A stretch of 64,000 bases of DNA from Scyliorhinus canicula. Taxonomy: Eukaryota. Every line of letters starts with the position of its first letter. The stretch's first letter is position 1. A program made the translations under genes and the position numbers. The stretch spans positions 72,967,790-73,031,789 of the forward strand of contig NC_052150.1 in NCBI RefSeq assembly GCF_902713615.1, in the 5' to 3' direction. Under the pieces are notes generated by a model. The model had not been told where the DNA came from, did no database searches, and saw nothing but the letters and a program-made list of their open reading frames with translations. Positions 1 to 64,000 of this stretch are shown in pieces.

Positions 1-12370: not shown

Positions 12371-12720
12371 TTTTAAAAAATTAATTTACAGCGTGTGAAT
12401 GTCACTGGCTGTGCCAGGATTTATTGCCCATCCCTAACTGCCCTCCATTTCAGAAAGCATTTGAGAGTCAACCATGTTGCTGGGGATCTGGAGTCACATA
12501 TAAGCCAGACCAGGTGAGGGTGGTTATTAAGGACATTAGTGACCCAGATGGGTTTTTAACAATAATCGGCAATAGTTTCATGGTCACCGTTCGACTTTTA
12601 ATTCCAGATTTCCATTGAATTCAAGTTTCAACATGTGCCATGGTGGGAATCGAACCTGGGTGCTCAGAATTAACTGTGGGCCTCTCGATTATATGTCCAG
12701 TGACAATGCTATTACCTCCC
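12371..12720 (-). mobile_element. tRNA-headed SINE related to the 50193-53405 LINE
   Basis: Aligns to 52495-52620 plus 53275-53405, and to the tail at 50200-50265. Confidence 0.75.
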
Positions 12721-13425
12721 CCAGAATCAAAGTCGCATGAGAAATTTCTTCACAAAGACCAGGGCTGAAAACTTGCACTGTAAGTTTTGCTTTTCTTCTG
12801 TTGACTTTGCAAGATGAAATAGGCATCTAGAGGTGAATCAGTTTGCATGCAATGGCACAGAACCTCCAGCAGAGGCAGGGTAGATGGGGCCAGTGACCAG
12901 TCTGGCCAAAATTCCTTCCATGGGGCCTACTAGTCAGATGTTAAAGCAGCAGACTGGCTTGAAACTCAGGAACACAATATTAAGTTGTTCAACAAGCCAG
13001 AGTCTTAGGTCATGTGTCTATCCCTCTCCATAAGGTCTTCACCAAAGGGTGTTTGTTATCCAGTGGCTGGAATTTAGCTTGGTCTTCAGAATTGCTAAAT
13101 GTCCCCATCACTAGGAGTTAAAAGGAATATATGAGAGGCTCTCATCTTCGTAGACTCTCTGATTCCATTGGCAAACCTGCTCTATCTTTATAATAGCTTC
13201 TGTTGAAAGTTGGGTTCTGCAATCCCCAAGTGATCTGTTAGTAGCTCCTCAGAAATAACGAGTTGCAACATTTCCGACACTGAAATATGGCTTCTTCTGT
13301 TCTGGTGAGGCACAGACACTAACTCAGAGACACAGAGTCAGCAATCTTACAGTCTTTATCAACCGAAAGTTCCAGTTTGAAATTAAGAGATAGCCATGGG
13401 GATATATTTTATACAACATTATACA

Positions 13426-14404
13426 CTGCAGGATTTTCCAAAAATTGCAGAATGCAGGTTCAGGCACGAAAAGCTGTGTGAAACACGTTGGCTTCACAGG
13501 CGGATTTTCTCACCTGATTTAAAAGCACTCTGTGCGATTTCAGACTGCTGGCAAGGATCATACAGTCAGCTGTCAGGTGGGAAGCCTAAACGCGCCTGCA
13601 AAGCCAGAATTCTGAGATCGGGGGCCATTTTTAAAGGGCACCCCAATCCAAAAGTGACATTAAGGGACCCCCCTCCACCCCTACGGAGATCAGGACCCCT
13701 CCCCCATCCACAGATATCAGGACCCCCCCCCGGCAGACAATGTGAATACCCCCAAAGCTCACATGCAGAAGGGTGACCCACCTCCTTCACACAAGCATTG
13801 GGGTGACGCCATCCACCTCCATCACCTCCATTGGGGCACTCTGCCCCCCACCACCACTCACTGACACTTTCCCCTGTCCCATCACTGGCATCGTGCCCCA
13901 ATCCCCACACAGTCTCCGGCCCCAAGTCACCTCAATGCATCCACAACCCCCAAACAACCATCGGGCACCCCACACATAAAGGGACCCCCCCCCCCCCCCC
14001 CAGTGGGGATCCCTGAAGGGCCCACCTCTGGCAGTGCCAACCTGGCCCCAGCATGATCATCACGACTGGTTCACGTTTTTGAAAACCAGTAGTGATTTGT
14101 GCTGACGTGATGTCACGCCAACTGGGTGGAAGGATAAGGCATGGGTGGGACGAAAAGGCGTCAAGCCTGAAATGACGTCAAGCCTGAAATGACATCAGGC
14201 GTAAACATATGCAAATATATTTAAAATTATGGAAATCAGGTCCACGCCCTTTCTGGTCTTGAACCTGACCATGTCATTGGTGCGGGCAGGGGTGATCAGA
14301 AACTGAGAAATCGCCAGTGCAAATTCCGTTGGGGCTCTCTCGTGGAATTTAGCGGCCATAATGGAATTTGTGCCCACAGCAAACGGGCCCGCTAAATCCT
14401 GCTC
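13426..14404. mobile_element. GC-rich non-autonomous DNA transposon (MITE-like)
   Basis: Ends gcaggattt / aaatcctgc; sharp GC step relative to the flanks. Confidence 0.5.
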
Positions 14405-14610
14405 AGCATTAGGTTCTGTTCCATCACAAACTTAAAAGATATCTCTAAAAGAAGATCAGAGTATCTAAATTTGGGTGAAATGCTAGTAATGTTTATTGTT
14501 GCACCAAACTACATATAATGGTATCCAACAGCAAAATCAATATTCATATCATATCTTAAGACTGTGTATCCTATAAAAAACATTCCATATTTCAAACATT
14601 CAACACAGAC

Positions 14611-14851
14611 CTCAATTTCCTCTTTGTATTTCAGTATTGAGGCTTCCATTATGTTTCTCAGCTTGAAAGTGTCACTTTCCACATCAAAGTTGTGCCCTGT
14701 GGTTTCTGCAATTCGCTTCCAATGCCGTAACATCATAGCTTTGTTTGACATGTGCTCCAGGAGTGGGCAGCATTCATTGAAATCATCAATGGTTTGTTTC
14801 AGATCCAGGAAGGCTTGCCATTCTTTCAAAGCACGAGGAAGCTTGCGACAT
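14611..14851 (-). CDS. DNAH5: DNAH5 exon, 241 nt
   Basis: [32 protein letters not shown]; ttcag|A acceptor, GAG|gtctg donor. Confidence 0.94.
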
Positions 14852-15227
14852 CTGAAGTATAAGAAACATAATGCAAATACAAATTGTACGGTCAGGGACA
14901 TTCAAAAATATACTTATGTTTTTAGATTGCAACTTTTAATATCACAGCCATCAACTACAGATATACATTTATTTAGATGATCGAGCCAAAGGAGGTAGTG
15001 TTGGATGAGGGAACAATTATGCTTTTATTAAGTTAGATTTTTAAGTACTTTGTGGTCATATTTAGCCGTAGAATAAAAGGGAGGAAATCTATAGATTCCT
15101 ATGAGCACAGATCAGAAATTTGAGTTTCCACCCACAAGATTTTCCAGCATTCATCCCAAATATGGAGAGGCAAAGCATTGTACCGAGAACCCAAATATTA
15201 AACATGACCTTAAAGTTTGCTTCCAAC

Positions 15228-15447
15228 GGGGGCAGCACGGTGGCACAGTGGTTAGCATTGCTGCCTACGGCGCCAAGGACCCGGGTTCGAATCCCGGCCC
15301 TGGATCACTGTCCGTGTGGAGTTTGCACATTCTCCCTGTGTCTGCGTGGGTTTCACCCCCACAACCCAAAGATGTGCAGGGTAGGTAGATTGGCCATGCT
15401 AAATTGCCCCTTAATTGGAAAAAATAATTGGGTAAAATAAAGATTAA
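15228..15447 (+). mobile_element. HE1-like SINE, short A-rich tail, perfect 16-bp TSD
   Basis: TSD aaagtttgcttccaac at 15212-15227 and 15448-15463, at a TT/AAAG site. Confidence 0.93.
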
Positions 15448-15484
15448 AAAGTTTGCTTCCAACTATCCGATCAATGTACCTTAC

Positions 15485-15845
15485 AGGAGTGGCATAGTGG
15501 TACAGTATTGTCATTGGACTAGTGATCCAGAGGTCCAGGATCATGCTCTTGGGACCCTTGTTTGAATCCCACACCATGGGTGTGGATGGTGGAATTTGAA
15601 ATCAATAAAAGTTTGAAATTAAAAGTCAAATGATGACCATGAAACCTTTATCAATGTCCTTTGGGGAAGGAAATCTGCCATCCTTACCTAGTCTGGCTTG
15701 CGTGATTCCAGAACCACAGTAATGTGTTTGACTCTTAAATGCCCTCTGAAATGGCCTAAAAAAACCACTCAGTTCAAGGACAAGGAATGGGCAACAACTT
15801 ATAACATTTTTTGTGACGCCTACACCCCATGAAAGATTTTTTTTT
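15485..15845 (+). mobile_element. tRNA-headed SINE; internal-deletion derivative of the 50193-53405 LINE family
   Basis: Head and 5'UTR align to 53405->52465 (minus), then jump to the LINE 3' tail. Confidence 0.75.
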
Positions 15846-16605
15846 AAATAAGGTGATGAATTTTTAACTCAAATAATTGAAATCATTATTCTTGCATTTT
15901 CTAAGAGAAGTCAAATTTTGTTTGAAAATATATTGCAACATGTTAAGAAAAAGAAACATAAAATGTGGCAATATTTATCCTGATTGATGAGAAAGATCAT
16001 GGCAATAATTTTACATGATGGTCAATAGGATGTGTATATTTCTTGCAGCAGCATCAGCAGTGTAAAAAATGGCATCAAGAAAAAAACATTCCGACAGCAA
16101 AGGGCTAATGCAGCTAAATTTAAGACATCTGAGATCCTGCTTTATAAATGGATTCGCTGAGTTGCCCAGTATATATAAATCAGGAGCATATCCCTAATGC
16201 AGCTCTGTAGTTCCCATCAATCAGAAACTGAAGTACAAGTGTAGCCAGCTTGCCCCATTATTCAACCATATTGTTAGATTCATAGGAGCATTATCCTTCT
16301 ACCAAGCTACAACTAAAACACAGATCAAACAAGCATTTCTGAAGCTCTCCAGATTGTCCATGTATTCACTATTATGGTGAGCAATTAGAGGACAAAGTAC
16401 GCCTGTTGTTAAAGCATAGCGCTGTGCATTCTTATTTTCAATATGAATTATATCATGGAGATTCTTAGACGATACACTAATGTATTAACTAATGTGACAT
16501 TTTAATTGCCATGCAAGCCATCTTTATTGTATCACTATAATGACAACTTAGATTTTATAGTCCTTTTGAAGTAAGAATGTGTCAGTTACAGTGGAAAATG
16601 GACAC

Positions 16606-18425
16606 TAGAATCACACAGTGCAGAAGAGGCCCTTCGGTCCATCAGGTCTGCACCGACAAGTGAAAAACACTTGACCCACCTACCCAATCCCATTCACCAG
16701 CACTTGGCCCATACCTTGAATGTTATGATATGCCAAATGCTCATCCAGGGATGTGAGGCAACCCACTTCTACCACTCTCCCAGTCAGTGCATTCCAGACC
16801 GTCACCACCCTTTGGGTAAAAAAGCTTTTCCTCACACCGCCCCTCACCTTAAATTTGTGTCCCCTCATTACTGACCCTTCAATGAAGGGAAACAGCTGCT
16901 CCATATATACCCTGTCCATACCTCTCAATCTTGTACACCTCAATCAGGTCGCCCCTCAGTCTTCTCTGCTCCAGCGAAAACAACCCAAGCTTATCCAACC
17001 TCTCTTCATAACTTAAAATGTTCCACCCCAGGCATCACCCTACTGAATCTCCATTGTAGCCCCCCCCCCCCCAGTGCAATCACTTCCTTCCTATAATGTA
17101 GTGAACAGAACTTCACTCAGTACTCCAGCTGTGGCCTCACCCAAGTTCTATACTCCACCTCCCTTCTTTTGTAATCTATGCCTCGATTGACAAAGGCAAG
17201 TGTACCAAATGCCTTTTTCACCCTCCGGTTAACCTGCCCTTCCGCCATCAGAGATCTGCAGTTGATGTAGTTTATATGCATTTGAGCAAAGCCTTTGACA
17301 AGGTCCTACATGGGAGACACCAAGGCCCCTTTGTTCCTCAGAAATTTCTAGTGTCATACCATTCATTGAATACTTCCTTGTCAAATTACTCCTTCAGAAG
17401 TGTATCACCTCATGCTTTTCAGGGTTAAACTCCATCTGCCACTTATCTGCCCAGTTGACCATCCCATCTATATCTTCCTGCAACCCAAGCCACTCAACCT
17501 CATTGTTAACCACTCAATCAATTTTTGTGTCATCCGCAAACTTATTGATCCTACCCCTCTTAATCATCAATGTTGTTTATATAAATGACAAATAACAGGG
17601 AACCCAGTAAAGATCCCTGTGGTACGCCACTGAACACTGGCTTCCAGTCACTAAAGCAGCCTTCTGTCTTCACCCTCTGTCTCCTACAGCTAAGCCAATT
17701 TTGAATCCACCTGATCAAATTACTCTGTATCCTACGTACATTTGTATTATTTATAAGTCTCCTATGTGGGACCTTGTCAAAGGCTTTGCTCAAATACATA
17801 TACACTACATCAACTGTACGACCCTCATTGACAAACCTGCTCATTTCCTCAAACTATTCAAGCAAATTTGTTATGTATGACCTCCCTCTGACCTACATGA
17901 CCCACATGCTAATAATACCTTGCGTCTCCAAGTGGAGATAGACTCTCTCCTTCAGAATTGTCTCCAATAGTTTCCCTGCCACTGACGTGAGACTCACTAG
18001 TCTGTAGTTCTCTAGCTTACCTCTACAACCTTTCTTAAATAGTCGAAGCACATTAGCTGTTCTTTAGTCCTCTGACACTTCAACCAAGGCCAGAGAGAAA
18101 TTAAAAATTTGAGTCAGAGCCCCTGCAATCCCCACCCTTGCCTCCCACAGCAGCTTGGGACACAATTCATCCGCACCTGGAGATCTGTCCACTTATAAAC
18201 CTGCCAGCATCTCCAATACATTGACACCCCCTATGTCAGTTTGCTCAAGAACCTCACAGTCTCTCCCAGAGTTCCATACCTACATCCTCATTCTCTTGGG
18301 TGAAGACAGAAGTGAAATATTCATTCAACATCCTACCAATGTCCTCTGGTTCCACCCACAGATTACTCCCTTGGTCCCTAATGGGCCCTATTCTTTTCTT
18401 GGTTTTTCTCTTCCCATTGATATAC
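16606..18425 (-). mobile_element. 5'-truncated, decayed CR1 LINE (RT fragments)
   Basis: VDVVYMYLSKAFDKVPH, SGVPQGSLLGSLLFVIYIN, FFTQRVVTVWNAL. Confidence 0.9.
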
Positions 18426-18469
18426 TCATATTCCATCTTTGTCAAGCCTATAAAGGATTATGCCAAGTG

Positions 18470-19010
18470 ACCAGAAGTTAGTCCCAAGGAGGGGATGTTA
18501 AAGAGGACTTGACAGCAGAAATGAGAGGCTATGATGAGACTTTTTTATATAGGGAATTCCAGAGAGTAAGACGTATGCTGCTGAAGATTGCCAGAATTAT
18601 AAGACAAAATGCAGTGTGGATGCAAAATAGGATGGAGGTAGTTCAACAGGGAGCTCAGTAGGAACTGTAGAGCTGAAAAGAGAATACATAAAAAGGGAGG
18701 AGTTAGGAAACAAAACTATTTAAGAGCATGCATTTTAAAATTTTGAGATGCTAAGTAATAGTAAGCCATTGCAAGTCAACAAGGATGGGGGTGAAGGACA
18801 AGCACCCCAACACAGGCTTTAATTTATGAAAGGTGGTGGATGGCAGATATTGGGACAGCATTTGGGTAATTGAGTCTTTAGGTGATGAAAGCATGCATAA
18901 GGGTTTTAGCAGCCGACCACCTGAGGTAAGGGCAGAGGTGGACAATATTATAAAAATAGAATTAGGCAGTACATGTGATGAAAGGGAAATGAAGTCAGAA
19001 GCAAAACTGA
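18470..19010 (-). mobile_element. Old LINE fragment (L2-like)
   Basis: Purine-rich decayed segment resembling 32160-32555. Confidence 0.35.
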
Positions 19011-19207
19011 GGTAATTTGTTCTTTAAGGTTCTGTACAATTAAAAAATGCAGAATATTTGAGCTAGACAAATAGCTAGTTGACAATAATTTGAAAAGCCC
19101 CATGTGCACATACAGAAGCCTGAAAATTGAAAGCAACGGCACAATGACAATTCCAGGTGACAAAAATATGTTAATAATTAATAGCTTCACCAAAACGTAA
19201 CATGTAC

Positions 19208-19446
19208 CTGGTCTGAAATTCCATAAGTTCATTGTTGATTTTTTCAATGTTGACCTCTGACCACAGGATGTCATAGTAACTGCTGACTGTATTGATCACA
19301 TTGTTGTACAATCCATATAGCTTCTGGAGCAAAGTCAGCTGTTTTTTTATTTCCAGTAGCTGAGGATACTCAGTGACAGACAAGCCAAACAGCTCCTCAC
19401 CATCAGTATATGTGATGTACTTACGAAACAGGTTGTCAAATTGATT
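19208..19446 (-). CDS. DNAH5: DNAH5 exon, 239 nt
   Basis: [22 protein letters not shown]...[13 protein letters not shown]; ctag|AAT acceptor, AG|gtaca donor. Confidence 0.94.
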
Positions 19447-19949
19447 CTAGTAACCAAACAAAAGAAAATGTCTATATCTCTCTGTAAACCTCACAAGTAG
19501 TAAATATTAGTCAACTGATTGGTTATACAGTGGATTGGTAGAAAGTAACTTCCCTACATCAATCAGCAATGTTGGTGAAGGCCACTGTTACAAGATTTGG
19601 TTGGTTTTATGAGCTTCATGGTACCAAAATGGCATCATGCGCACATCTGGTGCAGATCACACCCAAGGCATGACTATTCCAGCTAAAAGTCTCTTAACCT
19701 TGCACAGCTGAACATGCATTCAGCCACAGGAATGACTCCCACTGTCAATGTGACTTAAGGGCATTATCAACTACTGTCAAGTTAGTTAGTTGTTGGTTGA
19801 TTTCTACAGATTGTTGCTAAGTTTGTAAGCATGTCTAGTGGTCTGTGCTCTTATTCAATGTTGCTGAAATCTACAAAAAATGGAGTGGCTCAAACTTCAG
19901 GGGTTTTGCGCAGACAACTTACTCCCAGTCAGGGATGCTGCAATTTATA

Positions 19950-20450
19950 TCCCCTTGGCATACTCCATGACAAGTAGGTTGGTTAGTGGCAACACAGGAG
20001 AGAGCAAGCTACTTGGACAGGGAAGAGACGAAGAGGGAGGACAGCTCTCAGAAGGCAGAAGGCCATATCCAGGGTCTTCACAGAGCATTTCTCCCACTTC
20101 AAACTCAGCGAGGAACATTGTGCGTGTCATTTTTGCTTCACTATGGAGGTGCTCACTTGAATCTGCCATCTCTTGTGGCAGATTTGCAGTCTCAGAGTAG
20201 GGTGAGGACTGCATTTCAATAGCTGTAAATATAACCAAGGACATGAATTTATTTGCATCAGGTTACATCCAATCTGGAGCAAGCCATATTTACAACTTCA
20301 AGTTTGGCTTCCACTGTTGCATGAGTAAGGTCACCAAGGCTCTGTATGCAACAAAAATGTATGCAGAGCAAGCACGTGGCCTGTTCCGGATAATAGGCTT
20401 CCCGATGGTGCAGGGCATCTTTAACTACATACAAGCCATAATGCAGGTTG
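19950..20450 (+). pseudogene. Second PIF/Harbinger transposase relic (N-terminal part)
   Basis: ORF 20243..20461: MNLFASGYIQ...HCCMSKVTKALY...QARGLFRIIGFPMVQGIFNYI, homologous to the 3770 relic. Confidence 0.7.
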
Positions 20451-20907
20451 GTTTCAAGTAGTGCTAGCCTCACAGGAACCTACTGAGTCATTCAGCCACT
20501 CAACAGTGCATTTAGCACTGGCAGCACAATAGATTCATGGCAGGAAACAGGCAAGTACGAAGTTTGCATGCTGCCTGCATTGAAAAGAACCAGCATAGAT
20601 TAATCACACATTGTGATCCCCAAGACTGTTCTCTGGGACGATCCAATTTTGCCCACTGAACCTCTTCCGAAGAAGGAAAATCCATAAAAATGTGATATAA
20701 AGATGTGATGCTCCCTAGCATTTATTATCCTTTGATTATTCTATAAACACAGTATAATGATTACAGGACAGGTCTAGCAACTGTGAGGGTTGAGTTCAAA
20801 ACACACCTTATTGATTTATGAAATTGATTGCAATAATATCTAGGAAACTGCGGGCTATAGTTAGAAAAACATTCATAAAAGCCATGTCCATAACAAGAGG
20901 AACATAC

Positions 20908-20970
20908 CTGAAAAATGATAAGCCTATCACTGGCATCCTGTGGTGCCAAACCTATAACCATTGGTCCTTC
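20908..20970 (-). CDS. DNAH5: DNAH5 exon, 63 nt
   Basis: EGPMVIGLAPQDASDRLIIFQ; atag|GAA acceptor, CAG|gtatg donor. Confidence 0.92.
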
Positions 20971-21301
20971 CTATTGTAAATTAAAATAAAGCTTACTCGT
21001 GATCCATTCTGAACAATTAAATATTCACAAAATGTTACAATAGTTATAGTCTCAAAACACTTACCAACAAGTAATTATCATATAACATTTGCACATTTAG
21101 AACTATTTGTTTAGAAAAATGTTTTGAAATAAATCACTCCATATTTAAACATGTTATAAACCATAACATAGTTAACAATTTTCAAAGCATATTTCTTGGA
21201 AAATGAAAAAAAAATGAGTTTTAAATAAAAAATATATACATGATTCAGTCAGCAAAACATAAATACTTAATTCACTCATTCAAATTTTTGTATCGACTTA
21301 C

Positions 21302-21520
21302 CTTTTCATAGTCCACATAAAATTCACTGCAGTCATCAATGAATGTCTGCACATTGTTGATCAGTTCTCCTCTGAAATTTGGCTGTAAGGTAACTAGTTC
21401 ATTCTGAATCTCACTTGCACGCACAAGCAATTTTTCCCAAGTGTAGCGAAGTGTGTCTACCTTCTCTATCTCTTCCTTGGCCACAAGCAATTCATATTTG
21501 TTTAACATTGCATAAGATTC
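21302..21520 (-). CDS. DNAH5: DNAH5 exon, 219 nt
   Basis: [31 protein letters not shown]; atag|GAA acceptor, AAG|gtaag donor. Confidence 0.94.
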
Positions 21521-22155
21521 CTATTGAAATGGCAAGAATAGTTTGCTTGTTCAATGTAAAATAATGGCTGTAGCTTGCCACAGGTCATGGAAAAAAATGA
21601 AAACAGTAATATACTGACAAAGGTTTAATGGGATAGTTCATTTATGCTCCCTAGGCTCCACATAAAACTGCAGTACCAACAACATTTGGCAGTGGTGCGA
21701 GTAGGAACCACAAGTCACTGCACACGGGCATCAGCGCATTTTCTTCTAAGGGAAGAACAACTATGCTTACAGCCTGTTGGTTTCAAACGATGCAAAAAGG
21801 GTGGAATAAAAAGTGCTTTTCACAAGGCACAGAATTATAAAAAAGGCTTCCTCTTATAATTTCATATATTTCCTCCAATAACATCCTGAAACAGCAGCAT
21901 TACTCTCCACCTTTTCTTGCGGATGCATCAAAACTTCATTGTGGTGCTGGCTTCAATTGTACATTAACTTTCCCAATGGGGCGGGATATCGCTGTGACAC
22001 AGTTACAAGTTTCAGCTGATGTGACAAGAGAAGCCCGTGTGTTCTTTAGTCCTCAAGAAAATTGATCTCCAGCAATAACATTTTTGTATTGTTTTTCTCA
22101 TATAAGCAATCAGGTGAAGGGAAATAAGCCGTTCCAAGCTGAAACAAAGGCTTAC

Positions 22156-22391
22156 CTCAATGGGTCCCACTTGGAAGTCAATGGAAATTTGTTGTTCTCT
22201 TATTTCTTTGAGTGCAGCCATGGCTATTCTAATATCATCCAAATCCTTGATAGGACGATTCAATTTTTTGCTGACTTCCTCTATAAATGTAAAGATGTTC
22301 TCCATCTCGGTCCGATACTTTTTATTGCAGTGTCGACCCAAATCAGTTATCCAAATCCTGGTTTCTGAAGTTAATGCCATTTTCAGGTCAT
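22156..22391 (-). CDS. DNAH5: DNAH5 exon, 236 nt
   Basis: [38 protein letters not shown]; ttcag|AT acceptor, GAG|gtaag donor. Confidence 0.94.
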
Positions 22392-22417
22392 CTGAAAAAT
22401 GCAACAACTTTTTAATT

Positions 22418-22742
22418 ATAGAAATCATAGCATCCCTACTTGCAGAAGGAAGCCATTCAGGCCATTGAGTCTACACCGATCCTCCGAAGGAACACCTTAC
22501 CTGGGCTCCATATACCCACCCTATCCGCTAACCCAACTAACCTTTTGGACACTAAGGGGTAATTCAGCATGGCCAATTAATCTAACCTGCACGTCTTTGG
22601 ACCATGGGAGGAAATCAGAGCAGCTGAAGAAAACATGGAGAGAATGTGCAAACTCCACACAGTCACCCAAGGTTGGAATTGAACCGGGGTCTCTGGCACC
22701 GTGAGGCAGCAGGGCTAACCTCTGTGCAACCATGTTACCCTG
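22418..22742 (-). mobile_element. HE1-like SINE with CR1-type tail
   Basis: Head at 22742, ctatgatttctat end; aligns to the 48045 copy. Confidence 0.85.
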
Positions 22743-23844
22743 CCCATGCCATAATGTTCTGCTTATAATGTCTGCTTATAATATTGGGCTCAGGTGATTA
22801 GGAAAACTTGCTAATCGATTCAATTCATGTGCCTTCCCATATTCTTCACTGTTATTTTAGACTTTGATTTTGATTTTCTTTCACAGGATCTGAAATTTGC
22901 ACCAAGTCTGAATCTGACTCATGTAAAAATGTAAGTCAAAATGACAAATAGTTGTTGCCATGCTTTTTTAGATTAATTTATTTTATGATGTCTTAATGGA
23001 AGTGCAAATAAATTAATGTAAATTAAAATTGTTTTTGGAAAGAATGGATGATCCAAAATTCCTATTTCATACCCACGCAACAGGCTGCCGAACAAGCTCT
23101 CTAGTCCTCAAAAACAATTCAATTGTGGTGTCTCGTTCCCTCTGAAGAACATATAAAAATTATAGATTTTTAATCAAATAGTATCTGTTTTAAAAATCTC
23201 TAATGATTTCCACATTTCTCCCTTAATTCCATGTGTACATTCCAATCATTATTTTGCTTTCTGCATAATGATTTAAATATGATTGAAATTTCCTTTACTT
23301 CTTTCTTTGCTGTCTGTGAGAATTCTGAAATCTGATTGGCTGATCAGCCTACCTGCTGTCTATTCTATTGCTGGATACCATCAATTCCTTATAGAGGGCA
23401 CCAAAATAAAACTAGAGTTGAAAAGAGCACTTCTGTCAATCATTACGCTCTACAGATACTTTTTTTTATGGGCAGCTTTTAAGTCAATGGTGAACGTGAT
23501 TCCTTCACCATTCAGCCCAAAAACCAAGGCCATTGTCCTAATGATTTAAAATGATCTCTAATTAAATATTTATGTTATCACTAACAGAAATTGTATTATG
23601 TCATTAATTACATCAACTATACTTGTCCATATTGGGACTTGCTTCACCATTATAAGCTTTCTTCTGCTTGTCCAGAGTCCTCTACAATGCATGAACATGC
23701 AGTAACCGAAACATTCTTGCACAGGCTGCACACAAGTTGGGGCCTCTTTAAGTATTTCATACGCATGGCCGTGCAAATGATTTTATGGCCCCACGTAATT
23801 AAATAAATGGTCTGTGGACTAAAATCTAAATCAGAAGTCACGTT

Positions 23845-26800
23845 TGTTATAACCCCCATGAGACCCACGGAGAAATCATTATCCATCATCCCGTGGGGTT
23901 CAAGAAGTAAGAGATTCTCAAGTAGGGCGGCAGAGGTTGGGCTTGTTAGAACTGAATATAAAAGCTGGCCCAAGCAGGGACCGGGGAGTTGGTTGTCCCA
24001 ACAGGGACTATGATTGTGGATAGTTGATGCCATGGGCAGATTATTGTAAACAGTAAAATAACTCTTTTACTTCCTACCGGTGGCTTCCTCAGTCATTAAG
24101 CTGGTGACAAGGACTAAGGAGACTCCGGGTACGCTTTTCGAAATGCCCAGCCACCCTGAACGACTACCATGCAGGACGTGAGGATATAAAAGTTTGAATG
24201 TGCCACGACTTGGTAAGCTACAGACTTTATATGCGGGACTGGAAGATTAGAGCCGATCTCTTGAAAGTAGGAGGTACTTTTTGCAGGCCAGTGGCATAGA
24301 ACATAGAACAGTACAGCACAGAACAGGCCCTTCGGCCCTCGATGTTGTGCCGAGCAATGATCATCCTACTCAAACCCACGTATCTACCCTATACCCGTAA
24401 CCCAACAACCCCCCCCTTAACCTTACTTTTTTAGGACACTACGGGCAATTTAGCATAGCCAATCCACCTAACCCGCACATCTTTGGACTGTGGGAGGAAA
24501 CCGGAGCACCCGGAGGAAACCCACGCACACAGGGGGAGGACGTGCAGACTCCACACAGACAGTGACCCAGCCGGGAATCGAACCTGGGACCCTGGAGCTG
24601 TGAAGCATTTATGCTAACCACCATGCTACCCTGCTGCCCCATCTTGGGGGATGACCATCAGAAAGTGATCCTCCTGACCATCCACAGGGCCCCAACTTGT
24701 AAAAAGTCTTACTTACACAACTTCACCAGAATCCAAATTGTTTGATGAGTTGATTGCACTAGTGGCCGAACATTATAATCCAAAACTTTCCGTTATAATG
24801 CAACATTATAGTTTCAATGCAGCTACGCAGTCTCCGGGTGAGTCGTTCACTGACTTTTTGACCCACCTTAGGCGACTGGCAGAGCACTGCATGTTTGGGC
24901 TGTCCCTTTCGGAAATGTTGAGTGATAGACTGGTGTGTGGAATAAATAACATAAAGAAAGCGGTTGGCGGAGCCCACGTTAGTTTGATGGCCCATTTCAA
25001 GTCTGTCACTATCCTGTAAAAATGCAGAGAAAGGGGTGGTGGAGCTTTCAGGGGTCCAGGGACTATGGCATTCATAGTTTGGCCTGCGCTCCGTATCGGA
25101 CTCCTACCACATCACAGGGCAGTGCCAGACTGGTCAGATCACCTCCCAAGGGATAAGCCATTGCGCAATTCTGCAGTCAGGCCCAATACCCGGAAAGCAC
25201 TGCAGACCTGCGGGATACCTCCTCTAAGGGTGATGGGGAGAGCCAGCTAGATTGCCAGATGTGTGGTCGGAGGGAACATGGTGGTCAGAGCTGCCAGATT
25301 CGGCAAAGAGATGCTGTCCATTGCAGCCGCGAAGATCGCCACGAGTCAGGGCCTTGCACGTGACCCCTCTAGATGAAGAGGACTGAATGATGCAGTTGAA
25401 CTGCAACACGGCCCAGAAGCTGACTCCGATCAGAGTCAGATTGCAAGTGTACAAGCATCCATTTCCATTATGAACCGCCAGACCTTTCACCGGCTTTGTG
25501 CAGGGACCTTATTTTTGACATTGCAAGACGCCAAGGTGACGTCTATACCACGAACCGTTGAGCATTGTGGGGACCACCATGGCTCCGGTCACATAGACAG
25601 CAATCCATCAGGCTGTCCTTGGTCGTGGTACAGGGACACAATCCGCTGGCGCGTGATTGGTTGAGAGTCCTCCGTTTTAACTGGCAACAGATTTTCGGGA
25701 AGGGCACCGGGAATTGATACGACGCCCTGGGCAAATACCCTGAAGTGTTGAAGTGTTCCAGAAGGGTCTGGGCAGGATAAAGGGGGCCACAGCCTGTATT
25801 TTTGTGGACCCGGAGGCTCAACCCAGATACTTTAGGACAAGGCTTGCCCTATGCCATGCTCGCCAAAGTTGACACGGAACTACAGTGACTACAGGATCGG
25901 AGAATCATATGCGGAGTACAGTTTGCAGAGTGGGCTTCACCCCGTGGTGCCGGTAATGAAGACGGTCAAGTCTGTCCAGCTCTGCAGGGATTACAAGCTC
26001 ATGGTAAACAGGGCTTCATGCCTGGACCGTTACCTGATGTGGGATATTTATACATAAGACTGGCTGGAGGGTGTTCCTTTACGAAGCTTGATATGAGCAA
26101 TGCCTATTTACAGATGGAGCTGGACCCCGCATACAGGAAATGTGCATGTATAAACACTCAGAGGGTTATTTGAATACACCGTGTCCCGTTCAGGATCTCC
26201 TCTATCCTGGCAATCTTCCAATAACTGATGGGGCGTATTTTTCAAGGTCTGCTGTATAAGATGATGTGCTCATGCGGGTGTCGCCGATAAGGAAGTGATC
26301 AGACAGTTCTCCCAAGTGGTGTCAGGCTGACAAGGAACAAGTACGTGTTCAGAATGAAAGCAGTAACTTATTTGGGCTACAGGGTGGGCAGAGGCAGCTT
26401 ATACCCAGAGAAGGAGGAAGTTCAGGTCATAAAAGAGGCCCCAACTGTAAGGAACAGCACTGAACTCCAGTTATTTTTAGGCCAGGTGAATTATTTTGGG
26501 AAATTCATCTCCAACTTTCCCACCCTATTGGCAGCCCTTCACATAATGCGAAACAATGATCATAAGTGGGTTTGGGGTGCCAGAGTGAAAAAACGTCTAT
26601 CGTCCTCACTCATTATGATCCAGCTCGATCGCTAATGCTAACGTGCAATGTCTCACCCTCTGGAATCCGGGCGGTGCTGCCCACTGATGGGATGACGGCA
26701 TGGAGTGCCCTACTGTTTTTGCTTCAAGGACCCTGCAGACATGGAACAACGTTATGTTCAAATAGAGAAGGAAGGCTTGGTGGTGATATTTGGAGTCAAG

Positions 26801-28719
26801 AAATACGTCGACGGGTAGCACCTCCATTGTGACTGATCACAATCCGCTGCTGGGCTTCTTTAGGGAGAACAAAGGGGTTCCACCAATTACATCAGCCTCG
26901 ATTCAACGTTGGGTGCATCTGCTCACTGCGTAAGAGTATTTATTCCAACACCATCCAGGTACACAGATAGCCCACGCTGATGCCCTTAGTCATCTCACAT
27001 TGCCCAGGAGTTCCCTGTTCCCACCAGTGGCGGACGAAGCAGTTGTAACCCTCAATTTTATGTATACTCTACCTGTCACGGCTCCTCAGGATCGAACATG
27101 GAGTCAATGGGATCCTAAACTGGCAAAGCTTTGCCACATGTTTTTAAATGGGGGATTACAGGGGAGCCCCCCCTTCCCCCCTCCCCCCGTCCCGGCCCCA
27201 AGTAGCCCTACAGCCTTATGCCCAGAAACTCCAAGAGCTATGCGTGGAGGGCGGTATCACAGTATGGGGCGCTTGCATGGTCATTTCACCTCAGGGTCAG
27301 GAGTCCCTCCTGAGAAATCTACACAGTGGTCACACAGACACCTCAAAGATGAAGATGCTGGCTCGGAGCTATATCTGGTGGCCTGGCATCATCAGAGACA
27401 TGGGGCAGGTCATAAGCAGTTGTCTGGTGTGTCAAGAGTACCAAAGGCTCCCGCTGGCACCCTCTCTTTATCCCTAGGAATGGCCAGGACATTCACAAAT
27501 GAGAATGCATGTAGACTTCACAGGGCCTTTCAAGGGGTCCACGTTCCTCATTATCGTGGACGCCCACTCAAAATTACATCAAGGGCCACCGTCAAGAAGC
27601 TGAGGTGCTCGTTCAGTACTTATGATATCCCATTGACAACGGACAATTGGAGGCTGTTCATGAGCGAGAGGTTTGCCACTGTTGCAAAACAGAATGGCAT
27701 CCAGCACCATACTATTCCTCATCTAACTACCTGGTGGACAAAGCAGTCCAGACATTCAAAAGGAACATAAAAAAGCGGACCACAGTCCATTGACACAGGA
27801 CTAGCATGGTTTCTTTTTAACTACCGGGCAATGCCCCACAACGGCGACAGTGTTTGCACCAGCATAACTGCTGATGGGCCGCAGGCTTTTGAACCCGGAC
27901 TTTCTCCAGCCTAGGCAGGAAAGTGGAGGTTCAGCAAGAAACACAGAAGCAGCACCGTGACAGTTGGGCTTCAGGCTGGAAGTTTCAATCGGGGGATACA
28001 GTCTATGCCCGCAATTTTGGAGACAGGGTACTCTGGCTCCCAGTAGTCATGCTCGAGAGACTGGGGCCATCTCCTATACAGTTAAGATTCAAGGGAAAAT
28101 CGAACGGAAGCATGTGGACCACTTCAAGAAGTGAGTGCTCGTACTAGACAACCCCCAACCAACGACGTCAATGTCTCCACCGTGCCGAGAACCACCCCTC
28201 AGCCAGAGGACACAACCTGCCATGACCCAATGACTGGACTAGCAAGAAGAAGATGACTCTGGCTCAGATATGGACACAGAAGCATCCACGCAGACGGAAG
28301 ATGTCATGTCCGGGGCCACGGCTCCCGTGATAGCCCTCGGTCAAGTAGAAAAAGGTGGTCAACAAACCGGTATACACCGCCCGACCCAGAACCGCCACAC
28401 ATACGAGCTCAGCCTCGGACAATGTGGCCCAGAAGGCTCCCATTAATGAGGGCAGAGGGATAATCTTCGGACTTTGGGGGACGGGATGTCATCGATTTTG
28501 TCATGAGACCTCTGGAGTAAGAGCTTCCCAGGTAGGGGGCGGAAGCCACCCAGCTGGGGCTTGTTAGAACTGAACATAAAAGCCGGCCCACGCAGGGCTC
28601 AAGGAGCTGTTTGCCCCAACAGGGGCTGTGATTGTGGATCGTTACTGCTGTGGGCAGATTATTGTAAATAGTAAAATAAATCTTCTGCTTCCCATCGCTG
28701 GCTTCCTCGGTCATCAAAA
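23845..28719 (+). mobile_element. Decayed full-length Gypsy LTR retrotransposon
   Basis: LTRs at 23845-24100 and 28487-28719, 4-bp TSD CGTT, PBS tggtgacaagga, polypurine tract before the 3' LTR; gag (LRRLAEHC..DRLVCGI), RT (PVVPVMK..LCRDYK), RNase H and integrase (LHSGH..ARSYIWWPGI..CLVCQ) fragments in Gypsy order. Confidence 0.9.
24296..24639 (-). mobile_element. Young HE1-like SINE with CR1 tail, inserted into Gypsy gag
   Basis: Near-identical to 11969-12313; both give the same 61-aa spurious translation. Confidence 0.93.
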
Positions 28720-28984
28720 CGTTGAGATAATGTTGTACAAAAGCAACATGTCAGTTCCAAGGTCAAGGAAAATACAATAATTTGATTTTCATTATGCATC
28801 TTTGATCAAAATTGAAGACAGTTCTTTATTTTCATTTTGTAGTTAACAGAGTTCAGAATATAAATATGATTTTCCCATACCTAATATGCCTAAAGGAAAC
28901 AATGGTTTATTTGCAAACGTTCTGACTCATGGTGTACTGAAAAAAAAGTCAACATATATTGATTGAATTTTATTCGTTCTTGCA

Positions 28985-29660
28985 ATATGGGCATCTCTGA
29001 CAATGCCAGCATTTATTGCCCAGCCTTATTTTTTTCTATTCATTTACAGGATGTGGGCATCGCTGGTTAGGCCAGCATTTATTGCCCATCCCTAGTTGTC
29101 CTTCAGAAACTGATGGTCAGCCACCTTCTTGAACTGTTACAGTCAATCTGGTGAAGGTACGCCCACAGTGCTGTTAGGTAGGGAGTTACAGGACTTGCAC
29201 CCAATAGCAGTGAAGCAATAATGATAGGTTGCAAGTGGGATTTGCAAGTAGTGGTGTTAGACCATGCATTTGCTGCCCTTGTCTTTCTAGGTGATAGAGC
29301 TTCTGGGTCTGGAATGTGTTGTTCAAGGAGCCTTGGCAAGTTGCCACAGAGCATCCTGTAGATGGCACAGACTGCTCCTTCTTTGTGTCAATGGTGGAGA
29401 GGGTGAATGTTTAAGCTGAGGGATGGTATTGAGCTTCTTAAGTGCTGGTAGAGCTGCACTATTCAGCCAGGCAAGTGGAGAGTATTCCATTACACTCCTG
29501 TCTTGTGCCTTTGGGGAGTCAGGAGGCGAGTTACTTGGCACAGAATTCCCAGCCTCTGACCTGTTCTTGTAGCCAAATTAATTTTTATGGTTGGTCCAGT
29601 TAAGTATTGAGTTAGTAATCAACCCGAGAATGTTGATTGTATGGGATTTATGATAGTAAT
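28985..29660 (-). mobile_element. 3' fragment of the same LINE family as 50193-53405
   Basis: ggatgtgggcatcgc..ggccagcatttattgcccatccctagttg tail; peptide MEYSPLAW. Confidence 0.75.
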
Positions 29661-29917
29661 GACATTCATTAAAAAGTTCAAACAGAAAAGAACCTTGGGC
29701 AACCCAGAGAAGCTTCATTAATTTGAAAATTTGCCAATGGCAGTATTTCAGAACTGATAAACTTAAAAATGTCCATTCCCAGGGGCTATTCACATAAAAA
29801 GAAAGTACACCACCTCAGATTTATCATGAGAACCAATTCATAGAATAATACACAATATCTTTCCTTTTAAAAAAACACGTTTGGTGCAATAAACTGCAAT
29901 ACTTGTCATAACTTTAC

Positions 29918-30119
29918 CGGTGTAAAGTGCCAATGCTCCAACACAAATATATTCCAGCTCAGAATTGATCTTTGATTCCAAATCCCGATAGTAAAGAATC
30001 TGGAACTCAAACTCAGATAACAGAGGGCTCCCTTTCATAAAGTCTTGAATGGTCTCTTCCCTCTCTCTCTGCCAGATGTGGTGGTAACATTTGAACTGTT
30101 CGAGAGCAGTGAGAACGTC
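29918..30119 (-). CDS. DNAH5: DNAH5 exon, 202 nt
   Basis: PLLSEFEFQILYYRDLESKINSELEYICVGALALYT; ttag|GAC acceptor, G|gtaaa donor. Confidence 0.92.
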
Positions 30120-30209
30120 CTAAAGAAAAGGTGAGAAATATGGTTAGCAAACAGGGGCTGAGGAAATGCTGCTACTTCGTTTGCACAACAGAGTTCACAC
30201 TAAAAGTAT

Positions 30210-30470
30210 TCTGTGGTCACTCAGCTTGTTCAGGTGGGCGTTGAAGAACTCATGGCACTATTCAAAGATGAGCTGGTGAGGTCTCTTGATGTCCTGGCCA
30301 ACATTTATCCCTCAATGGGCAACATTTTAATTAGTCATCTCTACCTTTTGTGGGATCCTGCTGGGGCTATCTGCACACAAAATAACTCAGACTGCATTTC
30401 AAAATAACTATGGCTGTCAAGTGCCATGGGACATCCTGAAGAAGGGAAGGCTACAGACTAAACATCTTCT
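30210..30470 (+). mobile_element. Old Deu-domain SINE fragment (SacSINE1/AmnSINE1-like)
   Basis: catggcactatt...gtcctggccaacatttatccctcaa core; aligns to the 31720 copy. Confidence 0.6.
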
Positions 30471-30548
30471 TTCTGCCTCTCTTTGCATGGGTGAACTCAG
30501 TGGCTCACTTTACACTCCATTCCGATTTACCTATTATTCTTCATGTGG

Positions 30549-30752
30549 GGTAACTGTTAACTCAGTTGGCTAGGTGGCAAGAGTGCGATGCAGATGACCC
30601 CAATGATGCGGGTTGAATCCTCATACTGGCTTTGGTATTTCATAGAGGACTTGCCTCCTAGCCTTGCTCCACGCTTGCACAGTGGTGCTCCTCAAGCTAC
30701 AAGTTGCCAAAATTCCCTTAATTGGGAGAGCTGCCAATTCGGGAGTATGGCT
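30549..30752 (+). mobile_element. Old tRNA-derived SINE (separate family)
   Basis: Degenerate A box (taactcagttgg) and B box (gggttgaatcc). Confidence 0.45.
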
Positions 30753-30902
30753 AGGTGCATTATTCTTCATTAATTTCACGGCATTGCAATGATTTAAAAT
30801 ATCAAAGTGTTAGGTAACATCGTATCAATTCATCATGCTTGCTGCTGTTAAATATTTGATCTAGGTTTATGAAATTTAATGTCAATTGCTTGTTATAACA
30901 GA

Positions 30903-31535
30903 GGCCGGGATGCTCCTTTCCAGGGACTAAGGCCCACGCCAGTGGGAAGACCGGCGCCAACAACTCCGGCGTCAACGGGCCCCCAGGGTGAGGAACTCTC
31001 ACCTGTCTCGGGGGCGAGGTGGACGCCGGACGGGTTGGCGCCGCTCCAGCCTGTGCCGAAGGGACTGCGCGAGTTCGCGCATGCGCCAGCGTGATCTCGC
31101 GCATGCGGGGAATCGCCGGCGTGTTCTCTTCTATGTGCCAGCCATGGCGGAGTCCTTCAGGGGCCGGCGCGGAAGGAAGTAGTACCCCCACGGCACAGGC
31201 CCGCCCGCAGATTGTTGGGCCCCGATCGTGGGCCAGGTCACCGTGGGAGGTCAGATCCCCTCGCGCCCCCCTGAGGACCGCCCCATCCGACTTACCTGCC
31301 AGATCCCGCCGTGTGGAACCATATGTAACCCACGCCAGCGGGACAGGCCAAAAACTGATGGCTGCTCGGCCCTTTGGGGCCCAGAGAATTACCAACGGCC
31401 CCTGACCGGCGTGGCATGAACCCCGCTCCTGCCCAAAAAACGGCGCCGGAGAATACGGCAGTCGGCGGCAGAGCTTGATTCGCCCCGCCCCCCCGGGGAT
31501 TCTCCGACCCGGCGGGGGGTTGGAGAATCCCGCCC
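30903..31535. mobile_element. CpG-rich MITE (Harbinger-type)
   Basis: TIR ggccgggatgctcc / ggagaatcccgccc; 3-bp TSD AGA. Confidence 0.8.
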
Positions 31536-31719
31536 AGAATGTTTCAAAGCATGTTGTGAGCATAAAAATGCAGAAAGAACCACATTTTGCATTTATATGG
31601 AGCCTGAATGGAATAAAATGTCCCAAGAGATATCACAAGGATGTTGTAAAGCAAAATTTGACACCTAAACACATAGGGAGGTATTAGAACAGATGACTAA
31701 TAGGTTAGGCAAACAGGCT

Positions 31720-32155
31720 GTATGTCAGCAGTGACACAGTTAGTCACACTTTTACCTCTGAGCTACAAGGATCTGGGTTCAAGTCCTTTTCTAGGGCGGG
31801 TTTGACATTCCAGTATGGTACTGAGGGAGTGCGATATTGTCTTTTGAATGAGATGTTAAACTGAGGTCCCATCTATCTGCTGGGATGGATATAAAAGATC
31901 CCAAAGCATTATTTTGGAGACATGCAGTGGGGTTATCCGCAGAGTACAGGTCAACATTTATCCCTCAATCAACATCACAATAACAGATTATCTCGACATT
32001 ACCACATTGCTGTTTCTGGGAGCTAGCCACATGCAAATTGGCTGCTGCATTTCCTACACAACGGTGGCTACACATCAAAAGCTCCTTCACTTGCATGAAG
32101 TGCTTTGAGACATACAGTGGTATTGAAAAGCACAACATAATTACTTTCTTTCTTT
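31720..32155 (+). mobile_element. Deu-domain SINE (SacSINE1-like), full length
   Basis: tRNA head (gggttcaagtcc) plus gagatgttaaactgagg..aaaagatccca..catttatccctcaa..gcaaattggctg core. Confidence 0.7.
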
Positions 32156-32159
32156 TTAA

Positions 32160-33690
32160 GGAGAATCTCAAATGAGGATAGAGAAGTAAAGTGATGGAGA
32201 GGTTTTGAGAAGAGAATTTCAGAGCTTGTGGCTCAGGCAGCTAAAAACACTGCCACCAATGTAATTACAATTGGGGATGTTCAGGCAACCACAATTGGGG
32301 GAGTGTAGGTTTCTGGGCAGGTTGGAGTTGGAGGCGTGGATGAAGATTTCAGCAGCAGGTTAGCTGTGGCAAGGGGGGAAATGGATAATTGTGGAAACAG
32401 GTGGTTTTAGTGATGGCGCGGAAGTTCATCTCAGGGTCAAATATGATGTCATGGTTGCAAACAGTCTAGTTCAACCTCAGACAATTGCCAGGGGGAGGAT
32501 GGAGTGGGTGGCTAGAGAATGATGTTTGTAGCAGGTATCGGAGACAATGGCTTTGTTCTTCATAGAGTCACGGAGGTTTACAGCATGGAAACAGGCCCTT
32601 TGGCCCAACTTATCCATGCCGCCCAGTTTTTACCACTAAGCTAGTCCCAATTGCCCGCATTTGGCCCATATCCCTCTGTACCCGTCTTACCATATAACTG
32701 TCTAAATGCTTTTTAAAAGTCAAAATTGTACCCACCTCTACTACTGTCTCTGGCAGTTCGTCCCAGACACTCACCACCCTCTGTGTGAAAAAATTGCCCT
32801 TCTCATATGCTTTTGTATCTCTCCCCTTAATCCTATGCCCTCTAAATTTGGACTCTCCTTCCTTTGGGAAAAGATGTTGACTATTTACCGTAACTATGCC
32901 CCTCATTATTTTGTAGACCTCATTAAGTTCACCCATAAACCTCCTACCCTCCAAGGAAAAAAGTCACAGTCTATCCAGCCTCTGCTCATAACTTCTTCAC
33001 AATATTTAATTGAAGGAGATTTTTCCTCATCTCCTGTTGGACATTAGGCAAGCAGTCTGATAGTGGAGAAGTCAAGAGAAGTGATAATGAGCTAGTGTTG
33101 GATGACACCATTGCACATTTGAAAACTAAAGTATTTTTGGACGATGTTACCAAAGGGCAGCATGTAGATGAGAAAAAGGTGAGCCAAGAATAGGTCTTGG
33201 GAGAGCCCAGAAGTAACCATGTGGGAGTGGGAAGAGAAACCATTTCAGGTGATCCTATGACAAGATTTGATAGACAGGAATAGAACTAAGTGACTGCAGT
33301 CCCCACTGGGATAGATGACGGTGGCAAAGCGATGGAGGAAGATGGTGTGGTCAACAATGTCAAAGATTGCAGACAGTTTGAGAAAGATGAGGATGGATAG
33401 GTTTACCTATGTCACCGTCACATAGTATGTAATTTACAACTTGGATAAGAACCATTTGTGTAATGTGACATGGACACATCAGAGGAATTCAAACAGATTT
33501 CCTGCACAAATGGGCACAGATTTGGGAGGTAACAACCATTCAAGGACCTTGGAGGGAAAAGAGAGGTTGGAGATGGACTGGTAAATTCCAAAGATGATGG
33601 GGTCAATATCAACTAACATGGAAGGCAGAAAGGACATTTTGCCAGCGGTTTACTGGGTATAAGGTCAAGGGAGCAGGAGGTGCGTCTCTG
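32160..33690 (-). mobile_element. Decayed L2-like LINE, interrupted by a CR1 piece
   Basis: Minus-strand RT remnant LFLIYMLPFGNIVQK near 33130-33180. Confidence 0.55.
32561..32992 (-). mobile_element. CR1 LINE 3' fragment
   Basis: EVYKIMRG...FFTQRVVSVWDELP and a CR1 3' tail. Confidence 0.88.
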
Positions 33691-33779
33691 GGCATGAGGG
33701 GAGAAGGAGAGAATAAAGTACAATAATGGTTTTGAGTTAGCAGGTGCATTACACAAGTGAGGTTTAAAGCCGTGTTTTT

Positions 33780-34312
33780 TTCAGTGCCTCTTTCTGGGAT
33801 GTTCTCTAGCTTCCAGGCAGGGGTGTCTTCTATGGGGGCTCCCAGGTGACAGTCTCCCTAATTAGCAGGGTCTCTGGCAGGGGTCTTTCTAATTAGAGGG
33901 GTCTCTGGCAGGGGTCTCTCTAATTAGGGGGTCTCTGGTGGGAGTCTCTCTAATCGGGGGGTCTCGCTAATTGGGGGTCTCTGGTGGGGGAGTGATGGGG
34001 GTGGGGTGGGCAGGTCTTACATTGTGGGAGGATTGGGGGAGTGGCCCTCCGATGGACTTCGGGGGCAACTGCCTTAAAGAGTTACCCCGTGGCCCACCGC
34101 AAGGTCCACTGCGTCAAGGCTATGTTTATCAAGAGCTACTCTAGTTCTCATGGTTTAAGACCAATTTGCATCCTCCTGCAGGCGTGGGGCATCAATCGTG
34201 ATCCCGATACCAGCGGGAGACCGGAGCATCGGAATGGGATTGGTTTTTTAACCTGTCGCTGGATTCTCCGCCCAACTGGGAACTCCACTACTGGAGGTGT
34301 AGAATCCAGCCC
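33780..34312. mobile_element. Truncated MITE with an internal ~30-bp tandem repeat
   Basis: Right end agaatccagccc; units like ctaattagggggtctctggcaggggtctct at 33855-33990. Confidence 0.5.
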
Positions 34313-35308
34313 AATGATGAATGGAATTGTAAATTACCAGAATCCGCTCATAAGGTCGCCAAAGGAACCGAGAACTGGGCTGTAAAATTTTATTGAAGAA
34401 ATGCTACAGGGAGCGCCGACAAAAAGCATACTTATTAGTTGCAGCACAATAAATTATATGCTCTATTTGCCTGCATTTTAAATCACACTTTTTTTTATTT
34501 CACCCTCTGCAATGTATCTCAGTTTTCGGGGACTCGGGTGAAGCTGTTAGAGAGTTGAGTCCATTGAGCATTTATGTGGTCTTTTAATAGAATGAAATCT
34601 AATTTTGAGGTTTGCCGGTGTCTCAATTTTTAAACTTTATATTGATTTATATCATGTGGTTTAGGAGAGATGAGAAGTAAACTACACTGCCAACTGGGAA
34701 GGCAGTCTACTCTCAATAGTTACAGCTGATTTTGATGGGCCAAACACAATTGTAGAAATGAAGAAGCACAAAGTCTTCATTCAAGCATTCCACATCATCC
34801 TGCATCAAGTGAACATGAGTGTACTCCAAAAAAGAACATGGCAAAACAGCACTTCTGGCTCCAATTTGAACATTCAATTGTGAAAGTAACAACAATAATT
34901 TAAAAGACAAGTTGGTCATATTTTTGATCAACATTATGTCAGAATAAACAAACTTTAAAACAGAATCTTATAAATGTGGTATTTCTTACCGTATTAGGAA
35001 ATTTGATGTTCAACAAACATCAAACTACTTTTTTTACAGTGAGTGAAAATGTTCAGCAGAATTATGGACTGAGAACAACATTACAAAGCCAGTTAAACCT
35101 TATTTAAAAATGTGGAACTTTTTCATGGGTTTTTATACAGCAAGACAAAAGCTGGAATTTCGGCAGCAATGTGCATTCCCAATGTTGTCACCAGACTATG
35201 CACCATTTTTGCTCTTTCTCATTATTCTCTGTCCCACATGATATAATTAAAATTCTAGGAATTTATAGGCTCAGCCGGCCCTCCTTTCTATGCATTGTAG
35301 AAGACATT

Positions 35309-35776
35309 GGGCGCGATCTTCCCAAAAGGGAACAAAGTTCCCGAGCGAGCGTGTTTAGCCACGTGTTTCCCAGCACTCGCAGTGCCGAGAAATACTTGGC
35401 TATTCAACGCAACTCGCTTTAAATAAGGGGCCTAAACGGGGAACACGCGACTAAGGCTGCACATAGCCCTGGTTTTACAATGGTGAGCTCTGCTCGCCGG
35501 AACGCCCGTTTTAAAATGGCATCCCGATCCCAGGCCCACAAAGAAATCCCAACCTCCCCCCGGCACGAATGCAACATGGGAGGGTCCCCCAGATTTGCCA
35601 AAAACTGATTCCGCCCATTGTGGGCGAGATTCCCCTTGCAAGATCTTGTGAGATTGTTGTATCTCACAAGTTGAGAGCCAGGTAGCTCCCGGGAGCCGGG
35701 TCTCCCGGCTTTCACCGGTCATACTGCACCGCAGCGTGATGCTTTTCTGGCACAGTGTGGCCGGAAGATTGCGCCC
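35309..35776. mobile_element. MITE (Harbinger-type)
   Basis: TIR gggcgcgatcttcc / ggaagattgcgccc; 3-bp TSD ATT. Confidence 0.82.
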
Positions 35777-37656
35777 ATTGTCTAAAATCATTCTTCACAG
35801 GGTTAATTTGAGTGCTTATGGTGAACAGAAAAGCCTGTAAGGACTCTGCCAGTCAACACCCTGGGATAGACACACATGTGGATAGTCCTGACACTGCTCT
35901 TTAGGCCCTCATTTTCTTTCCTTGACCGACCACCTCTCTACCTGACCACCCTCCCTCTCATATCCACAACATCAGGTCCTTCTCACTTCACTTCTTCATG
36001 CCCTGGACTCCCCGGATCCCTGCCCATCACCGCCACAACCCCTACTACTGACTTACTGGAGCCAGTCGCAAGCCTCTATGCAAGCTCCAGCTCCCCTCCA
36101 TTAAGCTGCAGAGTTAAACAATGAAAACCGCTGATCTTACCCACAACTGTATAAAGCTGACTGGTACACACATCCTTTAAACAATTGCTAGGAGATTCTT
36201 TACCCCAAAGATAGGACTTTATTAAAAACTGTTTCACACTTAGATTCAGGTCTTTTGGCAGATAAGGGGTTTAGTGTAAGGGTGAGGTAGGTGATTGGGG
36301 ACTACGTGGAGATTAATCAGAATGGGGAGGTATCAGCGGCCACGTTCTATGAGGTGTTGAAGGCAGTGGTCCAAGGGAGAATATCTCGTTCAAGGTGCAC
36401 AGGGACAGGAGGGAGGAGGAACATGGATGGCTGTTGGACGAGATAGTCGAGGTGGAAAGAAAATGCGCGGGGGCCCCCACAAAAGAGTTGTTGGCGGATT
36501 GGACGAGGTTGCAGGGGCAAGTTCAATAGGTTGACAACGGGAAGGGCAGTGGACCAGCTACGGAGGGCGAGGAGGTGCGATATGAATATGAGACGAAGGC
36601 AAGCCATATGCTGAGGAGACAGCTGCGTCCAGGAAAACTTAGCGGGAGCGAACAGGGAAGGGGAGGTCGTTTCAGCATTGGGAAGGATAAATTAAGTGTG
36701 CAGGGGGTATTAAGTGTTCAGGGAGTAAGCTGCACAGGGCTGAGCCAGGTGCAGAGGAAGGGGATATGGGACGGTCTCTGGATGGGTTGGAGTTTCCAAG
36801 GTTGGAGGACGAGAGGAGGTGGGCATTGGAAGAGGGGCTGAGGGAAGTGATTGACAGCATTAGGGGGATGAAGTCAGGGAATACTCCAGGGCCAGACGGC
36901 TTTCCGGCGGAGTTTTCCAAGGCGTCCGCGACAGAAATGGCACTGCATTTGTTGGCGACATTAAGTGAGGCATTGTTGAAGGGGGCGCTGCCAGAGATAC
37001 TGACACAGGCATCGAACATGCTAATCCTGAAGAAGGGGAAGGATCCGTTGGAGTGCGGGAGTATAGGCCCATTTCATCGTTGAACACAGATGTGAAAGTG
37101 CTGGCTAAGTTGGTGGTGGGAAGGATGGAGGGATGCGTGCCAGGGTGGTTGTTGAGGATCAAACAGATTTCGTAAAGGGTATGCAGCTCTCCAGTAACAT
37201 CAGGAGGCTGGTAAATGTGGTTTTGACTATCAGTCGGGCGGGTGCTGGAGGTCATTGTTTCTATGTATGCAGAGAAGACTTTGATCAGGTGGAGTGGAAG
37301 TATTTATTTGAGATCTTGGGTAGGTTTGCGTTTGGCCCGAAGTTTGGGACGGTGCGTGTGCTATAAGTACATCCGGTGTCAAGTGTACGTACAAATGGGA
37401 TGAGTTCACAAAATTTTGGGCTGCATCGGGGAACGAGACAGGGATGTCCACTCTCGCATTTGTTGTTTGCATGGTGTTTGAGTCCTTAGCGATGGCCCTC
37501 AAGGGATGTGTGGAGAGGCAGGGGATGGTGAGGGGGAGCAGGGAGCACCTGATTTTGCTGTACACGGATGGCCTGTTATTGTTCGTGTCGGACAAATTGG
37601 AGAGTATGGGGAGGATCAAGGGAATACTGGAGAGGTTTGAGGTTTTCTCTGGGTAT

Positions 37657-38251
37657 TATTATGGGCCAGGGTTTAGAGAACACCAAAGTATATCATGGAG
37701 TTCACCTGACCTACAACTTTTAATAGATTTTGGTTATGAGGAGCACAACGGCCCACTTTCCAAGTGTTATGCAACAGAGATCTTAAGTATTTTTAAACAA
37801 AACAATGTTTATTCTATGAATCCAGTTAACATTTTCTAAGCACACAGTAAACATCTTATCAACTACCAACACAAATACCCACCCCCCCCGCAAAGATACA
37901 GTACTCTATATGTAACCCTTAATAACTTGCCAAGCAACATCCATGAACCAAACACCCTTTATCTACCAAAACAGTAGGTCTGAATTCCTTACAGACAACA
38001 GGTATTACTTTGAAATTATCAAGTGGTCTGGAGACATTCTTTAGCATGCAGAGAGAGACACCAAAATATACCATCTTTGTTTGAATGCAGCTCCCAACTG
38101 AAAACAAAACAAAAAAACTCAGAGCCACAAAGCAGCTTCCAGCTCAAAAGCAAAGTAAAAGACAGAATCACAGCCATGCTCCACCCACACGGTGACACCA
38201 CTGCAGCCATTTCATAAAACACATTTTTCTCAAAGGGACCCTCACATGACA
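37657..38251. mobile_element. Solo LTR inserted in the old L1
   Basis: Ends tattatg (decayed TG) ... catgaca; 4-bp TSD gtat/atat; removing it restores the L1 sequence gggtataagttaaac. Confidence 0.7.
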
Positions 38252-38454
38252 ATATAAGTTAAACGGCGGGAAGAACGAAATGTTCACGCTGAATGCGGCG
38301 GAGCAGGGGGCCAACTTGGGGATGTTTCTATTTAAAGATAGCTTGGGAAAGGTTCAGGTATTTGGGGATTCAGGTGACGAGGGAATGGGCTACGGTGCAT
38401 AGGTGGAATTTGACAACGTTGGTAGAGGAGATTAGGTGGAATGTTAAGAGATGG

Positions 38455-38994
38455 GGACAGGATTCTCTGACCCCGGGACTGCTCTATGGGCCCCGACCAC
38501 CCCCCCCCCCCCCGGCGGTTCTCCGCCTGGGATGGGCCAAGCGGCCGTAGCGAAAAACCCGGGTCCCGCCGGCGTCGTTCTAACCTGGTGTTACCCGGTG
38601 GGACCTCAGCGTGGAAGGGTACGGGGGTAGCCTGTTGGGGGAGGGAGGGTCCGATCCTGGGGGAACTCCGGTGTGGTCTGGCCCGCGATCAGGGCCCACC
38701 AATCAGAGGGCCGGCCTCTTGGGCTAGGTGGGCCTCCTTTGTTCCGCGCCGGCCCCTGTAGCCCCATGTTGCGTTGGGCCGGCGAGGAGAAGGGAGACAC
38801 CACGCATGCGCGGACCGGCGGCACTCATCTGACGCTGGGATCGGCAGCTGGAGCAGCATGGCTCGCTCCAGTGCGGTGCTGGCCCACAATATGGGCCAGA
38901 ATTGCTGATCCTGAGGCCATGTTCACGCCGTCGAAAAACGCGACGGCATTTACGATGGCGTCAACACTTAGCCTCAGGATCAGAGAATCCCGCC
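38455..38994. mobile_element. CpG-rich MITE inserted in the old L1
   Basis: TIR ggacaggattctc / gagaatcccgcc; TSD TGG; removing it restores aagagatgggatac. Confidence 0.8.
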
Positions 38995-40083
38995 TGGGAT
39001 ACATTGCACCTGACACTGCTAGGGAGGGTGCTGGTTGTAAAAATGAATGTTTTGCCAAGCTTCTTGTTCATTTTCCAGACCCTCCCAATCTTTCTCCCTG
39101 AGGCCTTTTTCCGGAAATTGGAGACAGTGATTTCAGAGTTTATATGGGTGGGGAAGGTGCCCAGGGTAAAGAGGGCTCTGCTACAGAGGCAGAAAAGGGG
39201 TTTGGCAATTCCAAACCTGCTGCACTGTTATTGGACAGCAAATGTGGAGAAGGCGAGATGAAAATGGGGTGGGGGGTTGGGAGTGGATCAAGATGGTGGA
39301 GGAGTCCTGTAGGGAATCCACTCTGAGGGCTTTGGTGACAGCTCCGCTAGCTTCGAGGAAGTATACAGGGAGCCAGGCGGTACAGTCAACGGTTAGGATG
39401 TGAAATCAGCTGCGGAGACACATTAACTTGGAGGGAATGTCGTTGTTGATACCACTGTGCGGGAACCACAGATTTAAGCTGGGGAGATGGTATAGGAAGT
39501 GGAAGGAGGCAGAGCTGGTGAGGGTGAGGGACTTGTATTTGGAAGGGTAGTTTGCAGACGTTTGAGTTGCCGAGGGGCAGAGAATTTAGATTTTTGCAGG
39601 TGAGGGACTTTGCATGAAAGGAGTGGAGAACGTTTCCCATGTTGCCGGAGAACACCCTATTGGAGCAACTGCTGCTCCCGAATGAGAGGGTAGGAATGGG
39701 CACATATATGGATGGTTGGGGGAGCAGGGAAGGGGAGCCAAAGTGGTGAGGATCAAGAACAAACGGGAGGAGTTGGGGGGGTAAATAGGCTGTGAACTGT
39801 AGTGCGAGGCGATGCTCAGGGTGAATTCGACCTCCTCCTGGAGGATGAGCTTCATTAAGTTCAAGGTGGTGCATATGACCTGGACGAGGATGAGTGGGTT
39901 CTTCCAAGGGGTGGCCAATGAGTGTAAGAAGTGCGGGTCGGGCCCGGCAAATCATGCGCACATGTTCTGGGGTTGCGAGACACTGCAGAGTTACTGGTGT
40001 TTGGGACGTTACCTAAAATTGTGGAGGTGGGGGTCAGGCTGGACCCAATGGTGGTGATCTTTGGGGTATTAGAAATGCCGGAG

Positions 40084-43000
40084 GTTCGGGGGGGTATGTT
40101 GTATTCTATGTTGGGTTGGGGGTATGGAGTGGGGCTGTTATTTGGGAGCTGCGTCAGAAGGGTGTGGTGGGGCAGTGCGAAAGCGCGGGCTTTCCTCTGG
40201 TTTCCCGCGTTGCGGGGCTGGGGGGGCGGAGACGGTGACGGGGGAGGTGGGGCCTTAACTGGTTCTTCCCCGCGCTGGAGCGGTGCCTGGAATGAGGGAT
40301 AGATTGGGGGATGATCCCACTTTGGGAGGGGTCGGGTTATTGGCGGGAGTTTCCGGGGTCAGCAGAAGTTAACTGACCCACGGAAGTACAATGGAGGACG
40401 GTTCGCGGCTGGGAGGGTTCCTAGCCTGGGGGGGAAGGGAGGGGGAGAAAGGGGAATACCGGGTTGCTGCTGGTAGGGTCAGGAAGGAGCTGGTGGGGGC
40501 TGGGGGGACAGAGGAGAGGTGTTGTCGCTGTGGGGACTGGGTCGGGCAGGGGGTGCTGGCCTGGGGCGGGCAGTCGACGGGCTACGGCTAGTCAACGGGG
40601 GAGGGGGGCGGGACGCCCTCTGATCCGGTTGGTCACCTGGAATGCGAGAGGGTTGAATGGGCCGGTGAAGCGGTCGAGGGTACTGGCTCACCTGAAGGGG
40701 CCAAAGGCAGATGTGGCAATGCTTCAGGAGACCCACCTGAAGGTGGCGGAACAGGTCCGCCTGAGGAAGGGATGGGTGGGGCAGGTTTTCCACTCTGGGT
40801 TGGGTGTGAAGAACCGGGGAATGGCGATTCTGGTGGGGGAAAATGTGTTGTTTGAGGCATCAGAGGTGGTGGCGGATAAGGGGGGTAGGTATGTTATGGT
40901 TAGGGGCAGGCTACAAGGAGAGAAGGTGGTACTGGCTAGTGTGTATGCCCCAAATTGGGACGATGTGGACTTTATGAGGCGTATGTTGGGACGGGTCCCG
41001 GATCTGGAGGCGGCAGGTCTGATCATGGAGGGGGACTTTAATATGGTGTTGGATCCTTCACTGGATCGGTCCAGCTCTAGGACGGGTAGGAGGCCGGCAG
41101 CAACCAAGGTACTGAGAGGGTTTATGAACCAGATGGGTGGGGTGGATCCATGGAGGTTTGTGAGGCCGAGGGCACGCGAGTACTCTTTCTTCTCCCACGT
41201 ACATAGGGTCTACTCTCGGATAGATTTCTTCGTGGTGAGTAGGTGACTGATTCCGAGAGTGGAGGAGGCCGAATATTCGGCCATTGCAATCTCCGACCAT
41301 GCTCTGCATTGGATAGAGTTGGAGATGGGGGAGGTGCGGGGCCAGCACCCGTTGTGGCGGTTGGTTGTGGGGTTGTTGGCGGAGGATGTGTGTAGGAGGG
41401 TCCGGGCAAGTATTGAGGGGTACCTCGAGGTGAATGATACGGGGGAGGTTCAGGTCGGGATGGTCTGGGAAGCCCTGAAGGCAGTGATTCGTGGGGAGCT
41501 GATATCCATCCGGGCACACAGGGAGAGGAGTGAGAGGGATAGACTGGTGGGGAAGAGGCTGGAGGTGGACAGGAGGTATGCAGAGGCACCAGAGGAGGGA
41601 CTGTTGGGGGAGAGGCGTAGCCTGCAGGCTGAATTTGATTTGCTGACCACTAGAAAGGTGGAGGCACAGTGGAGGAAGGCACAAGGGGCAGTGTACGAAC
41701 ATGGTGAAAAGGCGAGTAGGATGCTGGCTCATCAGCTCCGCAAGCAGGATGCGGCTAAGGAAATTGCTGGAGTGAGAGACAAGAGTGGGAATGTGGTGCG
41801 GAAGGGGGTAGAGGTGAATGAGGTCTTCAAGGACTTTTACGGGGAACTGTACCGGTCGGAGCCAACGGGGGAGAGGAGGGGAATGGAGAGGTTCCTTGAC
41901 GGGCTTTCTTTCCCGAAGGTGCAGGAAGAGAAGATGGAGGGGTTGGGTGCGCCGATTGAGCTGGAGGAGCTAGTTAAGGGGATCGGGCAGATGCAGTCAG
42001 GGAAGGCACCGGGGCCGGATGGGTTCCCGGTGGAATTTTATAAAAAGTTTGTGGACCTAGTGGGCCCCTTGCTGGTGCGGACACTCAATGAAGCGTGGGA
42101 AGGGGGGACTTTGCCCCCGACGATGTCACGGGCGCTGATCTCGTTAATTTTAAAGAGGGACCAGGACCCCCAGCAGTGTGGTTCATACAGGCCCATATCT
42201 CTCCTCAACGTGGATGCTAAGGTCCTGGCAAAAATCCTGGCCACCAGGATAGAGGACTGTGTGCCGGGGGTTGTGCACAAGGACCAGACAGGTTTCGTGA
42301 AGGGAAGGCAGCTGAACACGAATGTGCAGAGATTGTTGAATGTCATCATGATGCCGGCGATTGAGGGGGAGGCAGAGATAGTGGTGGCACTGGATGCGGA
42401 GAAGGCCTTCGATAGAGTGGAGTGGGGGTACCTATGGGAGGTGTTGGGGAGGTTTGGATTTGGTGAAGGGTTCATTAGATGGGTACGGCTGCTATATGAG
42501 GCCCCAATGGCGTGCGTGGCCACGAATAGGAGGAGGTCGGAGTACTTCCGGCTTTACCGAGGGACCAGGCAGGGTTGCCCTCTGTCCCCCTTGTTGTTTG
42601 CACTGGCAATCGAGCCGCTGGCAATGGCGTTGAGGGATTCAGAGACGTGGAGAGGCTTGGTGCGAGGTGGAGAGGAACATAGGGTGTCGTTGCATGCCGA
42701 TGTCCTGTTACTGTATGTGGCGGACCCGGCGGGAGGGATGCCGGGAGTGATGGAGTTGCTAGCTGAGTTTGGGACCTTTTCAGGTTATAAATTAAATTTA
42801 GGCAAGAGCGAGGTGTTTGTGGTGCACCCTGGAGACCAGGAGGAAGGAATTGGTAGGCTCCCGCTTAGGCGGGCAGGGGAGAGTTTTAGGTACCTGGGGG
42901 TGCAGGTGGCCAGGGACTGGGGGACTCTTCACAAGCATAACTTCACCAGACTTGTAGATCAGTTGGAGGAGGAGTTCAAGAGGTGGGACATGCTGCCATT

Positions 43001-44594
43001 ATCGTTGGCGGGGAGGGTACAGTCCGTCAAAATGACGGTGCTTCCGAGGTTCTTGTTCCTCTTTCAGTGCCTGCCCATCTTTATCCCCAGGGCCTTCTTT
43101 AGGAGAGTGACTAGCAGTATTTTGAGCTTTGTGTGGGCACATGGGACTCCGAGAGTGAAGAGGGTGTTCCTGGAGCAAGGGAGGGATAGAGGCGGGCTGG
43201 CGCTGCCCAACCTTCTGGGGTACTATTGGGCAGCCAATGTGTCAATGGTGCGTAAATGGGTGATGGAGGGGGGAGGGGCGGCGTGGAAAAGAATGGAGAT
43301 GGCGTCATGTAGAGGTACGAGCCTGGGTGCCATGGTAACGGCACCGTTGCCGCTCTCCCCTAAGAGGTTTACCACTGGCCCGGTGGTGGCGGCGACCCTA
43401 AGAATCTGGGGACAGTGGAGACGGCATCGGGGGGAAACAGGGGGCTCGATGGAGGCTCCACTGGGTGGCAACCATCGGTTCATCCCGGGGAACAAGGATG
43501 GGGGATTTAGGGGGTGGCAAAGGGCGGGCATCAGCAAATTGAGGGACCTGTTTATTGGCGGGAGGTTTGCGGGCCTGGGGGAACTGGAAGATAAATTTGG
43601 CCTTCCCCAAGGGAACATGTTCAGATACTTGCAGGTAAAGGCGTTTGCTAGGCGACAGGTAGAGGGATTCCCTCTGCTGCCGTCATGGGGGACGATGGAC
43701 AGAGTGCTTTCGGGGGTGTGGGTCGGAGAGGGGAAGGTGTCTGACATCTATAAGGTAATGCAGGAGGTGGAGGAGTCGTCAGTGGAGGAGCTGAAGGCTA
43801 AATGGGAGGAGGAACTTGGGGAGCAGATAGAGGACGGGACTTGGGCGGATGCCTTGGAGAGAGTCAACTCTTCCTCCTCGTGTGCGAGGCTTAGTCTCAT
43901 CCAATTTAAGGTGCTGCACCGGGCCCACATGTCCGGGACTAGGATGAGTAGATTCTTTGGGGGTGAGGACAGGTGCACCAGATGTTCGGGGAGTCCAGCG
44001 AACCACGCCCATATGTTCTGGGCATGCCCAGCACTGGAAGAATTCTGGAAGGGGGTGGCGGGGACGGTGTCGAGGGTGGTTGGATCCAGGGTCAAACCAG
44101 GGTGGGGACTCGCGATTTTTGGAGTTGCGGTAGAGCCGGGAGTGCAGGAAGCGAAAGAGGCCGGTGTCCTGGCCTTTGCGTCCCTAGTAGCCCGGCGAAG
44201 GATCCTGCTACAGTGGAAGGATGCAAGGCCCCCAAGTGTGGAGACCTGGATCAGTGACATGGCGGGATTTATAAAATTGGAAAGGGTCAAATTTGCCCTG
44301 AGAGGATCAATACAAGGGTTCAAAAACGATGGCAGCCTTTTCTGGACTTCCTGGCTCAAAGATAGGTAACTTGGTCAATAGCAGCAGCAACCCGGGGGGT
44401 GTTCCTTATTGTAGTGTCTATTCTGTAACTTTATAGTGTGTTAATTTGTGTTGTTGTTAAAATGCTGTGTTGTTCATGGAGGTGGAGCGAATGTTTATGA
44501 TTGTTAATATTATTGTTATTTTTGGTATTTTACGATGGTGCGTTATTGTTGTATAAATTCAAAATTTTTCAATAAAAATTATTTTTTTTAAAAA
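40084..44594 (+). mobile_element. Young 5'-truncated L1-clade LINE (spacer, complete ORF2 region, 3'UTR, AATAAA, A tail)
   Basis: APE endonuclease, RT and CCHC domains; AATAAA at 44571; TSD agaaatgcc(g/t)gag. Confidence 0.93.
40584..44369 (+). pseudogene. L1 ORF2 (endonuclease/reverse transcriptase), inactivated
   Basis: ORFs 40464..41246 and 41259..44369 are in the same frame, split by one TGA. Motifs: TWNARGL, LQETHL, VYAPN, GDFN, SRID, SDH, PGPDG, YRPISLLN, DAEKAFD, GTRQGCPLSP, CTRC..HAHMFWAC. The YADD box reads HADV. Confidence 0.92.
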
Positions 44595-45770
44595 AGAAAT
44601 GCCTGAGCTTGGGGGCAATGGAGGCAGCATATGAGACTGGAGGGGGTGTCAGTGTGGCCACCGATCTGTGACAATCACTGGTTTGTCCCGGGGATGCTGG
44701 ATGGAGGCTTTAAGATATGGTAGCGGGCAGGGATTCAGAGGTTTCCAGATCTATTCATCCAGGAGGGCTTTCCGAACTTGGAGACATTAAGAGGAGTTTG
44801 ATTTGCCGGGTGGGTACGGATTTCAGTATCTTCGAGTGCAGGGCTTTGTACAGAGACAGGTCCCATGCTTTCCTTGCCTCCCCCTGAGGGTACTACAGGG
44901 TAAAGTGCTGTCAGAAACAGGGGTTGGAGGTGGGATGGTTTTGGACATATACAGGGAATTGTTAGAGTGGGAAGGGGCCCCTATCAGAGAGGTGAAGAGG
45001 AAGTGGGAACAGGAGCTAGGAGGGGAGCTGGAAACTGAACTGTGGGAAAAACCCTTGAAAAGGGTAAATGCATCCTTGTCCTGTGCTAGACTCAGCTTGA
45101 TTCAGTTCAAGGTAGTCCACAGGGCCCACATAACGGTAGCCCAGATGAGTATGTTCTTCGAGGAGGTGGAGGACAGATTGGGATGGTGTGGGGGTAGCCC
45201 GGCCAACCATGTTCATATGTTTTGGGCATGTCCGAAACGGAGGGAATTCTGGCAGGGATCTGCAGATGTTATGTCAGAAATCCTAGAAGGTAGGGTAACT
45301 CAGAGTCCAGAATTGGCAATATTTGGGGTGTCAGAGGATCCGGAGACAAAGGAGGGGAGGGAGGCCGATATCCTGGCCTTCTCCTCCCTGGTGGCCTGGA
45401 GACGGATCTTGCTGAGATGGAGGGATGGAGATGGAAATCAGGAGTGTGGGTCAGCGATATGGTAGAGTTTCTCAGTCTGGAGAAAATCAAGTTTGTTCTA
45501 AGAGGATCAATACAGGGATTCGCCCTGAGTTGGGAGCCATTCATCGATTTCTTTAACAAAAACTGAACGTCAGCAGTAAGGGGGAAAGGAGAAAATGGGG
45601 GGGGGGGGGGGGGGGGGGGGGGGAAGAGGAAAACAGGAGGCATGGAAATGTTAAATAAGGAAAGGGAACTTAGTATACGGGTAATTGGGGATAGGGCGGG
45701 AGAAATGGGGTACGTGGTTTATTGTTTGTTGTCATTTCAGGGGGTATTTTGTGCTTCGACCCGCGCAGTT

Positions 45771-47682
45771 ATAGATAGATAGAGAAATACAGCACAGAAC
45801 AGGCCCTTCGGCCCACGATGTTGTGCCGAACTTTTGTCCTAGGTTAATCACAGATCATAGAATTTTGGACACCAAGGGCAATTTATCATGGCCAATCCAC
45901 CCAACCTGCACATCTTTGGACTGTGGGAGGAAACCGGAGCACCCGGAGGAAACCCACGCACACACGGGGAGGATGTGCAGACTCCACACAGTGACCCAAG
46001 CCGAAATCGAACCTGGGACCCTGGAGCTGTGAAGCAATTGTGCTATCCACAATGCTGCCGTGCTGCCCTTAAGAACAAATTAATCTACACTCCATTATTC
46101 TACCATAATCCATGTACCTATCCAATAGCCGCTTGAAGGACCCTAACGTTTCCGACTCAACTACTTCCACAGGCAATGCATTCCATGCCACCACTACTCT
46201 CTAGGTAAAGAACCTACCTCTGACATCCCCCCTCTTTCTTCCACCATTTACCTTAAATTTATGTCCCCTTGTAATGGTTTGTTCCACCCGGGGAAAAAGT
46301 CTCTTACTGTCTACTCTATCTATTCCCCTGATCATCTTATAAACCTCTATCAAGTTGCCCCCCATCCTTCTCCGTTCTAATGAGAAAAGGCCTAGCACCC
46401 TCAACCTTTCCTCATAAGACCTACTCTCCATTCCAGGCAACATCCTGGTAAATCTCCTTTGCACCTTTTCCAAAGCTTCCACATCCTTCCTAAAATGAGG
46501 TGACCAGAACTGCACACAGTACTCCAAATGTGGCCTTACCAAGGTTTTGTACAGCTGCCTCATCACCTCACGGCTCTTAAATTCAATCCCTCTGCTAATG
46601 AACGCTAGCACACCATAGGCCTTCTTCACAGTTCTATCCACTTGAGTGGCAACTTTCAAAGATTTATGAACATAGACCCCAAGATCTCTCTGCTCCTCTA
46701 CATTGCCAAGAACCCTACCGTTAACCCTGTATTCCGCATTCATATTTGTCCTTCCAAAATGGACAACCTCACACTTGTCAGGGTTAAACTCCATCTGCCA
46801 CTTCTCAGCCCAGTTCTGCATCCTATCTATGTCTCTTTGCAGCCGACAACAGCCCTCCTCGTTATCCACAACTCCACCAATCTTCGTATCATCTGCAAGT
46901 TTACTGACCCACCCTTCAACTCCCTCATCCAAGTCATTAATGAAAATCACAAACAGCAGAGGACCCAGAACTGATCCCTGCGGTACGCCACTGGTAACTG
47001 GGCTCCAGGCTGAATATTTGCCATCCACCACCACTCTCTGACTTCTATCGGTTAGCCAGTTTGTTATCCAACTGGCCAAATTTCCCACTATCCCATGCCT
47101 CCTTACTTTCTGCATAAGCCTACCATGGGGAACCTTATCAAATGCCTTACTAAAATCCATGTACACTACATCCACTGCTTTACCTTCATCCACATGCTTG
47201 GTCACCTCCTCAAAGAAGTCAATAAGACTTGTAAGGCAAGACCTACCCCTCACAAATCCGTGCTGACTATCCCTAATCAAGCAGTGTCTTTCCAGATGCT
47301 CAGAAATCCTATCCCTCAGTACCCTTTACAATTACTTTGCCTATCACCGAAGTAAGACTAACTGGCCTGTAATTCCCAGGGTTATCCCTATTCCCTTTTT
47401 TGAACAGGGGCACAACATTCGCCACTCTCCAATCCCCTGGTACCACCCCTGTTGACAGTGAGGACAAAAAGATCATTGCCAACGGCTCTGCAATTTCATT
47501 TCTTGCTTCCCATAGAATCCTTGGATATGTCCCGTCAGGCCCAGGAGACCTGTCTATCCTCAAGTTTTTCAAAATGCCCAACACATCTTCCTTCCTAACA
47601 AGTATCTCCTCGAGCTTACCCGTCTGTTTCACACTGTCCTCTCCAACAATTTGGCCCCTCTCGTTTGTAAGTACTGAAGAAA
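45771..47682 (-). mobile_element. Young 5'-truncated CR1 LINE (RT)
   Basis: ORF 46201..47280: SQHGF, DFSKAFDKVPH, SGVPQGSVLGP, LADDTK, RPHLEYC; upstream frame PGPDG..NYRPVSLTS. Confidence 0.93.
45848..46068 (-). mobile_element. HE1-like SINE inside the CR1 3'UTR
   Basis: SINE head and body flanked by TTAA (45844-45847, 46069-46072). Confidence 0.88.
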
Positions 47683-48044
47683 ACGTCAACATGTTAAATT
47701 GTGAAAATTACAAATGCTTCTAAAATAAAAAGAAATGCTGGAGCTGATGGAGGGGAAGAGGGCTGATATTGTGGTGTTCGCCTCCCAGCGGAGGTCTTGC
47801 TAAAATTGAGGGCGGATTCGCCACCAGGGGTGGCTGGCTGGGGGGCCTTTATGACTTTCTCCGGTTGGAAAAGATTCAATTTGAGTTGAGGGGGTCAGTG
47901 GAGGGCCTTGAGACACGGTGGGTGTTGTTCATGGCAATGTTTGAGGAACTGTTCGTCGCGGGGGATGGGGAGGAGGGAGGAAGGTAGGTGGCAAAAGGAG
48001 AAAAATTGTACAAATGTGAACTGTGAGGTTGTGGAGTGTGGTAT

Positions 48045-48376
48045 ATCATAGAATCATAGAATTTACAGTGCAGAAGTAGGCCATTCAGCCCATCGAGCCT
48101 GCATCGGCACTTGGAAAGAGAACCCTACCCAAGCCCACACCTCCACCCTATCCCGGTAACACACTAACCACATCCAACCTTTTTTGGACACCAAGGGCAA
48201 CTTAGCATGGCCAATCCACCTAACCTGCACAGCTTTGGAAACCGGAGCACCCGGAGGAAACCCATGCAGACACGGGGAGAACGTGCAGACTCCGCACAGA
48301 CAGTGACCCAAGCCGGGAATCAAACCTGGGACCCTGGAGCTATGAAGCAACTGTACTAACCACTGTGCTACCATGT
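48045..48376 (-). mobile_element. HE1-like SINE with CR1-type tail, in the old L1 3'UTR
   Basis: (CTATGATT)n end; tRNA head. Confidence 0.88.
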
Positions 48377-49614
48377 TACTGTTTTTTACACATGTTTGGA
48401 ATAAAATACTTTTTTAAAAAACTGTTTCGCACCAGTGGTGTGAATGCAAATTTACACAGAAATGACTTGGGTGGAAGTTTTCAGTATTTTAATTACATTT
48501 TCTAATCAATGTTATCAAGACAGCACAGAAAACCTCAATGCATTACTAATTAAACTCATCTGCTATAACATTAATTAATATACATAATTAATATAAACAT
48601 TTACATAAATAATAAGAGTTGCACTGGATGAGTTGAAATATGATAAAACAAAGTTGAGCAAAGACTGTCAGCTCATTGTACCTGTGAGATTGTACAACTT
48701 CAGACAAAGCAGCATAAGCGAGGCAAAAATAGAGAACTGCGGTAAATCTCAGAAAATTCCTGGCGAATTTCTTCAGTGAAGCAAGCTCCCGGAGACTATG
48801 GTTATCCATGACATACCACCAGATATACTTAAATAACCCCAACTATATCCAATGCAATATTTCCCTTGTATATATTTTTTTCCTGGCTGTGAGTTGACCT
48901 TGCTTTGCGACACTTGCTCCAGGAACCTCACCCCTCCCGTATCTTGTAAAATGTCTCCAGCTGTCTCTCTAGCTCAGAGTTCAATTCAGTCGAGTTTACC
49001 TGAAGACACTTGTTATACATTTGCTTGTTATGCTCACTGTTGCTTTCAAGAGACTCTCACATCATACACATGCACGGTACAAGTTCACACAATGTTAATT
49101 GCCACCGTCCTGCTATCCTAAATCAATTCTGAAACTAAAAATAACAGCTTTAAAACAATTGTTTCCATGTTAACCTCCAACTCAAGTCAAACTATTTCAA
49201 ATTACTTTGCTGCTTTATAATTCACCCAGTCAAACACAAGTACCATTTAAAAACTGAAAATTAAACACAGCTAATGCCTTCATGCTTATTTTGTGGTTTG
49301 CTTGTCAGTTGAACCAGAGCTGCTGCTCTAGGGTGCAGACCTTAGACCTGCACTCCAAGGTCTGGCAGCTGTAATTAACTAGAAATTTCCTAATTTTACA
49401 TAGAAACCTAAAGCATGCCATAATTATTAGAAGGATCATTCCAAAGTAAACATTGGTTTAATTCTGTTAATGTTACCACTTCGCTCTTCCAGTACAGAGC
49501 ATCTGAAGGTGGAAAATCAAGACAGAGAAATCCATGCACGGCATTCATAAGACATATTGGCCTCCATGCCCAACTTCCTGATATGGTGCTAATTTCTATG
49601 TGTATACATGTATT

Positions 49615-49790
49615 CTTTTTTTTTTAGTTTAGAATACCCAAATTCTTTTTTTTCCCCAATTAATTATTAATAATATTCTTTATTGTCACAAGTAGGCTTA
49701 CATTAACACTGCAATGAAGTTGCTGCCAATTCACCTACCCTGCACATCGTTTTGGGGGCGAGACCCATGCACTCACGAGGATAATGTGCT
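49615..49790 (-). mobile_element. Truncated short-tail SINE containing a fragment of the (ATT)n-tail SINE
   Basis: 49665-49722 matches the reverse complement of 8732-8790. Confidence 0.65.
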
Positions 49791-49858
49791 CAATGTAATA
49801 AATTTGAGATAAATCAAATTCTCCCACTCTAACCAGCTCTTTCAAGAAGCAAAGTTAC

Positions 49859-50001
49859 CTTTTTAGTGGAATTAATGGCTGTGCTTAGCACAGATCCTAG
49901 TTTAATGATCTCTTTGTTCTCTGAAACACATTTGTAGTAGTTCTTCATTTGGGCAGGGATCAGTAAATTCACAGATGCAGAGGTATCTGAGATGCTGCCA
50001 T
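49859..50001 (-). CDS. DNAH5: DNAH5 exon, 143 nt
   Basis: [29 protein letters not shown]; ttcag|AT acceptor, AAG|gtaac donor. Confidence 0.9.
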
Positions 50002-50192
50002 CTGAAAGAGTGGACAACAAAATAAAGGATATTACAATATTGCAGTTAATTGTTATTTTGTATCTTACATATATTTCAGGAAGATGCACCAAATGTGCCT
50101 TATAGGCATGAGATCTAGGTATCACAAATGAATAAGGTTCAATAAAGATACACAGTACTGCAAATCGAGAATTCCTGCTCCAACCAACAAGT

Positions 50193-53100
50193 TTTTAAAA
50201 ATGTATTTATGGGATGTGGGCATCGCTTGTTAGGCCAGCATTTATTAGCCATCCCTAGTTGCCCTTCAGATGGTGGTGAGTTGCCTTCTTTAAATGCTGC
50301 AGTCCCTGGGGTATAGGTACACTCACAGTGCTGTTAGGAAGGGAATCCCAGGATTTTGACTCAGCGACAGTGAAGGAACGGCGATATATTGGAGGGGAAC
50401 CTCCAGGTGGTGATGTTCCCAGGTATCTGCTCTTCTTGTCCTCCTAAATGGTAGTGGTCATGGGTTTGGGAGGTGCTGCCTAAAGGACCTTGGCGAGTTC
50501 CTGCAGTGCATCTTGTAGCTGGTAAATACAGTTGTCACTGTTCGTCGGTGGTGGAGGGATTGAATATTTGTGGAAGGGATAGCAATCATGTGGGTTGCTT
50601 TGTCCGGGATGGTGTCAAGCTTCTCGAGTGTTGTTGGAGCTGCACCCATCCAGACAAGTGCACAGTATTCCATTACACTCCTGACTTATGGCTTGTAAAT
50701 GGTGGACAGGCTTTGAGGGGTCAGGAGGTGAGTTACGCAATATAGGATTCCTAGCCTTTGACCTGCTCTGGTAGCCATAGTATTAATACGGTTAGTCCAG
50801 TTCGGTTTCTGACCAATGGTAACCTCCAGGATGTTGATTGTGGGGGTTCAGCAATGGTAATTCTATTGAACGTCAAGGGGCTATGGTTAGGTCCTCTTTT
50901 GTAGGAAATGGCCATTGCTTGGCACTTGTGTAACACAAATGTAACTTGCCACTGGTCAGTCTAGCCAGGATATTGCCCAGGTCTTGCTGCATTTGGACAT
51001 GGACTGCTTCAATCTGAGGAGTCATGAATGGTGTTAAGCATTGTGCAGTCATCAGTGAACATTCCCACTTCTGACCTTTTAATGGCAGAGAGGTCATTGA
51101 TGAAGCAGCTGAAGATGGGTGGGCCTAGGACAATACCCCTGAGGAACTCCTGAATTGATGTTCTGGAGCTTAGCTGATTGACCTCCAACCACCACAACCA
51201 TCTTCCTTTGTGCCAGGTATGACTCCTACCAGCGGAGAATTTGCTCCCGATTCCCACTGACTGCAGTTTTGTTAGGGCTCATTGATGCCCTACTCGGTCA
51301 AATGTTGCCTTGATGTCAAGGGCAGTCACTCTCATCACCTCTGGAATTCAGCTCTTTTGTCCATGTTTGAATCAAGGCTGCAATGAGGTCAAGAGCTGAG
51401 TGACTCTGGCGGAAGCCAAACTGAGTGTCTGTGAGCAGGTTATTGCTGAATAAGTGCCGCTTGATAGCACTGTCAATGATTCCTTCCATCACTTTGTTAA
51501 TGACGGAGAGTAGACTGATAAGAGGTAGTTGGCTGGGTTAGATTTGTCCTGTTTCTTGTTTACAGGACACACCTGGACAATTTTCCACAACGCCAGGTCA
51601 ATGCCAGTGTTGTAGCTGTACTGGAATAGCTTGGCCAGGGGTGTGGCAAGTTCTGGAGCACAAGCCTTCAGTTGTCGGAATATTGTCAGGGCCCATAGCC
51701 TTTGCAGTATCCAGTGCCTTCAACCATTTCTTGATATCCCATGGAGGGAATTGTATTAGCTGAAGACGGCATCTGTGATGCTGGGGACCTCTGGAGGAGA
51801 TTGAGTTAATCAATTCGGCACTTCTGGCTGAAGATTGTCGCGAATGCTTCAGCCTCGTCTTTTACACAGATGTGCTGGGCTCCTCCATCATTGAGCAAAG
51901 GGATATTTGGGAAGCCTCCTCCTCCAGGGAGTTGTTTAATTGTCCACCACCACTAATGGCTTGATGTGGCAGGGCTGCAGATCTTAGATCAGATTGATGT
52001 GTTTGTTGTGGAATCGGTTAGCCCTAATGGTGGACAGTACGTACTAATCAGCAGGAGGTTTCCTTGCCCATGTTTAACCTAAAACCATGAGACTTCATGG
52101 GGTCTAGAGTAGATGTTGAGGACGCCCAGGGAAAACTCCCTTACGACTTTATACCACTGTGCCACCATCTCTGCTGAGTTTGTCTTGCCAGTGGGTGAGG
52201 ACATACCCAGGACTGGTGATAGTAGTGTCTGGGGCATTGTCTGTAAGGTATGATTCTGTGAGTATGAATATGTCAGGCTATTGCTAGACTAGTCTGTGAG
52301 ACAGATCTCCCAACTTTGGCACAAGCCCCAGATGTGAGAAAGGGGGAGTTTGCAGAATCGACAGGGCTGGGTTTGCCTTGTTGTTTCCGGTGCCTGGGTG
52401 AATGCTGGGAAGTCCGTCCAGTTTCATTACTTTATTGTGTTTTTTTTGTAACAGTTGAATACAACTCAGTAGCTTGCTCGGCCTTTTCAGAAGGCATTTA
52501 AGAGTCAGTCACATTGCTCTGAGTCTGGAGTCACATTTAGGCCAGACCTGGTAAGGACGGTAGATTTCCTTCCCAAAAGGACATTAGTGAACCAGATGGG
52601 TTTTTATGACAATCAGCAGACTTTCAGGTCGGGATTCTCAGAGACGGCGTGGGCTCAGAGAATCGGCGTTCACGCCAAGACAGCCTGCGACGCTGGTCCG
52701 ACACCAGGACGCGCACCTCCGGCGACTGGAGAATCACTGCGAGTCGCACGCGCGCAGTCGATGCGGCGCAGGTCGGGGGCCATTGAAAGAGGCCCCTGCG
52801 CCGATTCTGCGGCGGCAACTGGCCGAGTTCCACTGGTGTGGTTCTGATGGTTCCACCCGGCGGGCACTCGGAGTCGCGGCTGCGGTGGCCGTCCTGGTGG
52901 GGGGCGTGGAGGGGGGGGGGGGATCCGTCACCGGGGGGCGCCTCCAGGATGCCCAGGATCATGATCGGGAGCCACTGATCAGCGGGCATGCGCAGTCTGG
53001 GTGGGGACTATTTCTTTGGCGTCGGCCCGCTGTGTGGGTCCACCATGTTGCGCGAGGCCGGCGCCGCAGCTGGCCGCAGCACGCATGACCGGACCTGTGC

Positions 53101-53405
53101 CGGCAGTGCAGGGCTACGCATCGGCAGCTGGAGCTTTGTGGAGCACTCCGGCACCATGCTGGCCCCTGTGGTCCACGGAATCGCTGGGCCAAGGAGCCTA
53201 TTGACGCCGGCGTGAAACACGTCGCTGTTTATGCCGGCACCAACACTTAGCCGCTGTTTTGAAGAATCCCGGCCTTGATTCCAAATATTTTATTGAGTTT
53301 AACTTCCATCACCTACCGTTGTGGGATTCGAACCCAGGTCCCCAGAGTATTACCCTGGGTCTCTGAATTCCTAGTCCAGTGACAATACCACTACGCCACT
53401 GCCTC
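50193..53405 (-). mobile_element. Decayed CR1-group LINE with EN and RT remnants and a tRNA-like 5' head
   Basis: EN remnant PDIFILTESYL..PGYVL; KAMGPDNIP; LGPPIFSCFINDL..MFTDDCT; MEYCALVW; A box TGGCGTAGTGG and B box GGTTCGAATCC at the 5' end. Confidence 0.8.
52627..53274. mobile_element. CpG-rich MITE inserted in the LINE 5'UTR
   Basis: TIR ggtcgggattct / agaatcccggcc; internally similar to the 38455 copy. Confidence 0.8.
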
Positions 53406-53790
53406 GCCTTTGATTTTGGTGTGACAAGGTGATAGAAATTTTACTTTTGAAAATGACTTTACGAAAATATGGACAAATGCTGAACTGAAAAGATGTCAAT
53501 ATATTCTGTTTCTGTGTTGCTTCCCAGTGAGTGACCTACACTAACAAAGCTGACTGATTTGATTTTTCGGGTTCAAATTACTAGGCCGCTATGTGTCTAC
53601 AGTTATCACGTTCTCCAAAACATGCTTTTAAAGCAATGATAATTTGATAAAAGATCAATTTACGGGGAAAGGCCATGAAAGCTGGACTCAGTGAATAGCA
53701 CTTTCAGATTTCATTCTGTGCTGATATGATAAAGGATTCAATAACAGCATGGATTTTGTAATAATTTGGAGCGCTTGAAATATGCATTAC

Positions 53791-53890
53791 CAAAAACACG
53801 TCTGATTGCAGTTTCTGGGGCTCCATCTTCAGAATCACTGTCTCTGCTGCCATGCCTCAATGTTGCAATCTTTCTTTCATTCATTTTTTT
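53791..53890 (-). CDS. DNAH5: DNAH5 exon, 100 nt (KKMNERKIATLRHGSRDSDSEDG...)
   Basis: atag|AAA acceptor, G|gtaat donor; phase 0-1 fits both neighbouring exons. Confidence 0.85.
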
Positions 53891-53991
53891 CTATCCATGT
53901 GAAGAGAAGCAAATATTAAACAAAAATGAACAATTAATTATAATACTAAGTTAAATTGGTAAATATAAAATCATTAAAGATCAAAACAAAC

Positions 53992-54182
53992 CTTTGAAAT
54001 TCTTTCTTTACTCCACTGGCCAACTCCTCTCGGGACACTGATGATACACTCCACTGCTTTATTCAGAGCCTGTTGTACTTCGTCCAGTGCAGGTATCATG
54101 GTAATATTGGGAATAGACAATGTGATGTTAGTTCTGAAGATGGGATGGCTTGACTGCTTCTGTTTGTTGGAGAGATCATTTT
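53992..54182 (-). CDS. DNAH5: DNAH5 exon, 191 nt
   Basis: [34 protein letters not shown]; atag|AA acceptor, AAG|gtttg donor. Confidence 0.9.
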
Positions 54183-54240
54183 CTATTTGAAAAATCAAAA
54201 CATACTCTGAACAAATGAGTTGTGAAAGGAGGTCAGTGCG

Positions 54241-55049
54241 ATATTGATGGCGGGGAGACTGGAGAAAGGGGTGGTGTCGGCGATTTATGGGGTTATTCTG
54301 GGGGAAGGTAAGGTATCACTGGATGGGATTAAGATAAAGTGGGAGGAAGAGTTGAGGGAGGGCATGGAGGAGGGGTTGTGGTGTGAGGTGCTTCGGAGAG
54401 TAAATGCCTCAACTTTGTGTGCGAGGTTGGGGCTGATACAGTTGAAGGTGGTGTATAGGGTGCACCTCACAAGGGCAGGGATGAGCCGACTTTTTGCGGA
54501 GGAGGAGGAACTTTGTGAACGCTGTGGGATGGGAGGCGCAAATCACGTCACGTTCATATGTTTGGTCCTGCCCAAAACTGGAGGGGTATTGGAGAGAAGT
54601 CTCAAAGGTAATCTTAAAGGTGGTGCATGTGAGACTCAATGTGAGGCAGATGTCTTTGCCTCCAATTCCCAAAGGTGGATTCTATTGGGGTGGAGGTCGG
54701 CCTCCCCACCCTGTGCCTCAGCGTGGCGAGGGGACCTGCTGGAGTTCCCAGCACTCGAGAAAGTAAAGTTCATGTTTACGGGGAGGATGGAAGGGTTCTA
54801 CAACTCATGGGCCTTGGTCATCATGCATTTTCACGAATTAGATGACATCGAACATTAAGAGGGGGGGGGAGCGGTTTGGAATGTATAAATTATTGATGAT
54901 TCTTTGTATTCAAATGTTGGGAGCTGTTTGAGGATGGGTGGAATGAGGGGATTGTTGGCTCGGGGATTGTCATTGTATTTGTTGTTATTGTTGATTATCT
55001 GTTGTGCTAAATATGGTAGAGGAGGAGAATAAAAATATTTATTTTTTAA
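54241..55049 (+). mobile_element. 5'-truncated L1 fragment
   Basis: ORF2 C-terminus (CARLGLIQLKVVYR); perfect 16-bp TSD aaaggaggtcagtgcg at 54225-54240 and 55050-55065. Confidence 0.9.
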
Positions 55050-55249
55050 AAAGGAGGTCAGTGCGTTCCCTAAAACTGCTTTGGGAAATGGTATGTTATT
55101 ATTCCACCAATAACACTGCACTGTAACATTGTTGCTGCTTCCGATTTTGATGAAAGCCAAGAGTACCAAGAGATAGTCTCACATCACTTTTCGTCTGTAA
55201 ATTTTGAAAGTCATTAATCTTAAACAAATATAGAAAATGCTGGATTATA

Positions 55250-55473
55250 TTCATTTTTAAAGAAATTTAAAGTACCCAATTCTTTTTTTCCCCAATTAAG
55301 CGGCAATTTAGCATGGCCTATCCGCTTACCCTGCACATCTTTGGATTGTAGGGGTGAAGCCCACGCAGACACGGGGAGAATGTGCAAACTCCACACGGAC
55401 AGTGACCTGGGGCCAGGAACGAACCCATGTCCACGGCACCATGAGGCAACTGTGCTCCCCACTGTGCCACCCC
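55250..55473 (-). mobile_element. HE1-like SINE, short A-rich tail
   Basis: TSD gaaaatgctggattata / gaacatgctggatata. Confidence 0.87.
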
Positions 55474-55670
55474 GAACATGCTGGATATACTGAACAACTC
55501 TGGAAGTATCCGTAGAAAGAGAAACAGAGTTAATATTTTAGGTCAATGGCCTTGCCTCAGTTCTTTCGCTAATTCCAACCAAAGGTCATCAACCCAAAAT
55601 GTTAACTCTCTTTCTCTATACAGTGATGCTCCCAAACTTTGAGCATTTCTCGCATTTTCTGCTTTTATTG
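55474..55670. repeat. Degenerate ~190-bp palindrome, probable Penelope-like terminus
   Basis: Arms agaaagagaaacagagttaatatttt and aaaatgttaactctctttctct; outer arms also pair. Confidence 0.55.
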
Positions 55671-55928
55671 CACCCTTCTGTACCATTGCTCTATTTTAAC
55701 TGCTACTGCCAATTATTTTCAGTTGCAAAGTTATAGAAACAAGTCACTAGTCCCCTGTAAAAGTATTTGAGCACATGTTTAAAAATCTGTCAGCACTCAT
55801 CATTTTCTGCTGAAGCTGAGGTGTCACACTTGAACTGCTAACCGGTTGTTGTTTGTACTGTACTGACTCAGTCTTTATTCTCTTTGCACTTATACCAGTT
55901 CACGAAGGCCACAATAATTGGTCCGGAT

Positions 55929-56162
55929 AGGGAAGCAGTGGCGCAGTGGTTATCACTGCTGCTTCGCAGTACTGAGGACCCAGGCTCGATCCCGGCCCCA
56001 AGCCAGAGATTGTGTGGAGTTTGCACATTCTCCCCATGTCTGCGTGGGTCTCATTCCAACCCAAAAAAGATGTGCAGGGTTGGTGAACTGGCCATGCTAA
56101 GTTGCCCCTTAATTGGAAAAAAGAATTGGGTACCTTTAAGTTTATTTTTTTTTTTTAAATAA
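55929..56162 (+). mobile_element. HE1-like SINE, short A-rich tail
   Basis: TSD aataattggtc(c/t)ggat at 55913-55928 and 56163-56178. Confidence 0.9.
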
Positions 56163-56234
56163 AATAATTGGTCTGGATTTTGAAATCTGCAGAAAAATTT
56201 AGGTTGTTTATGGTGAAGGTGGCAGACACAATAC

Positions 56235-56477
56235 CTATAAAGTAAAGCATTGATGACGAATGAATACGTTTGCGAATTGCCTCCAGAGTGTTGCGGGTGA
56301 CCTTCAATAATGCATCCACATTGCGGTGACTGAAGTGGGACAGCAATTCCTGTGCTTCTTCTTCAAGTATCTCCATCAAGTCTTTCTTTTTCCTTTTTGT
56401 TACTGGAGATAGGGGGCCACTGCTTATCTGGCTTGCATTATAGGTGAAAGAGCGTTTCTCAGATTTTCTTTCTTCTG
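56235..56477 (-). CDS. DNAH5: DNAH5 exon, 243 nt (240 nt with the alternative NAGNAG acceptor)
   Basis: ORF 56155..56379 ([35 protein letters not shown]); tgcag|CAG acceptor, G|gtatt donor. Confidence 0.88.
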
Positions 56478-56754
56478 CTGCAAAAGATATTTGATGGATT
56501 ATAGTTTCTCTTTACTTCACTAACCATCTATTTGCACATACATCAGGTTACAAATTATTGTCTATTTTGTGCTTTTGTGTTAAATAAAACAAAAACTTAG
56601 AAAATTCTTCACAGTAAACTGTGTTATTAAAAACTATAGCTACCTTTTCTGTTTTTCAGCTATGAAAAATAGAACAGAAATAATCCTGCTACTAGACCCT
56701 ATTTTATCAGGATTTACTCCCAATATTTAATCTCTTTGCATTTTTATTTGTTAC

Positions 56755-56920
56755 CTTCAAGTTCTTTTTGATGTCCATTTCCACTGATTTCTTTGGATTT
56801 TTCTTCATCCTCTTTACCCGGAGGTTCCAAATCCAGTAACATGTTGATAAGTTCGTTAGTAGCTTCCTCCACCAATGAACTTTTACAATGTAGTGTTTGG
56901 GCAGCCTTCACACACAATTC
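56755..56920 (-). CDS. DNAH5: DNAH5 exon, 166 nt ([29 protein letters not shown]...)
   Basis: acag|GAA acceptor, G|gtaac donor, phase 0-1; not in the ORF track, translated by hand. Confidence 0.85.
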
Positions 56921-58113
56921 CTGTCACAAAACAACATGTTAAAATCACTGAAGTGCAAAGGGTACTAAATTAAGTAACTACTGCTCATTGTCATTTATTA
57001 CTATGCTAGCACACCTTTAATCAATTCCTTTCAGCCTAAAAATAATCCGAGCGTATTAAGAATATATTTGTACACCTGTTATCCTAACAGAAATGAAGGT
57101 GTATCAACACAGCAGCCTGATTTTTTGAGCAGGAAGACAGGCTCTCCAGCTGCTTGAAAGTGCTGTAAGAAACCCCCATTGAGAGATGGGCGGGTTATAA
57201 CTCACACATCCGTGGTTTATGGAGGCAGCTGCCTATATAGATTAACAGGTGCCTCCACTCAAGCGTGATTTTGGTGAAGCAGGTGTCTGAAATCCAAAAT
57301 CTGCAGATTAGACCTAAGAGGAGCAGGTACTTGTGGATTCATTTGGACAGCGAGGGTACCCTTTTGGAGTAGTAAAAGTACTCCTTCGAATATGATCTCA
57401 TTACTTTTGGAAGAGGTATGGCATTCTTTGTAAGAGGCCAAGTGTCTTTTGGGATTAATAAATTATTAGAAGTACACACATTTGTGCATAAAAGATGCAT
57501 AAAATCATTGGAACTGTCAAAGATCTGAAAAGCTGTTGAGCTTTCAGGTTGTCAAAACTAATTGGAACTGTCAGAGCTCATTGGAACTGTCAAGGTTGTC
57601 AAAGGATTTAACTCGACTGGGCTTTAATTTTTTTTAAACGTGGAGATTAAAAACATCAGGGCCTCCTACTTCACTCTATTGACATGATTCTGAGGGTTAT
57701 GATAGGATTCGTGTTGCATTACTGATTTTACAACCCAAGATTATCAGAGTGGAGCGCTTCTTAAGAAAACTGTTTGATTGATAACTCAAAGTAGGTTCTA
57801 AAATATAAATGTTTGTTTTCAGAAGAAATTAGCTGAATTAATTTAAATGTAGCAAATCATTTTTATCAACGACTGTGTTTTTTTTTTAAATCATGGGGTC
57901 ATCAATTGACAACTTTATTTTGTGACAGCATTGCTCCCAAGTTTTGCCCGTGGCGGATACTAAGTGGGTTGATATGGAGGAGGTAAGGGCAAAGTGAGAG
58001 GGGTGGAGGCATAGGTAGAGGTGTACAGCGCAGCATAAGAGCTATGATGGGTCATTGGGAGGGGGGGGGGGGGCTTAGAAGGGTCTGCACAAACAAGGGG
58101 CCATGGGGATAAT

Positions 58114-58736
58114 TGGCGGGATTCTCCCTTCTGGGGACTAAGTCCACATGCCCGCCAGAAAACAGGCAAGGATCACTCCAGACTTTTTCCTCGAAGGTCC
58201 GGGGTGATTCTCCAGTTTCCAGGGGGCTTGCAGAGCCCGGCGTGCGTTCCGTGGCTCTGGCTGCCGGCGGGGCCCTGCTAGCCAGACCACGCGGCCGCAC
58301 ATGTGCATGGCGGCCGCAAGCGTGGGTTCCGCCAACATGGCGGAGCCACACAGCGGGCCCGCACGGAGGAACGTAGGTCCCTCCCAGATAGTGATAGCCT
58401 GCCGATCGGTGGCCCCCAATCATGGGCCTGGCCACCGTTGAGGCCCCCCCGGAGTCAGATACCCCCTGCCCGCACCAGGACCGCCACCGTGGCCGTGGGT
58501 CCCAACTCCTGCCGGGTGATACCACATGTAAACCACGGCAGCAGGAGTTCGTCCGGTCCACCGCGGGGTCTGTTCCAACAGCTCCCGACCGGCGCCGCAT
58601 CAACTGCGCACGCAGGACTGGCAAGTCTGCAGAGAATCGCGGAAGCACCGTCGTGCTGGATTTCCGGCGAGAAGGGCTATTCTCCGTCCCCCGCGCCGGG
58701 CACGATTCCGGCCCGGAGGGTTGGAGAATCCCGTCC
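58114..58736. mobile_element. CpG-rich MITE
   Basis: TIR ggcgggattctcc / ggagaatcccgtc; left part similar to the 30903 copy. Confidence 0.78.
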
Positions 58737-58782
58737 CATGTGTGGGAAGAGTGAGGTCTGGAGGGCGGTTTTTGTTTTACTC

Positions 58783-61700
58783 CATTAAAATCCAACCAGC
58801 TGAGTGGTATGGCGAATGTTGGTTTAATCAAGGTAACAAAAAGTCTGCCTACGACAGCAAAATATTTACACAGTGCAGTCACATTGGGACAGCCAACATG
58901 CCGGTCCCTGTCCGGGCCGGCTTTTATACTGGGTTCTTATGAGCTCCAGCTGGGCAGGCCTCCGCCCACTAGCAGGGAAGTGCTCATATTCCATGGGTCC
59001 CATGGGGAGATCGATTAGGTGATCCCGTGGGGGTTATTGCACTCTTATCCCCATAACTCAGAAAATTCTCCCTCTGCCTCAAACTGAGTAGACTTTTACG
59101 CTGCTTTGCACGTGGCTGTCATTCCATCAGCGGCGGGTCTCGGTCAGGTGATGTATAGCGGTTTGTAGATCACCTTTTCCTAGATTATCTCCAGAGGGCT
59201 ATTGCCGGTGTTCGGCACCGGGTAGAGCATTGTTTGTAGGTGCGGATGCTTCAATGTCCATCTCCCAGCCGGAGTCATCACCATCTTGATGTTTCAGATT
59301 TTCGGCCACAGCGGGTTGCATGTCTTGGCTAAGGAATGGTTCCTGAGGAGATGGAGGTACTGACCGGGTGTCCTCTGAGGCGGGCTCTCATCTCTTGAAG
59401 TGGTCGACCTGTTTGCACAATGTCTTGCCTTTTGTCTTGACCTTGTAAGATACTGGCCTCGATTTCTCCAACAGAATCCGTGGCAGCCAGCCAAAGAGCA
59501 CCATCTCCGAATGTCCACACATAAACAGCGGTCCCGGTTTAAAATTCCTCCCTGGTGTCCTGTGATTATGATGCCTTTGTTACATGTCTTGCTGCAGCTT
59601 GATCTTTCTGCCCAAAGAGTAAGGTTTGATCGGGTTCTGAAATGCAGCTTTGCCAGTGCTACCTCGGTCGTGACATGCGGCATGGTCCTATAGCGAAAAA
59701 GGAATCTCACCAGTCGCATGTCCAGCGAGCCCATAATTTGCTTCTGTGTGCCACACCTGATTGTTGGGACCACCTGTTCGGCCAAGCCATTAGAAGAGGG
59801 GGGTACAGGGCGGTCTGGATGTGCCTTATCCGATTCACAAGTGTGAATGTAGCAAACTCCTCAATCGTGAATGGGGCTCTGTTGTCACTGACCAGCACCT
59901 CAGGATTCCCATGGGTGCTAAACAAGCACCTTACTTTGTTAATGTGGAGGAGGTCATTCTATGTACACCTAATCCACAAGGATTAGAAACATGGATCCAT
60001 GAAAGGTCCAGTGAAGTCCGCATGTAGCCTTACCCAGGGGGAAGAGGGGCCAACAGTGGGAGTTCCTGGTGCTCTTCACACGCCAGGCATTTTCTCATGA
60101 CCCGCTGGATGTCGCCATCGTTCCCTGGACACCAGACATAACTTCATGTCAACATCGTCAATTTTGAAGTCCCTGGGTGACCACTGTGCGAGGATGCCGT
60201 CTTCGAAGCTCAGTTCCTGCTGTTTCAGGACATTGGGCTGCAGGGCTGCTGGGGGAGCCTCAAATGAAATGAAATGAAAAATGAAATGAAAATCGCTTAT
60301 TGTCACGAGTAGGCTTCAATGAAGTTACTGTGAAAAGCCCCTAGTCGCCACATTCCGGCGCCTGTCCGGGGAGGCTGGTACGGGAAATCCACCATGCAGT
60401 AAAATTTGCGAAGCTTCACCAATGTGGGATCACTCTTCGTCTATGTGCGGCTGTTACCAGCAGTGTCTCCATGAAGTTTAAAGTCGCCACAATATCTTGC
60501 GCCACTGGTGGAGATGGGGGGGGGGGGGGCTCACAGGCAGTGGGGAAACGGCTGAGGGTGTCAGCATGGACTTTTTGGACCCTGTGGAGATGCTGAAAAG
60601 TGTATTTATTCACTGCCACAAATAGAGCCCAGGGCTGAGGATATGAGGGGAATCCCCTCTTTAAAGAGATCCAGCAGTGGTTTTTGGTCGGTAAGTGTCG
60701 CCCATAGACATATTGATGGAATTAGTTTACGGCGTAATATCACAGCCAAACCTTCTTTTCAATCTGGGCCTAGCGGTGTTCCACATCTGCCAGTGGTCTG
60801 GAAACAAACGCGATGGGGTGTTCTGTGCTATTGTCCCATCTATGGCATAGCACCACCCTGGTGCAGTATGGAGACCGATCGCAGGTGAGAACGAGTGGCC
60901 GGGACGGTTCATCGTGGGCCAGTAGCTGGGAGGATGACAGCCGTCTCTTCACTCCTGCAAATGCCTTCTCCTGTGGAGCTCCTCAAGCACACTTCTAGTT
61001 CTTTTTCAATAAGACATGAAGCGGTGCCAACAGGGTAGCCAAGTTTGAAATAATTTACGAGTCCCAGAAATGATCACAGTTACATTTCATTTTGTGGAAT
61101 CAGGGACCCTTTTATGGCCTGAACTTCCTCCTCCACAGGGTGCAAGATATGCTTATCCACTCTATAACCCAAGTATGTCACTGCCTTTGCTTAGAAGGCG
61201 CATTTGCCTCTCTTCAAGTAAATGCATGCTTGGGGAAAGCGTCTGAAAACCTCCTCTAGATTGTCCATGTGTTCTATTCAGTGGCCACCATGATGAGCAC
61301 ATCACCTAAATATACCGTCCCTTTGAGTATCCCCAGGAGGGTGCTTTCCATCACCCTTTGAAAATTGTGCAGGCGGAAGTGTCCCCTAAGGGAAGGGGAG
61401 TATATTCGAACAGCCCCCCCCGGGTATTTATAGTCACATACTTCCATGATGGGGTGTCCAATTCTAACCAACGATATGTGTGGCTCGTATCCAGTTTGGT
61501 GAACAAGCATCCCCCAGACAGTTTTGCATATAAATCCTCCACGTGAGACATAGTGCAACAGTCCAGGTGGGATGCCCTGTTTACAGTCAATTTGCAATCC
61601 ACGCAGAGGCGAACAGACTTGTCCAGCTTCATCACTGGGACCACAGGTATGGCCCATTCTGCAAATTGGATAGGGCATATGATGCCCAAACATGCCAGGC

Positions 61701-63368
61701 ACTGCAACCCAACATCCACCTTTGTGAGCAAGACATACGGAACTGGTTGCACCCTGAAAACTTGGGGTGGACATCTAGGTCCACTTGATGAATGCCATGG
61801 CTCCTTTTATCTTGCCCAGACTCTCCTGCAATACATCCGGAAAGTTTACAAGGACCTCATACAGGTTCCCAGTGCCCATCTAGAAAATCTGCTGCCAATC
61901 ACACCCAACAGGTTAGGTCTTAGCCCTTGCACCACGACCAAATATAGTCAGAATGTTTGTTGCCTATGGGTTACCAGGGTCATGGCGGTTCCTATATCAT
62001 GTAGTGGTTCCCTTGTGTACAGCACCTATCTGGCCTTGGTGTCGTGCAGGTTCAATTGCAGGATTCCCGTGCAAAGCCAGCAGATGTTGTGCTGACCGAT
62101 GATGGAGACGGCTGCCCCTGTGTCTATCTCCATCACCAGGGAGTGTCCATTCATCTGTAATTTAACTTGAATCGGTGCCACTTTCGGGGCGGTGATACAG
62201 TTCAATTGCACCATGTTTTCCCCTTCTAGGTGTGGCCATGTGCAAGGCCTTGCTCGAGGTGACCCCATCATCTGTCCAGGGTGGCATGTTCTCTGCTGAT
62301 TCTGTTGGCCTTATTGCCACGTGTTCTATTCCAACAGACCTAGCAATGTTCCCAGAATTTCCCCGTCGTCAGGTGCAGGGTCCCGCTGGTCCATGGCGGT
62401 CCCTGTATATTTGAGCCCGGACGCAGTGTTGTACCCTTGGTTGTTGGGTGCTGGCCATTCGAGCACTGCCCTGGGATGCCGCTGGAGCCGGTTATGGAGA
62501 TCGAGCAATACTATGGCCACTGTAGTCCATGGCACCGCGTTTCTGCAGGACAGAGCTAGCTCAATGGTTATTCTAAAATCCAACATAAGCTCCGCCAACA
62601 GCTTCCTCTGTGTGGCCATGTTAATAATTCCACACACCAGCTGATCCCTCAGCATCTCATAAAAGGATGGCCCAAACTCACAATGCTCAGCCAACCGTCG
62701 GAGTCAAGCCAAGAAATCCGTAACTGACTCCCCCGGAGTCCAACAGCCATGTTGAAATGGTACCCTTGCATGATTACTGATGGTTTGGGGTCATTACGGT
62801 TGGAAACCAACTCTACCAATTCATCAAATGGTTTTGAATCCGGAGCAGCTGGGTGTGCAAGGCATTTTATAATGCCAAAGGTTCAAGCTCCGCCGGCAAT
62901 CAGGAGGATTACCTTCTGTCAGTCCTCTCCATTGACCTGGAATAAGTACCTCATCCGCTGTACGTACTGAGCCCAATCTTCCAGGCCTGAGTTGAAGGCC
63001 TCCAGTTTCCCGAAAGCAGCATATTTAAAAGTCAGTTCCATATGTTGTTGTACGCAATCTTCCAGAGCGCCTGGGACATCTAGTATCGGAGTTTAAATTT
63101 CTTTCACCTCATCACCAGTATTAAGGCCCAGGAGGCCGAGCGGGAAGATGAACATTGGTTTTAATCAAGGTCACAAATGTCTGCCTACAGCAGCAAACTA
63201 TTAACACAATACAGTCCCGGTGGGAAACCAGCATGCAGATCCCGATCCAGGCCAGCCTGGATTCTTATGAGCCCCAGCTGGGAGGGCTTCTGCCCACTAG
63301 CGGCAAAGCTCATATCCTACAGGTCCCACAGGGAGATCAATCAGGGTGTCCCCATGGGGATTACTACT
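58783..63368 (-). mobile_element. Decayed full-length Gypsy LTR retrotransposon
   Basis: LTRs at about 63119-63368 and 58783-59041; PBS TGGTGATGAGG; gag AEHCEFG..RDQLVCGI, protease EIDTGAAVSII, RT WAIPVVPVMK..VRLCVDCK, integrase FSTHGNPEVLVSDN. Confidence 0.88.
60262..60386 (-). mobile_element. SINE 3' fragment with (TTTCA)n tail, inside Gypsy
   Basis: Matches 63746-63870. Confidence 0.8.
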
Positions 63369-63745
63369 TAATCATTTTTTAAAATAATTTCAACAAATGC
63401 TGAAGCACTGAGGCAGGCGGTCCATCGCCACTCCCCCACCCCGCCCCACCCCCCAACCCTGAAGCCCCCAGAACCGTTAAAATCCCTGGCCTGTGCAGCA
63501 TTTGCTGACTTATGCAAGATACCAGTGATATGGTTGGCTTCAAAATCCTTGTACGAGAGTAGAAAAATTGGTTACGGTTTCCATTCCTGACGACTACGTT
63601 ATTTGCCTCTTGTGTTTACTGCAACATTATTCTGCTGTAGCAGTTTCCGTCCATCTGTCAGCATAGGACTTAAGACACAAAACTCTAAGCTGATGTTCTA
63701 GTGCTGTGATGTTGGTGGTGCAATGTTTCAGAAAAAATGTTAAAT

Positions 63746-63937
63746 TGAAAATGAATGAAAAGAAATGAAAATCGCTTCTTGTCACAAGTAGGCTTCAAAT
63801 GAAGTTACTGTGAAAAGCCCCTAGTCATCACATTCTGCGCCTGTTCAGGGAGGCTGTTATGGGAATCTAACCGTGCTGCTGGGCTGCCTTGGTCTGCTTT
63901 AAAAGCCAGCTATTTAGCCCTGTTATAAACCAGCCCC
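63746..63937 (-). mobile_element. tRNA-derived SINE with a different head and a (TTTCA)n tail
   Basis: Head ggggctggttt..gggctaaatagc; 3' half shared with 8685-8775. Confidence 0.78.
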
Positions 63938-64000
63938 TGGCTGGTTTGAGGGCCTATCTCTGCCTCCTCAGGTGGAATCAAAATCGGGATGGCCTGCGAT

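What the first reader, a model, noticed from the sequence alone, without database searches (positions are those of the whole stretch)
50193..53405. Single-ORF LINE with a tRNA-like Pol III head, plus its own internal-deletion SINE
Seen: on the minus strand, after removing the MITE at 52627-53274, the element starts with a tRNA-like head with intact A (TGGCGTAGTGG) and B (GGTTCGAATCC) boxes. About 330 nt of leader then run directly into an ATG near 52427 and APE endonuclease remnants (PDIFILTESYL), RT remnants and a 3' tail, leaving no room for an ORF1. Two ~350-bp elements (15485-15845 plus, 12371-12720 minus) consist of the same head and leader joined straight to the same tail. Known: CR1-group LINEs normally have ORF1 and a Pol II promoter, and SINEs usually share only the tail with their LINE. 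Inference: this could be a LINE that captured a SINE/tRNA promoter, or a SINE born by internal deletion of its own LINE. I cannot say whether the family is already catalogued.
Basis: partly seen in the sequence, partly recalled or inferred. Interest (0 to 1): 0.72.

Follow-up and report, generated by a model that had tools for sequence, protein, structure and literature searches.

The report
LINE carrying its SINE's front end
This is an old, broken copy of a shark jumping gene (a LINE) whose front end is the tRNA-like head and conserved core of the genome's abundant short element (a SINE), and the same join recurs in whale shark and other elasmobranch DNA, so it is a trait of the family and bears on where SINE bodies come from.

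Summary
On the minus strand, 53405-50193 is one element:
- a tRNA-like head with A and B boxes;
- a 648-bp GC-rich MITE inserted later;
- a ~165-nt core shared with the SINE;
- an ~85-nt linker;
- an endonuclease N-terminus (PDIFILTESYL), a large internal deletion, reverse-transcriptase remnants and a 3' tail.

The two ~350-bp SINEs (15485-15845 +, 12371-12720 -) are that head and core joined to that tail.

The join is not a local accident. Five whale shark gene models share the region just upstream of the endonuclease, and three of them run back into the SINE-like core. A metagenome contig (L002) also has head, core and endonuclease in the same order. Read depth shows hundreds of copy-equivalents of the stretch upstream of the endonuclease in two species. 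The linker is not a decayed SINE tail, no target-site duplication brackets the SINE part, and there is no room for an ORF1.

Not settled: whether the LINE captured the SINE module or the SINE arose from the LINE by internal deletion, whether RNA polymerase III makes the long RNA, and whether the core is a Deu domain.

This scan had already noted the same architecture at six or more other loci of this genome.

The parts
53275..53405 (-). tRNA-like head (A box about 53394-53384, B box about 53335-53325) plus the first spacer of the SINE-type leader. This is the 5' end of the element.
   Evidence: Sequence. ARAGORN tRNA-like gene 53387-53313. Aligns to SINE B (73.5% over 136) and SINE C (70.8% over 120). 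Hundreds of contigs lose similarity just beyond 53405 (table 7).
52627..53274 (.). Secondary insertion: a 648-bp GC-rich MITE-like element with ~12-bp terminal inverted repeats. It is not part of the retrotransposon.
   Evidence: TIRs and 67% G+C. Partial second copy at 58330-58609. SINE copies B, C and L002 run straight across the site. Contig joints skip it (table 5).
52463..52626 (-). Conserved core shared by the LINE copy and the SINE (called Deu-like by the readers; that identity is untested). Its 3' edge holds the position where whale shark models P0001 and P0017 start (ATG there, AAG here at 52485-52483).
   Evidence: Aligns to B at 79% over 124 and to C at 74% over about 150, and to L002 at 85.7% over 133. 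Depth 189,000 against about 5 in the flanks in X1. P0003 and P0017 N-termini map here.
52380..52462 (-). LINE-specific linker between the core and the endonuclease. It is absent from the SINE and contains the ATG at 52427-52425.
   Evidence: No similarity to any SINE or LINE tail (z from -1.5 to 0.0). Shared with L001 (ACCYAGGCACCGGAAA) and with whale shark P0001, P0010 and P0017. Not alignable to the L002 linker (z -0.9).
52028..52379 (-). ORF2 start region and N-terminal third of the APE-type endonuclease, with stops and frameshifts. A third candidate start (ATG in L001, L002 and P0018) reads AGG here at 52379-52377.
   Evidence: Translations. phmmer found 16 hits, E down to 2e-11. tblastn of P0002, P0017 and P0018 covers 52385-52028. 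L001 is 83% identical over 330 nt.
51953..52027 (-). Breakpoint region of a large internal deletion. The C-terminal part of the endonuclease and the stretch before the RT are missing.
   Evidence: P0002 aligns only to about residue 98, ending at 52028. The next recognisable coding piece is WWWTIKQL...NDGGAQHI from 51952. P0005, P0019 and P0021 carry endonuclease segments that have no counterpart in the window.
50461..51952 (-). Reverse transcriptase and C-terminal region of the single ORF, decayed by many stops and frameshifts.
   Evidence: Weak Pfam RVT_1 hit for 51537-51319. Depth 50,000-250,000 in X1.
50193..50460 (-). 3' end of the ORF and 3' UTR. The last ~65 nt (about 50268-50205) form the tail shared with the SINE, followed by an A/T-rich end.
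   Evidence: SINE C aligns to 50268-50192. A second LINE 3' end at 29170-29042 is 80% identical. Joint 52490 -> 50256 and family similarity ending at about 50205.
15485..15845 (+). SINE copy B: head, core and decayed LINE-type tail.
12371..12720 (-). SINE copy C: head decayed at its 5' end, core, and LINE-type tail.

Best explanation
Window 53405-50193 (minus strand) is one old, dead copy of a single-ORF, APE-type LINE of the CR1/L2 group. Its family-wide 5' region consists of the tRNA-derived head and conserved core of the genome's abundant SINE, then an ~85-nt LINE-specific linker that runs into ORF2.

Shown:
- The copy was inserted as one piece, from the SINE-type 5' end to the LINE tail.
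- It lacks part of the endonuclease and was later hit by a MITE. When the deletion arose is not known.
- The insertion is older than the split of two sequenced species.
- The partner SINE equals the LINE's first ~290 nt joined to its last ~65 nt. LINE and SINE therefore share both the module where transcription must start and the tail.

Inferred:
- The shared tail is what the LINE's reverse transcriptase recognises.
- The composite arose once or a few times. The more likely route is recombination or template switching that put the older SINE 5' module in front of a LINE's short 5' UTR. It then spread as a unit because the module supplies transcription starting at the element's first base.
- The long RNA is more probably made by Pol II recruited at or near the head than by Pol III.
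For: - Anatomy.
- Recurrence of the join: whale shark (Rhincodon typus, EukProt) models P0001 and P0017 start in the 3' edge of the core and read through the linker into the endonuclease. P0003 joins core peptide MSFREGNLPSSPG to the endonuclease. P0010 and P0018 share the linker or start region.
- Contig L002 aligns collinearly from core to endonuclease (73% over 473 nt) and has a decayed head upstream. L001 shares the linker and endonuclease.
- Depth: positions 52377/52378 have depth 594-1638 in X1 against about 5 in the flanks. The figures are 247-698 against about 2.4 in X3 and 2422-5018 against about 14.5 in X10.
- The linker is not a SINE tail. There is no TSD around the SINE part or around the whole element.
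- The 5' flank is single-copy and the element starts where SINE copies start.
- Organism B contigs carry the orthologous flanks joined to both element ends (tables 3 and 8).
- Earlier notes of this scan report the same architecture at six or more other loci. I did not test those loci.
Against: - Only two DNA-level copies reach the head (the window and L002), and both are internally deleted or rearranged. The whale shark evidence is protein-only and stops within the core.
- Depth falls about tenfold from the endonuclease (about 18,000 in X1) to 52377/8. Many endonuclease-bearing copies may therefore have another 5' end, or may be truncated or too diverged to align.
- One organism B contig stops aligning at 52379 although it has 371 more letters upstream (record 15).
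- The L002 linker is not homologous to the window's. The fusion may have happened more than once, or the segment may have been replaced.
- No intact full-length copy and no transcript start were seen.
Confidence: 0.8

Rival explanations
1. The SINE is the LINE's own internal-deletion derivative. On this reading the head and core belonged to the LINE first, the ORF2 start lies in the core's 3' edge, and loss of everything between about 52463 and 50268 produced the SINE. This would be a bipartite non-autonomous LINE in Kojima's sense, here already carrying a Pol III-type head.
For: - The SINE is exactly the LINE's 5' part plus its 3' part (joint).
- Internally deleted head-bearing copies exist (the window; L002).
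- Whale shark P0001 and P0017 both open at the ATG in the core's edge. All four LINE-linked copies have a sense codon (GAG or CAG) where SINE copy B has TAA.
- Kojima 2018 (PMC5786205) proposes this route for SINE bodies.
Against: - If the core is a Deu-type domain, SINEs with tRNA head plus Deu are shared by sharks, chimaera and coelacanth (Luchetti 2017, PMC5499810). They would then probably be older than this LINE family.
- P0001 and P0017 read the same linker DNA in different frames, so coding of the linker is doubtful.
- The TAA/TAG contrast rests on one SINE copy.
- The deletions in the window and in L002 have different breakpoints and may have arisen after insertion.
Confidence: 0.3
2. 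The head-bearing elements are a defective, non-autonomous chimeric sublineage: a SINE 5' module on a broken LINE. They are moved in trans by a normal LINE of the family that has its own 5' UTR and perhaps an ORF1.
For: - Both DNA-level copies with a head are internally deleted or rearranged.
- Depth drops about tenfold between the endonuclease and the linker.
- X10 record 15 does not align upstream of 52379.
Against: - The deletions differ between the two copies, so they are not a shared family feature.
- Five whale shark loci keep the linker and the endonuclease N-terminus with open frames.
- Earlier notes report longer head-bearing copies of 4.9-13 kb stretches elsewhere in this genome (untested).
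Confidence: 0.2
3. RNA polymerase III starts at the tRNA-like head and transcribes the whole LINE.
For: - Intact A and B boxes in this copy.
- The element's 5' end coincides with the 5' end of the SINE copies.
- Only 3 internal T4 runs in 2565 nt of sense strand (5.4 expected). At all three sites, the other copies that can be compared lack the run. L001 has none in 687 nt.
Against:
- L002 has lost its B box and has a T4 run in the linker.
- Oligo-dT RNA reads give almost no depth over the linker and endonuclease (0.5-6) and no start at the head.
- Pol III products are uncapped and poorly translated (general knowledge).
Confidence: 0.12
4. Local accident: an independent SINE insertion next to a 5'-truncated LINE, or a one-off template-switch chimera at this locus.
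For: SINEs and LINEs are so dense here that neighbours by chance are common. The SINE-like part plus linker (364 nt without the MITE) is about the length of a whole SINE.
Against: - The same join recurs in whale shark and in L002.
- The linker has no similarity to a SINE tail.
- The near-repeat AAAATCAAAGGC / AAACAACAAGGC that could pass for a TSD is in fact conserved LINE sequence, also present in L001 and L002.
Confidence: 0.03

Closest known systems
SINEs containing both 5' and 3' parts of their LINE (bipartite non-autonomous LINE origin; Kojima 2018, PMC5786205; Bov-tA model of Okada and Hamada 1997 as cited there)
   Same: The SINE shares sequence with the LINE at both ends, not only the tail. 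Internal deletion of a LINE is a plausible source of the SINE body.
   Different: In that survey only RTE and Vingi LINEs contributed 5' parts, and the small-RNA head was added in front of LINE-derived sequence. [quoted passage not shown]
SacSINE1 / LmeSINE1-type tRNA-Deu SINEs of sharks, chimaera and coelacanth with an L2-2_CM-type tail (Luchetti et al. 2017, PMC5499810)
   Same: tRNA-related head with A and B boxes, a conserved central domain and a LINE-derived tail. These SINEs are reported from whale shark, skate and dogfish.
   Different: That paper shows homology with the LINE only in the tail. Whether the core here is the Deu domain, and whether the LINE here is the counterpart of L2-2_CM, could not be tested because no reference sequences were at hand.
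Template-switch chimeras made by LINE reverse transcriptase (U6-L1 type); general knowledge
   Same: A small Pol III RNA-derived sequence lies directly 5' of LINE sequence.
   Different: Such chimeras are one-off products with the small RNA's full 3' end at the join. Here the join is inherited by many copies in several species, and the SINE part lacks its own tail.
Single-ORF L2-clade LINEs with partner SINEs (UnaL2/UnaSINE1, ZfL2-2); from my own knowledge, not tested here
   Same: One ORF with APE endonuclease and RT, no ORF1, and a stringent 3'-tail partnership with a tRNA-derived SINE.
   Different: Those pairs are described as sharing only the 3' tail.

Membership tests
APE-type non-LTR retrotransposon (LINE), CR1/L2 group | N-terminal apurinic/apyrimidinic-type endonuclease domain in the main ORF | tested here: inconclusive
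   Only about 105 N-terminal residues survive. Pfam gives no hit for the short pieces. phmmer finds 16 relatives, the best from whale shark LINE-like gene models. Calling the domain APE rests on the motif pattern, from memory.
APE-type non-LTR retrotransposon (LINE), CR1/L2 group | Reverse transcriptase domain | tested here: inconclusive
   One 73-aa stop-free piece hits RVT_1 at E 1.4e-4 and 22.1 bits, below the 29.6 cut-off. FGFR..., ALDIKAAFD-like and FADD-like motifs are readable. The broken ORF could not be searched as a whole.
APE-type non-LTR retrotransposon (LINE), CR1/L2 group | Clade placement by RT phylogeny (CR1 versus L2 versus others) | not tested
APE-type non-LTR retrotransposon (LINE), CR1/L2 group | ORF1 upstream of ORF2 (usual in CR1 proper) | tested here: not met
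   About 330-365 nt, all SINE-like or linker, lie between the element's first base and the candidate starts in the window. The span is about 350 nt in L002. The 5' flank is single-copy.
tRNA-derived SINE with a conserved central domain (Deu superfamily) | [quoted passage not shown] | tested here: met
   Boxes read. ARAGORN calls a tRNA-like gene. No Rfam tRNA match at gathering score, as expected for a derived head.
tRNA-derived SINE with a conserved central domain (Deu superfamily) | Central domain homologous to the Deu-domain consensus | not testable with these tools
   There was no Repbase or Dfam reference. Text searches for core motifs found no paper, and no supplements were held. The core is conserved between the window and L002 (85.7% over 133 nt), while the linker next to it is not.
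tRNA-derived SINE with a conserved central domain (Deu superfamily) | 3' tail derived from the partner LINE | tested here: met
   SINE C tail against the LINE tail: 71% over 77 nt, E 2e-8. Joint 52490 -> 50256 in contigs of X1, X3 and X10.
SINE derived from a bipartite non-autonomous LINE (Kojima 2018) | The SINE body matches the 5' region of the LINE whose tail it carries | tested here: met
   Head and core of B and C align to the LINE copy's 5' region down to about 52463. The same 5' region is linked to the endonuclease in other copies.
SINE derived from a bipartite non-autonomous LINE (Kojima 2018) | The donor LINE belongs to RTE or Vingi, and the head is added outside the LINE-derived part | tested here: not met
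The head is part of the LINE copy itself.
One-off template-switch chimera | The join is unique to one locus and includes the 3' end of the small RNA | tested here: not met
   The join recurs. No SINE tail lies at the join.

The most novel reading that the evidence does not exclude
The autonomous master of this shark LINE family natively begins with a tRNA-derived Pol III-type head and a highly conserved SINE core, and its ORF2 starts at or just after that core. The genome's most abundant SINE would then be its internal-deletion product. This would give one conserved SINE body (Deu-like) a LINE 5' origin in the CR1/L2 group, for which Kojima's 2018 survey found no case. It would also leave open that a protein-coding retrotransposon is transcribed from a Pol III-type promoter.
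Probability: 0.15. Interest if true: 0.85.

Novelty: new variant of a known kind. Interest (0 to 1): 0.6.

Why it matters
SINE bodies such as the Deu, CORE and V domains are conserved across hundreds of millions of years, and their origin is an open question. The only documented LINE contributions to SINE bodies are from RTE and Vingi elements (Kojima 2018).

Here a LINE of the CR1/L2 group and its SINE share the head, the conserved core and the tail. That makes two questions directly testable in shark genomes: which element gave the module to which, and what the module does for transcription of a long coding RNA. A census of full-length copies plus start-site mapping would answer both.

It also matters for annotation. 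Repeat libraries that cut this LINE at the SINE boundary will mislabel its 5' end as a separate SINE insertion.

Tried and rejected
1. I suspected that 52462-52380 was a decayed SINE tail, which would make the SINE part a complete independent insertion. Local alignment to four tails scored no better than shuffles.
2. I suspected that AAAATCAAAGGC (5' flank) and AAACAACAAGGC (52384-52373) were a TSD around the SINE. The second is conserved LINE sequence, also present in L001 and L002.
3. I took the ATG at 'acaATGgca' for the family start codon. Frames differ among copies: it is in frame in P0018 but not in L001 or L002 as they stand. Three candidate starts remain (52485, 52427, 52379).
4. I first read L002 as a neat LINE-to-SINE intermediate. 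It contains an inverted endonuclease piece, so it is a rearranged copy.
5. The word search with the 74-aa N-terminal piece and with P0001 residues 1-72 found nothing new.
6. EukProt whale shark models have no DNA on record.
7. The protein-pattern scan of metagenome contigs found no relative, and the 21-nt DNA pattern gave four chance matches with no similarity to the element.
8. L007 is 5'-truncated and uninformative.
9. No other copy of the linker exists in the window.
10. The T4-run census on single decayed copies is not significant.
11. Deu identity could not be tested.

Full report
**What is at the coordinates.**

Read on the minus strand, the stretch begins at 53405 with a tRNA-like head.
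- The A box TGGCGTAGTGG and the B box GGTTCGAATCC are intact.
- ARAGORN calls a tRNA-like gene at 53387-53313. Rfam reports nothing at gathering score.

After about 130 nt the sequence is interrupted by a 648-bp block (53274-52627).
- It has 67% G+C and terminal inverted repeats GGCCGGGATTCT / GGTCGGGATTCT.
- A partial second copy lies at 58330-58609.
- The SINE copies and contig L002 run straight across this site, and contigs of typical family members skip it (table 5). It is therefore a later MITE-type insertion.

Downstream the order is as follows.
- A ~165-nt core (52626-52463).
- An ~85-nt linker (52462-52380) with an ATG at 52427.
- The N-terminal ~105 residues of an endonuclease (...LVPKLGDLSHRLV, PDIFILTESYLTDN...). 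P0002 aligns only to 52028.
- A breakpoint at about 52027-51953 where the rest of the endonuclease is missing.
- Decayed reverse-transcriptase and C-terminal coding sequence. One piece hits RVT_1 weakly, at E 1.4e-4.
- A 3' tail ending at about 50205-50193.

The same leader-to-tail form appears as a joint 52490 -> 50256 in contigs of three runs.

**Is it one element?**

Depth from Logan contigs is about 4-6 (X1), 2.4 (X3) and 14-16 (X10) in both flanks, and 10^4-10^5 inside.
- Hundreds of contigs lose similarity exactly beyond 53405, with no consensus in the loose ends (agreement 0.36). That is where SINE copies start.
- At the other end, family similarity stops at about 50205 and is followed by A/T-rich sequence.
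- Contigs of a second species (organism B, X10) carry the orthologous flanks, about 4-5% diverged, joined to both ends of the element (tables 3 and 8). The insertion is therefore older than that split.
- I found no target-site duplication around the whole element.

**Is the SINE-to-LINE join a local accident?**

I tested the two obvious ways it could be.
- The SINE-like part plus linker is 364 nt without the MITE, about the size of a whole SINE. The linker could therefore have been a decayed SINE tail. Local alignment to four tails scored no better than shuffled sequence.
- A near-repeat (AAAATCAAAGGC in the 5' flank, AAACAACAAGGC at 52384-52373) looked like a TSD bracketing the SINE. The second member is conserved LINE sequence, present in other copies.

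**Other copies of the join.**

A phmmer search of 1.84 billion representatives with the 42-aa piece PDIFIL...GGTVV gave 16 hits. A word search with P0002 added more. The informative ones are EukProt gene models of the whale shark, Rhincodon typus.
- P0001 (MAQQATQLYQS...) and P0017 (MAEQAISVV...) start at an ATG that corresponds to window 52485-52483 (AAG here), in the 3' edge of the SINE-type core. They read through the linker into the endonuclease. tblastn places P0017 residues 2-51 on 52482-52327 and P0001 residues 2-55 on the same stretch.
- P0003 begins with MSFREGNLPSSPG, which is the translated core (window LMSFWEGNLPSLPG), and continues into the endonuclease.
- P0010 starts at the equivalent of the window's ATG 52427 (MKLGG against MKLDG). 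P0018 starts at an ATG that is AGG in the window (52379-52377).

At the DNA level there are two contigs.
- ENA contig L001 shares the linker motif ACCYAGGCACCGGAAA and 83% of the endonuclease start.
- JGI contig L002 aligns collinearly with the window from core to endonuclease, 73% over 473 nt. It has a decayed head upstream in which the B box is deleted.

Depth agrees with this. At 52377/52378, upstream of the first endonuclease motif, depth is 594-1638 (X1), 247-698 (X3) and 2422-5018 (X10). That is on the order of 100-350 times the flanks (table 4). From the bin means I estimate about 2,300 in X1 over 52341-52419.

Nor is the second (TSD around the SINE). Nor is the third, as far as two 5'-complete DNA copies show (ORF1 upstream).

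**Limits.**

- Only the window and L002 reach the head at DNA level, and both are damaged. The window lacks the endonuclease's C-terminal part. L002 jumps from the endonuclease to a short RT piece and carries an inverted endonuclease fragment.
- Depth falls about tenfold from the endonuclease (about 18,000 in X1) to 52377/8.
- One organism B contig stops aligning at 52379 with 371 letters to spare (record 15).
- Truncation, divergence of a non-coding stretch, or an alternative 5' end could each explain the last two points.
- The L002 linker cannot be aligned to the window's (z -0.9), although the core and endonuclease on either side can. Either the linker evolves fast or the fusion or replacement happened more than once.
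- The start codon is not fixed. Three ATG positions are used by different copies, and P0001 and P0017 read the same linker DNA in different frames. All three candidates lie within about 110 nt, so none leaves room for an ORF1.

**How it probably works.**

Shown: LINE and SINE share the 5' module (head plus core) and the 3' tail, and the composite LINE was copied as a unit in at least two or three elasmobranch species.

Inferred:
- The tail is the recognition site for the LINE's reverse transcriptase, as in other stringent LINE-SINE pairs.
- The 5' module gives the LINE an internal promoter that is carried along in each full-length copy.

Which polymerase makes the long RNA is open.
- For Pol III: intact boxes, a 5' end that coincides with the SINE's, and few sense-strand T4 runs. 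There are 3 internal runs in 2565 nt against 5.4 expected, each absent from the other copies that can be compared.
- Against: the shortfall is not significant, L002 has a T4 run in its linker and no B box, and oligo-dT RNA reads are nearly absent over the linker and endonuclease, with no start at the head.
- I put Pol III for the full-length RNA at about 0.12.

On origin I lean to capture of an older SINE module by the LINE.
- Reason: tRNA-head plus Deu SINEs are shared by sharks, chimaera and coelacanth according to Luchetti et al. 2017.
- This rests on the untested identification of the core as Deu.
- The internal-deletion route stays alive at about 0.3. Its support is that the SINE equals the LINE's 5' part plus its 3' part, and that LINE-linked copies have GAG or CAG where SINE copy B has TAA.

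**Comparison with what is known.**

- Kojima 2018 (PMC5786205) found LINE 5' parts in SINE bodies only for RTE and Vingi. He noted that no source had been found for the conserved SINE bodies, and he proposed bipartite non-autonomous LINEs as their origin.
- The present pair fits that idea in outline. It differs in clade (CR1/L2 group) and in that the LINE itself carries the tRNA-like head.
- Luchetti et al. 2017 describe SacSINE1-type elements in whale shark with LINE homology in the tail only.
- Full-text searches found no paper describing a LINE with such a head. Repbase and Dfam could not be consulted, so I cannot say whether the family is catalogued.
- If the LINE is on the L2 side, a single ORF is ordinary (my own knowledge).

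**Earlier notes of this scan.**

The same architecture was noted at six or more other loci of this genome. One follow-up (s1-195926) reached the same reading as mine: inserted as one piece, Pol III not shown. I did not examine those loci. My evidence for recurrence comes from independent data: whale shark proteins, two metagenome contigs and read depth.

**Verdict.**

This is a real, family-level LINE-SINE architecture and a new variant of a known kind. It is moderately to highly interesting because it makes the origin of a conserved SINE body and the promoter question testable. This particular copy is dead and adds no functional evidence.

Noticed in passing
window 52627-53274 and 58330-58609: A GC-rich (67%) MITE-like element of 648 bp with ~12-bp terminal inverted repeats GGYCGGGATTCT. 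It sits in the SINE-type leader at a site that reads TTAA in the other SINE copies. Its flanks read TCAA and TGAA, a possible TTAA or TNA duplication. A partial second copy lies 5 kb away. Family depth is 200-4500 in X1.
   Followed up: partly
window 29042-29601 (-): A second, 5'-truncated 3' fragment of the same LINE family, 77-81% identical to 50193-50800 of the studied copy.
   Followed up: no
L002:1873-2018 versus L007:938-1081: In JGI contig L002 an endonuclease-coding piece lies inverted downstream of the forward endonuclease start and a short RT piece. This is an inversion-plus-deletion pattern like twin priming in L1.
   Followed up: partly
proteins P0004, P0007, P0011, P0013, P0014: Several gene models join unrelated N-terminal sequence to the LINE exactly at or near KQQPDIVILTESYL. 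P0013 and P0014 are whale shark models; I did not look up the source of the others. Contig L007 is truncated at the same place. This may be a preferred 5'-truncation or splice point in the endonuclease start.
   Followed up: no
window 52479 region; SINE B 15766-15768: The third codon after the ATG in the core's 3' edge is TAA in SINE copy B. It is GAG or CAG in all four LINE-linked copies (window, L002, P0001, P0017). This may be a diagnostic difference between the SINE and LINE versions of the core, but it is based on very few copies.
   Followed up: partly
window 50000-53600, RNA run X22: Oligo-dT RNA reads at 80% likeness cover the RT and 3' part of the family (30-170 deep, more on one strand) and the SINE core. 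They barely cover the endonuclease or linker, so family-level RNA is 3'-biased or comes from truncated copies.
   Followed up: no
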